Of a stretch of DNA of 64,000 nucleotides, positions 1 through 64,000 are shown in pieces. The stretch is taken from contig CATZMX010000001.1 in the NCBI GenBank assembly GCA_958421935.1, positions 8,024-72,023 on the forward strand. The letters are read 5' to 3'. Made by a program: the position numbers and the translations under genes. The notes beneath the pieces are model-generated. The model did no database searches and had not been told where the DNA came from. It saw only the letters and a program-made list of their open reading frames with translations. Every line of letters starts with the position of its first letter. The stretch's first letter is position 1. The stretch comes from an uncultured Erysipelotrichaceae bacterium. GTDB taxonomy: Bacteria > Bacillota_I > Bacilli_A > Erysipelotrichales > Coprobacillaceae.

Positions 1-520
1 GATAACTACAACCTATCAATTCAGCAACGACTACAAAATTATCTTGAACAATAGAGTTTTTATGAGAAACAATAAAGTAAGCCGCTAATCTATTTTCAAC
101 TGGATAATTTAATGAAATAGACTGATTCTGAGTTGATTTAGAATGCTTGCTGGCAAGATTTTTTGCGATGGTTTTCATAAAGAAAACATCATTCATTAAT
201 ATTTCATGATATTTAGAAAGGGAAATAGTTGCACAAATACAATCTTCATAAGCAATCACATTATTAATAATAGGAGATTGAGTGATAAATTCTAAATCAC
301 CAATAATAGAGTAGGGACTATTAAAACTGCATAACATACTATTTCCATTCGCATTAATATGGTTTACTTTCACTTTTCCTCTTAAAAGAATATAAATATA
401 ATTAAGCTTTTCACCTTGATGTAATAAATATTCGTCTTTATTTAATTTTTTAATTTCAATATATTGATAATTATCAACGTGAAGAATTTCTAATTTTTTT
501 AATTCATTTAAATAATTCAT
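1..520 (-). CDS. Crp/Fnr-family transcriptional regulator (cNMP-binding domain); its 3' end lies outside the window
   Basis: Reverse-strand ORF absent from the supplied track because it runs off the window edge. Translation from the ATG complement at 520-518 reads MNYLNELKKLEILHVDNYQYIEIKKLNKDEYLLHQGEKLNYIYILLRGKVKVNHINANGNS..., which matches the cyclic-nucleotide-binding beta-roll of Crp/Fnr regulators. Confidence 0.55.
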   Translation of the reverse strand, partial: MNYLNELKKLEILHVDNYQYIEIKKLNKDEYLLHQGEKLNYIYILLRGKVKVNHINANGNSMLCSFNSPYSIIGDLEFITQSPIINNVIAYEDCICATISLSKYHEILMNDVFFMKTIAKNLASKHSKSTQNQSISLNYPVENRLAAYFIVSHKNSIVQDNFVVVAELIGCSY

Positions 521-601
521 CTAAATCACCATCACCAATATGACATATGTCGTATTTATAATCAAGTTCAATCACTATAATTCTTTCTGGAGGTGATCTT
601 G

Positions 602-1021
602 ATGGATTTTGTATTAGCCACATTATGTGGGATTATTGTAACGACAATGAATGTATTTAATGGGCAATTATCAGATTATACAGGGGTCTATTTATCAACA
701 GTTATCATTCATTTAGTTGGTTTAGTTACTTTTTTAATTATTATGAAAATCAAAGATAAGAAAGTTTGTTTTAAAAAACAAATTCCTTTATATATGTATT
801 GTGGAGGATGTATTGGGGTATTAACCGTTATTTTTAATGTTTTTGCGATTGGTAAGATAGGAGCTTCTTTAATGACAGCACTAGGATTATTAGGACAAAT
901 GATGACATCTTTGTTGTTAGAAAATAAGGGATGGCTAGCGACATCTATTCGAAAATTAAATATAGGAAAGATCATAGGATTAGCAGTTGTTTGTTTAGGA
1001 ATAGGAGTGATGTTATTATGA
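602..1021 (+). CDS. DMT-superfamily membrane protein (DUF606/YdcZ-like), first of a pair
   Basis: 142-aa track ORF, strongly hydrophobic with about 4 TM segments. A GGAGGTG RBS lies 8 nt before the ATG at 602. Its stop overlaps the next start in an ATGA arrangement. Confidence 0.55.
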   Translation: MDFVLATLCGIIVTTMNVFNGQLSDYTGVYLSTVIIHLVGLVTFLIIMKIKDKKVCFKKQIPLYMYCGGCIGVLTVIFNVFAIGKIGASLMTALGLLGQMMTSLLLENKGWLATSIRKLNIGKIIGLAVVCLGIGVMLL

Positions 1022-1455
1022 TTTCTATTATATTTTCTATTCTATCAGGAGTTACAATTGTTTTAAGCCGTAGTGTCAATGGGATGCTTTCTAAGAAAAT
1101 GGGAGCTTATCAGGGAACGTTTTATAATTACTTTACAGGCTTTATAACAAGTTTGATTTTAATGCTTGTTTTGATGATTGTTGGTGTTCAACATATAAAT
1201 ATTTCTTTAGATAAAACGAATTTGATGATGTATTTAGGTGGAATCATAGGGGTTTTTAATATCTTGATTTTAAATATTATTGTTCCTAGAATATCACCTG
1301 TTATCCTTACTTTATTAAGCTTTATTGGACAACTTGTCAGTGGGATGGTGATTGATGCTTTTGTATATAACATGTTTTCTATTTCAAAGATTTTAGGATG
1401 TTTGATTGTTATTGCTGGTTTAGTGATTTATCAATTAAGTGAAGAAAAAGCATAA
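1018..1455 (+). CDS. DMT-superfamily membrane protein (DUF606/YdcZ-like), second of the pair
   Basis: Continues the track ORF 931..1455 from the ATG at 1018 (MISIIFSILSG...). It is a hydrophobic paralog of the upstream gene and is translationally coupled to it (ATGA overlap). Confidence 0.55.
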   Translation: MISIIFSILSGVTIVLSRSVNGMLSKKMGAYQGTFYNYFTGFITSLILMLVLMIVGVQHINISLDKTNLMMYLGGIIGVFNILILNIIVPRISPVILTLLSFIGQLVSGMVIDAFVYNMFSISKILGCLIVIAGLVIYQLSEEKA

Positions 1456-1467
1456 AAGAAGATCAGT

Positions 1468-1743
1468 TTAGATCTTCTTTTTGCTTAATATGAGCTTTTC
1501 TTTTTCTGATCTTTTTAATTGTTTAATTTGATACTCTCTTTTTAAAGCCTCGCTTTTATGTTCAAAAGTTTCAAAATAAACAAGTTCGACTGGTCTTCTT
1601 GCCTTTGTATATTTAGCACCTTTACCAGCGTTATGGGCTTCAATACGCTTTTCTAGCTGATTTGTCCAACCAGTATAAAGTGTTTGATCACGACACCTTA
1701 CGATATAAACGTAATTATTTTGTTGTTGAGCCAAAGCCACCAT
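1468..1743 (-). CDS. GIY-YIG nuclease-superfamily small protein (UPF0213-like)
   Basis: Reads ...NNYVYIVRCRDQTLYTGWTNQLEKRIEAHNAGKGAKYTKARRPVELVYFETFEHKSEALKREYQIKQLKR, a canonical GIY-YIG core. The start is ambiguous (candidates at 1788, 1767 and 1743), and the ORF overlaps the 3' end of the dut-like gene. Confidence 0.6.
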   Translation of the reverse strand: MVALAQQQNNYVYIVRCRDQTLYTGWTNQLEKRIEAHNAGKGAKYTKARRPVELVYFETFEHKSEALKREYQIKQLKRSEKEKLILSKKKI

Positions 1744-2229
1744 TTCTTTCTTCAGTGACATCATCATCTTCAACAATTCCAAATTCAAAGAAAATTCCTT
1801 GAACCATTCCTTGTCCTGCTTTTAAAGAAAGTGATTTATCTTCATTGCTATCATTTGTAAGTTTTACAAACATATGTCCTTCATTATCACTATTATAATA
1901 ATCACTATCAATAATACCTACTGTATTATTAAGTTGTAAACGATATTTAAATCCTAAACCACTACGAGGATATAAACCTAATACCCAACCATTTTCAATA
2001 CGTACACGAATACCTGTAGGAATTTTAATAGTTTGTCCTGGATTTAATTCAAAGTCAATAGGACTATAGAAATCATAACCTGCTGATCCTTTTGTAGCAC
2101 GTTTTGGAAGTTGAATAGAATTATAGATTTCTTCTACTTCTTTTTCATTATATTGAGGAAATGAATCCATGAAATCATTTTTAAATTGGTTATATGATAC
2201 TTTTTCAAATTTTGCGATTTTTTTCATAA
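1715..2229 (-). CDS. dut: dUTP diphosphatase with an N-terminal extension of about 50 aa
   Basis: All five dUTPase motifs are present: GSAGYDFYSP, PRSGLG, GIIDSDYYNSDNEGHM, GMVQGIF, ERNGGFGSTTK. Start chosen at MKKIAKFEK (ATG complement at 2229). Confidence 0.75.
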
Positions 2230-2381
2230 TTTTTCTCCTTTTTACTTCTCTATTATAGAGGAAAAAAGAAAACAAGAAAATAAATAATTTCATCACTTGA
2301 CATAGGGAAATGAGATTGTTATTATAAGTGTAAATTACAAGACATAGTATTAAATACTACATAAGATAGTTAAAAGAGGTA

Positions 2382-3053
2382 ATGTGTATGAAAAGAACAA
2401 AATTAGATGATCGTGTTTTACCTGTTTATACAAAAGGTGAAGAAATATTTAATATGGTAACTCATATTGTAGGTGGGGCGATGGGAATAGCCGCATTAGT
2501 TTTATGTATTATTTTTTGTCATGATGGTTATGGCTTATTTTCAGGGATTGTTTATGGAATTTCGATGATTCTTCTTTATACAATGTCAGCTATCTATCAT
2601 GGTTTATCACCTAAGCTTAAAGCAAAGAAAATTTTCCAAATTATGGATCATTGCAGTATCTTTGTATTGATTGCGGGAACTTACACACCGGTTTTACTTT
2701 GTTCAATAAGAGAAGTTGATGCTAAATGGGCTTGGATTTTATTTGCAGTCATATGGATCATGACAGTGATTGGAATTACGTTAAATGCAATCGATATTAA
2801 AAAATATCAAACTTTTTCAATGATTTGTTATTTAGTGATGGGTTGGTGTATTATTTTTAAAATCAATCTCTTACCACAAGCAATAGGAATGAATGGTATT
2901 TGGTTACTTGTTTCAGGAGGACTTGCTTATACAATTGGTGTTATTTTCTATGTATTACAAAATAAGATTAAATATATGCATAGTATTTGGCATTTATGGA
3001 TTTTAGTTGGTTCTATCTTACATTTTTTATGTATTATCTTATATGTTCTTTAG
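2382..3053 (+). CDS. Hemolysin-III/PAQR-family membrane protein (YqfA/TrhA-like)
   Basis: 223 aa with seven predicted TM segments and conserved histidines (HIVGG..., YHGLS, HSIWHLW) typical of the HlyIII family. Confidence 0.65.
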   Translation: MCMKRTKLDDRVLPVYTKGEEIFNMVTHIVGGAMGIAALVLCIIFCHDGYGLFSGIVYGISMILLYTMSAIYHGLSPKLKAKKIFQIMDHCSIFVLIAGTYTPVLLCSIREVDAKWAWILFAVIWIMTVIGITLNAIDIKKYQTFSMICYLVMGWCIIFKINLLPQAIGMNGIWLLVSGGLAYTIGVIFYVLQNKIKYMHSIWHLWILVGSILHFLCIILYVL

Positions 3054-3303
3054 AATTTATAAAAATCATAAATATATTTTTTACAAAGTCCTTTGTTTAT
3101 ATAAACATTGGATTTTTTTATTTTGTAAAAACGTAAAAGAACTATAAAATCAATATTATTTGTGATAGAATGGATTGGACGTCGAATTATTTTAAGTAAA
3201 ATAATTCGAAAAAAAGTATGGGCCAATAGAGCATAAAAGTATATTTTTTTTTTTGATTGGCTATAATACAAATACATAAAAAATACGAAAGGGGATATTT
3301 GGC

Positions 3304-5481
3304 GTGAAAATAATAAAAAGAAATGGGCAAGAAGCAATTTTTGATGAAGTAAAAATTACCAATGCAATTATTGGTGCTAATAAAGAAGTTGTTGAAACAG
3401 AAAGACTTTCTGAAGAAGAAATAGATAATATTACAAATGACATTAAATATAAATGTCAAAAAATGAAAAGAGCATTAAGCGTTGAAGAAATTCAAAACTT
3501 AGTAGAAGATGAATTAATGAAATTAAATGCTTTTTCTGTTGCCAGAAAGTATATTACATATCGTTTTCAAAGAGCACTAGCAAGACAATCTAATACAACT
3601 GATGATCAAATTTTAAGTTTGATTGAATGTGCAAATGAAGAAGTTAAACAAGAAAACTCTAATAAAAACCCTACAGTAAATAGTGTACAAAGAGATTATA
3701 TGGCTGGAGAAGTTAGTAAAGATTTAACAAGAAGAATTTTACTTCCAGAAGATATTGTAAAAGCACATGATGAAGGATTGATTCATTTCCATGATGCTGA
3801 TTATTTCTCTCAACATATGCATAACTGTGATTTAGTAAATCTAGAAGATATGTTACAAAATGGAACAGTTATTTCAGAAACAATGATTGAAAAACCAAAG
3901 AGTTTTTCTACTGCATGTAATGTAGCTACTCAAATTATTGCTCAAGTAGCAAGTTCTCAATATGGGGGACAAAGTATTACATTATCTCATTTAGCACCAT
4001 TTGTTGATGTAAGTAGACAAAAATTTAGAAAAGAAGTTAAAGAAGAATTTGAAACTATTGGTTTAGAATTAGATGATGAAAAAATCAATGCTTTAGCTGA
4101 AGAACGTTTGAAAAAAGAAATTACTAAAGGGGTACAAACAATTCAATATCAAGTTGTTACTTTAATGACAACAAATGGACAAGCACCATTTATTACTGTC
4201 TTCATGTATTTAAATGAAGTACCTGAAGGACGTTTAAGAGATGACCTTGCTATGATCATTGAAGAAACACTTAAACAAAGAATGAAAGGTGTTAAAAATG
4301 AAAAAGGTGTTTATATTACACCAGCATTTCCTAAATTAATCTATGCTTTACAAGAAAACAATATTGAACCTAATAGTCAATATTATTATTTAACAGAACT
4401 TGCTGCAAGATGTTCAGCAAAACGTTTAGTTCCTGATTATATTTCTGAAAAAGTAATGAAAGAATTAAAAGTTGATCAAAATGGAAATGGTCAATGTTAT
4501 CCATCAATGGGATGTAGATCTTTCTTAACACCTTATATTGATGAAAATGGTAAACCAAAATACTATGGACGTTTCAATCAAGGAGTTGTGACAATCAACT
4601 TAGTTGATGTGGCTTGTTCATCAAAAAGAGACATGAATAAATTCTGGAAAATCTTTGATGAAAGATTAGATTTATGTTATAGAGCTTTAATGTGTAGACA
4701 TGAACGTTTAAAAGGAACACCTAGTGATGTTGCTCCTATTTTATGGCAACACGGAGCATTGGCTCGTCTTAAAAAAGGTGAAACAATTGATAAATTATTA
4801 TACGGTGGTTATTCAACAATTTCTCTTGGATATGCTGGATTATATGAATGTGTTAAATATATGACAGGTAAATCACATACAGATCCAAGTGCAACACCAT
4901 TTGCAATTGAAGTGATGCAACATTTAAATGATGCATGTACTAAATGGAAAGAAAAAGAAAATATTGATTTCTCACTTTATGGAACACCAATTGAATCAAC
5001 AACTTATAAATTTGCGAAATGTTTACAAAAACGTTTTGGTAAAATTGAAGGTGTTACAGATAGAAACTATATAACAAATAGTTATCATATCCATGTAACA
5101 GAACATATTAATGCCTTTGATAAATTAACATTTGAATCTCAATTCCAAAAATTATCACCAGGTGGAGCTATTTCATATGTAGAAGTTCCAGACATGCAAG
5201 ATAATATTGATGCGGTATTAGCTGTTATGAAACATATTTATAATAATATTATGTATGCTGAATTAAATACAAAGAGTGATTATTGTATGGCTTGTGGATA
5301 TGATGGAGAAATTCAAATTGAAAAAGATGAAAATGGTAAGCTTATTTGGGTATGTCCAAATTGTGGAAATAAAAACCAAGATATGATGTCTGTTGCTAGA
5401 CGTACATGTGGTTATATTGGAACACAATTCTGGAATCAAGGAAGAACACAAGAAATCAAAGAACGTGTATTACACTTATAG
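3304..5481 (+). CDS. nrdD: Anaerobic ribonucleoside-triphosphate reductase (class III RNR)
   Basis: N-terminal ATP-cone (MKIIKRNGQEAIFDEVKITNAI). C-terminal Zn-ribbon (CMACGYDGE...CPNCGN) and the glycyl-radical motif RRTCGYIG. GTG start preceded by a GGGGA RBS. Confidence 0.9.
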   Translation: MKIIKRNGQEAIFDEVKITNAIIGANKEVVETERLSEEEIDNITNDIKYKCQKMKRALSVEEIQNLVEDELMKLNAFSVARKYITYRFQRALARQSNTTDDQILSLIECANEEVKQENSNKNPTVNSVQRDYMAGEVSKDLTRRILLPEDIVKAHDEGLIHFHDADYFSQHMHNCDLVNLEDMLQNGTVISETMIEKPKSFSTACNVATQIIAQVASSQYGGQSITLSHLAPFVDVSRQKFRKEVKEEFETIGLELDDEKINALAEERLKKEITKGVQTIQYQVVTLMTTNGQAPFITVFMYLNEVPEGRLRDDLAMIIEETLKQRMKGVKNEKGVYITPAFPKLIYALQENNIEPNSQYYYLTELAARCSAKRLVPDYISEKVMKELKVDQNGNGQCYPSMGCRSFLTPYIDENGKPKYYGRFNQGVVTINLVDVACSSKRDMNKFWKIFDERLDLCYRALMCRHERLKGTPSDVAPILWQHGALARLKKGETIDKLLYGGYSTISLGYAGLYECVKYMTGKSHTDPSATPFAIEVMQHLNDACTKWKEKENIDFSLYGTPIESTTYKFAKCLQKRFGKIEGVTDRNYITNSYHIHVTEHINAFDKLTFESQFQKLSPGGAISYVEVPDMQDNIDAVLAVMKHIYNNIMYAELNTKSDYCMACGYDGEIQIEKDENGKLIWVCPNCGNKNQDMMSVARRTCGYIGTQFWNQGRTQEIKERVLHL

Positions 5482-5508
5482 AGATGAAATTTTCATCTCT
5501 TTTTTTTA
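5480..5508 (+). terminator. Rho-independent terminator after nrdD
   Basis: agagatgaaa/tttcatctct perfect inverted repeat followed by T8. Confidence 0.7.
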
Positions 5509-5603
5509 TATTTATAATAGTTAAAAGCTATGATAAATAATAGGTTATAAGTATTAGTAATAAATTAATTCAAGATTATAATAGAAGCGAAATGGGGGAT
5601 TAG

Positions 5604-6956
5604 ATGAAAGAGATAGATATGTTACACGGAAGTATTTGGAATAAAATACCATTATTTGCCTTACCTGTTGCTATGACGGCTATTTTAGAACAATTATTTA
5701 ATGCTTCTGATATTGCGGTTGTTGGTAATTTTACAGGTAAAATGGGAACGATAGCTGTAGCTGCAGTAGGAGCGAATAGTCCTATTATTAGTTTAATTGT
5801 GAATTTATTTATTGGTATTGCTTTAGGAACAACAGTGGTCATTGCTAATGCGATTGGGCGTGATGATAAAAAGACTGTTCATCATGCGGTGCATACTTCT
5901 ATTTTAATGGCAATTGTTGGGGGATTTGTTGTTACGATTATTGGAGAATTAGTTGCTGGTTATGTTTTAAATATGTTAAATGTTCCTCGTGATGTTTATG
6001 GACAAGCACTTCTTTATTTAAGAATTTATTTATTAGGTATGCCAGTTATTTTATTATATAACTTTGAAGCAGCTATTTTTAGAAGTGTTGGAGATACTAA
6101 AGTTCCTTTAAAAACATTAGTTATTTCAGGAATTATTAATGTTATTTTAAATTTATTTTTTGTAATTGTTTTAAAGATGACAGTTAATGGTGTTGCTATT
6201 GCTACTGTTATTTCTAATTTAATAAGTGCAATTATTTTATTAAATAAATTGATTAAAACAGATCAATATATACATGTGAATTTAAAAGAGTTAAGAATCT
6301 ATAAATTATCACTTGTTAGAATTTTAAAAATAGGAATGCCTGCAGGCATTCAAAGTGCCGTTTTTGCTCTTGCAAATATTGTTATTCAAGCAGCTATCAA
6401 TAGTTTAGGAACAGTTGTGATTGCAGCTTCAAGTGCAGCCTTTAATGTAGAAATCTTTGCTTATGATATTTTAAATTCTTTTGGGCAAGCTTGTACTACT
6501 TTTGTAGGACAAAATTATGGAGCAGGGCAAATTGATCGTTGTAAAAAGACCCTTTATTTGTGTTTGATTGAAGATGCTATTGCTTCAGCTCTTGCAATAG
6601 GAATTATTATTGTTTCTGGTAAATTCTTATTATCATTATTTAATAATAATCCACAAGTTATTCAAATTGGCTATACACGTTTAATTATGGTCTTTACAGC
6701 CTATATCTTTAGTATGCTCTATGAAGTGATGTCAGGTTATTTAAGAGGGTTTGGTATATCTTTAGTGCCAGCTATTCTTACTTGTATTTGTATTTGTGGA
6801 ACAAGAGTTTTATGGGTAGAAACAGTATTTAAAAGTTATCAATCATTTACGACTATTATGTGTGCGTATCCTTTAAGTTTATCCCTTACAGCTGTTGCTA
6901 TCTTTTGTGCTTTGATGTATTATCGACCATCAAAGAAAATGTTAAATAAAAATTAA
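5604..6956 (+). CDS. MATE-family efflux transporter
   Basis: 450 aa and 12 TM segments. The N-terminus FALPVAMTAILEQLFNASDIAVVGNF is typical of NorM/DinF-type MATE proteins. Confidence 0.8.
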   Translation: MKEIDMLHGSIWNKIPLFALPVAMTAILEQLFNASDIAVVGNFTGKMGTIAVAAVGANSPIISLIVNLFIGIALGTTVVIANAIGRDDKKTVHHAVHTSILMAIVGGFVVTIIGELVAGYVLNMLNVPRDVYGQALLYLRIYLLGMPVILLYNFEAAIFRSVGDTKVPLKTLVISGIINVILNLFFVIVLKMTVNGVAIATVISNLISAIILLNKLIKTDQYIHVNLKELRIYKLSLVRILKIGMPAGIQSAVFALANIVIQAAINSLGTVVIAASSAAFNVEIFAYDILNSFGQACTTFVGQNYGAGQIDRCKKTLYLCLIEDAIASALAIGIIIVSGKFLLSLFNNNPQVIQIGYTRLIMVFTAYIFSMLYEVMSGYLRGFGISLVPAILTCICICGTRVLWVETVFKSYQSFTTIMCAYPLSLSLTAVAIFCALMYYRPSKKMLNKN

Positions 6957-6989
6957 TAAAATGATAGAATGTATCTAAGAGGTGAAAGT

Positions 6990-7874
6990 ATGTATAATCA
7001 TCAATTAGATACATTTATTGTTGTAGCGGATGTAGGAAGTTTTAATAAAGCTGCAGAAAAGCTCTATATTTCAGCTAATGCAGTTATGAAACAAATTAAT
7101 TTATTAGAAAGAAATATCGGTTTTCCTTTATTTGAAAGAACCCATACAGGATTAAAGTTAACAGCTTCAGGAAAGTCTTTTTATAAAGATGCAAAATATA
7201 TCATTCAATATTCAAAAGAAGCTATTTTAAGAGCAAGTCAAATTAAAGATGAACATATTATTCGTTTAGGTGTTTCTTTTACGACACCTGTAGATTATAT
7301 TATGGATCTATGGAATCAAATGAATGATCAATCTTTAAAATTAGAATTAGTTTCTTTTGAAAACACACCAGAAAACGCTAAAGAAATCATGAAAAACTTT
7401 GGTCAAAAAATGGATATTGTAGCAGGAATCTATAGTCAAAATTTATTAAAGGAAAGAAATTGTTTAGCACTTAAACTTTATGAAAGTTCACTTGCTCTAG
7501 CAATCCCGAGAACACATCCACTAGCTTCTAAAGAAATAATAAATATAGAAGATTTAACAAATGAAAAAATCTTGATTTTAAAAAAAGGTTATTTAAAAGA
7601 CATTGATCGTTTAAGAATAGATTTGTTATCTAAAAATCCTTCAATTATTTTAGAAGAAATTTCTTTCTTTAATGTTAAAGCTTTTAATCAATGTGTAAAT
7701 GAAAATAAATTGATGATTGTTATACCTGAATGGAAAAATATTCATCCAATATTAAAAATCATTCCTGTTCAATGGCATTACACAATTCCTTTTGGCATTA
7801 TGTATTCAAAACAGCCTTCAAATGATGTTCAGTATTTTCTAAATAAAATCGAAAAGTTACAACCTAAAGGTTAA
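6990..7874 (+). CDS. LysR-family transcriptional regulator
   Basis: N-terminal HTH (FIVVADVGSFNKAAEKLYISANAVMKQINLLERNIGFPLFERTHTGLKLT). ATG at 6990, 4 nt after a GAGGTG RBS. Confidence 0.8.
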   Translation: MYNHQLDTFIVVADVGSFNKAAEKLYISANAVMKQINLLERNIGFPLFERTHTGLKLTASGKSFYKDAKYIIQYSKEAILRASQIKDEHIIRLGVSFTTPVDYIMDLWNQMNDQSLKLELVSFENTPENAKEIMKNFGQKMDIVAGIYSQNLLKERNCLALKLYESSLALAIPRTHPLASKEIINIEDLTNEKILILKKGYLKDIDRLRIDLLSKNPSIILEEISFFNVKAFNQCVNENKLMIVIPEWKNIHPILKIIPVQWHYTIPFGIMYSKQPSNDVQYFLNKIEKLQPKG

Positions 7875-7947
7875 TAGTTATGAAGAAATAGAGAATTCAA
7901 AGAGATCTCTATTTTTTATATACTCCTTTTGTAAAGGAGAGATTCAA

Positions 7948-9126
7948 ATGAATAAAAAAATATTAAAAATAGCTTTATTATCAGTATCAATGTTGGTAGC
8001 AGTGGCACCTGCTAGCAACGCTAATATTCCTGCTATGAAAGAAGCATTTCCTCAAATACCTCTTTCTATGGTAGAAATGATTACAACAATTCCTTCATTA
8101 TTTTTAATGATTTCAGTTTTAACAAGTGGTTTTATCGCTAAAAAGATGGGATATAAACAAACTATTATGTTAGGACTAGGAATTGTTGCTATATCAGGGA
8201 TCATTCCTGTATTTATTGGAAACTTCTATTTAGTATTATTTTCTAGAGCGGCTTTAGGTTTTGGAATTGGTTTATTTAATTCATTGTTGATTGGTTTAAT
8301 TAGTTATTTCTTTGATGGAAATGAAAGAACAACACTTATTGGTTATCATGAAGCCTTAGGTGGACTTGGTGGTATGTTGATTACATATATTGCAGGTCAA
8401 CTTATGCATGTAAATTGGCAAGCACCTTTTATCTCTTATGCTATCGCTATTCCGGTATTCTTTATCTTTTGGAAAGTTATTCCCAAAGTTAAAACAGAAG
8501 ATATTTTACATAAAAATACAAAGCAAGTTGTTGTTAACGATGGAAAAGAAGGAAACTTTTCAATTGTCTTTGTCTTTATGATTTTAATTGTCATAGGGGC
8601 AACGCTTAATATGACAATGGGTATTAAAGTATCAAGTTTGATTGTTGAACAAGGTTATGGAAGTGCCAGTGATGCAAGTACAGTCATTATGTTACTTAGT
8701 TTAGGTGCGATGATTTCAGGTTTTCTATTTGGTAAAATGTATAAGCTTTTCAAGAATTATATTATGTCTGTAGGATTTACAATTACAGCACTCGCAATGT
8801 TTATTATTGGCATTTCTAATACATCATGGATGACCGTTTTAGGTGGATTTTTAGTAGGCTTTGGTTTTAGAGTCATGATGCCATGTCTTACAAATATCGT
8901 TAACAGTTCTCATCTTAAAAATCCAACATTAGCGACATCATTACTTCTTGTGGCTTATAATTTAGGAAGTGCTTTTGCTCCTTATGGAAGTATGATTATT
9001 CTAAAGTTCTCTTGGACAAGTGATTTAAGAGGTATTTTCTATGTAGATGGTATTGGTTTTATTTGTTTAGCAGTGATTGTTTTTATTGTAAATAAGGTAA
9101 AAGGAAAACAATCATGCAAAGAGTAA
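7948..9126 (+). CDS. MFS transporter
   Basis: 392 aa, 12 TM segments, MFS-like loop motif (GFIAKKMGYKQ). Confidence 0.7.
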   Translation: MNKKILKIALLSVSMLVAVAPASNANIPAMKEAFPQIPLSMVEMITTIPSLFLMISVLTSGFIAKKMGYKQTIMLGLGIVAISGIIPVFIGNFYLVLFSRAALGFGIGLFNSLLIGLISYFFDGNERTTLIGYHEALGGLGGMLITYIAGQLMHVNWQAPFISYAIAIPVFFIFWKVIPKVKTEDILHKNTKQVVVNDGKEGNFSIVFVFMILIVIGATLNMTMGIKVSSLIVEQGYGSASDASTVIMLLSLGAMISGFLFGKMYKLFKNYIMSVGFTITALAMFIIGISNTSWMTVLGGFLVGFGFRVMMPCLTNIVNSSHLKNPTLATSLLLVAYNLGSAFAPYGSMIILKFSWTSDLRGIFYVDGIGFICLAVIVFIVNKVKGKQSCKE

Positions 9127-9338
9127 TGATTTCAGTAAATCAACAAGATAAAGAAAAACTTCTACATTTATTAGAAGTGAATCAATATAAATATGTAGAA
9201 TATAGAAATCAAGACAAGAGTTTATTTGAAATATTTGTTTATGGTTATCAAACGAATTTACTGATTGAACTTATAAGAAAATATCAAGTAAAATATAATA
9301 TAGATGTCTATTTGTTGAATCAAGTAAAGTTTTATTAA
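9114..9338 (+). CDS. Small hypothetical protein (74 aa), translationally coupled to the MFS gene
   Basis: ORF overlaps the MFS stop by 13 nt. Alternating hydrophobic beta/alpha pattern (VMISVNQ...LLHLLEV...IFVYGY...LIELIRKY). No family recognised. Confidence 0.35.
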   Translation: MQRVMISVNQQDKEKLLHLLEVNQYKYVEYRNQDKSLFEIFVYGYQTNLLIELIRKYQVKYNIDVYLLNQVKFY

Positions 9339-9349
9339 AAGGAGAACAT

Positions 9350-10309
9350 ATGTTAAAAAGAAAATTAGGACAAGGTTTAGAAGTATCAAGTTTAGGCCTT
9401 GGTTGTATGACCATGGTTGGTAAAGATAGAAAAGAAATGATTCATTTATTAAGAGAAGCTGTTCAATTAGGTGTCAATTTTTTTGATACAGCAGAAATCT
9501 ATGGACCTTATTTAGATGAAGAACTTGTTGGAGAAGCATTAGCTCCTGTAAGAAATCAAGTCATTATTGCAACTAAATGTGGCTTAAGAATGGAAAATGG
9601 TAAACAAGTTGTTGATGGAAATCTTGAAGGAATCAAGAAATCTTTAGAAGGTTCTCTTAAAAGATTAAAAACGGATTATATTGATTTATATTATTTACAT
9701 CGTGTGGATCCTAATGTACCCATTGAAGATATTGCATATTTAATGAAAGATTTTATTAAGCAAGGGAAAATCAAACATTGGGGATTATCAGAAGCAGGAA
9801 TTGAAACAATCAAAAAAGCCCATGCAATATGTCCTTTAACAGCCGTAGAAAGTGAATATTCAATGATGTGGAGAGAACCAGAAAACAAGCTTATTCCTTT
9901 ACTTGAAGAACTAGGAATTGGTTTTGTACCTTTTGCTCCATTGTGTAAAGGATTTTTAAGTGATGCTTATGATAAAAATGGTTTTCATGCAAAGTTAAAT
10001 GCACCAAGATTTAGCGAAGAAGCACTTAAAAAGAATCAGGTCGTGGTTGATCTTGTAAATAAGATTGCAAAAGAAAAAAAGGCGACAGTGGCACAAATAT
10101 CTTTGGCTTGGGTATTAGCACAAAAAGATTTTATTGTACCTATTCCAGGAACAACAAAGTTAGAAAGATTAAAAGAAAATATAAAAGCAACTGAAATCAA
10201 ATTTACAAAAGCAGAAGTTGAATCAATGAATCAAGCATTATCTCAAATGGATATCGAAAGTAGAAGATTTGAACCAGGTTCTGATTTTGAAAAAAGAGTT
10301 GGTTTATAA
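9350..10309 (+). CDS. Aldo/keto reductase (Tas/YajO-like)
   Basis: MLKRKLGQGLEVSSLGLGCMTMVG...NFFDTAEIYGPY...YYLHRVD is the AKR signature. 319 aa. Confidence 0.85.
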   Translation: MLKRKLGQGLEVSSLGLGCMTMVGKDRKEMIHLLREAVQLGVNFFDTAEIYGPYLDEELVGEALAPVRNQVIIATKCGLRMENGKQVVDGNLEGIKKSLEGSLKRLKTDYIDLYYLHRVDPNVPIEDIAYLMKDFIKQGKIKHWGLSEAGIETIKKAHAICPLTAVESEYSMMWREPENKLIPLLEELGIGFVPFAPLCKGFLSDAYDKNGFHAKLNAPRFSEEALKKNQVVVDLVNKIAKEKKATVAQISLAWVLAQKDFIVPIPGTTKLERLKENIKATEIKFTKAEVESMNQALSQMDIESRRFEPGSDFEKRVGL

Positions 10310-10333
10310 AGGCGAGACATTCTCGCTTTTTTG
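10310..10333 (+). terminator. Rho-independent terminator
   Basis: gcgaga-cat-tctcgc hairpin followed by T6. Confidence 0.7.
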
Positions 10334-10431
10334 TTATGAAAAAAATTTAATGGATTGATAAATTTGTAAAAAAATGTCGATTATATCTAAAAAATGTGTA
10401 ATACTGAAAGAAGTGAGGAAAGGAGAATAAG

Positions 10432-10974
10432 GTGAAAGATATTTATTTATTACTAACAAAATCGGATACATTTATTTCTAAAGCTATTTATTTAATGACA
10501 CAGGACAGTTATACACATATTTCTATCTCTTTTGAAGAAAATTTACAACCGATGTATAGTTGTGCTAGAAAATATACTTATTCTCCAATTCCTGCAGGAA
10601 TTAGAAATGAGTCATTTGAAAAGGGATTCTATAATAAAAATCAACATATTCCTTGTGCATTATATAAACTTACTGTTAAGAAAGAGATATATTATAAGGC
10701 AAAATTTATTTTAGAATCTATTTTAAATCATTCTCAAGATTATAAATATAATTTAATGGGATTGATCTTATGTAAATTGGAAGTTCCTTATCGCAGAAAT
10801 CATTATTATTTCTGTTCAGAATTTGTAAGTGAAATCTTGGCTTATAGTCAAGCTATAGAATTACCGAAGCTTCCTTGTTTAATGAAACCATCGGATTATT
10901 TATTATTTGAAGAATTAGAGTGTTTATATCAAGGAAATATTGGAGAACTTATAAAATATAGAGGCTTATGTTAA
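10432..10974 (+). CDS. Permuted papain-like (C92, YiiX/YaeF-type) putative amidase
   Basis: KDIYLLLTKSDTFISKAIYLMTQDSYTHISISF places His first. The Cys comes later in NHYYFCSEFVSEILAYS, giving the permuted NlpC/P60-like catalytic order. GTG start after an AAGGAGAA RBS. Confidence 0.5.
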   Translation: MKDIYLLLTKSDTFISKAIYLMTQDSYTHISISFEENLQPMYSCARKYTYSPIPAGIRNESFEKGFYNKNQHIPCALYKLTVKKEIYYKAKFILESILNHSQDYKYNLMGLILCKLEVPYRRNHYYFCSEFVSEILAYSQAIELPKLPCLMKPSDYLLFEELECLYQGNIGELIKYRGLC

Positions 10975-11057
10975 AGGATGATACATCCTTTTTATTATAT
11001 CAATAGAATCTATAAAGAATTGTTGTATAATAGGAAAATATGAAAAGAGGAATTGAA

Positions 11058-11612
11058 ATGAATTATGCAGAAATTAAGAATTTTGATATCGCTAATGGCT
11101 TAGGAGTTAGAGTTTCTTTATTTGTATCAGGATGCACGCATCATTGTAAGAATTGCTTTAATCAAATGACATGGGATTTTAAATATGGAAAAGAGTTTAA
11201 TCAAGAAGTAGAAGATTTAATTATTGATTATTTAAAGCCAGAACATATAACAGGATTGTCTTTACTTGGAGGAGAACCAATGGAACCAAGTAATCAAAGA
11301 GCGTTATTACCGTTTATTAAAAGAGTGAAAGAACTTTATCCACAAAAGGATATTTGGTGTTATACAGGTTATCTCTTTGATCAAGAACTTTTAAGTGAAA
11401 GTCGTGCAAGATGCGAAGTAACTGATGAGTTGTTATCTTATATCGATGTTCTAGTAGATGGTAAGTTTGTAGAGGAACTAAAAGATTTAAGTTTAAAGTT
11501 TAGAGGATCATCAAATCAAAGGATTATAGATGTAAAAGAAAGCTTAGAAAAAAAAGAAATTATTTTATATAAAGATTTGAATGAAAATAGAAATTTTCAA
11601 AAATATGAATAA
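11058..11612 (+). CDS. nrdG: Anaerobic ribonucleotide reductase activating protein (radical SAM)
   Basis: MNYAEIKNFDIANGLGVRVSLFVSGCTHHCKNCFNQMTWDF...LLGGEPMEP: NrdG-type Cys cluster and GGEP motif. Confidence 0.85.
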   Translation: MNYAEIKNFDIANGLGVRVSLFVSGCTHHCKNCFNQMTWDFKYGKEFNQEVEDLIIDYLKPEHITGLSLLGGEPMEPSNQRALLPFIKRVKELYPQKDIWCYTGYLFDQELLSESRARCEVTDELLSYIDVLVDGKFVEELKDLSLKFRGSSNQRIIDVKESLEKKEIILYKDLNENRNFQKYE

Positions 11613-11682
11613 GACGATATACACTACATAATTAGATAAAATTATGCTATAATATTTTCGTTAATTATAGAGGGAGTAGAAT

Positions 11683-12297
11683 ATGATAGGATTTTATAGT
11701 TATACTGTCATTCTTACATATTTATCATTAGTTTTTGCAATGGTAGGAATCCACTTATCAGTCATTGGACTTTATCAATGGTCATTCATTTGTTTAATGA
11801 TGTGTGGTATTTGTGATACCTTCGATGGAATGGTCGCAAGAAGTAAGAAAAATCGTACAGAAGAAGAAAAGAAGTTTGGGATTCAAATAGATTCTTTATG
11901 TGATCTTATTTCTTTTGGTGTTTTTCCAGCAATACTAGGATATAATTTAGGATTATCTTCAGTAGGATGGCTTGCTATTGAAATACTTTATGTATTAGCA
12001 GCAGTTATTCGTTTAGCTTATTTTAATGTTACTGAAGAAACAAGACAGCAACAAACAACAGAAAAAAGAAAGTATTATCAAGGTTTACCAGTTACAACTT
12101 CAGCCTTTATTTTACCTTTTGCATTTGCTTTAAGATATGTTATTTTTGGTTTAGATTACTTATATGGAACTTTAATGTTAATTACAGGTATTTTATTTGT
12201 TGTTGATTTTAAAGTACCAAAATTAAAAGGGAAAGGAATTATTGCACTAGGTTTTTTAGTTGTTATTGAACTTGTGCAAATTCTTTGTTTTTCATGA
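11683..12297 (+). CDS. pssA: CDP-alcohol phosphatidyltransferase (phosphatidylserine synthase type)
   Basis: CDP-OH_P_transf motif DTFDGMVARSKK...GIQIDSLCDLISFG. Membrane protein. Overlaps psd. Confidence 0.75.
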   Translation: MIGFYSYTVILTYLSLVFAMVGIHLSVIGLYQWSFICLMMCGICDTFDGMVARSKKNRTEEEKKFGIQIDSLCDLISFGVFPAILGYNLGLSSVGWLAIEILYVLAAVIRLAYFNVTEETRQQQTTEKRKYYQGLPVTTSAFILPFAFALRYVIFGLDYLYGTLMLITGILFVVDFKVPKLKGKGIIALGFLVVIELVQILCFS

Positions 12298-13154
12298 TTA
12301 AAGATCGTCAAGGACATATCGTTAAAGAATTAGAAGGGCAAAATCAATTATTAAAAAAATTATATAGCACATCTGCTGGTAGATGTGCTTTAAAAATCTT
12401 AGTATCACCATTTGTTACACATTTAGGTGGTTTATATATGTCTTCACCACTTTCAAAGACAAGTATTTCTTCGTTTATTAAAAATAATGATATTGATATG
12501 AGTCAATATGAAGAAAAGAAATATAAAAGTTATAACGATTTCTTTACAAGAAGAATAAAAGATGGTAAAAGACCATTTGATGTTTCTAAAGATGTATTGA
12601 TGGCACCTGCTGATAGTAAACTTACCTATTATCCAATTCATGATGATACGATTTTAGAAATTAAAGATACAAAATACCAATTAAAAGATTTATTACAAGA
12701 TGAAACTTTAGCTAAAGAATATGATGGTGGAATGTGCCTTGTATTTCGTTTAGCTGTTGATGATTATCATCATTATAGTTATGTAGATGATGGTCAAATT
12801 GTTTCACATAAGAAAATAAAAGGTATTTTTCATACTGTTAATCCTATCGCAAATGATTATTACCCTATATACAAAATGAATAGTAGAGAGTACACTGTGA
12901 TTGATTCAAATAACTTTGGTAGAATGATTCAAATGGAAGTCGGAGCGATGATGGTTGGTAAAATTGTCAATTATAAACATACTATCGCGACAAAAGGAGA
13001 AGAAAAGGGTTATTTTGAATTCGGAGGGTCAACAGTTGTATTGATTTTGAAAAAAGATACTGTCAAAATAGATGATGATATTATCAAGAATTCTAGTGAG
13101 AATGTGGAAACAAGAGTATTACTAGGACAAACGATAGGACATAAAGGGGTGTAA
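12294..13154 (+). CDS. psd: Phosphatidylserine decarboxylase proenzyme
   Basis: PSD motifs (YNDFFTRRI, MAPADSKL) and the pyruvoyl-forming FGGSTVV (LGST-type) site. Confidence 0.85.
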   Translation: MIKDRQGHIVKELEGQNQLLKKLYSTSAGRCALKILVSPFVTHLGGLYMSSPLSKTSISSFIKNNDIDMSQYEEKKYKSYNDFFTRRIKDGKRPFDVSKDVLMAPADSKLTYYPIHDDTILEIKDTKYQLKDLLQDETLAKEYDGGMCLVFRLAVDDYHHYSYVDDGQIVSHKKIKGIFHTVNPIANDYYPIYKMNSREYTVIDSNNFGRMIQMEVGAMMVGKIVNYKHTIATKGEEKGYFEFGGSTVVLILKKDTVKIDDDIIKNSSENVETRVLLGQTIGHKGV

Positions 13155-13156
13155 AG

Positions 13157-13924
13157 ATGTCGAAGGTTATAGCAATTACAAATCAAAAGGGTGGCGTTGG
13201 TAAAACAACGACAAGTGTTAATTTGTCAGCGGCACTAGCTAAGATGAATTATAAAGTTTTGCTTATAGATATGGATCCTCAAGCAAATGCAACACAAGGT
13301 ATTGGTATCGATAGAGATTATATTGAATTATCAACATATCATGTTTTAACAGGAGAAGTTGGTTTAGAAAAAGTAATTCAACATTCTTATATTGAAAACC
13401 TAGATGTTGCACCAGGAGAAATAGATTTAGCAGGGATAGATTTAGAATTAGCACATGTAAAACAAGGAAGAGAAGTGCGTTTAAAACAATCATTAGATAA
13501 AATTAAAGATTATTATGACTTTGTTTTTATTGATTGTCCACCAGCCCTTGGTTTATTAAATACAAATGCATTAACTTCATGTGATACAGTACTTATCCCA
13601 GTACAATGTGAATACTATGCACTTGAAGGTTTAACACAACTGTTAAATACAATTAAATTAACACAAAATCATTTTAATAAAAAACTTTCTATTGAAGGTT
13701 TATTATTAACAATGTTAGATCAACGTACAAATTTAGGATTGGAAGTTTCTCAAGAAGTAAGAAAGTATTTTAAAGAAAAAGTTTATAAAACTGTTATTCC
13801 AAGAAATATTAAATTATCTGAGGCACCAAGTGCAGGAATCTGTATTTTTGATTATGATGGATCTTCTGTTGGTGCTCAAGCTTATAAAGAACTTGCAAAG
13901 GAAGTGTTGAGTAGAAATGGCTGA
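13157..13924 (+). CDS. parA: ParA/Soj chromosome-partitioning ATPase
   Basis: Deviant Walker A KGGVGKTTTSVNL. Starts 3 nt after the psd stop. Confidence 0.9.
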   Translation: MSKVIAITNQKGGVGKTTTSVNLSAALAKMNYKVLLIDMDPQANATQGIGIDRDYIELSTYHVLTGEVGLEKVIQHSYIENLDVAPGEIDLAGIDLELAHVKQGREVRLKQSLDKIKDYYDFVFIDCPPALGLLNTNALTSCDTVLIPVQCEYYALEGLTQLLNTIKLTQNHFNKKLSIEGLLLTMLDQRTNLGLEVSQEVRKYFKEKVYKTVIPRNIKLSEAPSAGICIFDYDGSSVGAQAYKELAKEVLSRNG

Positions 13925-14789
13925 GAAAAAGAAAAAATTAAATAAAGGATTAGATGCTATTTTTGGTGGAGATATTACATCATTAATTGATGATATTGAA
14001 CATAATACACCTGAAAGTAGTCAAGAAAAAATCAAATTAGATGAAATTAGACCTAATCCTTATCAACCAAGAAAAGTATTTGCTGAACAAGCTTTAAATG
14101 AACTTGCTTTATCAATTCAAGAACATGGTATTTTCCAACCAGTTATTTTAAAGAAATCTGTTCAAGGATATGAAATTGTTGCTGGTGAAAGAAGATGTCG
14201 TGCAGCTAGAATGGCACATTTAGAAGAAGTTCCAGCAATTATTGTTGATTTTAGTGATCAACAAATGATGGAAATTGCTTTATTAGAAAATATTCAAAGA
14301 GAAGATTTAAATGCCATCGAAGAAGCACAAGCTTATCAAACGATGATGGAAAAGCTTAAACTTACACAAAATGAGTTAGCTAAACGTATTGGAAAATCAA
14401 GAACACATATTACAAATACACTTAGATTATTGAACTTACCTGAAAAGATTCAAGAATATGTATTAGATGGTTCTTTATCAATGGGACATGCAAGAGCTTT
14501 AATTACATTGGATAAAGAAAGAGCATTAAAGATTGCTAAAAGAGTAATTGATGAAAAATTATCTGTTAGAGATGTTGAAAATATTGTAAAAGGTTTTGAA
14601 CTTCAAGAAGCTAGAAAGAATAAACCTAAGGTTGAAAAACCTAAAGAATATCAATATGTTGAAGGATTACTTAGAAAAAAATATCGTACGAGAATCAAAG
14701 TAGATGATAAGTCTATTACAATTAAATACTCTGACACAGATGATTTAAATAGATTATTAGAATTAATGGGTGTTATTGAAGAAAGCTAG
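13917..14789 (+). CDS. parB: ParB/Spo0J partition protein
   Basis: ParB box (RPNPYQPRK, VAGERRCRAA) plus HTH. Overlaps parA by 8 nt. Confidence 0.9.
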   Translation: MAEKKKKLNKGLDAIFGGDITSLIDDIEHNTPESSQEKIKLDEIRPNPYQPRKVFAEQALNELALSIQEHGIFQPVILKKSVQGYEIVAGERRCRAARMAHLEEVPAIIVDFSDQQMMEIALLENIQREDLNAIEEAQAYQTMMEKLKLTQNELAKRIGKSRTHITNTLRLLNLPEKIQEYVLDGSLSMGHARALITLDKERALKIAKRVIDEKLSVRDVENIVKGFELQEARKNKPKVEKPKEYQYVEGLLRKKYRTRIKVDDKSITIKYSDTDDLNRLLELMGVIEES

Positions 14790-14791
14790 AA

Positions 14792-14814
14792 GTCGTAAGA
14801 CTTCTTTTTTTGTG
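14792..14814 (+). terminator. Rho-independent terminator after parB
   Basis: gaagtc-gtaa-gacttc hairpin followed by T7. Confidence 0.75.
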
Positions 14815-14889
14815 ACAAAGTATGAAACATGTAATAGAGCGGTGGTAAACGCTATCAAATATAAAATAAGCATTATATACTGTAAGTAG

Positions 14890-15005
14890 ATAAAATATTT
14901 AGCAAAACTATTGAAAAATAGTGACGCAAAGCTACAGAGCTGAACCATAGAGAAGCTGGCTGAGTTGCAATGATTTAGGGCACAGCTTTTCTATGGTTTT
15001 TTATT
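14890..15005 (+). ncRNA. Candidate c-di-GMP-I (GEMM) riboswitch with an overlapping intrinsic terminator hairpin
   Basis: 14901-14940 reads AGCAAAAC-UAUU-GAAA-AAUA-GUGACGCAAAGCUACAG. This mirrors the GEMM-I core: GGCAAAC, a P1 hairpin with a GNRA loop, then GACGCAAAGC. Downstream, an imperfect 16-bp hairpin (14943-14958 against 14983-14998) is followed by a T-run (14997-15004) just before the RBS of the 15022 gene. Confidence 0.7.
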
Positions 15006-15021
15006 TAGGGAGGAAGAAAAA

Positions 15022-17604
15022 ATGTTAAAAAAAGTTTTAGCTTATGTGATTGCTTTAGTGATGGTTGTTTCGTATTTTATAGGTAGTGTTTCAGCAAAGA
15101 GTGAAGATTATATGACATTACCAGTTCAGCTGTATGATTATGATGCAGATGGTTTATTTTATGAATATGCTCTTTATAAAGGCATGGATACTTTTGGATT
15201 GGGCGAATCTAATAATGAAGGAATGACACAAGGTTTAGTCGCAAGTAAACTAGGAGATGATGGACTTCCAGTTTATACAAAAAGTGCTGTTGAAAATGCA
15301 GCAAAAACAATTCAAGAAAATTTAGTTTCAGGGAAAAATGATGAATCTCTTACTAGATATTCAATATTTAATACATTTGCAACTTATAAACAAGCCCAAG
15401 GAAGTACCTATACAAAAGATGACGTACTAGGAAATGAACAAAATTATTTCTATGATCGTTGGAATTTAGAAAATATTCAAGCTTCTAAAACAAATGGTAT
15501 TCTTCATTCTGGAGTGGGTACGGTTTGGCAACAAGATACAGATGGTGTTGTTAATTATGGTGTAAAAGATCATCTTAAAAAAACAATAGATGTAGAAGCA
15601 AATGCAGAATATAAATTTGATTGTTGGAGAGATGGTGGAGAACATGCTCTTAAATACCAAATTAAAGATAGTAATGGAAATGTTTTAGATGATAATGGAA
15701 GTAATATAACATTTACGGCAACAACTTCAAAAGTTATATTAGACATTTATAAAGATGATGATTATCAAGGAAGATTAAAATTCTCAATTCCAAAACTTAC
15801 AAAAGAAGGTGTAACATCTAAAAATTATTTGGGTGATAATCGAGAAGGTAGTAACTTTATTAAAGAAGGTTGGACATCAGAAAAATACCAAGATAATTCC
15901 TATATCGATAAGGATAATGGTGAAATTATTCATGGTGATAATTATTGGAAACAAGATGGAGATGGTGTTGTTTGTTTAAAGGATTCATCTATCGTTTTGA
16001 ATACAGATATTCCAACAGATCAAAATATCAAATTAACTTATTATTTAGGATATGGTTATAATGCTGACGGCATGACAATAGATCTTTTAGATTCTAATAA
16101 TAAAGTTTTAGTAGAAAAATTAAAATTAGAAGATAAAGAAGGTGGAGAATATACTTTAACTACATTTGTTCCTCAAGGTACTGGAACAGTAAAAGTAAGA
16201 ATTAATGGTAAAGAAAATTCTAGAATTGCTGCGATGACAATTACTCCTCTTGGACAAGTATTGCCATTAGGTGATTATAATGATACTGTTTTAAAATATA
16301 AAAATAATCAATTAAAAACAGTAGAAGATTGTTCAAGTTGTATGGATTATGCTTATTTAAGATTAAAAAACTTCTATAATACAGATTTCTATCTTAATAA
16401 AAAATCTAATAAATATAATCAAATGGTATTAAGAAAAATTGTAGAAGATAATACAAATAAATATTATTTTGATTCTAGTAAAACAACAACTTATGATGAA
16501 ACAAATAAATCATTCTATAATAATGAAGATGAAGGTATTTCAACAGGATTCTTCCCTTTAGATTATATGGATGGTGAAAAAATGAGTGATCAAAATGGTG
16601 ATGATGCACAAGATCATAATTATCATTTTGCTATGAAAGTTGATGGTGATTTTATTTATAAAAAAGGATCAAATCAATTCTTTGACTTTACTGGAGATGA
16701 TGATGTTTATGTTTTCATCAACGGTCAATTAGCAGTAGATTTAGGTGGAGCACATAAAGAATTATCTACAAGTTTAGATATTGAAAAATATGCAAGTGAA
16801 AATGGAATAAAAAATGGTGAAAAATGTCATTTCCAAATGTTCTATTTAGAAAGACATACAACAACTAGTAACTGTAAAATTCAAATAAATTTAAAAATTG
16901 GAAATCATGTGGAATATAAATTTGAAAGTGGAACTGAATGTAAAACACCTCCACAAGATATTTTAGATTTAGTACCAGTAGATGAAAATGAATATTTTGA
17001 AGGTGATGTTGTTCAAATTGCTGATCAAAATAAAACTTTTGAAAATTATGTAGATTTAGAAAATAAAGGTGTATGGAAATTTGTAGGATGGGATAAAGAA
17101 AATCAAGTAATGACAACTGAAGATATTCAATTTGTAGGTACATGGATTTTTATTCCTGATAATTTCAAAGTTAAATATGAATTTGTAAGTGGTACAAAAG
17201 GTAAAGAATTACCACAAGAAATTTTAGATATGTTACCAAATGATCTTGAACATTTAACAAGAAATCAAATTATTGAAGTTGAAAATAATTTTAAGAAAGA
17301 AATTAAAGTAAAAGATGGTGTATGGAAATTTAAATCATGGGATAAAGATTCAGTAACGATTGAAGATAAAGATGAATTCTTCAAAGGTGTTTGGGAATTT
17401 ACAGCTAATGAAGAACCTACACAAAATGTTCAAAAACCTGAAAATAATCAAAAAGGCAATACAAACAAAACACAAAATATTACAAAACAAACGAAAACAT
17501 CAAAAGTAAAAACAGGAGATGATACAGCACTCTTCATGTATAGTTTAATGTTATTAGTAGCACTTTTAGGATTTATGCTTGTATTAAGAAAGAAAGTAAG
17601 ATAA
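15022..17604 (+). CDS. Secreted cell-surface adhesin-like protein
   Basis: Signal peptide MLKKVLAYVIALVMVVSYFIGSVSA. Fibro-slime/PA14-like motif FDFTGDDDVYVFINGQLAVDLGGAH. Two SHIRT-like repeats of about 85 aa at roughly nt 16900-17410 (YKFESGT...GVWKFVGWDKEN...GTW and YEFVSGTKGKELP...GVWKFKSWDKD...GVWEF). C-terminus ends TSKVKTGDDTALFMYSLMLLVALLGFMLVLRKKVR: an xxTG motif, a hydrophobic stretch and a basic tail. Confidence 0.7.
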   Translation: MLKKVLAYVIALVMVVSYFIGSVSAKSEDYMTLPVQLYDYDADGLFYEYALYKGMDTFGLGESNNEGMTQGLVASKLGDDGLPVYTKSAVENAAKTIQENLVSGKNDESLTRYSIFNTFATYKQAQGSTYTKDDVLGNEQNYFYDRWNLENIQASKTNGILHSGVGTVWQQDTDGVVNYGVKDHLKKTIDVEANAEYKFDCWRDGGEHALKYQIKDSNGNVLDDNGSNITFTATTSKVILDIYKDDDYQGRLKFSIPKLTKEGVTSKNYLGDNREGSNFIKEGWTSEKYQDNSYIDKDNGEIIHGDNYWKQDGDGVVCLKDSSIVLNTDIPTDQNIKLTYYLGYGYNADGMTIDLLDSNNKVLVEKLKLEDKEGGEYTLTTFVPQGTGTVKVRINGKENSRIAAMTITPLGQVLPLGDYNDTVLKYKNNQLKTVEDCSSCMDYAYLRLKNFYNTDFYLNKKSNKYNQMVLRKIVEDNTNKYYFDSSKTTTYDETNKSFYNNEDEGISTGFFPLDYMDGEKMSDQNGDDAQDHNYHFAMKVDGDFIYKKGSNQFFDFTGDDDVYVFINGQLAVDLGGAHKELSTSLDIEKYASENGIKNGEKCHFQMFYLERHTTTSNCKIQINLKIGNHVEYKFESGTECKTPPQDILDLVPVDENEYFEGDVVQIADQNKTFENYVDLENKGVWKFVGWDKENQVMTTEDIQFVGTWIFIPDNFKVKYEFVSGTKGKELPQEILDMLPNDLEHLTRNQIIEVENNFKKEIKVKDGVWKFKSWDKDSVTIEDKDEFFKGVWEFTANEEPTQNVQKPENNQKGNTNKTQNITKQTKTSKVKTGDDTALFMYSLMLLVALLGFMLVLRKKVR

Positions 17605-17628
17605 GGACTTGTTAATAAGTCCTTTTTC
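17605..17628 (+). terminator. Rho-independent terminator
   Basis: aggactt-gttaat-aagtcct hairpin followed by a T-run. Confidence 0.75.
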
Positions 17629-17718
17629 TATGCGATAAAGTTATAGCAGATTGCAAAATTGATATTGTACATCTGAGCTTTTTTATTTCAAAATATAAGT
17701 AAGAAAAGAGGAAATATT

Positions 17719-18588
17719 ATGGAATATCAAACATTAAATAATGGGTTAAAAATCCCAACAATAGGATTTGGTGTCTTTAGAGTACCAGATAAAAAAGAAT
17801 GTGAAGAATCAGTTTATCAAGCAATTAAAGCAGGCTATCGTTTAATTGATACAGCTGCTTCTTATACCAATGAAGATGCTGTAGGAGCAGGTGTTAAAAG
17901 AGCAATTGATGAAGGTATTTGTACAAGAGAAGATTTATTTATTACTTCTAAAATGTGGGTTCAAGATATGCAAAACTATGAAACTGCTAAAAAAGCAATT
18001 GATGCATCTATTGAAAAAAGTGGTTTAGGATATTTAGATTTATATTTATTACATCAAGCGATGGGAGATTATTTCAGTGCTTGGAGAGCCATGGAAGATG
18101 CTTATAAAGAAGGTAAGTTAAAAGCCATTGGTGTTTCTAACTTTTATGCACATGTTCTTGTCAATTTTGTTCATACAGTAGAAATTAAACCGATGGTCAA
18201 TCAAGTAGAACTCCATCCATATTACACACAAGAAAAAGCAATTGAAACAATGAAAAAATTAGATGTTATTCCAGAAGCATGGGCACCATTAGGTGGAGGA
18301 AGATATAATCCATTTGAAGATGAAATGTTAAAAGGAATTGCAGCTAAATATAATAAGTCTGTAGGACAAGTGATTTTAAGATGGAATGTACAAAGAGGAG
18401 TTGTTGTTATACCAAAATCAACACATGTAGAAAGAATAAAAGAAAATATAGATATCTTTGATTTTGAATTAAATGAAGAAGAAATGAAACAAATTTCATC
18501 ATTAGATATGGGATATTCAGGATCAAGAGCTAAACATTTTGACACTGAATTTGTGGAAATGTGCTTGGCTAAAAAAATTCATGATTAA
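17719..18588 (+). CDS. Aldo/keto reductase (2,5-diketo-D-gluconate reductase / YvgN-like)
   Basis: AKR signature GFGVFRV...GYRLIDTAASYTNE...LYLLHQ...IPKSTHVERIKENIDIF. Confidence 0.85.
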   Translation: MEYQTLNNGLKIPTIGFGVFRVPDKKECEESVYQAIKAGYRLIDTAASYTNEDAVGAGVKRAIDEGICTREDLFITSKMWVQDMQNYETAKKAIDASIEKSGLGYLDLYLLHQAMGDYFSAWRAMEDAYKEGKLKAIGVSNFYAHVLVNFVHTVEIKPMVNQVELHPYYTQEKAIETMKKLDVIPEAWAPLGGGRYNPFEDEMLKGIAAKYNKSVGQVILRWNVQRGVVVIPKSTHVERIKENIDIFDFELNEEEMKQISSLDMGYSGSRAKHFDTEFVEMCLAKKIHD

Positions 18589-18616
18589 TAGTAGCGTGAT
18601 TATTTTCAATTAATGA

Positions 18617-20145
<1,529 letters not shown>

Positions 20146-20146
<1 letters not shown>

Positions 20147-20171
20147 AGATTCTTTGAATCTCTTTTTCTTT
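20146..20171 (+). terminator. Rho-independent terminator
   Basis: agagattc-tttg-aatctct hairpin followed by T5. Confidence 0.7.
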
Positions 20172-20222
20172 ATATAAAGTGACAGATAAGCAATAAAGTT
20201 GTATGATAATCACGGTGATGAA

Positions 20223-20789
20223 ATGAAAAGAGAAAAGACAAAACAAATTGTAACAGGAGCTTTTATGGCAGCACTTTTTGGAGTGTTATCGGTTGTGAAT
20301 GTTTATACAGGAACGATGTTTGATATTATTTTTATTTATCTGATGACAGTTGCATTAGCTTATTATACGTTTAAGTTTAATGAAAAGATGGCTGTTCTTG
20401 TTCTGTTTACAAGTACGTTTATTTTATTTTTAACAGGTGAATTATTTTTTACTTTGTATTCTTTCTTTACTTTACCATTAGGTATTTTATATATTTATTG
20501 TTTGAAAAGGGATATTGATGGTAAATGGATTTTAAGAATATATAGTATGTTGAAGAATTTTGTTGTTTTATTTTTATTAAATTCTTTATTAGGTTTAAAT
20601 ACTTTTACAGATGCTAAAGATATTTATTATAGTATTGTAAGTATTCTTCCTTTTTTAGAAAGTGATTTTTTAAAGAATGGAATGTTTATTATTTTATGGA
20701 TTGTTTTATCATTTTCGGAGGTTTATATTATTAAGGTTTATACGAATCTATTTATCTTAAGAATGAATAAAAATAAGATGATGAAATAA
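20223..20789 (+). CDS. YybS-like membrane protein (DUF2232)
   Basis: Polytopic membrane protein immediately upstream of gdpP, as in the B. subtilis yybS-yybT arrangement. Start chosen at MKREKTKQ after a GGTGATG RBS. Confidence 0.55.
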   Translation: MKREKTKQIVTGAFMAALFGVLSVVNVYTGTMFDIIFIYLMTVALAYYTFKFNEKMAVLVLFTSTFILFLTGELFFTLYSFFTLPLGILYIYCLKRDIDGKWILRIYSMLKNFVVLFLLNSLLGLNTFTDAKDIYYSIVSILPFLESDFLKNGMFIILWIVLSFSEVYIIKVYTNLFILRMNKNKMMK

Positions 20790-20833
20790 ATGAATTCATG
20801 TATAATATAAGGTAATAAAGAGGAGGGTATTTC

Positions 20834-22789
20834 ATGATTAAGAAGCTGATGCAACTTAGAAATACAATAGTTGCTTTATTAGGAGTAGAATATGTATTAG
20901 CTTTATTAACTTATATGTTTTTACAAAATCGTATTACATTATCATTAATGATTTATATTTTGATTAAAAATGTAGTATGTATTATTGTTTTATATTATCT
21001 CCATAATATGTTCAATGAAATGACTTATAGTGTTAAAGAAGCACTCAATGATGAAACAAAGAATGCTTTGATTTTTGGTGGAATAGGTCTTATTAAATAT
21101 GATGAAAATAGAAATGTTGTATGGGTCAGTGATTTATTGCATGAACTTGGTATAAAAATTGTTGGTAAAAAATTGCTTGAATGGCAACCCTTACTAGCAA
21201 CACTTTTTGAAGATGAAGATGTTAGAACAATTGATATTAATTCTAGAAGATATGAAGTATATAATTCTAGAAATAATCGTTTGCTATTTTTAAAAGATGT
21301 AACAGATTTAACAACGATTGAAAAAGAATATAATGATCAACAACTTTGTGTTGCCTATTTAACAATTGATAATTATGATGATTCTATTGAATATGCTGAT
21401 GAACAAAAATCAGTAATGATTGAAACTATTTCTAGACAAATGATTTTTGATTGGGCTAAAGATAATGGGATTATTTTAAAAAGATATAAAGAAGATGGGT
21501 ATTTAGCTATCTTTAATGAAAGAATTTATCGTAAACAAGTAGAAGTTCGTTTTTGTATTTTAGATGAATTTAAACAAAAAATGGAATCAATTGGAGCGGT
21601 CATGTCTTTATCAATGGGAATTGGTAGAGGATCTAAAGTTTTACGTGAATTAGATGAACTTGCATTTAGTGCTATTTCTTTATCTTATTCACGTGGTGGA
21701 GATCAAGTAGCGGTTAAAACATTAGATGAAGAAATTCGTTATTTTGGTGGAAACAGTGAAAATAGCGAAAAAGCTAATCGTGTAAGAGCACGTGTTATTT
21801 CACAAACACTAGCAAGTTTAGTAAAACAAAGTAAAAATATCCTTATTATGGGACATAAACAATCTGATTTAGATTCTTTTGGAGCAAGTTTGGCTGTCGC
21901 AAAATTTGTTAAAGCATTTGAAAAAGATGCTTATGTGATTGTTGATGAAAATTCTTTAGAAGAAAAAACAGGAAATATTGCACGTCGTTTAATGGCGGAA
22001 GATTTATACAAAGGAAGAATTATTTCGCCAATGAAAGCAATCGACCTTATTGACAGTGATACATTACTTATTTGTGTAGATAATCATAAGCCAACACTTG
22101 CTATTAGTGAAGAGGTTTTAGATAAAGCAGAGAAAATTGTTGTTATTGATCATCATCGTCGAGGGGAAGACTTTGTTGATTCGCCAATCTTAACTTACTT
22201 GGAACCTGCGGCTTCTTCGACTGTAGAATTAGTTGTAGAATTATTTGAATACCAAAGAGTAGAAATAGAAGTTTTACCAACAGAAGCAACGATTATGTAT
22301 GCAGGGATGTTGGTGGATACAAATTATTTTAGAAATCATGTTGGTTCACGTACTTTCCAAATTGCATCTAAGCTTAAAGAAAAACAAGCAAATGTCGCAA
22401 AAGCATATGAATTTTTACAAGATGATTATAAAACAACACAAGAAAAAATGTCTATTTCTGCTAATGCTTATCGTTTTGGAAATGATATACTAATAGCGTA
22501 TGGAAATGAAGAAGAGATTTATACAAGACCTCTACTAGCGAAAGTTGGTAATGAGTTATTAAATATTGCTGAGATAAAAGCGGTATTTGTTGTTGGACGC
22601 GTAGATAAGGATAAAATTGCTATTTCTGCTCGTTCTAAAACAGAGGTTAATGTACAGTTGATTATGGAAAAACTTGGTGGTGGTGGCCATTTTTCAATGG
22701 CAGCATGTCAAGTTGAAGAAGAAACTGTTAAGAAAGCGATTGATAGATTAGAAGAAGCTATTGATCAATATTTGGATGAAAGAGGGTAA
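20834..22789 (+). CDS. gdpP: Cyclic-di-AMP phosphodiesterase GdpP (2 TM, PAS-like, degenerate GGDEF, DHH/DHHA1)
   Basis: Two N-terminal TM helices. DHH motifs ILIMGHKQSDLDSFGASL and VVIDHHRRGE. DHHA1 motif GGGGHFSMAACQ. Followed by rplI and dnaB, as in Bacillus. Confidence 0.85.
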   Translation: MIKKLMQLRNTIVALLGVEYVLALLTYMFLQNRITLSLMIYILIKNVVCIIVLYYLHNMFNEMTYSVKEALNDETKNALIFGGIGLIKYDENRNVVWVSDLLHELGIKIVGKKLLEWQPLLATLFEDEDVRTIDINSRRYEVYNSRNNRLLFLKDVTDLTTIEKEYNDQQLCVAYLTIDNYDDSIEYADEQKSVMIETISRQMIFDWAKDNGIILKRYKEDGYLAIFNERIYRKQVEVRFCILDEFKQKMESIGAVMSLSMGIGRGSKVLRELDELAFSAISLSYSRGGDQVAVKTLDEEIRYFGGNSENSEKANRVRARVISQTLASLVKQSKNILIMGHKQSDLDSFGASLAVAKFVKAFEKDAYVIVDENSLEEKTGNIARRLMAEDLYKGRIISPMKAIDLIDSDTLLICVDNHKPTLAISEEVLDKAEKIVVIDHHRRGEDFVDSPILTYLEPAASSTVELVVELFEYQRVEIEVLPTEATIMYAGMLVDTNYFRNHVGSRTFQIASKLKEKQANVAKAYEFLQDDYKTTQEKMSISANAYRFGNDILIAYGNEEEIYTRPLLAKVGNELLNIAEIKAVFVVGRVDKDKIAISARSKTEVNVQLIMEKLGGGGHFSMAACQVEEETVKKAIDRLEEAIDQYLDERG

Positions 22790-22794
22790 AAAAG

Positions 22795-23241
22795 ATGAAA
22801 GTAGTTTTATTAGAAGATGTTAGAAAAGTAGGTAAAAAAGGTGATGTTGTCAATGTATCTGATGGATATGGACAAAACTTTTTAATTAAAAATAAATTAG
22901 CTGTTAAAGAAACAGCAGGTGCTAAAAAGATTTTAGAACAACAAAAAGAAGAAGCAAGATTACAAGATATTGAAAATAAGAAAAATGCAGAGACATTAAA
23001 AGAAAAAATTGAAGGTATTACTTTAGAATTTGTTTTAAAATCTGGTAAAGATGGTAAAACATTTGGAAGTGTTTCAACAAAACATATTGTTGAACAATTA
23101 AGAGAAAAATATGATATTAGAGTAGATAAAAGAAAATTTATCAATGCTCATCCAATTGGAGCATTAGGATATTCAAATTTAAAAGTTGAGCTATATAAAG
23201 GAGTTATCGCTACTATTAGAGTTCACTTATCAGAAAAATAG
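22795..23241 (+). CDS. rplI: 50S ribosomal protein L9
   Basis: MKVVLLEDVRKVGKKGDVVNVSDGYGQNFLIKNKLA is the canonical L9 N-terminus. Confidence 0.9.
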   Translation: MKVVLLEDVRKVGKKGDVVNVSDGYGQNFLIKNKLAVKETAGAKKILEQQKEEARLQDIENKKNAETLKEKIEGITLEFVLKSGKDGKTFGSVSTKHIVEQLREKYDIRVDKRKFINAHPIGALGYSNLKVELYKGVIATIRVHLSEK

Positions 23242-23252
23242 GAGGAAGATTT

Positions 23253-24626
23253 ATGCCTAGAGTTTTCCCACATGATTTAGAAGCAGAACGCTCGTTATTA
23301 GGTTCAATGCTTATTTCAAAAGAAGCTTGCCAAGATATTTTAAATAAGTGTGAAGATAGAGATTTTTATGAAGAATCACATAAAGTATTATTCAATGCAA
23401 TGAGTGAACTCTCAAGACAAAATATTCCTGTTGATGTAACAACCATTACTTCTTATTTATTAGATCATAGTCAATTAGATAAAGTTGGTGGTGTAGAATA
23501 CTTAAGACAATTAAGTGATTCAGTTCCAACTTTAGCACATAGTGAATATTATTTAAAAATTATTCATAACAAATCGATTTTAAGAAAGATCATCAATGAA
23601 ACAACAAAAATAGCAGAAAATGCTTTTGGAGATATTGAAGATATTGATGGTTTTATTGATGAAAGTGAAAAAACAATGTTGGCCATTACGAGAGATCGTA
23701 ATGCAGGAGAATTCGTTGACGTTAAAAAAGTCATTAGAGAAGTGACAGATCGTTTAAATAAGTTACAAAGTATTGATGGTAATATTTCGGGTATTCGTAC
23801 AAATTTTAGAGATTTAGATAAAATAACATCTGGACTCCAAAAAGGAGATTTGATTATTTTAGCTGCACGTCCCGCAATGGGGAAAACAGCCTTTGCTTTA
23901 AATATTGCACATAATGTAGCTTTTAAATCAGAAGATCCTGTAGCTATCTTTTCGTTAGAAATGCCTGCAAGTCAATTAGTACAAAGAATTATTTGTTCAA
24001 TGGGTGGAATAGAAGGTTCTACAATGAGAACAGGTGAAATCTTAAAAACAAATGCGAATAAATACTATGCAGCTGCTGAAAGAGTCAGTAAATGCAATTT
24101 ATATATAGATGATACCCCTGGTATTAAAATTAATGAAATTGTTGCAAAATGTCGAAAGTTAAAACAAGAACATGGGTTAAAGTTAATTGTTATTGACTAT
24201 CTTCAATTGATTACTGGAAGTTCTAATAATCGAGAATCAAGACAACAAGAAGTTTCAGATATATCTAGACAATTAAAAATGTTAGCCAGAGAATTAGATG
24301 TTCCTGTTATTGCTTTGTCACAGTTATCACGTTCGGTTGAACAAAGACCAAATAAACGTCCAATGATGTCTGACTTGCGTGAATCAGGAGCTATCGAACA
24401 AGATGCCGATATCGTTACTTTTATTTATCGAGAAGGATATTATAAAGCAAGTGAAGGTAAAGAAGAGGAAGATAATGGTTTAACAGAAATTATTATCGCT
24501 AAACATAGAAATGGAGCAACAGGTGAAGTTAACCTTGCTTTTGAAAAGAATTTTAGTAGATTTACAGATTTAGCACCTATTGGCCCTGATGGAAGTAGTG
24601 CGGGTGTAAGAGATGTAAGAGGTTAG
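23253..24626 (+). CDS. dnaB: Replicative DNA helicase (DnaB family; called DnaC in B. subtilis)
   Basis: N-terminal DnaB domain (PHDLEAERSLLGSML). Walker A GARPAMGKTAF. The RecA-like C-terminus is present. Confidence 0.9.
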   Translation: MPRVFPHDLEAERSLLGSMLISKEACQDILNKCEDRDFYEESHKVLFNAMSELSRQNIPVDVTTITSYLLDHSQLDKVGGVEYLRQLSDSVPTLAHSEYYLKIIHNKSILRKIINETTKIAENAFGDIEDIDGFIDESEKTMLAITRDRNAGEFVDVKKVIREVTDRLNKLQSIDGNISGIRTNFRDLDKITSGLQKGDLIILAARPAMGKTAFALNIAHNVAFKSEDPVAIFSLEMPASQLVQRIICSMGGIEGSTMRTGEILKTNANKYYAAAERVSKCNLYIDDTPGIKINEIVAKCRKLKQEHGLKLIVIDYLQLITGSSNNRESRQQEVSDISRQLKMLARELDVPVIALSQLSRSVEQRPNKRPMMSDLRESGAIEQDADIVTFIYREGYYKASEGKEEEDNGLTEIIIAKHRNGATGEVNLAFEKNFSRFTDLAPIGPDGSSAGVRDVRG

Positions 24627-24637
24627 GAGAAGAAAGA

Positions 24638-25252
24638 ATGTATCACCAATATCGAGAAGGATATATAGAAGTTATATGTGGATGTATGTTTGCAGGAAAA
24701 ACAGAAGAATTGATTAGACGAATCAATGTTTTATCTTATGCGAAACAAAAAATATTAGTATTTAAACCTAAAATAGATGATCGCTATTCAGAAATAGAAA
24801 TTGCATCACATTCAGGAAGAAAAGTTCCTTGTTTTGCAATTGATGATCCAGAAGAAATCTTAGATAAAGTGACAGATGATGTACAGGTTGTCGCTATTGA
24901 TCAAGTTCAATTTTTTAATTCAAAGATCGTAGATGTTTGTGAATATCTTGCTGATAAAGGCGTTCGTGTCATGGTTGCAGGTTTAGATAAAGACTTTAGA
25001 GGTGAAGCATTTGGTGTAATGCCTGAACTTCTTACAAAAGGAGAATTTGTGACAAAGCTTACAGCTGTTTGCGCAAAATGCGGCTCACCGGCTACACGTA
25101 CACAAAGACTTGTAGATGGTAAACCAGCATCTTTTGATGATCCTGTTGTTTTAGTAGGAGCAGTTGATCATTATGAACCAAGATGCAGACATTGTCATGA
25201 AGTTGTCAACAAACCTATAAAAATTAAAAGAAGAACTAAAAGTTCACAATAA
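24638..25252 (+). CDS. tdk: Thymidine kinase
   Basis: P-loop CGCMFAGKTEEL and a C-terminal Zn-ribbon (CAKCG...CRHCH). Confidence 0.85.
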   Translation: MYHQYREGYIEVICGCMFAGKTEELIRRINVLSYAKQKILVFKPKIDDRYSEIEIASHSGRKVPCFAIDDPEEILDKVTDDVQVVAIDQVQFFNSKIVDVCEYLADKGVRVMVAGLDKDFRGEAFGVMPELLTKGEFVTKLTAVCAKCGSPATRTQRLVDGKPASFDDPVVLVGAVDHYEPRCRHCHEVVNKPIKIKRRTKSSQ

Positions 25253-25317
25253 ATTAACATAGATTCATTATTATAAGGGTGTAAAAGAAAACCTCCCCTT
25301 AATATAAACAAAGAAAA

Positions 25318-25350
25318 GGCACATGTTGAGATAACATGTGTTCTTTTTTA
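25318..25350 (+). terminator. Rho-independent terminator after tdk
   Basis: cacatgtt-gagataa-catgtg hairpin followed by ttcttttttat. Confidence 0.75.
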
Positions 25351-25448
25351 TATCATCTAATAAATAATTATCAATATGATAAAAAATAATTGATTTATAC
25401 ACTTAAATAGTGTACTATTCTAATAACTACTAGAGGGGAAGTGGTAAT

Positions 25449-26363
25449 TTGAAAATAATATCTTTACAACTAGAGATATTCATCATCATTATTATAGGAT
25501 ACATATTTGCTAGAAAGGGGATTATTACTAAAGAAGTTAGAAAAAAATTAACAGACATTGTTATTGATCTTATATTACCGTGTGCCATTATTAAATCATT
25601 TATGATGAAATTAACACCAGAAATCATAAGAGATACAGTTGTTATTTTTATTGTTTCTTTTATTATTCAACTTTCTTATAGTGTATTTAATCGTATTTTT
25701 TATAATCGTTTTGATGATTCAAAAGCAATCATTCTAAAATACGCGACCATTGTTTCTAATGCAGGATTTATGGGATTACCGATTGTTGAAAGTATTTATG
25801 GGCAAACTGGTTTATTATATGCTTCAATTGCTTTAATTCCACAAAGAATTTTTATGTGGAGTGCTGGACTTTCGTTATTTACGCAAACAGATTCTAAAAG
25901 TATGATCAAAAAAGTTGCACTTCATCCATGTATTATTGCTGTTTATATTGGTATTGCTTTAATGATTATAGAAAGTATAGGAATTATTTTACCAACTTTT
26001 ATGTTAAATACGATCAATGCAATAGGAGGATGTACAACAGCTTTAAGTATGTTGATTATAGGAGCTATTTTAAATGATGTGAAATGGTCTGAACTTGTAG
26101 AAAAATCAAGTTTATATTATTCAAGTATACGCTTGTTAATTATTCCTATTACTATTTTTATATGTTTATCTTTATGTCAGATGAACTCTTTAGTAATTGG
26201 AGTATCTGTACTTTTAGCTGCTATGCCTGCTGGAAGTACAGCAGCGATGTTAGCACAAAAATATAATCAAGATGTGATATATGCTTCTAAAATCATTGTT
26301 GTTTCAACAATATTGTCTTTAGTAACATTGCCAATGATTTCTATTTTAGTAAAAGGGGGATGA
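25449..26363 (+). CDS. AEC-family (auxin efflux carrier / malate permease-like) transporter
   Basis: 304 aa with 10 TM segments. N-terminus LEIFIIIIIGYIFARKGIITKE is typical of PF03547 proteins. Confidence 0.65.
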   Translation: MKIISLQLEIFIIIIIGYIFARKGIITKEVRKKLTDIVIDLILPCAIIKSFMMKLTPEIIRDTVVIFIVSFIIQLSYSVFNRIFYNRFDDSKAIILKYATIVSNAGFMGLPIVESIYGQTGLLYASIALIPQRIFMWSAGLSLFTQTDSKSMIKKVALHPCIIAVYIGIALMIIESIGIILPTFMLNTINAIGGCTTALSMLIIGAILNDVKWSELVEKSSLYYSSIRLLIIPITIFICLSLCQMNSLVIGVSVLLAAMPAGSTAAMLAQKYNQDVIYASKIIVVSTILSLVTLPMISILVKGG

Positions 26364-26367
26364 TGAT

Positions 26368-27297
26368 ATGGAAATTGCGGTAACAGCTAGAAATTATAAT
26401 TCAAAAAGTGTTAAATATATGGAAGATTTAGGGTATACAGTAAAGGTCTATGAAAATTGTACTTTAATGAGTGAAGATGAACTTTATGAATGTTTAAAAG
26501 ATGCAGATGGAGCTATTGTAAGCGTAGAAGCATATACAAAACATCTTTTACAGCGATTGCCTAATTTAAAGGTTATTTCTAGAAGAGGTATAGGATATGA
26601 TGCAATCGATGTAGAAGCATGCAAAGAATTAGGAATTGCTTTTACAAGAACTTTAGGGGCAGTTGAAGCGCCTGTTGCTGAACAGGTTTTAGCTTATATG
26701 TTATATTTTGCTAGAAGAGTAGATTTACAAAGTCAAATATTAAAATCAGGAATATGGAATCGATCATTGAAATTAGGACTTAAAGGAAATACATTAGGGC
26801 TTATTGGTTTTGGTGGTATTGGAAAAGAAATTGCTAAAAGAGCTCTTTCTTTTGGAATGCGTGTCATTGCTACAAGTCATCATGATGCTATTGGTACTAT
26901 TGTAGAAGGAGTCGAAATCTTAAGTGAAGATGAAGTTTTAGCACAAAGTGATTTTGTCAGCATTAATGTTCCTCTTCGAGAAGATACTTTTCATTATGCT
27001 GATAAAAACTTTTTTAAGAGAATGAAAAAGGGCGCTTATTTTATCAATATTGCAAGAGGAAAAGTGATGGATGTTGATGCTTTAGTAGAAGCCTTAAATA
27101 CAGAACATTTAGCAGGATGTGCAGTTGATGTTTTTGATCAGGAACCTTGTTTAGATTCACCTTTAGCTAAATTTGGAGATCAAGTTTTAATTACACCGCA
27201 CTCTTGTCCAATGACTTATCATGATCAGTATAATATGGATCAAATGGCAGCTGAAAATACAGTTGAAGTTTTGGATTTAATAAGAGGTAAAAAATAA
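26368..27297 (+). CDS. D-isomer-specific 2-hydroxyacid dehydrogenase (NAD-binding)
   Basis: Rossmann fold GLIGFGGIGKEIAKRA. Catalytic R/E/H region (NIARG...D, ITPH). Confidence 0.8.
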   Translation: MEIAVTARNYNSKSVKYMEDLGYTVKVYENCTLMSEDELYECLKDADGAIVSVEAYTKHLLQRLPNLKVISRRGIGYDAIDVEACKELGIAFTRTLGAVEAPVAEQVLAYMLYFARRVDLQSQILKSGIWNRSLKLGLKGNTLGLIGFGGIGKEIAKRALSFGMRVIATSHHDAIGTIVEGVEILSEDEVLAQSDFVSINVPLREDTFHYADKNFFKRMKKGAYFINIARGKVMDVDALVEALNTEHLAGCAVDVFDQEPCLDSPLAKFGDQVLITPHSCPMTYHDQYNMDQMAAENTVEVLDLIRGKK

Positions 27298-27330
27298 CAA
27301 ATAGAATTTTCTATTTGTTATTTTTTGTAT
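27298..27330. terminator. Terminator hairpin between convergent genes
   Basis: aacaaatagaa-ttt-tctatttgtt followed by attttttg. A second hairpin, agtgaaca...tgttcact (27343-27388), could serve the minus-strand gene. Confidence 0.6.
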
Positions 27331-27397
27331 ACTGCATAATAAAAGTGAACATTCTAAGTTGTTTGTTCAACTTATTCTGTTCACTTCATGATGTCCT

Positions 27398-28600
27398 TTA
27401 TTTACAAAACTGATAAGTTAATTCTCCTAATATTTTAATTCCTTTTTCTATTTCTTCTAAAGAAGGTAAAGAGAAATTCATACGAATACTTTGACAAGAT
27501 TTAGAAGAATCAACATGAAATTCATTACCTGGAACAATAGCAATATGTTTTTCTACTGCTGCTTCAACAAAATCTAACATATTGACATTATCTGGAAGAT
27601 CAAACCAAACAAACATACCACCTTCAGGTTCAACAAAAGAAATACGAGGATGAAAATATTTTTTCATCATTTTTAACATATAATGACATTTTTCACTATA
27701 CATATCTCTTAGTTTAGAAATATGTTCATCCATATCTACTGTTCTTAAGAAACCATCAATTGTATATTGTGATAAAGAGTTTGTATGATTATCATTTACC
27801 TGCTTAGCCATTTTAATTTTACTTATTAATTCTTTTTGTCCAACTAATAAACCTGCACGCATACCAGGAGAAATAATTTTAGAAAAACTACTTGTATAAA
27901 TAACCATGCCTTTTTCATCAAAAGATTTAATTGATGGTACATCATTTCCACTTGTTCTTAAATAACCATAAGGATTATCTTCTAAAATAACAACACTATA
28001 TTGACAAGCTAAATCATAAATAGCTTTTCTTTTTTCTAATGATGTTGTAATACCTGTTGGATTTTGAAAATTAGGAATAATATAAAAAAGTTTAGGTGTT
28101 GGTTTTGTTTGAAAGGCTTTTTCAAGTTCTTTTAAATTAACACCATCCTCTTCTAGAGGTACACCAATTAAACGAGCACCATTACATCTAAAACAGTTAA
28201 ATGCTCCTAAAAAACTAGGATCTTCTACAACAATCGTATCCCCTTCGTCTATAAATATTTTACTTGTTAAATCTAATCCTTGTTGAGATCCAGTTGTAAT
28301 TAAAATATCATCATTTTCTTTACAAATAGAATCATATTTATTTAAAAATTCTTTAGCAGATGCCATAAGACCTGGATAACCTTGGGCATCTCCATATTTT
28401 AAAATATCATCTGGATTTTTAGAAAAAACTTCATGTGCAATCGATACAAGTTGATCTTTAGGTATTGCATTGGGATCGGGAAATCCTCCTGCAAAACTAA
28501 TAGCATCACTATATTGACCATTTCCGTTTGCTCTTGCAAGTACTGCTCGAATTGCTGAAAACTTAACTTGGTCCATTTTATTAGCAAAATTATAATTCAT
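27398..28600 (-). CDS. PLP-dependent aminotransferase (class I/II fold)
   Basis: 400 aa. FSAIRAVLARANG...ISFAGGFPDP N-terminal region and the SFSKIISPGMRAG lysine motif. Confidence 0.75.
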   Translation of the reverse strand: MNYNFANKMDQVKFSAIRAVLARANGNGQYSDAISFAGGFPDPNAIPKDQLVSIAHEVFSKNPDDILKYGDAQGYPGLMASAKEFLNKYDSICKENDDILITTGSQQGLDLTSKIFIDEGDTIVVEDPSFLGAFNCFRCNGARLIGVPLEEDGVNLKELEKAFQTKPTPKLFYIIPNFQNPTGITTSLEKRKAIYDLACQYSVVILEDNPYGYLRTSGNDVPSIKSFDEKGMVIYTSSFSKIISPGMRAGLLVGQKELISKIKMAKQVNDNHTNSLSQYTIDGFLRTVDMDEHISKLRDMYSEKCHYMLKMMKKYFHPRISFVEPEGGMFVWFDLPDNVNMLDFVEAAVEKHIAIVPGNEFHVDSSKSCQSIRMNFSLPSLEEIEKGIKILGELTYQFCK

Positions 28601-28732
28601 TGAAATCCCCTCCTTGGGGTTATTTTAGCAGTTATAAAATATAAATCAATAAAAAATTATCAAATATAATAAATAAATATCACCATGATAATAATATAAT
28701 TAATAAATTATTATTAATATGATAAAAAAGTA

Positions 28733-28761
28733 TTGACTTTTGTTTCGTCCTCTTGTAGTAT
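28733..28761 (+). promoter_or_regulatory. Sigma-A-type promoter for the amino-acid ABC transporter operon
   Basis: TTGACT, a 17-nt spacer, then TAGTAT. Lies upstream of a GAGGGGGGA RBS. Confidence 0.5.
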
Positions 28762-28793
28762 GTAGACAACAACAAAGCGAGGGGGGATCCAAA

Positions 28794-29516
28794 TTGATTA
28801 AGTTAGAAAATGTAAATAAAGTATTTGGAAGTAATCATGTTCTAAAAGATATCAATTTAGAAGTTAAAGAAGGGGAAAAGCTTGTTATTTTAGGTCCAAG
28901 TGGTTCTGGAAAATCAACAACAATTCGTTGTATGAATTATTTGGAAGTACCAACAAGCGGAACTGTTTCAATTAATGGTGAAACCATTAATAAGAAAAAT
29001 AAAAATAAAATTGTTGGAAACAATATTTCAATGGTATTTCAACAATTTAATTTATATCCACATAAAACAGTATTAGAAAATCTTACATTAGCACTTATAA
29101 AAATTCACAAAATGAAAAAAGAAGATGCTAATGAAAAAGCCTTTCAATATCTAAGAAGAGTTGGATTAGAAAATAAGGCTTATGCTTATCCACAAGAATT
29201 AAGTGGTGGTCAACAACAGCGAGTAGCGATTGCAAGAGCACTTGTTACTAATTCAAAAATCGTTTTATTTGATGAACCAACCAGTGCCTTAGATCCAGAA
29301 ATGGTTAAAGAAGTTTTAGATGTTATGACAGATCTAGCAAAAGAAAACATTACCATGGTATGTGTCACACATGAGATGGGTTTTGCTAAACAAGTTGCAG
29401 ATCGTGTGGTGTTTATGGATGATGGCCGTATTATAGAAGAAGGTACACCTGTAGAGTTCTTTGAACATCCTACAACAGATCGTGCTAAAGCATTTTTAAG
29501 TAAAATTATGAGATAG
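28794..29516 (+). CDS. Amino-acid ABC transporter ATP-binding protein (GlnQ-like)
   Basis: Walker [10 protein letters not shown], signature [14 protein letters not shown], Walker [11 protein letters not shown]. Start chosen at TTG 28794 after a strong RBS; the track ORF begins earlier, at 28740. Confidence 0.85.
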
Positions 29517-29528
29517 GGGGAAATCATA

Positions 29529-30326
29529 ATGAAAAAGTTAGGGAAAGTATTATTATCAAGTTTATTTTGTTTAAGTTTAGTGGGATGTGGAAGTTCTTCA
29601 AGTAGTTCTTCTAAATCTACTTTGGAACAGATCAAAGAAGATGGGGTATTAAAAGTAGGTGTTAAAGATGACCGAATTGGTTTTGGTTTAAAAAACACAA
29701 AAACTGGAGAATATGAAGGTTATGAAATTGAACTTGCTGATATGTTAGCGAAAGAAGTTATTGGTAAAAAAGCAAAAGTTGAATATACAGCAGTTGATGC
29801 TAAAACAAGAACAGGTCTTTTAGATAATAAAGAAATTGATTGTGTTATTGCTACATTTACAATTACTGATGAAAGAAAAGAATCATGGAATTTCTCAGAT
29901 TCTTATTATCGAGATAATGTAGGAATCTTAGCTAAAAAAGGAAAATATAGTAGTTTAAAAGATATGGATGGAGCTACAGTTGCCGTACAACAATCATCTA
30001 CTAGTAAAGATGCTTTAGAAGAAGCTGCTTCAAAAGTTGGTGTAAAATTAAATTATAAAGAATTCGCAAGCGCACCTGAATGTGTTTCAGCAGTTAACTC
30101 AGGAGCAACAGATGCTTATTCAATTGATGTTACTTGTTTAATGAGTTATTTAAATGATGATCTAGAAATTTTACCTGATCGTTTTTCACCACAAGATTTT
30201 GGAATTGCAACAAGAAAAGATGATAAAGAATTAGCTAAGAAAATTAATAAATTTATTAAAGAATTAAAGGATGACGGAACATTAGATAAATTACAAAAGA
30301 AATACAATATCGCACAGGAGGAATAG
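29529..30326 (+). CDS. Amino-acid ABC transporter substrate-binding lipoprotein
   Basis: Signal peptide with lipobox LVGCGSS. Periplasmic-binding-protein family 3 fold. Confidence 0.8.
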   Translation: MKKLGKVLLSSLFCLSLVGCGSSSSSSSKSTLEQIKEDGVLKVGVKDDRIGFGLKNTKTGEYEGYEIELADMLAKEVIGKKAKVEYTAVDAKTRTGLLDNKEIDCVIATFTITDERKESWNFSDSYYRDNVGILAKKGKYSSLKDMDGATVAVQQSSTSKDALEEAASKVGVKLNYKEFASAPECVSAVNSGATDAYSIDVTCLMSYLNDDLEILPDRFSPQDFGIATRKDDKELAKKINKFIKELKDDGTLDKLQKKYNIAQEE

Positions 30327-30329
30327 ACT

Positions 30330-31064
30330 ATGTTATTTAGAGGTTGGGATTTATTAATAAAAGATTTACCAGAGTTTTTACAAGCATTCTTCTTGGTGAC
30401 TATTAAAGTTGCAGCTATTGGTGCAATTTGTGCATTGGTGTTAGGAGTTCTCTTTGGACTTCTATCATCATCACGTCATAAGATTATTCGCTTTATTTCT
30501 AGATGTTACGTAGAATTATTTCAAAATACACCTGTGTTAATTCAAGTATTCTTTGTTTATATTGGTTTACCTTATTTAGGATTTAATTTAGATTCTACAA
30601 TTATTGCAGTAATTATTATTTCTTTATATCATGGAGCTTATATTAGTGAAGTAGTAAGAAGTGGAATTGAATCAGTACCACGTGGACAATATGAAGCAGC
30701 TAAATCTCAAGGCTTTTCATATTTAGAAACAATGATATATATCATTTTACCACAAACAGTAAGAATGATTTTACCACCACTTACAACGCAAATTGTAAAC
30801 CTCATTAAAAATACATCTATTTTACAAGTTATTGCTGGTGGTGATTTGATGTATATGGCTGATTGTTGGGCAGCTAATACAGGAATTACAGTACCACCTT
30901 ATTTAGTAGCAACAGTTTTATATTTTGCTATTTGTTATCCACTAACATGCTTATCAAGACATTTTGAAAAGAAGAGCTTAGAAGGATATAAACAAAAAGA
31001 AAAAGTCGTAGAAAAAGAAGTCATTATGAGACAACCTGCCATGGTGAAAGGGGTGCGCTTATGA
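30330..31064 (+). CDS. Amino-acid ABC transporter permease
   Basis: EAA-like loop SQGFSYLETMIYIILPQ (His/Glu/Gln/Arg/opine permease family). Confidence 0.8.
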   Translation: MLFRGWDLLIKDLPEFLQAFFLVTIKVAAIGAICALVLGVLFGLLSSSRHKIIRFISRCYVELFQNTPVLIQVFFVYIGLPYLGFNLDSTIIAVIIISLYHGAYISEVVRSGIESVPRGQYEAAKSQGFSYLETMIYIILPQTVRMILPPLTTQIVNLIKNTSILQVIAGGDLMYMADCWAANTGITVPPYLVATVLYFAICYPLTCLSRHFEKKSLEGYKQKEKVVEKEVIMRQPAMVKGVRL

Positions 31065-31774
31065 GTGAATTCATAAATTTAGTACAAACAGTTTTAACAC
31101 CTGATAACTTAAAATTCTTAGGAGAAGGTCTTATTCTTTCAATTAAATTCTCAATTATTGTTATATTTGGAAGTTTGGCTTTAGGAATAATTTTAGCTTT
31201 GACCCGTAATTATGCACCAAAACCATTAAAATTATTAAGTGTTTGTTATGTTGAATTATTTAGAAATACGCCCTTATTATTATGGATATTATTCGCTCGA
31301 TTTACCTTACCAAAAATGTTTAATATTTCAGCATTTCAAGCAATTGTAATTACTTTTATATTCTTTTGTGCAAGTGGATTATCAGAAATTGTTAGAGGTG
31401 GGTTAAAAGCTATAGGAAAAGGACAATTTGAAGCAGCTGAGTCCCAAGGCTTTACTTTTGTTCAAACAATCATATATATTATTTTACCCCAAACGATTAA
31501 ATTAGTTATTCCTCAATTGTTACAAACAATTATTACAATATTTAAAGATTCTTCTTATTTAAGTACAATTGGTGTAGTTGACTTTATGTATCAAGGTAGA
31601 CGTTTAATGGCTCATTTTTTCCAAGCAGATCAAATTATGTTTATCTTTGTTTATATGGCAGGAATTTACTTTATTATTAACTTTGCTTTATCGTTAGTAG
31701 TAAGACATATGACTTCAAAGAAACGTGAAGCTAAAAAACGTATGAAATTAAGTAGAAAGTTACAAACTGTATAG
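31061..31774 (+). CDS. Amino-acid ABC transporter permease (second subunit)
   Basis: Paralogous to the upstream permease (SQGFTFVQTIIYIILPQ). Overlaps it by 4 nt. Confidence 0.8.
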   Translation: MSEFINLVQTVLTPDNLKFLGEGLILSIKFSIIVIFGSLALGIILALTRNYAPKPLKLLSVCYVELFRNTPLLLWILFARFTLPKMFNISAFQAIVITFIFFCASGLSEIVRGGLKAIGKGQFEAAESQGFTFVQTIIYIILPQTIKLVIPQLLQTIITIFKDSSYLSTIGVVDFMYQGRRLMAHFFQADQIMFIFVYMAGIYFIINFALSLVVRHMTSKKREAKKRMKLSRKLQTV

Positions 31775-31787
31775 CCCCCTTATAAGG

Positions 31788-31812
31788 ACAATGGAAACAT
31801 TGTTCTTTTTTT
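31788..31812 (+). terminator. Rho-independent terminator
   Basis: acaatg-gaaa-cattgt hairpin followed by T7. Confidence 0.7.
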
Positions 31813-31818
31813 GTTGCT

Positions 31819-31875
31819 ATATATCGTTTAACGATATATAATAAAAGTGAAGAAAGTATCGTTAAACGATATAGG
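31819..31875 (+). promoter_or_regulatory. Two palindromic operator sites (TATCGTT-N-AACGATA) upstream of the PadR gene
   Basis: ATATATCGTTTAACGATATATA at 31819-31840 and GTATCGTTAAACGATATAG at 31857-31875. Both contain the same 5-7 bp inverted arms. Confidence 0.6.
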
Positions 31876-31886
31876 AGATGAAATAA

Positions 31887-32195
31887 ATGCCAAAAAGAGA
31901 AATGGAAGTATTAACCCCACAAATGTATTATGTATTACTTGTTTTACATCAACCAATGCATGGCTATGAAATTATGAATGAAATTACTCGAATTACTAAT
32001 GGAGAAATCACTGTAGGAGCAGGTTCTTTATATACTTTATTACCAAAGTTTGAAAAAGAATGTTATATCAAATTAGTAAAAGTGGTAAATAATAAAAAAA
32101 TTTATCAAATTACAAATCTAGGAAAAAAGAAATTACAAAAAGAAAAAGAAAGAATGCTTAAACAAATTTCATTATTAGATCAAATAGGAGGATAA
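31887..32195 (+). CDS. PadR-family transcriptional regulator
   Basis: 102 aa. Winged-HTH pattern LLVLHQPMHGYEIMNEI...GSLYTLLPKFEKECYI. Confidence 0.8.
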   Translation: MPKREMEVLTPQMYYVLLVLHQPMHGYEIMNEITRITNGEITVGAGSLYTLLPKFEKECYIKLVKVVNNKKIYQITNLGKKKLQKEKERMLKQISLLDQIGG

Positions 32196-32199
32196 AGAT

Positions 32200-33357
32200 A
32201 TGAAATACAAAGATGTCTTAAGAAATAGTTTGTATTTAGATGAAGAATTACAAGATTATTTTAATGAAATGTCTAAAAAAGGATGGCGTTTAGATTTCGT
32301 TGGTTATTATTATCGATTTATAAAAGATGAACATGTTTATAAGTATCAAATAGATTACACCCCTATATCTAGTGAATATCAAGATATTTTAAAGGAAATG
32401 GGGTATCACGAAGTAAGGAACTCATTTGATGATTTTAGAGTTTTAGAAAATGAAAATATTGATGCTCCTGATTTAAATACAGAATTTATTTTTGATAAAA
32501 ATAATAAAATGAAACAATTTAAAAAGCTTCGCTATTTTATTTATCCAATTTTAGCGTATTTCCTATTTTGGTTAGGTAAGATTTTTATAAAAGATATTAT
32601 AGAGATAGGTAAACATGTTCTTTATTATGAAGGATTTGGTTCATTGTTGATGGGGATTGTTTTTATTGTTTTATCATTTGTACTCTTATTTGTAACAATT
32701 TTAAATTTTTCTATTTTATATGCATTAAAAAATGATAAAGATTTAAAAAATTTAAAGAAGTTAAACAGTATTAAAGATCATTTAAGTATTCTATTTTATA
32801 TTTTGTTATTAATAAGTGGTGTTTTTTACTTATTAAAATCATTTATAACATTAGATTTAAAAGTCATTGTTTATCTTTTACTTACATGTATTATTGGTGT
32901 GATTTTATCACGTATTATTAAAGATAATAAATATAACAGTATGATTGCTACTTTTGTTGCTATTGCTATTTGTGGACTTATTTTTCCTCAGGTACAAATG
33001 GATGATTCATTATTTGAAAGTAGCACTGTTAAAACAAAAATCACAAATTATGAAAAAGATATAAAAGATACAACATGTACCTATCCACAATTAGATGTCT
33101 TGATTAAAAAAGATAAGTATAAAGATGAAATCTTTAAATACATCATTATCAAAACAGAACATGATACAAGAGATAATCAAAATTTTGAAAAAGCAGTAAA
33201 TACAAAATCTAATGTCTCATGGGACAGTAATAAAACACAATATGTTCATTATGAAAAAGCTATTCAATCTTTTAATAAAAAAGGAAATACATATGACAAT
33301 GGAACATATGTAATCAAAGTATTAAAAAATAGAATTATTACAAGATACAAACAATAA
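32200..33357 (+). CDS. DUF2812-like membrane protein with an extra C-terminal extracytoplasmic domain (paralog 1)
   Basis: N-terminus MKYKDVLRNSLYLDEELQDYFNEMSKKGWRLDFVGYYYRFIKDEHVYKYQIDYTP resembles the PadR-associated DUF2812 domain. It is followed by 4-5 TM segments and a domain of about 120 aa. Confidence 0.5.
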   Translation: MKYKDVLRNSLYLDEELQDYFNEMSKKGWRLDFVGYYYRFIKDEHVYKYQIDYTPISSEYQDILKEMGYHEVRNSFDDFRVLENENIDAPDLNTEFIFDKNNKMKQFKKLRYFIYPILAYFLFWLGKIFIKDIIEIGKHVLYYEGFGSLLMGIVFIVLSFVLLFVTILNFSILYALKNDKDLKNLKKLNSIKDHLSILFYILLLISGVFYLLKSFITLDLKVIVYLLLTCIIGVILSRIIKDNKYNSMIATFVAIAICGLIFPQVQMDDSLFESSTVKTKITNYEKDIKDTTCTYPQLDVLIKKDKYKDEIFKYIIIKTEHDTRDNQNFEKAVNTKSNVSWDSNKTQYVHYEKAIQSFNKKGNTYDNGTYVIKVLKNRIITRYKQ

Positions 33358-33371
33358 GGGAGGATAAGACG

Positions 33372-34547
33372 ATGAAACACAAATATGTTTTAAGAAATAG
33401 TTTGTATTTAGATGAAGAATTACAAGATTATTTTAATGAGATGTCTAAAAAAGGATGGCGTTTAGACTTTATAGGTTATTACTATCGTTTTAGTAAAGAT
33501 GAACATATTTATAAGTATCAAATAGATTACACTCCTGTATCTAGTGAATATCAAGAGCTTTTAAAAGAAATGGGTTATCATGAAGTAGAAAATGCTTTAT
33601 ATGATTTTAGAGTTTTAGAAAATGAAGATGAAGATGCTCCTGATTTAAATACAGAATTTATTTTTGATAAAAATAATAAAATAAAACAATTTAAAAAGAT
33701 TCGCTATTTTATTTATCCAATCTTAGCTTATTTCTTATTTGGTATTGGTAAGTTATTGATGATTGATTTCTTTGAAATTGGTTTTCCAATTGTTTATTAT
33801 GAAGGATTTACTAAATATTTTATCGTATTAATGATTTTTACTGTAGCTATAGGTATTTTGTTGTCATCTATTTTGAATTTGTCAATTTTATATGCTTTAA
33901 AATATGATAAAAGTTTAAGGATATTAAAGAAATTAAATGGTATAAAAGATTATTTGATCTTTGCTATTTCTATTATTTATTTGATAGGTATTATCGTTAC
34001 TTCTTTATTAAGTGCTAATGCTTTTTATATGATGTTTATACCAGTTATTATCATTGGTATATTACAAAAATTAAGTCCTACATTTAATACAAAACAAATG
34101 AGATATCTTTTTATGGCCATTCTTACATTATCTTTGTTTATAAATACGAATCAAAGTAAAAATCAATATGAAACTTTAGAACAAATAGATGATATTTATG
34201 AAAGTGAAACAGTTAAAACAAAAACCAGAGATTATGTTAAAGAATTAAAAGGTCAAGAGATTGTTTATTATGAAAGAAATATCACGATTAAAAAGGATTT
34301 ATATAAAAAAGGAATATTTAAGTTTATTGTTATTCTTACAGATTATGAAACAAGAGAAAATGAGGCTTATATTGATTTTTTAAATGATGATCATACTTAT
34401 CAATTTGATACAAATAAAATACATTATAAAAAATATGATCAAGCTATAAAATCTTTTAAGAAAAAAGGAAATACTTATACAAATAAAGATTACCAAATTG
34501 TATTAACAAAAAATAATATTAAAACAATTTACATAGGATCAAGGTGA
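33372..34547 (+). CDS. DUF2812-like membrane protein (paralog 2, tandem duplicate)
   Basis: The first 120 aa or so are nearly identical to the upstream gene (MKHKYVLRNSLYLDEELQDYFNEMSKKGWRLDFIGYYYRF...). The TM and C-terminal regions have diverged. Confidence 0.5.
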   Translation: MKHKYVLRNSLYLDEELQDYFNEMSKKGWRLDFIGYYYRFSKDEHIYKYQIDYTPVSSEYQELLKEMGYHEVENALYDFRVLENEDEDAPDLNTEFIFDKNNKIKQFKKIRYFIYPILAYFLFGIGKLLMIDFFEIGFPIVYYEGFTKYFIVLMIFTVAIGILLSSILNLSILYALKYDKSLRILKKLNGIKDYLIFAISIIYLIGIIVTSLLSANAFYMMFIPVIIIGILQKLSPTFNTKQMRYLFMAILTLSLFINTNQSKNQYETLEQIDDIYESETVKTKTRDYVKELKGQEIVYYERNITIKKDLYKKGIFKFIVILTDYETRENEAYIDFLNDDHTYQFDTNKIHYKKYDQAIKSFKKKGNTYTNKDYQIVLTKNNIKTIYIGSR

Positions 34548-34553
34548 TAAAAA

Positions 34554-35057
34554 ATGAAAAAGATAATATTATTAATATTAGTTGTTTTACTAACAGGGTG
34601 TGATATGAAAATAGTTGAAATGAAGCACTATGAAATAGATAAAATTCCCTACATATTTCCTTTAAAATATAAACAAAGTCATGAATCAAATGACTATTAT
34701 CATTGCTATCAACTAGATAAAAATAATAAAATTACTTTAAAAGCAATAGATGTTGAAAGTATGTCTAAAAGAAAAGAGGTTTATGCATTTTTAAAAAATG
34801 AAATATATCAAACATATCATACAGAAGAAAATGTTAAAAAAAGAAGTTATCAATCAGATAATACAGATAAGCCAGGTTATAGATATGAATTTAAAAATAA
34901 AAATAATAAAAAAGCAGGTGGACTTGTTTATGGAACATTTGCGACTAAAAATAAAGTCATTATTTTTAGTTATGAATATACTGCTGGTAGAGATGAAGAA
35001 CATGAATCGGAATATGAATATTTGATGAGTGATACAAAGTATGAAAATTATGATTAA
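34554..35057 (+). CDS. Hypothetical lipoprotein
   Basis: Signal peptide with lipobox LLTGCD. No recognisable domain. Confidence 0.5.
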   Translation: MKKIILLILVVLLTGCDMKIVEMKHYEIDKIPYIFPLKYKQSHESNDYYHCYQLDKNNKITLKAIDVESMSKRKEVYAFLKNEIYQTYHTEENVKKRSYQSDNTDKPGYRYEFKNKNNKKAGGLVYGTFATKNKVIIFSYEYTAGRDEEHESEYEYLMSDTKYENYD

Positions 35058-35083
35058 GGCACATGAAAATGTGTCTTTTTTAA
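35058..35083 (+). terminator. Rho-independent terminator
   Basis: gcacat-gaaa-atgtgtc hairpin followed by T7. Confidence 0.7.
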
Positions 35084-35140
35084 TAGAATTCCATCTTGAT
35101 AACAATTTATCAGAGGACTATAATATTCGCGGTGAGAAAT

Positions 35141-35929
35141 ATGAAAGATTATGGCGAAGTAGAACAGAATGTTGAACAATTAGAAAATGAATTAGAAGAA
35201 GTAGAAGAAGAGCTTGAACAAAAAGAAGAAGGCTTTCTAGAGTGTGAACGTTGGCGTTGTTTCTTATTATTGATTACTGTAGGTGGATTCTTTGGTGCTT
35301 ATACTTTTTCAGTCAAAGGTGGCGTTTTCTGTAATGCTCAAACAGCTAATATTGTTTTATTTGGGATGGCTTTAGGAAATATGGATTGGTCGAGAGCGGC
35401 TTATTTATTGATTCCTATTAGTTCTTATTTTATTGGAACCATGGTTTCTGAATATTTAGCTTTAAAAATAAAGAAATATAGAAAATTAAGATGGGATACT
35501 ATTTTAATTGGTATTGAAATTATAACGGTTATTATTCTTGGATTGTTACCAAGTAGTGTTCCAGATCAAGTCTTTCAAGTAACAATCAACTTTATCTGTG
35601 CTATGCAGTTTAATACTTTTAGACAAGCAGAAAAGGTTGGGATGGCAACAACTTTTGTCACAAATCATATTAGACAAACAGGAAGTTTCTTTGTTCGTTG
35701 GTTGAGAAAAAGACATGAAAAGAAATATTTAAATCGTTCTTTAAGACATTTATGTATGATTTTATGTTTTATAGCTGGAGCAATTTTTTCAACTGTTTTA
35801 TGTGCTTATTTTAAAGATCGTGCAATTTGGGGTGCCCTTATTTTCTTAGTTATTTTACAAGGGGACTTATTATATGCAGATTTAGTTAAAGAAAAAGAAT
35901 TATTAGATCAAGTTCCAAATGGGCATTAA
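35141..35929 (+). CDS. YoaK/DUF1275-family membrane protein with an acidic N-terminal coiled-coil extension
   Basis: Core region LLLITVGGFFGAYTFSVKGGVFCNAQTANIVLFGMAL matches DUF1275. Start chosen at the ATG at 35141 after a GGTGAG RBS; the track ORF begins at 35096. Confidence 0.55.
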   Translation: MKDYGEVEQNVEQLENELEEVEEELEQKEEGFLECERWRCFLLLITVGGFFGAYTFSVKGGVFCNAQTANIVLFGMALGNMDWSRAAYLLIPISSYFIGTMVSEYLALKIKKYRKLRWDTILIGIEIITVIILGLLPSSVPDQVFQVTINFICAMQFNTFRQAEKVGMATTFVTNHIRQTGSFFVRWLRKRHEKKYLNRSLRHLCMILCFIAGAIFSTVLCAYFKDRAIWGALIFLVILQGDLLYADLVKEKELLDQVPNGH

Positions 35930-35942
35930 CGCCCGTTTTTTC
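35915..35942 (+). terminator. Rho-independent terminator
   Basis: gggc-attaac-gccc hairpin followed by T6. Confidence 0.7.
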
Positions 35943-36012
35943 TTGTTTAAATCGTGTATTTCATGTATTATTATTGTGCTATGAGTATAAAAAATTAACG
36001 GAGGTAAAAGCT

Positions 36013-37089
36013 ATGAATGAAAGTATGTTAGATAGATTAGTATCTATGGAAAATAGATATGAAGAATTAGGTCATATGTTGATGGATCCAGATATTGGTA
36101 CTGATATTAAAAAAATGACAGATGTTACAAAAGAACAAGCTTCTTTACAAGCTGCTTATGATTTGTTTCAAGAATATAAAGAAGTAAAAGATGGTATTGA
36201 TGGTGCTAAAGAATTAATGAAGGAAAATGATCCTGAAATTAAAGAAATGGCAAAAATGGAATTAGATGAATTAGAAGAAAGAATGCCAGATATTATTAAA
36301 AAATTAGAATTAGAATTAATTCCTAAAGATCCAAATGATAATAAAAACGTTATCATGGAAATCCGTGGAGCTGCTGGTGGAGATGAAGGAAACATCTTTG
36401 CGGGTGATTTATATAGAATGTATGTAAAATATGCTGAAAGCCAAGGATGGAAAGTAGAAGTTATGGAAGCTGAAGAATCTGAAGCTGGTGGTTTCTCACT
36501 TATTTCATTCAACGTGATTGGTGATGGTGTTTATGGTAAATTAAAATATGAATCTGGATCACACCGTGTTCAACGTGTTCCTAAGACTGAAACACAAGGA
36601 CGTGTGCATACTTCAACTGCAACAGTATTAGTTATGCCAGAAATGGAAGAAGTGGATGTACAAATTAACAAAAGTGATTTAAGAATTGATACTTATCGTG
36701 CAAGTGGTGCCGGAGGACAACATATCAATAAAACAGATTCAGCTGTTCGTATTACTCACTTACCAACAGGAATTGTGGCAACAAGTCAAGATGGACGTTC
36801 TCAACATGATAACCGTGATAAAGCAATGAAAGCTTTAGTAGCACGTGTTTATGATTACTTCCAATCTCAACAAACAGAAGCAATTGATAGTGAAAGAAAA
36901 TCTAAAGTTGGTACAGGAGATCGTGCTGAAAAGATCAGAACTTATAACTATCCTCAAAACCGTGTAACAGATCATCGTATTGGACTTACAATTCAACAAT
37001 TAGATCGTATTATTGAAGGTAAATTAGATGATATTATTACAGCATTAATTAATGAAGATCAACGTCTTAAATTAGAAGGACAAAAATAA
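36013..37089 (+). CDS. prfA: Peptide chain release factor 1
   Basis: GGQ motif (RASGAGGQHINKTDSAVRITHLPTG) and an RF1-type recognition region. Start at the ATG at 36013 after a GGAGGT RBS. Confidence 0.9.
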   Translation: MNESMLDRLVSMENRYEELGHMLMDPDIGTDIKKMTDVTKEQASLQAAYDLFQEYKEVKDGIDGAKELMKENDPEIKEMAKMELDELEERMPDIIKKLELELIPKDPNDNKNVIMEIRGAAGGDEGNIFAGDLYRMYVKYAESQGWKVEVMEAEESEAGGFSLISFNVIGDGVYGKLKYESGSHRVQRVPKTETQGRVHTSTATVLVMPEMEEVDVQINKSDLRIDTYRASGAGGQHINKTDSAVRITHLPTGIVATSQDGRSQHDNRDKAMKALVARVYDYFQSQQTEAIDSERKSKVGTGDRAEKIRTYNYPQNRVTDHRIGLTIQQLDRIIEGKLDDIITALINEDQRLKLEGQK

Positions 37090-37946
37090 TGAAAACAGTT
37101 AGAGAATTAATTAAAGAAGCCGAAAGTAAATTAGATGATGAACATAAAGATGTCAATGTCGCAAAAGTCTTATTTTATCATCTTGCTAAAAAAGAACCTC
37201 ATGAACTTTATTTAATGATGAATGAAGAAGTAGAACCTGAATTAGAAAAAGCTTTTCTTGCAGGAATGGAAGAATATTATCAAGGAAAACCTATTCAATA
37301 TATCAAAGGATGTGAAAGTTTCTTTGGTAGAGATTTTAAAGTAAATGAAGATGTATTGATTCCTCGTTATGAAACAGAAGAATTAGTAGAAAATATTTTA
37401 TATCGTATTGATGATTACTTTAATGATTATAAAGAAATTCATTTATGTGATGTAGGAACAGGAAGTGGAGCTATTGCGATTACTCTTGCTTTAGAAGAAC
37501 CACGTTTAAAAGTTATTGCGACAGATATTTCTAAAGAAGCTTTAGTTGTCGCTCAAGAAAATGCGAAAACATTAGGAGCAAATGTTGAATTTAGAAATGG
37601 AGATATGTTACAACCTTTATTAGATACACATGAAAAAGTAGATATCTTTGTTTCTAATCCACCTTATATTCCTAATGATCAAGATATTGAAGCAATGGTT
37701 AAAGATAATGAACCTCATGTAGCATTATTTGGAGGAAATGATGGACTTTATTTCTATCGTAAGATTTTTAAAGAAGTAAAACCTTTATTAAATGATCGAG
37801 CTTTATTAGCTTTTGAAATGGGATTTGATCAAAGAGAATTGATGGAAACAGCAATCAAGGAATTCTTTGGAGATTATCCTTTTGAAATTATTAAAGATAT
37901 TAATGGAAAAGATAGAATGTTATTTATCTATTATAATTTAAAATAA
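37089..37946 (+). CDS. prmC: Release-factor glutamine N5-methyltransferase (PrmC/HemK)
   Basis: SAM-binding motif DVGTGSGAIAI and catalytic VSNPPYIP. Overlaps the prfA stop. Confidence 0.85.
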   Translation: MKTVRELIKEAESKLDDEHKDVNVAKVLFYHLAKKEPHELYLMMNEEVEPELEKAFLAGMEEYYQGKPIQYIKGCESFFGRDFKVNEDVLIPRYETEELVENILYRIDDYFNDYKEIHLCDVGTGSGAIAITLALEEPRLKVIATDISKEALVVAQENAKTLGANVEFRNGDMLQPLLDTHEKVDIFVSNPPYIPNDQDIEAMVKDNEPHVALFGGNDGLYFYRKIFKEVKPLLNDRALLAFEMGFDQRELMETAIKEFFGDYPFEIIKDINGKDRMLFIYYNLK

Positions 37947-37947
37947 T

Positions 37948-38445
37948 ATGAATATAGAAACAGAAAGACTCATAATCAAGCCACTTACATTAGATGATGC
38001 TAAACGTTTTAGTGAATATCGTGATAAAGAAGAAGTAGCAATGTATCAATCATGGGATGAATATCCCTTAAATAAGGCTATTAGCCGTATTGAATATTGT
38101 CAAAAGCATCCATTTCATGGACAAATTGGTAACTACCAATTTGGTCTTTATTTAAAAGAAAACAATCAGCTTATTGGAGATATCTTTATTGAAATAGATG
38201 GGCATACAACTTTTACTTTAGGATATACTTTAGATAGTGTTCACTGGTCTAAAGGATATGCAAGTGAAGCATTAAAGAGTGTATTTAAGGTAATGTATGA
38301 AACATATTCTTTTAAAATATGTTTATGTCATGTATATGAAGATAATATAAAATCAATTAAGCTATTAGAAAGAAATGGATTTGATAAAATCCATAAATCT
38401 TGGTTTTACCAAGATGTACTTTATCGTAAAATGTTAAATAAATAG
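37948..38445 (+). CDS. GNAT-family N-acetyltransferase
   Basis: 165 aa. RimJ/RimL-like N-terminus (ETERLIIKPLTLDDAKRF) and an acetyl-CoA-binding region. Confidence 0.65.
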   Translation: MNIETERLIIKPLTLDDAKRFSEYRDKEEVAMYQSWDEYPLNKAISRIEYCQKHPFHGQIGNYQFGLYLKENNQLIGDIFIEIDGHTTFTLGYTLDSVHWSKGYASEALKSVFKVMYETYSFKICLCHVYEDNIKSIKLLERNGFDKIHKSWFYQDVLYRKMLNK

Positions 38446-38577
38446 AGTTATTCATATTTTTATTAAAATGAGTTAAATGGATAATTCAAAATAAAAGGCA
38501 TCAATTTAAAGATGTCTTTTTTTAGTGACAAAATATTTAAAATAAACTCTATATAATGATTACGAGGTGGAAATAAA

Positions 38578-40758
38578 ATGGATTTAGTTATCGTCAATAA
38601 ACAAAAACACGTGCATTATATTTTACCAATCATTATATTTTTTAGTACCATTATTTTAAGTTACGCTAAAATACAAGAAACAGCCTTACCTTTTTTATTA
38701 CCTTTATTTATTGTATCGTTTTATAGTGGATATCTGTATCTTATATGCTTTTTAACAGCTATTATAGGAATATCGATTATTAATCAAGATACATTTACAA
38801 TCGTGGTCATCATTACTTTATTGCTGACCATTTATCTTCTTAACTTTACACATCTATTAAAAACAAAGTATATTTCTTTTATTATGACAGCAATTTTGAT
38901 TCCCTTTTTCTATGCGAATCATTATAACATCTTACAAACAACAGTTCTTGTCATGTTAACGCTGTTTAATTGTTATCTTGATCAAGAAATTATTCCTTTA
39001 ATTATTCATCAAAATAAAAATGTCTTAAATATAAAAAGATTACAAGCATTAATTGTTGTGGTGTGTACTTTGTTTATTAGTTTTATTCCTTTTAATACAA
39101 CATATACAATGATCTTTTTAAGATATTTCTTATTAATTTCTATTTATTATTTATCAATTGAAAAAGTCATGCCTATTATTTTATATCTTTCTATTCTTTT
39201 AATGCTTATAGCTCCTTCATTAAAAGATGATGTTTTATCCTTAATATTACCAATGAGTTTCTTTTTTATGATACAACCTAAAAACAAATATCTATTCATG
39301 TCTATTTTCTTATTATCACATATTACATTACCTTTTTTTATTAACTATAATTACTCCTATTATGCTTTTGTGATTCTTGTTCCAGTTTTTTTATTTATGA
39401 TTTCTCCACAATTTAAAAATAAAAAAATAAAGATCAATCCAGAATTTATAGAAATAAGTTATCAAGAACAACTTAAAAGTAAAGCCGATGCTTTTGCATC
39501 TTTATTTCATCAACTCACAGAAGTTTTTAAAGAAGAAAATCAAGAAACCCATTTATCTGAATATGTAGGATATGTTTATGAGGATGTGTGTCATCATTGT
39601 TCTTCTAAAAAATATTGTTTTTATGGTCAAGAAGGAATGAGTCGTTTAGGTAAGTTGATTTCTAAGGGAATTCAAAAAGATTTAGAGGTAGATGATTATC
39701 AATATATTTATCAACATTGTTTAAAGCCGGATGATTATTTAAAGAGTTTAAAGAATCATCAAAAAGGTTATTTTAAGATGTTAAAAGTTAATCATGCACA
39801 TGATCATTTAAAAAAAGATTTATTTCAAGAGTTTTCAATCATGGGGCATGTTTTTCAAAACTTTTCTAAAAAGATAGATGAACAAGATAATGAAAAGAAA
39901 ATCTTAGAACATTTAAAAGCGTATCATTTTGAAGTGTATTATTTAAAGAAAATAAAAAAAGATTATGAAAATTATATGTTAGAAATAGGAATAGAAGATA
40001 TAGATGAAAAAACTGTAACAGAAGAACTTATTCCTATTTTAGAAAATTATTTAAATGAATCATTAGATCTTGTCTCTATTAAAAAGCAACATCTTCAAAT
40101 AGGTTACACTTCAATTTTATTAAAACATGAACTTAAATATACATTACAACTTGCGAAAAAACAGTATGCTTTAGATCAACAATGTGGAGATAGTATTCTT
40201 ACTTTTGGTTTAGATGAACATCATTATGTGGCTTTATCTGATGGTATGGGACAAGGTTATATTGCTTATAAGGAAAGTAAGTTAACATTGGATGTTTTAA
40301 GTCAATTGCTTAAAAATGGCATTCAATTAAGAGATACATTGAATACTTTAAATACGTTATTAAAGATAAAGAATCAAGGAGATATGTATACGACATTAGA
40401 TTTATTTGATTTTAATTTAATGAATTCAAGATTAAAAGTAATTAAATATGGAGCTTATGAAAGTTATTTAATAAGAAATCATCAAATAGATGTTTTACAT
40501 TCACATTCTTTACCAGTAGGAATGGCTTCTACAATGAAGATGGTTTCTTATGATATGAAAATCAAAGAAAATGATATATTGATTCTTACAAGTGATGGAG
40601 TAGGAGAACATTTCTTTGATTTATTAAAAAAATATCAAGAAGAAATTGAAAAGATGTCAGTTTATGAAATTGTTTCCTTTCTTTTTCAAAAATCTTTTCA
40701 AAAGAAAGATCTAGATGATATGAGTATTATTGTTATTAAAGTGGTCAATAGAAATTAG
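38578..40758 (+). CDS. spoIIE: Stage II sporulation protein E-like membrane PP2C phosphatase
   Basis: About 10 N-terminal TM helices, a central domain, and a C-terminal PP2C/SpoIIE domain (LSDGMGQGY...TLDLFDFNL...LTSDGVGE). Position immediately upstream of tilS-hpt-ftsH is as in Bacillus and Clostridium. Confidence 0.7.
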   Translation: MDLVIVNKQKHVHYILPIIIFFSTIILSYAKIQETALPFLLPLFIVSFYSGYLYLICFLTAIIGISIINQDTFTIVVIITLLLTIYLLNFTHLLKTKYISFIMTAILIPFFYANHYNILQTTVLVMLTLFNCYLDQEIIPLIIHQNKNVLNIKRLQALIVVVCTLFISFIPFNTTYTMIFLRYFLLISIYYLSIEKVMPIILYLSILLMLIAPSLKDDVLSLILPMSFFFMIQPKNKYLFMSIFLLSHITLPFFINYNYSYYAFVILVPVFLFMISPQFKNKKIKINPEFIEISYQEQLKSKADAFASLFHQLTEVFKEENQETHLSEYVGYVYEDVCHHCSSKKYCFYGQEGMSRLGKLISKGIQKDLEVDDYQYIYQHCLKPDDYLKSLKNHQKGYFKMLKVNHAHDHLKKDLFQEFSIMGHVFQNFSKKIDEQDNEKKILEHLKAYHFEVYYLKKIKKDYENYMLEIGIEDIDEKTVTEELIPILENYLNESLDLVSIKKQHLQIGYTSILLKHELKYTLQLAKKQYALDQQCGDSILTFGLDEHHYVALSDGMGQGYIAYKESKLTLDVLSQLLKNGIQLRDTLNTLNTLLKIKNQGDMYTTLDLFDFNLMNSRLKVIKYGAYESYLIRNHQIDVLHSHSLPVGMASTMKMVSYDMKIKENDILILTSDGVGEHFFDLLKKYQEEIEKMSVYEIVSFLFQKSFQKKDLDDMSIIVIKVVNRN

Positions 40759-40787
40759 AGATATGCTATAATACAAGCGGTGAGATT

Positions 40788-42032
40788 ATGTTAGATGAAA
40801 GTTTATTAGATAAAAATAGAAAATATCTTGTAGGAGTATCAGGTGGCGTCGATTCGATGGCTTTATTAGATATGTTAGTTAAAAAAGCATACAATGTCAT
40901 TGTTGTACATTATAATTATCATTTTAGAGAAGATAGTGATCTTGATGAAAATCTCGTACGTAGTTATTGTCAAAATCATCATCTTCCTTTTTATGTAAGA
41001 CAAGGAGATAAAAAAGAATATCAAAAAGGTAATTTTGAAATGTTAGCAAGAGAAAAAAGATATGCTTTTTATAAAGAAATAGGTGATTTAAATGGGATTG
41101 ATACGATTATTTTAGGGCATCATTTAAATGATCATTTAGAAACGATCGTGATGCAATTACAAAGACATAACACAAAGGGATATTTGGGTATAAAAGAACA
41201 ATCTTATGTTAAAAATATGCATATTGTAAGACCCTTATTAAAGTTAAAAAAACAACAACTTATAGATTATTGTACTAAAAATCATCTTGAATATCATGAA
41301 GACTATACAAACTATGATACACGTTATACACGTAATCATGTAAGACATATTGATCTTAAAAAATATAATGAACAAGAATTAATAGAAAAGTCAAAAAAAC
41401 ATAATCAACAATATAAAATCCAACAAGCAAAACTCCAACAAATTTATCAAGAATATGATCAAAATCATTTCTTGTATTTATATAAGTTACCAACAGAATC
41501 ATTAGATCAAATCATTTATTATATGTTAAAAAAAGAAATCTATCCACCACTAATAACAGAAAACTTAGTACAAGAAATTATTAAACAAATCCATTCAAAA
41601 AAACCAAATATTGAAATATCATTACCTGTTAATTTTGTGTTCATAAAAAAGTATAATAATGTAGCCGTTAGAAAAAAAGAAATTGACGATACTTATTATG
41701 TAAAGTATGAATCTTTTTATAAAGATCAACAATTACATTATTTTTTAACAGATCAAGGACATCTTCACGATGGTGTTTTTCTTTCAAAAGAAGACTTTCC
41801 AATAGTTATCAGATGTTTTAAAAATGGTGATACAATCAAAACATCTGGAGGAACAAAAAAGGTCTCTAGGCTATTTATAGATCGTAAAATTCCTAGAGAT
41901 GAGCGTAAAATATGGCCAATTGTTGAAAATTGCCATGGTGAGATCATTTTGATCCCACATATCGCCAAAAATATCAAGTATTTATATACAAAACCAAATG
42001 TTTTTGTGATAAAATATGACACATGTAAGTGA
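40788..42032 (+). CDS. tilS: tRNA(Ile)-lysidine synthetase
   Basis: PP-loop VGVSGGVDSMALL. Conserved context tilS-hpt-ftsH. Confidence 0.85.
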   Translation: MLDESLLDKNRKYLVGVSGGVDSMALLDMLVKKAYNVIVVHYNYHFREDSDLDENLVRSYCQNHHLPFYVRQGDKKEYQKGNFEMLAREKRYAFYKEIGDLNGIDTIILGHHLNDHLETIVMQLQRHNTKGYLGIKEQSYVKNMHIVRPLLKLKKQQLIDYCTKNHLEYHEDYTNYDTRYTRNHVRHIDLKKYNEQELIEKSKKHNQQYKIQQAKLQQIYQEYDQNHFLYLYKLPTESLDQIIYYMLKKEIYPPLITENLVQEIIKQIHSKKPNIEISLPVNFVFIKKYNNVAVRKKEIDDTYYVKYESFYKDQQLHYFLTDQGHLHDGVFLSKEDFPIVIRCFKNGDTIKTSGGTKKVSRLFIDRKIPRDERKIWPIVENCHGEIILIPHIAKNIKYLYTKPNVFVIKYDTCK

Positions 42033-42042
42033 GGTGTAAGGT

Positions 42043-42576
42043 ATGCACAAGGATATAAAAGAAATATTATATACAGAAGAAGAAATTAAGGCTAAATGTG
42101 ATGAATTAGCAAAACAAATTGATCAAGATTATGCTGGTCAAGAAATTTTATTAGTTGGTTTATTAAAAGGTTCAGTTCCATTTATGGCAGAACTTGCTAA
42201 ACATTTAAAAAGTGATGTTAAATTCGACTTTATGTCAGTAAGTAGTTATAGTGGTGTTGAATCTAAAACATTAGTTGTTAGACAAGATATTAAAGAAGAT
42301 ATTCGTGGTAAGAATGTTTTAATCGTAGAAGATATTTTAGATACTGGAAAGACTTTATATAACGTTAAAGAAATGTTAGAAAAAAGACATGCTAAGAGTG
42401 TTAAAATCGTGACTTTATTAGATAAAGAAGAAGGTCGTGTTTTTGATATGAAAGCTGATTATTCAGGATTTAAAATTCCTAATGCCTTTGTTGTAGGATA
42501 TGGTCTTGATTTTAATGAACGTTATCGTCAATTACCTTATATAGGTATATTAAAAGAAGATTGTTATAAAAAATAG
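42043..42576 (+). CDS. hpt: Hypoxanthine phosphoribosyltransferase
   Basis: PRPP-binding motif VLIVEDILDTGKTL. Confidence 0.9.
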   Translation: MHKDIKEILYTEEEIKAKCDELAKQIDQDYAGQEILLVGLLKGSVPFMAELAKHLKSDVKFDFMSVSSYSGVESKTLVVRQDIKEDIRGKNVLIVEDILDTGKTLYNVKEMLEKRHAKSVKIVTLLDKEEGRVFDMKADYSGFKIPNAFVVGYGLDFNERYRQLPYIGILKEDCYKK

Positions 42577-42588
42577 TTAGGAGATTTT

Positions 42589-44538
42589 ATGGGAAATAAA
42601 AAAGGATTGTTGAAGTCTATCCTACCATGGCTTATTGTATTGATGGTTATTTCTGTGGCAATTCCTTTCTTTAATCAAAGTGAATCGTCAGAAATTAGAT
42701 ATGATAAGTTTATAGAGATAGTTCAAAAAGAAAAAGTAAAAGATGTAGAAATCGTTCCTAAATCATTAGTCATTGATGTAAGTGGAACATATTCTAAAAA
42801 AGCAAGCAATGGTAAAAAAGAAGATACTAAATTTTCTGTTGTTATTCCAAGAACAGAAACTGAATTAGATTCTTTAATTAGCTTGTTAGATGAAAATGGT
42901 ACAAAAATCAATGTTGTCAATGATGCTGAAAGAAATCAATTCTTGAACTTCATTATAAGTTTATTACCATACTTGATTTTATTTGGTGGAATGTTCTTCT
43001 TCTTGAAGATGATGTCAAATACTGCTGGTGGTAATAACAAAGCATTTGAATTTGGTAATTCAAGAGCTAAACTAGAAAAAAATTCTAAAACACATTTTAG
43101 TGATGTTGCTGGAATGGATGAAGAAAAAGAAGAAGTTAAAGAATTAGTTGACTTCTTAAAAACACCAAAGAAATTTGCTGATATGGGTGCTAAGATCCCA
43201 CGTGGTGTTTTACTTGTAGGTCCACCAGGGACAGGGAAAACATTACTTGCTAGAGCGGTAGCAGGTGAAGCAAACGTTCCATTCTACTCAATTTCAGGTT
43301 CTGAATTCGTAGAAATGTTCGTTGGTGTTGGTGCTGGACGTGTAAGAGACATGTTCAAAAAAGCAAAACAAACAGCACCATGTATTATCTTCATTGACGA
43401 AATTGATGCAGTTGGTCGTCAAAGAGGTACTGGTATGGGTGGAGGACACGATGAACGTGAACAAACACTTAACCAATTATTAGTTGAAATGGATGGTTTC
43501 TCTGGAAATGAAGGAATTATCGTTTTAGCAGCTACAAACCGTGCAGATGTCTTAGATCCAGCTTTACTTAGACCAGGTCGTTTCGATAGACAAATCCAAG
43601 TAGCTAATCCAGATAAACGTGCACGTAGTCAAATCTTAAAAGTTCATGCAAGAAATAAACGTTTTACACCAGATGTTAACTTTGATAACATTGCTCAACG
43701 TACACCAGGATTCTCTGGGGCAGAACTTTCAAATGTTTTAAATGAAGCTGCTTTACTTGCTGTAAGACAAAATCATGATTTAATTACAATGGCTGATATT
43801 GATGAAGCAGTAGACCGTGTTATGGGTGGACCTGCTAAGAAATCACGTAAATATACTGAAAGAGAAAGACGCTTAGTGGCTTACCATGAAGCAGGACATG
43901 CTTTAATTGGTTTAACTTTAGAAGATGCCAATAAAGTACAAAAAGTTACAATTGTTCCTCGTGGACAAGCAGGTGGTTATAACTTAATGACACCTAAAGA
44001 AGAAACATATTTCCAAACTAAGAGTCAATTAAAAGCAACTATTTCAGGATATATGGGTGGACGTGTGGCTGAAGAAGTCTTCTTTGGAGATGTAAGTTCA
44101 GGAGCACATAATGATATTGAACAAGCAACTAGAATTGCGAGAATGATGGTTACTGAATTAGGTATGTCAGAGCTTGGACCTATTCAATATGATTCTGAAA
44201 ATGGACAAGTTTTCTTAGGTAGAGATTATACTCAAAGAAGTAATACACATTCAGGACAAATTGCTTATGAAATTGATGTTCAAGTACGTAAAATTATTGA
44301 TGCTTGTTATCAAGAAGCAACAAATATTATTGAACAAAATAAAGAAAAACTTATTTGTATTGCAGAAGCATTACTTGAACATGAAACATTATCTGGTGAA
44401 GATATTGAATCTTTATATAATACAGGTAAAATGTTAGAACATCATGATGGAACTTTAACTGAAGAACCTGTTCAAGAAGTTAAAGAAGAAAAACCATCAA
44501 TTGATGATCAAGATGATTTATTAGATGAAATGAAATAA
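42589..44538 (+). CDS. ftsH: ATP-dependent zinc metalloprotease FtsH
   Basis: N-terminal TM helices. AAA Walker A GPPGTGKT, second region of homology, and the Zn motif HEAGHA. Confidence 0.95.
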
Positions 44539-44558
44539 AGCGAAATTCGCTTTTTTTC
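44538..44558 (+). terminator. Rho-independent terminator after ftsH
   Basis: aagcg-aaatt-cgctt hairpin followed by T7. Confidence 0.65.
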
Positions 44559-44577
44559 ATTTAGAAAGGGGATAAAT

Positions 44578-44664
44578 ATGAGTACACGAACAAAGAGAAT
44601 TGTAATCATCTTAATATCACTAAGTATGATTATTCCGATATTTTCTTCCGTGTTCTTTTTATAG
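44578..44664 (+). CDS. Putative 28-aa hydrophobic micropeptide (MSTRTKRIVIILISLSMIIPIFSSVFFL)
   Basis: Below the track's size cut-off and found by eye. GAAAGGGGA RBS 6 nt upstream of the ATG. A single predicted TM segment with a basic N-terminus. Confidence 0.3.
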   Translation: MSTRTKRIVIILISLSMIIPIFSSVFFL

Positions 44665-44673
44665 AAAAGAAAA

Positions 44674-45543
44674 ATGAAAGATTATTTAGTTAGAGGTTTA
44701 GTCAATAGTAAAAATTGTCGTGTTTTTGCATGTCAAACAACTGAGTTATTAGAAAAAGCAAGACAAGAACATGATTTGTGGCCTACAGCATCTGCTGCTC
44801 TTGGAAGAATGATGTCAGCAACTCTTATGATGGCTGCAATGAATAAAAATAATGAAAAAATGACTGTCACAATTAATGGTGGTGGACCTATTGGAACAAT
44901 GATGGCTGTTACATGTGGTGATGGACATATTAAAGGTTTTGTAGGTGATCCACATGTTCATTATACTTATAATGATACTGGACATTTAGCAGTAGGTGTG
45001 GCTGTTGGAACACAAGGAACGTTACAAGTTATTAGAGATATGGGGTTAAAAGAACCATTCTGTGGAACAGTTCCTCTTCAAACTGGAGAAATCGGTGATG
45101 ATTTTTCTTATTATTTCATGGCAAGTGAACAAACACCATCTGTTGTTTCTGTAGGTGTTTTAGTTGATGAAACAAATGAAATCTTATCTTCAGGTGGTTT
45201 TATTATTCAATTATTACCAGATGCTACTGAAGAAGATATTTCTTATATTGAAGAAAAAATAAAAGATTTCCCTGCTGTTTCTTCATTAATTCATGAAGGA
45301 AAAACACCAGAAGAAATCTTAAAAATGATTTTTGATGATGTTGAAATCACAGATCAACAAGATTTATTCTTTACTTGTGATTGTTCAAGAGAAAAAATGA
45401 TCAATGCTTTATCAACAATTGGAAAACAAGAACTTCAAAGTATGATTGATGAAGATCATGGTTGTGAAATCACATGTCAATTTTGTAATACAAAATATCA
45501 ATTTAGTGAGGAAGAATTGCAAAATTTAATAAATCGTTTATAA
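44674..45543 (+). CDS. hslO: Redox-regulated chaperone Hsp33
   Basis: Hsp33 N-domain (LWPTASAALGRMMSATLMMAAM) and the C-terminal Zn centre (CDCSREKM...CEITCQFCNTKY). Confidence 0.85.
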   Translation: MKDYLVRGLVNSKNCRVFACQTTELLEKARQEHDLWPTASAALGRMMSATLMMAAMNKNNEKMTVTINGGGPIGTMMAVTCGDGHIKGFVGDPHVHYTYNDTGHLAVGVAVGTQGTLQVIRDMGLKEPFCGTVPLQTGEIGDDFSYYFMASEQTPSVVSVGVLVDETNEILSSGGFIIQLLPDATEEDISYIEEKIKDFPAVSSLIHEGKTPEEILKMIFDDVEITDQQDLFFTCDCSREKMINALSTIGKQELQSMIDEDHGCEITCQFCNTKYQFSEEELQNLINRL

Positions 45544-45581
45544 TCACATTGAAAAATGTGATTTTTTTAAAGGAGAAAAAA

Positions 45582-46076
45582 ATGGAAAACAAGAAAAAGA
45601 AAATAAAAGTATTAATAATAGGAATTATCTTTATTGTATTGATAGGTGGAATTGTTTTCTATTTAACAAGTCATTTAACAAAAACAACAATATGTAAAGG
45701 AAACCTAGATATGATTACAACGGAGAAAGTAGAAGTCATTTCTAGTGATGAAAAAGTTAAAGAAACAAAAACACAAGTCACATATGATTATAGTGATTAT
45801 ATTTCAGATACATATCCAATTTCTTATTATAAGGATTATATAAAAAATAGTAATAATTTTTATAAAGGTGTAAATGGTGTTAAAGCTTCATTAAAGGTTA
45901 AAGGAAATAAAGTGATTTATACAGTTGATATTCAATATGATAATGAATATATGAAAGATCTTGTAGATGCAGGACTTGTTAGAACTAATGGAAGTTATAA
46001 AGATATAGAATATATCTCTTTAAAAGATACTTTAAAAAATCAAAAGAATGCAGGATTGACTTGTAAAGAAAAATAA
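45582..46076 (+). CDS. Hypothetical membrane-anchored protein
   Basis: N-terminal TM anchor followed by a soluble domain. Start at MENKKKK after an AAAGGAG RBS; the earlier ATG at 45549 lies inside the hslO terminator hairpin. Confidence 0.45.
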   Translation: MENKKKKIKVLIIGIIFIVLIGGIVFYLTSHLTKTTICKGNLDMITTEKVEVISSDEKVKETKTQVTYDYSDYISDTYPISYYKDYIKNSNNFYKGVNGVKASLKVKGNKVIYTVDIQYDNEYMKDLVDAGLVRTNGSYKDIEYISLKDTLKNQKNAGLTCKEK

Positions 46077-46221
46077 AGGCATAAGCCTTTATTTTTCTAG
46101 GAAATCAACTCTTTATTAAGATAACTTATATCTATTTGGGGGAGGAAAATAGAGGGAATATATAAGTTATCTGTTTATATTATGTACAATTGTTTAAATT
46201 ATATACAGGAGGAATTAAATT

Positions 46222-47196
46222 TTGAAAATTAGAGAAATAGAAATCAAAAATCCCGTAATTATGGCACCAATGGCTGGTATTACAAATATGGCTTTTCGTA
46301 AAATTGTGAAAGAATTTGGCGCAGGTCTTGTTTATTCTGAAATGGTAAGTGATAAAGCAATTTGTTATGGAAACCAAAAAACAATTGAAATGTTACAAGT
46401 AGATGAAGGAGAACATCCTGTGAGTATTCAATTATTTGGTGGAGAAGTAGAAAGTATGGTACAGGCTGCGAAGTTTATTGATCAACATTCTAATTGTGAC
46501 ATTATTGATATTAACTGTGGTTGTCCTGTAAATAAAGTTTTAAAGGCAAATGCGGGAAGTAAACTTCTTCAAAATCCTCAATTGATTTATGATATTGTAA
46601 GTAATATTGTAAAAAATGTAAGTAAACCAGTAACTGTTAAAATTAGAAGTGGTTTTGATAAAGAACATATCAATGCTGTAGAAGTAGCTAAATTAATTGA
46701 AAAAGCTGGTGCAAGCGCAATTGCTGTTCATGGAAGAACACGTTCACAAATGTATGAAGGACATGCCGATTGGTCAATTATCAAAGCTGTTAAAGAAGCT
46801 GTTAATATCCCAGTTATTGGAAATGGTGATATTAGAAGTGTAGAAGATGCCAGAAGAATGTTGAAAGAAACAGGTTGTGATGCGATTATGATTGGTCGTG
46901 CAGCACTTGGAAATCCATGGCTTATTAAACAAGTTGTAGAAAGTTTAGAACATGAAACAGATATTCCTGAACCAACTTATAAAGAAAAAATAGCATGGTG
47001 CTTAACACATGCTCAAAGATTAATGACGATTGAACCTGAAAGAATTGCTATGTCACAAATGAGAGGACATGCTCCTTGGTATATCAAAGGTTTAAAAAAT
47101 TCGTCTGCTGTTAAAAATGAACTTTCAAAAGTAAATACGTATGAAGAATTAGAAAAAATTCTTAAAGATTATGAACAATTTTTAGATACATTATAA
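46222..47196 (+). CDS. dusB: tRNA-dihydrouridine synthase
   Basis: FMN/TIM-barrel Dus motifs ([23 protein letters not shown]). TTG start 9 nt after an AGGAGG RBS. Confidence 0.85.
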
Positions 47197-47222
47197 AAAG
47201 CAACTTAACCGTTGCTTTTTTC
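47196..47222. terminator. Bidirectional terminator between dusB and the convergent HAD gene
   Basis: aaagcaac-ttaacc-gttgcttt hairpin with T-runs on both strands. Confidence 0.7.
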
Positions 47223-47874
47223 AATATATTCAATAACTTGATCCAATGAAGATAATAAACAAGCTGTTCTTTCTTTATGTACTTCATCAGGTTCCTTTAA
47301 ATCAGGAATACAAATAACCGGAATATGTGCTTGATAAGCACTATCAATTCCTGCTTCACTATCTTCTAAAACAAGTGCTTCATTTGGTAAAACATCAAGT
47401 TTTTCACAAGCTTTTAAAAAGATATCAGGAGCTGGTTTACCATGTTCAACTTCGAAACCATAAACAATATTATCCATATATTGCATTACTTGATGTTTTT
47501 CTAATAAACTTTGTGCACGTTTTTCTCTACTTGATGTTGCAATAATTGTTTTATAATGATGTTCTTTCAAGTATTTAAGAAGTTCTTTAGCACCAGATTT
47601 TAAATCAACACCATCTTCTTCAATATATTTTGCTTCATATTCATGGAAAACATCAATTGTTTTTTCTATATCATAATTAAGTTGATAGTGATCTTTAATG
47701 TAGTTTAATGATGTAATCAGTTGTTTACCAGGATAATCTTTTATATATTCTTTTAAAGTAAACTCAAAACCATAACTCTTTAATAAATCTCGATAACATT
47801 TATAAGAAATCATTTCACTATCAATTAATAAACCATCCATATCAAAAATAACCGCTTTTATCATAATAAATCCT
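47205..47874 (-). CDS. HAD-superfamily hydrolase (beta-phosphoglucomutase-like subfamily IA)
   Basis: Motif I VIFDMDGLLIDSE. Start moved to MIKAVIF (ATG complement at 47874) after a GGAGGA RBS. Confidence 0.75.
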
Positions 47875-48065
47875 CCATACATTATCATTCTAACAAAATC
47901 ATATATCATATTCTTTCTTTAACAGTTAAAAATAATAAATTATCAAAAAAGTCGCAATAAATCGAAAGCGCTTTGATATTTTTTTTCTAAATGAGAATAA
48001 TGAATACATTGCAAAAAAATGTGAGTTATAGTAAAGGTGTAAAAAAGAAAGAGAGGAATATAGTT

Positions 48066-48371
48066 ATGAAAATTTTATTAGTATGTTGTGCTGGAATGTC
48101 AACAAGTATGCTTGTTCAAAGAATGGATAAAGCAGCAAAGGCAAAAGGTGTTCAAGCAACAATTGATGCTGTGCCAGCAACTCAAGTTCAAAAAGTGATC
48201 AATGATTTTGATATTGTTATGCTTGGCCCTCAAGTAAGAACACAAAAGAAAAATATTGAAGCATTAGCTAATGGTAAACCTGTCGTTCTTATTGATATGA
48301 GAGATTATGGAATGATGAATGGTGAAAAAGTATTAGATTTTGCGATTAAAACTATTGAAGAAGCTAAATAG
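48066..48371 (+). CDS. PTS EIIB component, lactose/cellobiose (type 3) family, stand-alone
   Basis: MKILLVCCAGMSTSMLVQRM with the catalytic Cys. 101 aa. Start at the ATG at 48066 after a GAGAGGAA RBS. Confidence 0.8.
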   Translation: MKILLVCCAGMSTSMLVQRMDKAAKAKGVQATIDAVPATQVQKVINDFDIVMLGPQVRTQKKNIEALANGKPVVLIDMRDYGMMNGEKVLDFAIKTIEEAK

Positions 48372-48388
48372 TAAAAGGAGAGAGAAGT

Positions 48389-48694
48389 ATGAATATTTTA
48401 TTAGTATGTGCAGCAGGAATGTCAACAAGTTTACTTGTGAACAAAATGAATGAAGCAGCAAAAGCAAAAGGATTGTCATTAGAAATCAATGCTTATCCAA
48501 TTGGAAGTATTGATAAACATGCAAGTAATGCAGATGTTATTTTACTTGGTCCTCAAGTAAGATATGAATTAAATAATGTTAAGGGTAAATATCCAGATAA
48601 ACCTGTAGCAGTCATTGATATGCGTGACTATGGAATGATGAATGGTGGAAAAGTATTAGATTTTGCAATCAAATTAGTTGAAGAATCTAAATAA
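48389..48694 (+). CDS. PTS EIIB component, lactose/cellobiose family, second tandem copy
   Basis: MNILLVCAAGMSTSLLVNKM. 101 aa. Confidence 0.8.
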   Translation: MNILLVCAAGMSTSLLVNKMNEAAKAKGLSLEINAYPIGSIDKHASNADVILLGPQVRYELNNVKGKYPDKPVAVIDMRDYGMMNGGKVLDFAIKLVEESK

Positions 48695-50103
48695 TGGATA
48701 ATTATTTAAAAGAGATTTATACATCATTATTTAAAAAATGGATTCTTTTTCATCAATATAAGTATTGTTCTATCAAGGAAGATGAAGAAAATAATATTGT
48801 TATTGAAGGAACAGAAGTTATTGGTCATATTAATTTTTATGATCAAGATATTGTTGAATATGTATTAGTTAATAAAAAGACAAAAGAAAATGAATTTTAT
48901 CTTCATTTCCAATTTCATAGTTTTCAACATGCTATTGAATTGTTTAATGAAATGATGCACTTAGTTAGACAAATCAATAAAACGTCATGTTTAAAAGTAT
49001 TACTTGTTTGTTCCGGAGGACTTACAACAGGATACTTTGCAGCAAAACTCACAGAAGCAGTAGACTTTTTACATCTCAATATGCAAGTAGATGCAAGAGG
49101 TTATCATGAAGTTTATCAAATCGCACAAGATTATGATATGGTTTTATTAGCTCCACAAGTATCTTATTTATACAGTGAAGTTAGAAAAATATTAAAAAAT
49201 CAAGTTGTATTAAAAATACCACCTACTATTTTTGGTAAATATGATGTAAGGGAATGTATTCGTTTAATTGAAAAAAATCAAGAAGAATTAAATAAAGAAC
49301 CTATAAAAAAAGAAGAACCTTTACACATTGCAAATTTAAAAAAGAGTGGCAAGAAAATATTATGTTTATCATTAATTAGAAACAGACATCGTGTTCATAT
49401 TTTATATCGTCTATATGATGAAAATAATGAAATATTAGAAAACAAAATCATTATCAAAAGAAGACTTTATTTACAAGATTATTATGATATTATTGATAGT
49501 ATGTTAGTACATTATCCTGATATTGAAGTTATTGGTTTATCAACACCAGGAATCATTGAAAAAGATAAAATTGTTTCAATAAGTGTTGAAGGTTTAGAAG
49601 AAATAGATATTCAAAGGGATTTTGTATCTAAGTACAAACAAAAATTTATTTTTGAAAATGAAGCAAATGCTGTTGCTGAAGGTTTTTATGCAGTGTCACC
49701 TGAATATGAAAATGTTTCCTTTATTTTTCAACCAATGATTACTTTAAGTGGGGTTGGAAATGTGGTTAATGGAAAATTAGTAAAAGGGGCACATCATATT
49801 TCTGGTGAAGTACAATATTTACCTTTAAATTACTCTAAGGATGTTTTGGAACTTCATAAAACACCAGAAGGGGCATTAGAAGCTTTAAGTAAAACGATTG
49901 CAGCGATTACAAGTATCATCGATCCGCAATGTATTGTTTTCTTTTGTTTCTTGATCATTGATATCGAAGATGTAAAACAAGAAGTAGAAGAATATATTCC
50001 TAAAGAATACCTTCCTGATATTATACAAGTTTATTATTTAGAGGAATATATGTTACTTGGAACATTGATATTATGTATTGAAGAGGTTAATGACAATGAT
50101 TAA
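48694..50103 (+). CDS. Fusion protein: unknown N-terminal domain + EIIB(Lac/Cel)-like domain + degenerate ROK-like (sugar-kinase/repressor fold) domain
   Basis: Residues about 96-195 (LKVLLVCSGGLTTGYFAAKL...MVLLAPQVSYL) form an EIIB type-3 fold with the Cys retained. Residues about 215-400 carry ROK motifs (IGLSTPGII, FENEANAVAEGFY, SGVGNVVNGKLVKGAHHISGEVQYLP), but the N-terminal phosphate-binding GG motif is missing and there is no HTH. Confidence 0.5.
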   Translation: MDNYLKEIYTSLFKKWILFHQYKYCSIKEDEENNIVIEGTEVIGHINFYDQDIVEYVLVNKKTKENEFYLHFQFHSFQHAIELFNEMMHLVRQINKTSCLKVLLVCSGGLTTGYFAAKLTEAVDFLHLNMQVDARGYHEVYQIAQDYDMVLLAPQVSYLYSEVRKILKNQVVLKIPPTIFGKYDVRECIRLIEKNQEELNKEPIKKEEPLHIANLKKSGKKILCLSLIRNRHRVHILYRLYDENNEILENKIIIKRRLYLQDYYDIIDSMLVHYPDIEVIGLSTPGIIEKDKIVSISVEGLEEIDIQRDFVSKYKQKFIFENEANAVAEGFYAVSPEYENVSFIFQPMITLSGVGNVVNGKLVKGAHHISGEVQYLPLNYSKDVLELHKTPEGALEALSKTIAAITSIIDPQCIVFFCFLIIDIEDVKQEVEEYIPKEYLPDIIQVYYLEEYMLLGTLILCIEEVNDND

Positions 50104-50956
50104 TATGTTTACCAAACTTGAAAATATTCAAAATGTGACAGAAAGTGAAAATAAAGTCGTTCAATATATTTTGACACATCCTGATAGTGTGATGACAATG
50201 TCAATCAAGGAACTTTCAGAAGCTTGTTATGTTTCAACATCAGCGATTTATCGTTTATGTGATAAGTTAGATGTCGATGGCTATAATGACTTTAAAATAC
50301 GTTTATCACATTCTTTAACTGAATATACAAAAAGAAAAGGAAACATAGATTATAATTTCCCATTTAAAGAAAACCAAACACAATATCAAGTTTTAAGTTC
50401 ACTCAAAGAAAATTACGAACAAACACTCCTATCAACGTTCGATTTATTTGAAACAGATGAAATACGAAAAGTTGTTTCTAGAATGCAAAAATCAAAAAAT
50501 ATAACCGTATATACATCTGCCAATAATATTTTCTTTGCCCAAAGTTTTAAAATGCAAATGCAGGAAATAGGGGTCCGTGTTGAAGTCCCTGTCGATGAAT
50601 ATGAACAACGTTTGCTAGCAACAACAAGTGGGCCTGATGATCTAGCAATCATTATTTCATATGAAGGTAGGTTAATTAATATTGATCTTATTTCCAATTT
50701 ATTAAAAATAAATAATACAGCGGTACTTTTGATATCATCTAGTGATTATCAAATAAAAAATATAATCCCTAATTATCGTATATTTATGCCATCTTATGAA
50801 CATAAATATGTAAAATTAGCTAATTTCTCTACAAGACTATCATTACTCTATATATTAGATGGATTATATAGTTGTTATTTTGAAACAGATTATAAAAATA
50901 ATTTAGAAAAAAGAATTAAATATGCACAACTATCTGGTGCAAGTAAAAACGAATAG
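50096..50956 (+). CDS. RpiR/MurR-family transcriptional regulator (HTH_6 + SIS domain)
   Basis: HTH region MSIKELSEACYVSTSAIYRLCDKL followed by a SIS domain. ATG at 50096, 9 nt after an AAGAGG RBS. Overlaps the upstream stop by 8 nt. Confidence 0.75.
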   Translation: MINMFTKLENIQNVTESENKVVQYILTHPDSVMTMSIKELSEACYVSTSAIYRLCDKLDVDGYNDFKIRLSHSLTEYTKRKGNIDYNFPFKENQTQYQVLSSLKENYEQTLLSTFDLFETDEIRKVVSRMQKSKNITVYTSANNIFFAQSFKMQMQEIGVRVEVPVDEYEQRLLATTSGPDDLAIIISYEGRLINIDLISNLLKINNTAVLLISSSDYQIKNIIPNYRIFMPSYEHKYVKLANFSTRLSLLYILDGLYSCYFETDYKNNLEKRIKYAQLSGASKNE

Positions 50957-50982
50957 GAGCTTTCGCTCCTATTTTTCATTAT
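50955..50982. terminator. Bidirectional terminator
   Basis: aggagc-tttc-gctcct hairpin flanked by A/T runs. Confidence 0.65.
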
Positions 50983-52162
50983 AAATCATTTCACAAACTT
51001 TATTTATTCTTTCTTGATCATTATGAATAGGTGGTAACCAATGCTTAGATTTAAAATCATCTAAAATAGCAGGAACCATCTTAGAAGTAAATTCTTTTAA
51101 ATTATCTGCAATATGTTTTTCTTTAAAAGTATCTTGTAAATTTTTAATTCCTAAATTTCTATAAAAATGAACAAGATAATCAGCAACATCATCAGCTATT
51201 TCTTGAGGATCATCTTTTAAATCTAAATCCATTAATAAAGCTAAATCTTTAATTTGATTTGAAGCACTTAAAGCAAAATGACGAATAACTGTTGGTAAAA
51301 CAAGAGCACAAGCATGCCCATGAACAAGATGATAAAGACTACCTAAAGCATGTGCTACAGCATGACCATTAGGAATTCCTCCGTTAGCAAGACTGTTATG
51401 AGAGGCCCAAGAAAGTTGTTCTCTTGCTTCTAAATTATTGGGCTCTTTAACCGCAATAGGAAGCCATTTCAATACTTTTTCAATACACTTTAACATCATG
51501 ATATTGGTATATTCATTTGAAACAGTTCCTACTAAGTTTTCAGTAGCATGACTTAATGCATCTAGTCCACCATAAATTGTAGGATTTTGAGGCATACCTA
51601 CAGTAAATAAAGGATCAATGATGGCACAATCTGCTTGAATATGACGATTACCAAAACTGAATTTTAAATGATGAATAGTACTTGTAATAACAGCACTGGC
51701 CGTTGTTTCAGCACTTGAACCTGAAGTTGTAGGAATTAAAATAAGAGGACAAGGACGTATCCAGCTTTCTTTCATTTTCGTTCCTGTTTTTCCATATTCA
51801 TGTAAATCATTAATTTTTTCATCGATTCCAGCAATTAAACTGGCTGCTTTAGCAGCATCCATTGGACTTCCTCCACCTAGACCAATAATACAATCAGGTT
51901 GATATTCTTTAATTTTACCAGCAATTTCTATACATAAAATATCCGTTGGTTCAGGAGTGACTTGATCAAAAATTTCATATTCAATATGATGATCATTTAA
52001 ATCTTGTAATAATTCTTTTGATAATGAATGATGAATAATATGACTTCCTGAAATAATAAAACATTTCTTTGTTTGATAATATTGTAATTCATTAATCGTT
52101 TGTTTTATACTTTCATTTCCCCAAATAATATTAGGAAGTTTATTTTTTGTATAATTTCTCAT
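50969..52162 (-). CDS. Iron-containing (group III) alcohol dehydrogenase
   Basis: GLGGGSPMDAAKA NAD-binding motif and His-rich metal site (HATEN..., HGHACA). Confidence 0.8.
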   Translation of the reverse strand: MRNYTKNKLPNIIWGNESIKQTINELQYYQTKKCFIISGSHIIHHSLSKELLQDLNDHHIEYEIFDQVTPEPTDILCIEIAGKIKEYQPDCIIGLGGGSPMDAAKAASLIAGIDEKINDLHEYGKTGTKMKESWIRPCPLILIPTTSGSSAETTASAVITSTIHHLKFSFGNRHIQADCAIIDPLFTVGMPQNPTIYGGLDALSHATENLVGTVSNEYTNIMMLKCIEKVLKWLPIAVKEPNNLEAREQLSWASHNSLANGGIPNGHAVAHALGSLYHLVHGHACALVLPTVIRHFALSASNQIKDLALLMDLDLKDDPQEIADDVADYLVHFYRNLGIKNLQDTFKEKHIADNLKEFTSKMVPAILDDFKSKHWLPPIHNDQERINKVCEMIYNEK

Positions 52163-52172
52163 ATAAATCTCC

Positions 52173-53027
52173 TTATAAATTAAATTTAAAAGCGATATCT
52201 AAAAAATGATTTACTTTTTGAGCAGTATCACGTTCATGGAAACATGTATGTCCTTGATCTAATTTTTCTATTTCTAACATATCTTCTGTAGAAAGTTCAA
52301 AATCAAAAATATTTAAATTTTCTTTTATACGTGTAGGTTTTGTTGACTTAACAACAGGGATAATATTTCTTTGATAAAGCCAACGTAAAGTTACTTGAGC
52401 AATTGATTTTTGATATTTATCACCAATCTTCTTTAAAGTTTCATTTTTTAAAATATTTTCTTTACCTGAAGCTAAAGGTGACCATGCCATCATTTGAATA
52501 TCATTTTCTTGAAGATAGTGTAAATCATCTTCTCTTTGATACATTGGATTACATTCCACCATATTGATCATTGGTTTAATCTCATTAAAACGTAAAAAAT
52601 CAGCTAAACGATCTTGTTTAAAATTATCAACACCAATTGCTCTTACTTTACCTTCTTGATAAAGTTCACACATGGCGCGCCAAGCACCATAGTAATCATT
52701 ATAAGGTTGATGAATTAAATAGAGATCAATATAATCCAAACCTAATTTATTTAATGAACGATTAAAAGCTTCTTTGACTTTTTCATAACTTGTATCAGTG
52801 ACCCATAATTTAGTTGTAATAAATAATTCTTCACGAGCCACACCACATCTTTTAATAGCACGACCTACAGCCTCTTCATTTTCATAGGCAGCAGCTGTAT
52901 CAATTAAACGATAACCACTTTGAATGGCTTGAACAACACATTCTTCACATAACTCTTGATCAGTAATTTGATAAACGCCATAGCCAATAGCAGGCATAGA
53001 GATTTGATTATATAATGTTCTTTCCAT
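52173..53027 (-). CDS. Aldo/keto reductase (third YvgN-like paralog)
   Basis: GYGVYQI...GYRLIDTAAAYENE...LYLIHQP...VVKSTKPTRIKENLNIFDFEL. Confidence 0.85.
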   Translation of the reverse strand: MERTLYNQISMPAIGYGVYQITDQELCEECVVQAIQSGYRLIDTAAAYENEEAVGRAIKRCGVAREELFITTKLWVTDTSYEKVKEAFNRSLNKLGLDYIDLYLIHQPYNDYYGAWRAMCELYQEGKVRAIGVDNFKQDRLADFLRFNEIKPMINMVECNPMYQREDDLHYLQENDIQMMAWSPLASGKENILKNETLKKIGDKYQKSIAQVTLRWLYQRNIIPVVKSTKPTRIKENLNIFDFELSTEDMLEIEKLDQGHTCFHERDTAQKVNHFLDIAFKFNL

Positions 53028-53166
53028 AAATAAGCTCCTTTACAATTTATTTTTCACCTATATTAAAAATCAAATCATAAATAATATCCAATATCTATTA
53101 ACTATTGTTTATCATAGTTTACAAGAATGATAGTGAATGTTAAAATTTTATCAGGGGGAGATACAG

Positions 53167-54051
53167 ATGGAAATAAGAGTATTACGTTATTATTTAGCTG
53201 TCGCTAGAGAATTAAATATTACACGTGCAGCAGAAAGTTTACACATTTCACAACCTTCACTTTCTAAACAAATGATGGATTTAGAAGATCAAATCGGTAA
53301 AAAACTTTTTATTCGTGGAAAGAGAAAGATAGAACTTACAGAAGATGGTGTTTTATTAAAAAAGCGTGCAGAAGAAATCGTTGAATTAGTTCAAAAAACA
53401 GTAGATGAAATGTCACAAAATACTCATGTTCTATCAGGTGATCTTTATCTAGGTGGAACAACAACGAAAAAGATTTTAAAAGAAACAGCAATGCTCATTG
53501 AAAAATACCCTAATATTCAATTACATTTTTATAGTAATGATGCTGTTGATATTAGTGAAAGATTACAACATGGTTTATTAGATTTTGCAGTGATGTTAGA
53601 ACCTATTGATACAACAAAATTTAATTATCTTTCTTTAAATGATAAAACAAAATGGGGTGTTTTAATGAAAAAAGAAAGTCCTTATTCTAAATTAGATACA
53701 ATAACACCTCAAGAATTAAAAACAATGCCACTTATTTTACATCAACGTTTAGGTCTTCAAGAAAGATTAGCACACTGGGCACAAATTGATTTAAAAGATT
53801 TAAAAGTTCAAGCAACATATAATGTTATCAATAGATCAAATCTAGAATTAGTAAGAAATAATTTAGGTTATTTACTAGCAACAGATGATCATCTTACTAA
53901 AACTTTAGATGAAGATATTTGTTTTAAGTATTTAGAACCAACATTAGAAGAATCATATGCTTTGGTATGGAAAAAAGAAGCAACCTTCAGCAGAGTAGCA
54001 AGAGCTTTTTATGAACAAATAAAGGAAAATAAAAATGGAAAATCCGTATAA
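53167..54051 (+). CDS. LysR-family transcriptional regulator
   Basis: HTH region MEIRVLRYYLAVARELNITRAAESLHISQPSLSKQM. Divergent from the AKR/ADH pair. Confidence 0.8.
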   Translation: MEIRVLRYYLAVARELNITRAAESLHISQPSLSKQMMDLEDQIGKKLFIRGKRKIELTEDGVLLKKRAEEIVELVQKTVDEMSQNTHVLSGDLYLGGTTTKKILKETAMLIEKYPNIQLHFYSNDAVDISERLQHGLLDFAVMLEPIDTTKFNYLSLNDKTKWGVLMKKESPYSKLDTITPQELKTMPLILHQRLGLQERLAHWAQIDLKDLKVQATYNVINRSNLELVRNNLGYLLATDDHLTKTLDEDICFKYLEPTLEESYALVWKKEATFSRVARAFYEQIKENKNGKSV

Positions 54052-54601
54052 AGAAATCCTTGATATTCAAAAACAACATTTAACAGCTTCTCAAATGTCT
54101 ATGCAAAATGCTTTGCTTAATCTTTCTAAAAGCAAGAAAATATATGAAGTGAGTGTAAAAGAATTATGTAAAAAGGCATCTGTCGCAAGAAGTACATTTT
54201 ATGCTTATTATCAAAATATAGATGATCTACTTGTTGATATTGAAAATCAAATTTTGTACATTTTAATTCAAAATAATGAAAAAATTATGAAAAGGGAATA
54301 TCAATCAAAAGAAGACTTTCTTTTTTATAAAGAAACAATTCAATTTGTAGAAGAAAATAAAAAGATATTTAAACTATTTCTAATAGAACAACCCAATTAC
54401 CGTTTTATAAAAAAATGGAAGCAAGCTATTAAATATCATCTTTTTCAAAGAAAAGATTATGATTCAAAGAATGATTTTATGCTTGAAGTTATTGCTTCTG
54501 CCACAATATCAGCATATTCCTATTGGTTAGAAAATCCTAAAAATATAAATTACGAGGAAATAAGTGAAATTATTTCTAAAGTTCTTGTTACTTTTAATTA
54601 G
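54035..54601 (+). CDS. TetR-like small transcriptional regulator
   Basis: HTH-like stretch VSVKELCKKASVARSTFYAYYQNIDDLL. The assignment is weak. Confidence 0.45.
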   Translation: MENPYKEILDIQKQHLTASQMSMQNALLNLSKSKKIYEVSVKELCKKASVARSTFYAYYQNIDDLLVDIENQILYILIQNNEKIMKREYQSKEDFLFYKETIQFVEENKKIFKLFLIEQPNYRFIKKWKQAIKYHLFQRKDYDSKNDFMLEVIASATISAYSYWLENPKNINYEEISEIISKVLVTFN

Positions 54602-54698
54602 TCATCTTTGATGACTTTTTTTGTACACTTTTTATAAAAGTGTCGTCTAATAAATAGAAGAAAACATTTAGAATTTTATTTGAAAGAAGGAATGGATT

Positions 54699-55469
54699 AT
54701 GAGTTATGCATTAATTACTGGTGCCTCAAGTGGAATAGGACAAGAATTAGCGAAAGAATTTATTAGAAATTATGATTTGATTTTAGTAGCAAGAAATAAG
54801 GAAAAATTAGATCAATTAAAAAAAGAATTAGAAGAAAAGTATTCTCGAAAAGTTATTGTTTATCAAAAAGATTTATCTCAAAAAAATGCTGCAAAAGAAA
54901 TTAATGACTGGTTGCTTAAAGAAAATTTAGTGGTTTCGGTTCTTGTGAATAATGCTGGATTTGGCAGACAAGGAAGTTTTATAGAAATAGATTTGAAAAG
55001 TCAGGAAGAACTGATGCAATTGAATATGGTAACACTTGTTGAGTTAACATATTATCTTGCTAAACAAATGAAAGAAAGAGGTCAAGGTAGAATTTTAAAT
55101 ATAGCTTCTGTTGCTGCATTTTCTTCAGGGCCTTATATGTCGTTGTATTATGCAAGTAAAGCTTTTGTTTTATCTTTTTCACAAGCTATAAATAAGGAGT
55201 TGGAAGATACAGGTGTAACCGTAACTGTCATGTGTCCTGGTCCAACGATAACAGGATTTGAAAAGAATGCGAATATGAAGCAAGCAAAGATGTTTCATTT
55301 ATTTCCTCAAACGGCTAAAAGTGTTGCTAAGGCAGGATATAAGGCAACAATGAAAGGCAAAAGTCTTCAGTATCATGGAATTGTTACTTATAGTTATAAT
55401 ATTCTGGCGAGAATTTTACCAAGAAAATTAGTAAATCAAATGGCTTATAAAATAGATAAAGGAGAGTAA
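54699..55469 (+). CDS. SDR-family oxidoreductase
   Basis: TGASSGIG NAD(P)-binding motif and a YxxxK catalytic motif (YYASKAF). Confidence 0.85.
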   Translation: MSYALITGASSGIGQELAKEFIRNYDLILVARNKEKLDQLKKELEEKYSRKVIVYQKDLSQKNAAKEINDWLLKENLVVSVLVNNAGFGRQGSFIEIDLKSQEELMQLNMVTLVELTYYLAKQMKERGQGRILNIASVAAFSSGPYMSLYYASKAFVLSFSQAINKELEDTGVTVTVMCPGPTITGFEKNANMKQAKMFHLFPQTAKSVAKAGYKATMKGKSLQYHGIVTYSYNILARILPRKLVNQMAYKIDKGE

Positions 55470-55470
55470 A

Positions 55471-55785
55471 ATGGTTAAGATAGGTATATTATTTATAATT
55501 ATTTTATTTATGATGAAATTAGTAAATGATGAAGAAATAAAAAAATATTTTTTATATGGACATATAGGATTGGGATGTTTATTGATTGTTTATGGAATTA
55601 TGCATGGGATGCATTATTTTTTAACTGCAAGTATTATGAAAAAAATAAGTGGAATTTTAATATTGATTGTATTATTAAGTGAAATACTGTTAGGTATTTT
55701 TGTTATGAAAGGCAAAGGAAGAAAAATTCATAGACTGCTGGGGATTACTTTAATTTGTTTTATAGTTTTACATGTAATTGGATAG
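55471..55785 (+). CDS. Small hypothetical membrane protein (3 TM)
   Basis: 104 aa, hydrophobic, coupled between the SDR and MBL genes. Confidence 0.4.
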   Translation: MVKIGILFIIILFMMKLVNDEEIKKYFLYGHIGLGCLLIVYGIMHGMHYFLTASIMKKISGILILIVLLSEILLGIFVMKGKGRKIHRLLGITLICFIVLHVIG

Positions 55786-55795
55786 GAGATATTTT

Positions 55796-56635
55796 ATGGA
55801 TAAAAAAATCAAAATACATATATTTGAAGTAGGAAAGGTATGTGTAAGTCCAGCACTTCCTTTTGGTGGTCAGAATTGTTCTTTAATCAAAGCATCAGGA
55901 ATTTTTACAAGGAAATCAAAAAGAATGTGGTTACCTGTATCTTCTTATTTGATAGAACATCCTAAAGGAAAGATTTTAGTGGATTGTGGATGGGATAGAA
56001 GTATGTCACCTTGTAGAATATATGATCGCCATGCTCAAATAAAATCATTGGGGTCACCAATATTATATTTTGTAAATCAGGGAGTTGTAGATAAAACAAT
56101 TGATGAGTATTTAAAAGATATGAATATAAAAACAAGTGACTTAGATTATGTTTTATTAACACATTTAGATTGTGATCATGCAAATGGATTAAATCAAGTG
56201 AAGGATGCAAAAAGAATAATGACTGCAAAAGATGAAATGAATTTTGCTTTAAAGCATTCATTTGTTCGTTATCAGAAAAAATGGTGGAAAGATATAAATA
56301 TTCATTTATTTGATTGGAAAGATCAAGCAGGTCCCTTTTTAAAATCTTATGATTTATTTAATGATCATAGTATAGAATTAATAAATATTCCAGGTCATAG
56401 TGATGGACTATTTGCTGTAAAGATTACTAATGATGAAGGGAAGTATGTCTTATTATATTCTGATGGTGGTTATGCGAGAAAATCATGGGAGAAACTTATT
56501 CCCTCAGGTGTGGCAGCTAATAGAAAAGATCAAATGAAGTCTTTAAAATGGATTAAGGAAATGAGTGAAAACGACTTATGTGTAGCATCATTAGCTAATC
56601 ATGAAAAGACAAATCAAAAAATAATTGTTATATAA
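55796..56635 (+). CDS. MBL-fold metallo-hydrolase (lactonase-like)
   Basis: LLTHLDCDHANGL (HxHxDH) motif. Start at the ATG at 55796 after an AGGAG RBS. Confidence 0.75.
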   Translation: MDKKIKIHIFEVGKVCVSPALPFGGQNCSLIKASGIFTRKSKRMWLPVSSYLIEHPKGKILVDCGWDRSMSPCRIYDRHAQIKSLGSPILYFVNQGVVDKTIDEYLKDMNIKTSDLDYVLLTHLDCDHANGLNQVKDAKRIMTAKDEMNFALKHSFVRYQKKWWKDINIHLFDWKDQAGPFLKSYDLFNDHSIELINIPGHSDGLFAVKITNDEGKYVLLYSDGGYARKSWEKLIPSGVAANRKDQMKSLKWIKEMSENDLCVASLANHEKTNQKIIVI

Positions 56636-56662
56636 AAAGATAGAAATTAATCTATCTTTTCA
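56636..56662. terminator. Bidirectional terminator
   Basis: agatag-aaattaa-tctatct hairpin. Confidence 0.6.
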
Positions 56663-57264
56663 TTAATAAGTAAACGGATTGTTTTATAGAGATGAGGTTT
56701 AAATTCATCTATTGGAAGTGGTTGTTTTTCAACAATTGAAGTAAAAACAGTTGAACTGACAAGTTCAATAATCATAAATAAAGTCATTTCAGGATATTCT
56801 AAAGGAATATCCTTTTCTTTTACTTCTCTTACAAATAATTCCTTAATTCCTAATTCTTCACTGTCTAATAAATCAGTTAATTTTTCACTATAAAGTCCTA
56901 AAGACAAGTTCTTTTGAATAAACTTAAGAATGTTAGGACGATCAATTAATTCATTAATAATAGAATCAATAATAAAAACAATTTTATCATCTAAACGATC
57001 AAAGTGATGTTGATTGGCTTTTTTACAAGCATTTGCAAAAAATTCATGAGAAGTCTTTGCAAGTAAAACATCTTGAAGTTCATATTTATCTTTAAAATAC
57101 AAATAAAAAGTTCCTTTAGCAATTCCTGCTTCATGAACAATATCTTGAATAGATGTTTTTTTAATTCCTTTTTCAGTAAATAAATGTAAAGCGGTATTTA
57201 AAAGCTTACGTTCTTTTTCTTGTTTATTATCATTTATCTTTGATTTTATATCTTGAATTGCCAT
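56647..57264 (-). CDS. TetR/AcrR-family transcriptional regulator
   Basis: HTH region LLNTALHLFTEKGIKKTSIQDIVHEAGIAKGTFYLYFKDK. Start at MAIQDIK (ATG complement at 57264). Confidence 0.8.
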   Translation of the reverse strand: MAIQDIKSKINDNKQEKERKLLNTALHLFTEKGIKKTSIQDIVHEAGIAKGTFYLYFKDKYELQDVLLAKTSHEFFANACKKANQHHFDRLDDKIVFIIDSIINELIDRPNILKFIQKNLSLGLYSEKLTDLLDSEELGIKELFVREVKEKDIPLEYPEMTLFMIIELVSSTVFTSIVEKQPLPIDEFKPHLYKTIRLLINEKID

Positions 57265-57331
57265 TTTAACACATCCTTTTAGAAATATTTTATGTTCTAA
57301 AATTTGAAAAGTCAAATAAAAATATAAAAAA

Positions 57332-57401
57332 ATGACTTTTAGTCATGTATATATTGACCGATGGTCATTTTAGTGCTACTATCATAACTGACCAAAGGTC
57401 A
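57332..57401. promoter_or_regulatory. Array of three palindromic operators in the TetR/MMPL divergent intergenic region
   Basis: ATGACT-TTT-AGTCAT at 57332-57346, TGACC-GAT-GGTCA at 57355-57367, and TGACC-AAA-GGTCA at 57389-57401. All share a TGAC-N-GTCA core. Confidence 0.6.
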
Positions 57402-57417
57402 TTTAGGAGGGTGAACT

Positions 57418-59511
57418 ATGAAAAAGCTAGGAGAAGCAATTGGTAAATTTGTTGTAAAACATAGAATACTAATTGTTATTGCATCAATTCTTCTATGTAT
57501 TCCATCATTATTTGGATACATCAATACAGATATCAATTACGATATTCTTGTTTATTTACCAGAAGATATTGATACAATGAAAGGACAAGATATATTAGCT
57601 AAGGATTTTGATATGGGATCTTTTGCAATGTGTGTTGTCGAAAATATGTCATCAAAAGATGTCTTAGATTTAGAAGAAAAATATAAAGATATTGAGGGAG
57701 TTGTCAAAGTTGTATCAGCCAATGATATGATTGGAACAACGATTCCTAAAGAAATGTTACCAAGTGATGTAACAAAACAGTTTAAAAAAGGTAATAGTGA
57801 ATTGATGTTGGTTACTTTTAAAGATAGTACAGTAGCCATTGATGCAATTACGCAAATGAGAGAAATCACCAGTGATGAAGTTGTTCGAATTGGTGGAATG
57901 TCAGCTTCTACTTTAGATACAAGTATTGTTGCTGATAGTGAAATTATTACTTATGTTATTGTTGCTGTTATTTTAGTTTTAATTGTTTTAATGGCATCGT
58001 TAGATAGTTATGTTGTTCCATTTCTATTATTAGGAAACATCGGACTCGCAATTCTTTATAATATGGGATCTAATATTTTCTTAGGTCAAATTTCATATAT
58101 TACAAAAGCCATTGCTGCTGTTTTACAATTAGGAGTTACAACAGACTTTTCAATTTTCTTATATCATAAATATGAACAAGCTAAATTGAAAGTAAAGACA
58201 AATGATGAAGCTATGACATTAGCCATTGGTGATACACTTGTTTCTATTGCAGGAAGCTCACTTACAACTATTGCTGGATTTTTAGCGTTATGTACAATGC
58301 AATTAACATTAGGTTCAGATATTGGTATTGTAATGGCAAAAGGTGTCTTTATTGGGGTTCTTTCAACAGTTACAATTTTCCCAGCATTTTTATTAGTATT
58401 TGATAAACTTGTCTTTAAGACAAAACATAAACCAATTATTCCATCATTTAATGTTGTTAAAAATTTTGTTGTTAAACATTATAAAATTATTTTATTAGTC
58501 GCATTAATTGTTGCTTATCCAGCTTATTATGGAAATGCACATGTTAAAAGCTATTACAATTTAACAAAAGATTTACCACAAGATTTAAAAAGTTGTGTTG
58601 CTAATAGTGAATTAAGTGATGAATTTGATTTAGTTGCTTCACAAGTTATTTTAGTAAATAAAGATATTAAAGATAATGATTTAAATAAAATGGTTGATGA
58701 AATAGAAAATGTTGAATCTGTTAATCTTGTTTTATCACCATCAGAGTTATCAAATCTAGCAATTCCTGATGAAATGATCCCGGATGATGTAAAAGATATC
58801 TTTGAAAGTGATCGTTATAAAATGATATTTGTCAATTCTACTGAAGAGATTGCAACCAATAAATTAAATAAAGTGATTGATAAAATTGATCATATTATCA
58901 AAAAGTATGATAAAAATGCTATAATGGCAGGGGAAGGTCCATGCATGAAGGATTTGGTTAATATAGCAGATGAAGACTTTAAGAATGTAAGTATTGCATC
59001 TATTGGAATTATCTTTGTCATTATGTTATTTGTTTTAAAATCGGTTTCACTTCCAGTATTGTTAGTTTCTGGAATTGAACTTGCTATCTTTATCAATATG
59101 GCAATCAGCTATTATACATGTGATGTTTTACCATTTGTTGCCTCTATTGTTATTGGAACAATTCAACTTGGAGCAACAATTGATTATGCTATTTTACTTA
59201 CAACAAAATATTTGGAAAATAGAAAAAATGGTATTGATAAGATTAAAGCAATGGATAATGCAATTAGTAATTCTGCAGGTTCAATCTTTGTTTCTGGAAT
59301 GTCATTCTTTGCAGCAACATTTGGAGTAGGAATGATTTCTAAATTGAATATGATTGGATCATTATGTAATTTAATGTCAAGAGGAGCACTTATTTCAATG
59401 TTTATTGTTATTTGTGTTATTCCAGCAATCTTACTTGTATTTGATAAAGTTATTATTCATACTTCTATCGGTTTTAAACAATTAAAAAATAATGTAAAAG
59501 GGGAATGTTAA
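57418..59511 (+). CDS. MMPL-family (RND-superfamily) membrane transporter
   Basis: 697 aa. Two blocks of 5-6 TM helices, each following a large extracytoplasmic loop, the typical MMPL topology. N-terminus KHRILIVIASILLCIPSLFGYINTDINYDILVYLPED. Confidence 0.75.
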   Translation: MKKLGEAIGKFVVKHRILIVIASILLCIPSLFGYINTDINYDILVYLPEDIDTMKGQDILAKDFDMGSFAMCVVENMSSKDVLDLEEKYKDIEGVVKVVSANDMIGTTIPKEMLPSDVTKQFKKGNSELMLVTFKDSTVAIDAITQMREITSDEVVRIGGMSASTLDTSIVADSEIITYVIVAVILVLIVLMASLDSYVVPFLLLGNIGLAILYNMGSNIFLGQISYITKAIAAVLQLGVTTDFSIFLYHKYEQAKLKVKTNDEAMTLAIGDTLVSIAGSSLTTIAGFLALCTMQLTLGSDIGIVMAKGVFIGVLSTVTIFPAFLLVFDKLVFKTKHKPIIPSFNVVKNFVVKHYKIILLVALIVAYPAYYGNAHVKSYYNLTKDLPQDLKSCVANSELSDEFDLVASQVILVNKDIKDNDLNKMVDEIENVESVNLVLSPSELSNLAIPDEMIPDDVKDIFESDRYKMIFVNSTEEIATNKLNKVIDKIDHIIKKYDKNAIMAGEGPCMKDLVNIADEDFKNVSIASIGIIFVIMLFVLKSVSLPVLLVSGIELAIFINMAISYYTCDVLPFVASIVIGTIQLGATIDYAILLTTKYLENRKNGIDKIKAMDNAISNSAGSIFVSGMSFFAATFGVGMISKLNMIGSLCNLMSRGALISMFIVICVIPAILLVFDKVIIHTSIGFKQLKNNVKGEC

Positions 59512-59512
59512 G

Positions 59513-61066
59513 ATGAAAAAAGCAAAATTAATCACTTCTTCAGCAGTTGTAATGACAATGGTCATGAGCTCAATTGTTCCTGCCTTTGCCTATTCAAAAG
59601 AAGAAACAGTTTATAGTAAGTTAAAAACAAATGGTTCAGAAAAAACAACAGTTGTTTCTGAACATCTTATCAATGATCAAAATGAAACATCATTAAAAAA
59701 TATTAAAAATGTTAATGGTAAAGAAACATTTAAACAAGATGGTTCTAGTTTGGTATGGCAAACAACAGATGGACAAGATATTTATTACCAAGGTAAAACA
59801 ACAAATTCATTACCTGTTTCAATGAAAGTAACTTATAAATTGGATGGTAAGAAAACGAAGTTAAAAGATATGCTTGGTAAAAAGGGTAAAGTAGAAATTC
59901 AAATTGATTATACAAATAATGAAAAACAAACTGTTGATGGTAAAGAACTTTATGTTCCTTTTGTCGTTACAACAGGAACAATGTTACCAACAAAAACAAA
60001 TTCTAATATTGAAGTTACAAATGGTAAAGTAATTAGTAATGGTTCTTCTAATATCATTATGGCAATTGCTGCTCCAGGATTATCAAAGAACTATGATAAT
60101 AATAAAGATTTAGAAAAATTAAATTCTGTAACAATTAAATATGATACAACAAAGTTTAAATTAAATAGTTTAATGTCAGTAGCAACACCATCATTATTAT
60201 CTGAAACAGATATTAATTTTGATGATTTAAATGATGTTTATGATAGTGTAGATACATTAAATTCATCATTTGATCAAATTATTGCTGGTGGGCAAACATT
60301 ACAATCAGGCTTAAAACAATATGCTTCTAAATACAGTGAATTTGATCAAGGCGTAGAATCTTTAAAAACAGGTGCAGCTTCTGCTTTTGTAGGATCACAA
60401 AAATTAACAACAGGTATCGAAACACTTTATAATGGATTAATTACTTTAGATGGACAAAGTGCAACATTAGTTGGTGGAGCAAAACAAGTATTTAATACTT
60501 TATTAACAACAACACAAACACAAATTAATAATCAATTGGCTGCTACAGGAATGTCTATTGAATTGACGATTGATAATTATCAAACAGTTTTAAAGGATTT
60601 AATGGCAAAATTACCAGCAGAAAATCAACCATCAATCAAAACAGCTTTAGCACAATTAGATTCATATAACAAATTCTATCAAGGATTACAAAGTTATACA
60701 GGTGGAGTTGCTCAATTAAAAGAAGGAGCTAAGAGTGCTGTTGATGGTTCTAAACAATTAAGTGAAGGATTATCTTCATTAAGTGATGGATCTAATACTT
60801 TAGTACAAGCAAGTAGTCAATTAAAAACGGCATCAAATCAATTAGCTCAAGGTAGTGATGCTTTAGTTGATGGTTTAACTTTATTTAAAAGTAAAGGTTT
60901 AGATAAGATTTCTAGTGTTTTAAATGATAAAGTGAAAAAAGATGTAGATACAACACAAAAACTTGTTGATTTAGCTAATGATTATAAAACATTTGCAGAT
61001 AGTAAAGATGGTGTAGAAGCTAAAACTAAATTTATCATGATTATTGATTCAAAATCTAAGAAATAG
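59513..61066 (+). CDS. Secreted repeat protein, YhgE/Pip-like MMPL accessory
   Basis: Signal peptide. C-terminal half holds degenerate repeats (GGQTLQSGLKQY..., LKTGAASAFVGSQKLTTGI..., LKEGAKSAVDGSKQLSEGL..., LVQASSQLKTASNQLAQGSDALVDGL), as in YhgE/Pip proteins that pair with MMPL transporters. Confidence 0.5.
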   Translation: MKKAKLITSSAVVMTMVMSSIVPAFAYSKEETVYSKLKTNGSEKTTVVSEHLINDQNETSLKNIKNVNGKETFKQDGSSLVWQTTDGQDIYYQGKTTNSLPVSMKVTYKLDGKKTKLKDMLGKKGKVEIQIDYTNNEKQTVDGKELYVPFVVTTGTMLPTKTNSNIEVTNGKVISNGSSNIIMAIAAPGLSKNYDNNKDLEKLNSVTIKYDTTKFKLNSLMSVATPSLLSETDINFDDLNDVYDSVDTLNSSFDQIIAGGQTLQSGLKQYASKYSEFDQGVESLKTGAASAFVGSQKLTTGIETLYNGLITLDGQSATLVGGAKQVFNTLLTTTQTQINNQLAATGMSIELTIDNYQTVLKDLMAKLPAENQPSIKTALAQLDSYNKFYQGLQSYTGGVAQLKEGAKSAVDGSKQLSEGLSSLSDGSNTLVQASSQLKTASNQLAQGSDALVDGLTLFKSKGLDKISSVLNDKVKKDVDTTQKLVDLANDYKTFADSKDGVEAKTKFIMIIDSKSKK

Positions 61067-61095
61067 AATTGGGTTTCCAATTCTATTTTTTTACA
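61067..61095 (+). terminator. Rho-independent terminator
   Basis: aattgg-gttt-ccaatt hairpin followed by T8. Confidence 0.7.
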
Positions 61096-61269
61096 AATTA
61101 AGATAAAAGGTTTGAAGATAAAACAATATTTTATTATTATGATAAGTGATTAGAGAAAAATGTTGATTTCATGCGCTTTTTCTTAAGAAAAACACTTTAC
61201 AAATAAAAAAAATAGTATAGAATACTTACCAAGGAGGAAGTAAAAACTGAGGTTTTGAAGTGAGAGAAT

Positions 61270-61641
61270 ATGAAAACAATGATCGAAGTACAATACCAAG
61301 AAAAAAATGTTAAAGATGGTGATTTAGATAAATACGTTAAAGAAACTTTAAAAGAACAAGGTGTAAAAACAACAGAAGTTGAAACTTTAAATATTTATTA
61401 CTTACCTGAAACTGCTAAAGTTTTCTTTGTAGCAATTAAAAAAGATGGTTCTGAATTAAAAGGTGAATTAGATGTTAATGCTATGCCTGAATATCCAGTA
61501 GTTGTTAAAAAACCAGCTGCAAAAAAAGCACCAGCTAAAAAAGCTCCTGTAGCAAAAGCACCAGCTAAAGCTGTAGCTGCTAAAGAAGCTAAACCAGTTG
61601 TTAAAAAAGCAACAACTGCTAAAAAAACTACTAAAAAATAA
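61270..61641 (+). CDS. Hypothetical protein with a histone-H1-like Lys/Ala/Pro-rich C-terminal tail
   Basis: Globular N-terminal domain of about 75 aa, then KKPAAKKAPAKKAPVAKAPAKAVAAKEAKPVVKKATTAKKTTKK. A terminator hairpin follows at 61645-61672. Confidence 0.45.
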   Translation: MKTMIEVQYQEKNVKDGDLDKYVKETLKEQGVKTTEVETLNIYYLPETAKVFFVAIKKDGSELKGELDVNAMPEYPVVVKKPAAKKAPAKKAPVAKAPAKAVAAKEAKPVVKKATTAKKTTKK

Positions 61642-61760
61642 TAGAGGAGAACCGAGAGGTTCTTTTTTTATGCTTTAAATGTATGATAGATAATAGTTAA
61701 TAAGTATTTGAAGATTTGTAGAGACGATTTAAAATATAAGCAAAAGGGGGGGATCATATA

Positions 61761-62630
61761 ATGGAATATGTTACATTAAATAATGGTTTAAAAATGCCAA
61801 TGGTAGGATTTGGTGTCTTTAGAGTACCAGATAAAAAAGAATGCGAAGAGTCAGTATATCAAGCAATTAAAGCAGGATATCGTTTAATTGATACAGCTGC
61901 TGCTTATACAAATGAAGATGCTGTAGGAGCAGCTGTAAAAAGAGCAATTGCTGATGGTCTTTGTACAAGAGAAGATTTATTTATTACTTCTAAATTATGG
62001 GTACAAGATATGATGGATTACGAAAGTGCCCAAAAAGGAATTGAAGCTTCTTTAGAAAAAAGTGGTTTAGAATATTTTGATTTATATTTATTACATCAAG
62101 CTTGTGGTGATTATTTCAGTGCTTGGAGAGCCATGGAAACTGTTTATCAAGAAGGTAAATTAAAAGCAATCGGTGTTTCTAACTTCTATCCAAATATTCT
62201 TACAAACTTCTGTGAAGTTGTTAAAGTAAAACCAACAGTTAACCAAGTAGAACTTCATCCATACTATACACAAGAAAAAGCATTAGAAACAATGAAATAT
62301 TATGATGTTATTCCAGAAGCATGGGCACCACTAGGTGGAGGAAGATATAATCCATTTGAAGATGAAATGTTAAAAGGAATTGCAGCTAAATATAATAAGT
62401 CTGTAGGACAAGTGATTTTAAGATGGAATGTACAAAGAGGAGTTGTTGTTATACCAAAATCAACACATGTAGAAAGAATAAAAGAAAATATAGATATCTT
62501 TGATTTTGAATTAAATGAAGAAGAAATGAAACAAATTTCATCATTAGATATGGGATATTCAGGATCAAGAGCTAAACATTTTGAACCTGATTTTGTAAGA
62601 ATGGTTTTAAATAATAAGATTCATGATTAA
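61761..62630 (+). CDS. Aldo/keto reductase (YvgN-like; close paralog of the 17719 gene)
   Basis: About 85 percent aa identity to the 17719..18588 product. The final 281 nt or so are essentially identical at the DNA level. Confidence 0.85.
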   Translation: MEYVTLNNGLKMPMVGFGVFRVPDKKECEESVYQAIKAGYRLIDTAAAYTNEDAVGAAVKRAIADGLCTREDLFITSKLWVQDMMDYESAQKGIEASLEKSGLEYFDLYLLHQACGDYFSAWRAMETVYQEGKLKAIGVSNFYPNILTNFCEVVKVKPTVNQVELHPYYTQEKALETMKYYDVIPEAWAPLGGGRYNPFEDEMLKGIAAKYNKSVGQVILRWNVQRGVVVIPKSTHVERIKENIDIFDFELNEEEMKQISSLDMGYSGSRAKHFEPDFVRMVLNNKIHD

Positions 62631-62714
62631 TGCACTTATGTGCATTTTTTCATTATTAAAACTAATTTTATCGCTTATATTGACAATAAATTTGAATTAA
62701 GTTAAGATAACGAA

Positions 62715-62968
62715 GTAGAAATAAAGGCAATGAATAGATAAGTAATAATAGCCCTTCATTCAAAGAGAGTCTTGGTTGGTGGAAAAGATAATGAAACTAT
62801 TATGAATAAAGACTAGGAGCTGCATCTTGGATGTTTTGATAAGATGACGTAAGCCACGTTATAGGCAAGACTATTAATAGATAGTTATTGAGGTTAATAG
62901 GGTGACCTATTAATGAATTTGGGTGGTAACACGATTTAGCTCTCGTCCCATGGGATGGAGAGTTTTTT
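62715..62968 (+). promoter_or_regulatory. T-box leader (tRNA-sensing riboswitch) upstream of lysS
   Basis: Conserved T-box sequence AATTTGGGTGGTAACACG at 62915-62932. Terminator ctctcgtccca/tgggatggagag followed by a T-run at 62939-62968 overlaps it, as alternative antiterminator and terminator forms would. Upstream stem-I-like elements are present: AUGA GA-motif, AGAGAG, and GGUUGGUGG. Confidence 0.7.
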
Positions 62969-62985
62969 ATATTTTAGGAGGAAAT

Positions 62986-64000
62986 TATGGAAGAAAGAAA
63001 GTTTAGTGAACAAGAACTTGTTCGTAGAGAAAAAATGCAAGAACTTATTGATAAAGGGATTGATCCTTTTGGTCAAAGATTTGATGTAACTGCTTATTCA
63101 AAAGGTATTAAAGAACAATATGGTGAAAAAACTCATGAAGAATTAGAAGAAATGGCTGTTGAAGTATCTGTAGCTGGTAGAATTATGACTAAACGTCGTA
63201 AAGGTAAAGTATGTTTCATGCATATTCAAGATAGAGATGGACAAATCCAATTATATGTAAGAAAAGATACTATTGGTGAAGATGCTTATGAAATCGTTAA
63301 AAAAGGTGATATTGGAGATATTATTGGGGTTAAAGGTACAGTATTTATGACAAATACTGGAGAATGTTCAATTAAAGTAAGTGAATATACACATTTAACA
63401 AAAGCATTACGTCCTTTACCAGAAAAATTCCATGGTTTAAGTGATATTGAAGAAAGATATAGAAGAAGATATGTTGACTTAATCATGAATGAAGATGCTA
63501 AAAAAATTGCGTTTACAAGACCAAGAATCATCCGTTCAATTCAACATTATTTAGATAGTAAAAACTATGTAGAAGTTGAAACACCTGTATTAAATCCAAT
63601 CTTAGGTGGAGCAGCTGCAAGACCATTCGTTACACATCATAATACATTAGATACTGATTTCTATTTACGTATTGCTACTGAATTATCTTTAAAGAGATTA
63701 ATTGTTGGTGGTATGGATGCTGTTTATGAAATTGGGCGTTTATTCAGAAATGAAGGTATGGATAGAACTCATAACCCTGAATTTACTACTATTGAAGTTT
63801 ATAAAGCATTTAGTGATCTTGAAGGTATGATGGATTTAACTGAAGGTATTATTTCTAATGCTGCTATGGAAGTTAATGGAACTTATGAATTAGATTATAA
63901 AGGACATCATATTTCTTTAGCTCCAGGATTTAAACGTGTTTCTATGACAGAAGCTATTAAAGAAAAAACGGGTATTGATTTCAATGAACATATGTCATTT
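62986..64000 (+). CDS. lysS: Lysyl-tRNA synthetase (class II), 3' end outside the window
   Basis: Translation by eye (not in the track because it is truncated) reads [32 protein letters not shown]... It includes the class II motifs [29 protein letters not shown]. Confidence 0.9.

What the first reader, a model, noticed from the sequence alone, without database searches (positions are those of the whole stretch)
48066..50956. Orphan PTS module: two stand-alone EIIB(Cel) genes, then an EIIB-like plus ROK-like fusion protein, then an RpiR regulator, with no EIIC or EIIA nearby
Two 101-aa EIIB (lactose/cellobiose type, catalytic Cys present) genes sit in tandem. The next ORF is 469 aa: a novel 95-aa N-terminal domain, then a third EIIB-like domain that retains the Cys (LKVLLVCSGG), then a ROK-like domain. 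The ROK-like part carries IGLSTPGII, ENEANAVAEG and GVGNVVNGKLVKGAHHISGEVQYLP, but lacks the N-terminal ATP-binding glycine motif, the ROK zinc cysteines and any HTH. The stop of this ORF overlaps an RpiR/SIS regulator gene. No EIIC, EIIA, HPr or glycoside hydrolase gene is adjacent. Established precedent: the ROK repressor Mlc is regulated by binding the unphosphorylated EIIB domain of PtsG. A covalent EIIB-ROK fusion with a probably inactive kinase fold could be a phosphorylation-state sensor that feeds into the SIS-domain regulator. That would be an uncharacterised regulatory architecture.
Basis: partly seen in the sequence, partly recalled or inferred. Interest (0 to 1): 0.7.

Follow-up and report, generated by a model that had tools for sequence, protein, structure and literature searches.

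The report
Sugar-transport relay domain fused to dead kinase
A four-gene operon in a gut Erysipelotrichales bacterium holds an uncharacterised three-domain protein: a new N-terminal domain, a sugar-transport phosphocarrier (EIIB) domain and a sugar-kinase fold that has lost its ATP site; it probably couples sugar-uptake signals to gene regulation or to a new kind of sugar phosphorylation.

Summary
Window 48066-50956 is one operon. It holds two stand-alone Lac/Cel-type EIIB genes, a 469-aa fusion gene and a translationally coupled RpiR (HTH_6+SIS) gene. No EIIC or EIIA lies anywhere in the 64 kb.

The fusion is not a frameshift. It belongs to a conserved family found only in Erysipelotrichales, with several paralogs per genome. 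Across 261 distinct full-length sequences:
- The EIIB Cys106 and a His71 in the new N-terminal domain are invariant.
- The ROK ATP motif DxGxT and the zinc motif are absent in every member.
- The sugar-site residues N322, D/E323 and E372 are kept.

The N-terminal domain is an acidic alpha/beta sandwich and occurs only in this architecture. Rare two-domain forms (N-domain+EIIB, no ROK) also exist.

Across paralog groups the gene sits near RpiR regulators and sugar-phosphate phosphatases more often than expected. Stand-alone EIIB genes are not significantly enriched. The second EIIB is specific to this lineage, and Cel-type PTS parts are scattered in these genomes.

Best reading: a PTS-phosphorylated, sugar-binding signalling protein. 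The main rival is a PTS-driven soluble sugar kinase. The two cannot be separated computationally.

The parts
47205..47864 (-). Divergent HAD-IA phosphatase gene. Its likely start is ATG 47864; the listed ORF extends to 47909.
   Evidence: Pfam HAD_2 at E 1e-37. The orthologs are 219-220 aa and keep the same divergent position in L001, L007, L013, L014, L016 and L033.
47964..47975 (.). Palindrome GAAAGCGCTTTG next to the -35 box; a candidate operator.
   Evidence: It is conserved in five orthologous loci and is the only copy in the window. It is not an exact cre site. Its function was not tested.
47973..48001 (+). Promoter-like site, TTGATA-17-AATAAT.
   Evidence: This is the best-scoring site in the scan and is conserved in the orthologous intergenic regions.
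48066..48371 (+). EIIB-1, a stand-alone Lac/Cel-type PTS phosphocarrier (101 aa, Cys7).
   Evidence: PF02302 at E 2.5e-23 and TIGR00853 at 100 bits. It is 94% identical to the single EIIB of L007/L008.
48389..48694 (+). EIIB-2, a second stand-alone EIIB (101 aa, Cys7), present only in this sub-lineage.
   Evidence: PF02302 at E 7.5e-24. It is 57% identical to EIIB-1. It is absent from the L007/L008 orthologous loci.
48694..48984 (+). Fusion protein, N-terminal domain (residues 1-97). It is a new acidic alpha-beta5-alpha sandwich with an invariant His71 (codon 48904-48906).
48991..49287 (+). Fusion protein, EIIB(Cel)-like domain (residues 100-198), with Cys106 (codon 49009-49011).
   Evidence: PF02302 at 34 bits. 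The family profile matches PDB EIIB-Cel 2l2q at E 3e-12 over residues 102-197. C106, T111, P154 and Q155 are present in 261 of 261 sequences.
49288..49353 (+). Flexible linker (residues 199-220).
   Evidence: Low pLDDT, with residues 201-205 below 50. It is the least conserved segment.
49354..50103 (+). Fusion protein, ROK-fold domain without an ATP site (residues 221-469) plus the stop codon. It carries N322, E323 (codons 49657-49662) and E372.
   Evidence: PF00480 at 43.9 bits. Foldseek's best match is NanK 6jdc, at E 1.5e-14 and TM 0.72. None of 261 sequences has DxGxT or CxCGxxGC.
50090..50956 (+). RpiR-family regulator (HTH_6 + SIS). Its start overlaps the end of the fusion gene by 14 nt.
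   Evidence: Pfam HTH_6 at E 6e-20 and SIS at E 1.3e-8. The overlap is read from the sequence. In L007/L008 the overlap is 4 nt.
50951..50974 (.). Bidirectional terminator-like hairpin that closes the operon.
   Evidence: A 10-pair stem followed by a T-run on both strands.

Best explanation
The operon runs from the promoter near 47973 to the terminator near 50974. It encodes two ordinary Lac/Cel-type EIIB phosphocarriers, one member of an uncharacterised Erysipelotrichales-specific family (N-domain, EIIB domain, ROK fold without an ATP site) and an RpiR phosphosugar regulator.

Proposed mechanism, all steps inferred:
1. The fusion is a cytoplasmic signalling protein with two inputs.
2. The first input is the PTS phosphorylation state, read on Cys106 of its EIIB domain.
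3. The second input is a free sugar bound in the ROK cleft, which cannot use ATP.
4. The acidic N-terminal sandwich, and/or phosphorylation-dependent docking of the EIIB domain, passes the result on by protein-protein contact.
5. In this locus the most likely partner is the co-translated RpiR regulator, which itself senses a sugar phosphate.
6. The likely targets are the operon itself and the divergent HAD phosphatase gene.

Shown by tools: the architecture, the conservation pattern, the loss of the ATP and zinc motifs, and the enrichment of RpiR and phosphatase genes nearby. Inferred: phosphorylation, ligand binding, the partner and the output.
For: - There is no catalytic route from ATP. None of 261 sequences has DxGxT or the GG adenosine motif. 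An altered DxGxT is typical of ROK regulators rather than kinases (PMC3553997).
- The EIIB domain is full length, with invariant Cys106, T111 and P154-Q155. These genomes encode EIIA(Cel).
- The N-domain has a fold found in protein-binding modules, namely type III secretion chaperones and immunity proteins. It is acidic, with a mean net charge of -5.6, so it is not a DNA binder.
- RpiR-family genes lie within two genes of the fusion in 11 of 34 paralog groups, in several orientations (odds ratio 4.8, p 4e-4).
- Translational coupling with RpiR is seen here and in the orthologs.
- Two-domain N-domain+EIIB proteins without ROK exist. Two of them sit beside RpiR-like genes. So the N-domain+EIIB pair can function without any kinase fold.
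- Many paralogs lie in contexts unrelated to sugar catabolism, for example nadA/nadBC and a BrxF-like gene. This fits a regulator better than a catabolic enzyme.
- Precedents for EIIB-dependent control of regulators are the Mlc/EIIB complex 3bp8 and MtlR (PMC6148471).
Against: - The protein has no recognisable output domain, and about two thirds of the paralog groups have no regulator next to them.
- The sugar-site and catalytic residues N322, D323 (Asp in 85% of sequences) and E372 are nearly invariant across paralogs only 35-40% identical. In ROK regulators these positions vary most between groups. Such conservation looks more like an enzyme family.
- No interaction with RpiR has been shown or modelled.
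- The coevolution analysis was too weak to place the domains.
Confidence: 0.4

Rival explanations
1. The fusion is a PTS-driven soluble sugar kinase. Phosphoryl groups from PEP reach Cys106 of the EIIB domain. They arrive through EIIA(Cel), or through His71 of the N-domain acting as a new EIIA-like relay. They are then passed directly to a sugar held in the ROK cleft. The ROK domain would replace the membrane EIIC, and no ATP would be needed.
For: - The ATP motifs are lost everywhere, yet the catalytic-loop Asn-Asp, the ExG-motif Glu and the PG loop are nearly invariant across all paralogs.
- Cys106 and His71 are invariant in 261 of 261 sequences.
- The gene often stands alone, as housekeeping kinases do.
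- Linkage to RpiR fits a kinase that makes the phosphosugar inducer. NCBIfam has a model for an RpiR-glucokinase fusion protein (NF010701, listed).
- The L050/L053 loci have EIIB, the fusion and an EIIC but no EIIA.
- There are weak coevolution signals between the N-domain sheet face (Y49, Y69) and the EIIB P-loop (2.4-fold, p 0.03, post hoc). There are also single couplings between the EIIB active-site loops and ROK residues 389-397.
Against: - The N-domain resembles no known EIIA or HPr fold.
- Residue 323 is Glu in the window protein and Asn in 14 of 261 members.
- Two-domain forms without ROK exist.
- Frequent neighbouring sugar-phosphate phosphatases would create a futile cycle.
- There is no enrichment of glycoside hydrolases or sugar importers nearby.
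- The coevolution between the EIIB site and the ROK site is not significant (p 0.13).
- No soluble EIIB-to-sugar transfer is known.
Confidence: 0.3
2. The fusion is an ordinary ATP-dependent ROK sugar kinase (BglK, NagK or NanK type). It happens to be fused to an EIIB domain and belongs to a normal cellobiose PTS operon whose EIIC and EIIA lie elsewhere.
For: - The ROK Pfam hit is above threshold, and the best structural matches are kinases.
- Zinc-less ROK kinases exist, for example FnNanK (PMC5458393).
- Cel-type PTS genes are scattered in these genomes.
Against: - DxGxT is absent in 261 of 261 sequences; S/A-hydrophobic-hydrophobic-R-N stands in its place.
- The adenosine GG motif is replaced by bulky residues.
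- FnNanK, the zinc-less precedent, keeps DxGxT.
- NCBIfam kinase models score far below their cutoffs.
Confidence: 0.05
3. The fusion is itself a DNA-binding transcription factor. It would be a ROK repressor in which the N-domain replaces the winged helix.
For: - The domain order mimics that of ROK repressors: an N-terminal module followed by the ROK sensor.
- DxGxT is lost, as in ROK regulators.
Against: - The N-domain is acidic, with 10 K+R against 15 D+E in the window protein and a family mean net charge of -5.6.
- It has no HTH, and its fold matches chaperone, immunity and frataxin-type sandwiches.
- There is no Pfam DNA-binding hit.
Confidence: 0.04
4. The fusion is an artefact: a sequencing frameshift or a decaying pseudogene that joins separate EIIB and ROK genes.
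For: None found.
Against: - The identical protein cluster has 96 member sequences on several contigs. Nearly all of the 120 listed homologs are 455-500 aa.
- The genome scan found 307 stretches.
- The AF2 model is confident, with pLDDT 86.8 and pTM 0.78.
- All three domains are under strong purifying conservation.
Confidence: 0.01

Closest known systems
Mlc (ROK repressor) sequestered by dephospho-EIIB(Glc) of PtsG (PDB 3bp8; PMC13482132)
   Same: A ROK-fold protein whose activity depends on the phosphorylation state of a PTS EIIB domain. The ROK domain is not a kinase.
   Different: - Mlc has an N-terminal wHTH and a zinc site.
- Its EIIB partner is a separate membrane-tethered protein of the Glc family (PF00367), which is a different fold from the Cel-type EIIB here (PF02302).
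- In the window protein the EIIB is covalently fused, there is no HTH and there is no zinc motif.
PRD-type activators with EIIB-like and EIIA-like domains (MtlR, LicR/CelR; PMC6148471). One example was found here at L021:2027-3730.
   Same: Cytoplasmic regulators that carry a phosphorylatable EIIB-like domain read by the PTS.
   Different: - They have HTH and PRD domains and an EIIB(Gat)-like module.
- The window protein has none of these.
- It has a ROK fold and a new N-terminal domain instead.
ClaR, an RpiR-family activator of the split cellobiose/lactose PTS genes of Lactococcus lactis (PMC4286628)
   Same: An RpiR regulator that controls Cel-type EIIB/EIIA genes lying apart from their EIIC. 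The inducer is a PTS-made sugar phosphate.
   Different: No EIIB-ROK partner protein is involved, and ClaR is not translationally coupled to a PTS-domain protein.
ROK sugar kinases without a zinc site (NanK of F. nucleatum, H. influenzae and P. multocida; PDB 5nck, 6jdc, 6jdh)
   Same: These are the best sequence and structure matches to residues 221-469. They lack the CxCGxxGC loop and keep the Asn-Asp loop and the Glu of ExGH.
   Different: They keep DxGxT and use ATP. They are single-domain enzymes.
PTS-dependent dihydroxyacetone kinase DhaK/DhaL/DhaM (own knowledge; mentioned in PMC6643234)
   Same: A precedent for a soluble kinase that draws its phosphoryl group from the PTS instead of from free ATP.
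   Different: It is unrelated in fold, uses an EIIA(Man)-like DhaM and a bound ADP cofactor, and involves no EIIB or ROK domain. It is an analogy for the rival mechanism only.
MecR2, a ROK-fold anti-repressor of S. aureus (PDB 4ija)
   Same: A ROK scaffold that acts through protein-protein contact rather than catalysis. It appears among the structural matches.
   Different: It keeps an N-terminal DNA-binding-like domain and has no PTS domain.

Membership tests
PTS EIIB, lactose/cellobiose family (PF02302): stand-alone EIIB-1 and EIIB-2 | Profile match above the curated cutoff over the full domain. | tested here: met
   83 and 84.6 bits against a cutoff of 23.6, covering profile positions 1-89 of 90.
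PTS EIIB, lactose/cellobiose family (PF02302): stand-alone EIIB-1 and EIIB-2 | N-terminal active-site Cys in a C-x-x-G-M-S-T-S loop. | tested here: met
   The sequences read MKILLVCCAGMSTS and MNILLVCAAGMSTS.
PTS EIIB, lactose/cellobiose family (PF02302): stand-alone EIIB-1 and EIIB-2 | Phosphotransfer from EIIA(Cel) to a cognate EIIC-bound sugar. | not testable with these tools
   There is no EIIA or EIIC in the window. EIIA(Cel) and Cel-type EIIC genes do exist in related loci.
PTS EIIB, lactose/cellobiose family: the domain inside the fusion | Profile match above the cutoff and a complete domain. | tested here: met
   PF02302 scores 34.2 bits against a cutoff of 23.6. The family profile aligns to residues 5-102 of PDB 2l2q at E 2.8e-12.
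PTS EIIB, lactose/cellobiose family: the domain inside the fusion | Conserved phospho-acceptor Cys. | tested here: met
   Cys106 is present in 261 of 261 sequences, as are T111, P154 and Q155.
ROK family (PF00480) | Profile match above the cutoff and the two-lobed ASKHA/ROK fold. | tested here: met
   43.9 bits against a cutoff of 22.9, but covering only profile positions 15-157 of 294. Foldseek matches NanK 6jdc at E 1.5e-14 and TM 0.72.
ROK family (PF00480) | N-terminal nucleotide-binding motif DxGxT, which marks the kinases. | tested here: not met
   None of 261 sequences has it. The window protein reads L-S-L-I-R-N at residues 225-230.
ROK family (PF00480) | Strictly conserved catalytic Asp after an Asn. 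| tested here: inconclusive
   N322 is present in 256 of 261 sequences. Position 323 is Asp in 222, Glu in 19 (including the window protein) and Asn in 14.
ROK family (PF00480) | ExGH sugar-binding motif. | tested here: not met
   E372 is kept in 254 of 261 sequences, but the motif reads E-V-Q-Y. Tyr or Phe stands at the His position. L. monocytogenes NanK also has Tyr at that position.
ROK family (PF00480) | Zinc motif CxCGxxGCx(E/D). | tested here: not met
   None of 261 sequences has it.
ROK repressors (Mlc, NagC, XylR type) | N-terminal winged-helix DNA-binding domain. | tested here: not met
   There is no HTH hit. The N-domain is an acidic alpha/beta sandwich.
RpiR family regulator (gene 50090-50956) | N-terminal HTH_6 plus a C-terminal SIS phosphosugar-binding domain. 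| tested here: met
   HTH_6 scores 71.4 bits and SIS 35.2 bits, both above their cutoffs.
PRD-containing PTS regulators (MtlR, LicR) | PRD domains and an HTH. | tested here: not met
   No PRD or HTH hit in the fusion. A true member of that family was recognised at L021:2027-3730.
PTS EIIA or HPr (tested for the N-domain) | Fold or sequence similarity to a known EIIA class or to HPr. | tested here: not met

The most novel reading that the evidence does not exclude
The protein is a self-contained, soluble 'Enzyme II'.
- The new N-terminal domain would be an unrecognised class of EIIA-like phosphohistidine relay, using the invariant His71.
- It would load Cys106 of the fused EIIB domain.
- EIIB~P would then phosphorylate a cytoplasmic sugar held in the ATP-site-less ROK cleft.

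This would be a PEP-dependent intracellular sugar kinase in which a ROK fold replaces the membrane EIIC. The stand-alone EIIBs and the two-domain N-domain+EIIB forms would be further acceptors of the same relay.
Probability: 0.2. Interest if true: 0.85.

Novelty: new variant of a known kind. Interest (0 to 1): 0.62.

Why it matters
The PTS is the central sugar-sensing device of Firmicutes. Its known regulatory outputs are PRD regulators, the HPr/CcpA pathway and EIIB sequestration of Mlc or MtlR.

A conserved family with several paralogs per genome joins a phosphorylatable EIIB domain to a sugar-binding ROK fold without an ATP site and to a private N-terminal domain. That family would add a new output branch. 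Alternatively, it would be the first soluble EIIB-to-sugar phosphotransferase.

The family is confined to Erysipelotrichales such as Coprobacillus, Thomasclavelia, Faecalibacillus, Catenibacterium and Massilimicrobiota, most of them recovered here from gut and faecal samples. Carbohydrate regulation in this order is, to my knowledge, little studied.

Both hypotheses can be tested directly with purified proteins. Cultured members are available, for example Faecalibacillus, Longibaculum muris and Massilimicrobiota timonensis.

Tried and rejected
- **Frameshift or two genes:** rejected. Nearly all of the 120 listed homologs are full length, and the genome scan found 307 stretches.
- **Leader RNA element upstream of EIIB-1:** Rfam found nothing.
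- **The conserved palindrome as a cre site:** there is no exact cre consensus match anywhere in the window. It stays an untested candidate operator.
- **Specificity-determining positions by domain:** this was meant to show whether the paralogs diverge in the sugar pocket or in the N-domain. The signal was spread evenly and was uninformative.
- **Mean-field DCA on 261 sequences (Meff 164) to recover the domain packing:**
  - Intradomain contacts looked sensible.
  - Interdomain signals were weak.
  - N-domain face against the EIIB site gave p 0.03, post hoc.
  - EIIB site against the ROK site gave p 0.13.
  - The analysis is not decisive.
- **AlphaFold-database fold search of the full model:** the library was unavailable. 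Model coordinates and PAE are not exposed, so the distances from Cys106 to the pocket and from His71 to Cys106 could not be measured.
- **A homolog in the window of the BrxF-like P-loop gene that follows one paralog group:** none found.
- **Literature searches for an EIIB-ROK fusion or for this family:** nothing relevant found.


Full report
**What is there.** The window has about 28% GC. Its genes are those of an origin-proximal firmicute region.

Positions 48066-50956 hold four co-oriented genes:
- EIIB-1 at 48066-48371. This start is preferred over the ATG at 47991, because an RBS precedes 48066 and the orthologs are 101 aa.
- EIIB-2 at 48389-48694.
- A 469-aa gene at 48694-50103.
- An RpiR gene ending at 50956. 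Its likely start is ATG 50090 behind GAAGAGG, which overlaps the preceding stop by 14 nt.

A promoter-like site, TTGATA-17-AATAAT, lies at 47973-48001. A bidirectional hairpin terminator lies at 50951-50974. Together they bracket the unit.

The 201-bp region shared with a divergent HAD-IA phosphatase gene is conserved in five orthologous loci. It includes the palindrome GAAAGCGCTTTG next to the -35 box. That palindrome is not an exact cre site, and no Rfam family matches the leader.

**Check of the observation.** Pfam and NCBIfam confirm the domain calls:
- Two canonical Lac/Cel EIIBs, at E about 1e-23.
- In the 469-aa protein, PF02302 over residues 101-168 and ROK PF00480 over residues 240-375, both above their gathering cutoffs.
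- HTH_6 plus SIS in the last gene.

The two EIIBs are 57% identical to each other and 24-27% identical to the internal EIIB domain.

I found no EIIC, EIIA or HPr in the 64 kb. A lone GH1 gene sits at 18674-20146.

**The fusion is a real, conserved family.**
- A protein search returned 194 homologs. Nearly all of the 120 listed are 455-500 aa, they reach down to about 40% identity, and 116 carry both Pfam domains. The sources name them only 'ROK family protein' or 'PTS IIB'.
- A scan of species-representative genomes found 307 stretches, almost all titled as Erysipelotrichales genera or unnamed MAGs. Named genera include Stoquefichus, Thomasclavelia, Coprobacillus, Longibaculum, Massilimicrobiota, Faecalibacillus, Catenibacterium, Eggerthia and Sharpea. 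A few MAGs are labelled Hungatella, Clostridiaceae or Bacteroidaceae.
- There are several paralogs per genome. At least four occur in the assembly whose ortholog is 96% identical to the window's (L013, L040, L050, L083). At least three occur in Faecalibacillus faecis.

**Anatomy.** AlphaFold2 gives a confident three-domain model, with pLDDT 86.8 and pTM 0.78.

*Residues 1-97, the N-domain.*
- It is an alpha-beta5-alpha sandwich, with pLDDT 90 when modelled alone.
- It is acidic.
- A profile search of 1.84 billion representative proteins found it only at the N-terminus of this family, in 329 clusters.
- His71 lies in the motif FYLHFQ. By the in/out pattern of strand 5 it sits on the open face of the sheet. 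It is invariant in 261 of 261 sequences.

*Residues 100-198, the EIIB domain.*
- It is a complete EIIB(Cel) domain and aligns to PDB 2l2q, 1h9c and 2wy2.
- C106, T111, P154 and Q155 are invariant.

*Residues 199-220* form a poorly conserved, low-confidence linker.

*Residues 221-469, the ROK domain.*
- It is a full ROK fold. The best match is zinc-less NanK 6jdc, at TM 0.72.
- The four ROK signatures are listed in PMC5458393. DxGxT is absent in all 261 sequences and the zinc motif is absent in all 261.
- ExGH reads ExQY.
- The Asn-Asp loop is kept, although the window protein has Glu323 and 14 members have Asn.
- The C-terminal GG adenosine motif is replaced by bulky residues.
- An altered DxGxT is typical of ROK regulators (PMC3553997). 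In those regulators, however, the sugar-contact residues vary between groups, whereas here they are nearly invariant.

**Genomic context across the family.** I called ORFs in 97 loci, clustered the neighbouring genes and named the clusters with Pfam.

The window's arrangement (HAD gene divergent, then EIIB, fusion, RpiR) is shared only with its close orthologs. The 82%-identical ones carry a single EIIB, the ortholog of EIIB-1.

Other paralog groups have quite different neighbours:
- a BrxF-like 142-aa P-loop gene;
- a cupin gene upstream and nadA-nadBC downstream;
- an MBL-fold hydrolase, an MFS transporter and an M24 peptidase;
- EIIB, fusion and a PHP phosphatase, with a divergent RpiR and, 5.6 kb further on, an RpiR-EIIC(Cel) pair (L050/L053).

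I compared genes within two positions of the fusion with genes four or more positions away in the same loci:

| Neighbour | Groups at 60% identity | Odds ratio | p |
|---|---|---|---|
| RpiR-family regulators, including a divergent clade recognised by hhalign | 11 of 34 | 4.8 | 4e-4 |
| Sugar-phosphate-type phosphatases (HAD-IA, Cof, PHP) | 12 of 34 | 7.3 | 2e-4 |
| Stand-alone EIIB | 4 of 34 | 2.1 | 0.23 |
| GH1 | 3 of 34 | 0.8 | 0.74 |

Canonical cel operons with EIIA(Cel) do exist in these taxa (L021, L030). So a phosphoryl donor for Cel-type EIIB domains is available.

Two-domain N-domain+EIIB proteins of 194-209 aa, without ROK, form a small sister group:
- One is a complete gene in the interior of a contig.
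- Another is preceded by a stand-alone EIIB.
- Two sit beside RpiR-like genes.

**Mechanism.**

Firm points:
- The protein cannot be a standard ATP-dependent ROK kinase.
- It is not a DNA binder.
- Its EIIB domain has everything needed to accept a phosphoryl group.
- A sugar-type pocket is preserved.

My preferred reading (confidence 0.4) is a PTS-coupled sugar sensor. It would integrate the Cys106 phosphorylation state with sugar occupancy and act by protein contact. In this locus the partner would be the translationally coupled RpiR regulator. This fits the altered ATP motif, the protein-binding fold of the N-domain, the ROK-less variants next to RpiR-like genes, and the contexts unrelated to catabolism.

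The main rival (confidence 0.3) is a PTS-driven soluble kinase, in which EIIB~P phosphorylates the sugar in the ROK cleft and His71 possibly acts as an EIIA-like relay. This fits the enzyme-like invariance of N322, D323 and E372, the two invariant phospho-acceptor-type residues, and the frequent stand-alone position of the gene.

A DCA analysis on 261 sequences hinted at two things. The His71 face of the N-domain may contact the EIIB P-loop. The EIIB loops may contact ROK residues 389-397. The statistics are weak, so I do not rely on either hint.

**Comparison and novelty.**
- Split Cel-type PTS genes under an RpiR regulator are known (ClaR; PMC4286628).
- EIIB-dependent control of regulators is known: the Mlc/EIIB complex 3bp8, and MtlR with its EIIB-like domain (PMC6148471).
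- A covalent EIIB(Cel)-ROK protein with a private N-terminal domain was not found in the literature searched. It is not captured by any curated model that reaches its own cutoff.
- I rate it a new variant of a known kind, with interest 0.62. If the soluble Enzyme II reading were true, it would be categorically new.

Noticed in passing
L003:11471-11899, L005:11511-11939, L011:11530-11958 (and 15 more loci): A 142-aa P-loop gene (GxPGSGKSK) directly follows one paralog group of the fusion gene. PADLOC calls it BrxF-like (E 3.5e-21), but no BREX genes are nearby. There is no homolog in the window.
   Followed up: partly
L018:3483-4085; L074:5877-6464 (-); L095:6001-6612; L096:6001-6603: Two-domain proteins (N-domain + EIIB, 195-203 aa) without the ROK part. 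The His and Cys are conserved. Two lie beside RpiR-like genes, and one lies behind a stand-alone EIIB.
   Followed up: partly
L050:230-8865 and L053:8001-16632: This paralogous locus, in what appears to be the same organism as the window, reads: EIIB, fusion, PHP phosphatase, RpiR (-), PHP phosphatase, FAD protein, RpiR (-), MgsA_C-like gene, EIIC(Cel). It has an EIIB and an EIIC but no EIIA.
   Followed up: partly
window 18674-20146: A lone GH1 (6-phospho-beta-glucosidase type) gene with no PTS or regulator gene next to it. This suggests that PTS-imported beta-glucosides are used and that the PTS genes are dispersed.
   Followed up: no
window 47964-47975: The palindrome GAAAGCGCTTTG next to the -35 box of the operon promoter. 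It is conserved in the orthologs and is the only copy in the window. It is cre-like but not a consensus match.
   Followed up: partly
window 32200-33357 and 33372-34547: Tandem paralogous genes (385 and 391 aa, 51% identical, E 9e-131). They have nearly identical N-terminal 120 residues and a hydrophobic middle. Their function was not examined.
   Followed up: no
L013 (CAVESC010000001.1): The public assembly that carries the 96%-identical ortholog of this locus is titled 'Bacteroidaceae bacterium'. The locus is clearly of a low-GC Erysipelotrichales type, so the label or the bin is probably wrong.
   Followed up: no
L009:15784-20037: Another cluster without an EIIC in a relative: a 114-aa gene with no Pfam hit, a stand-alone EIIB, a GH1 gene and two RpiR genes in a row.
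   Followed up: no
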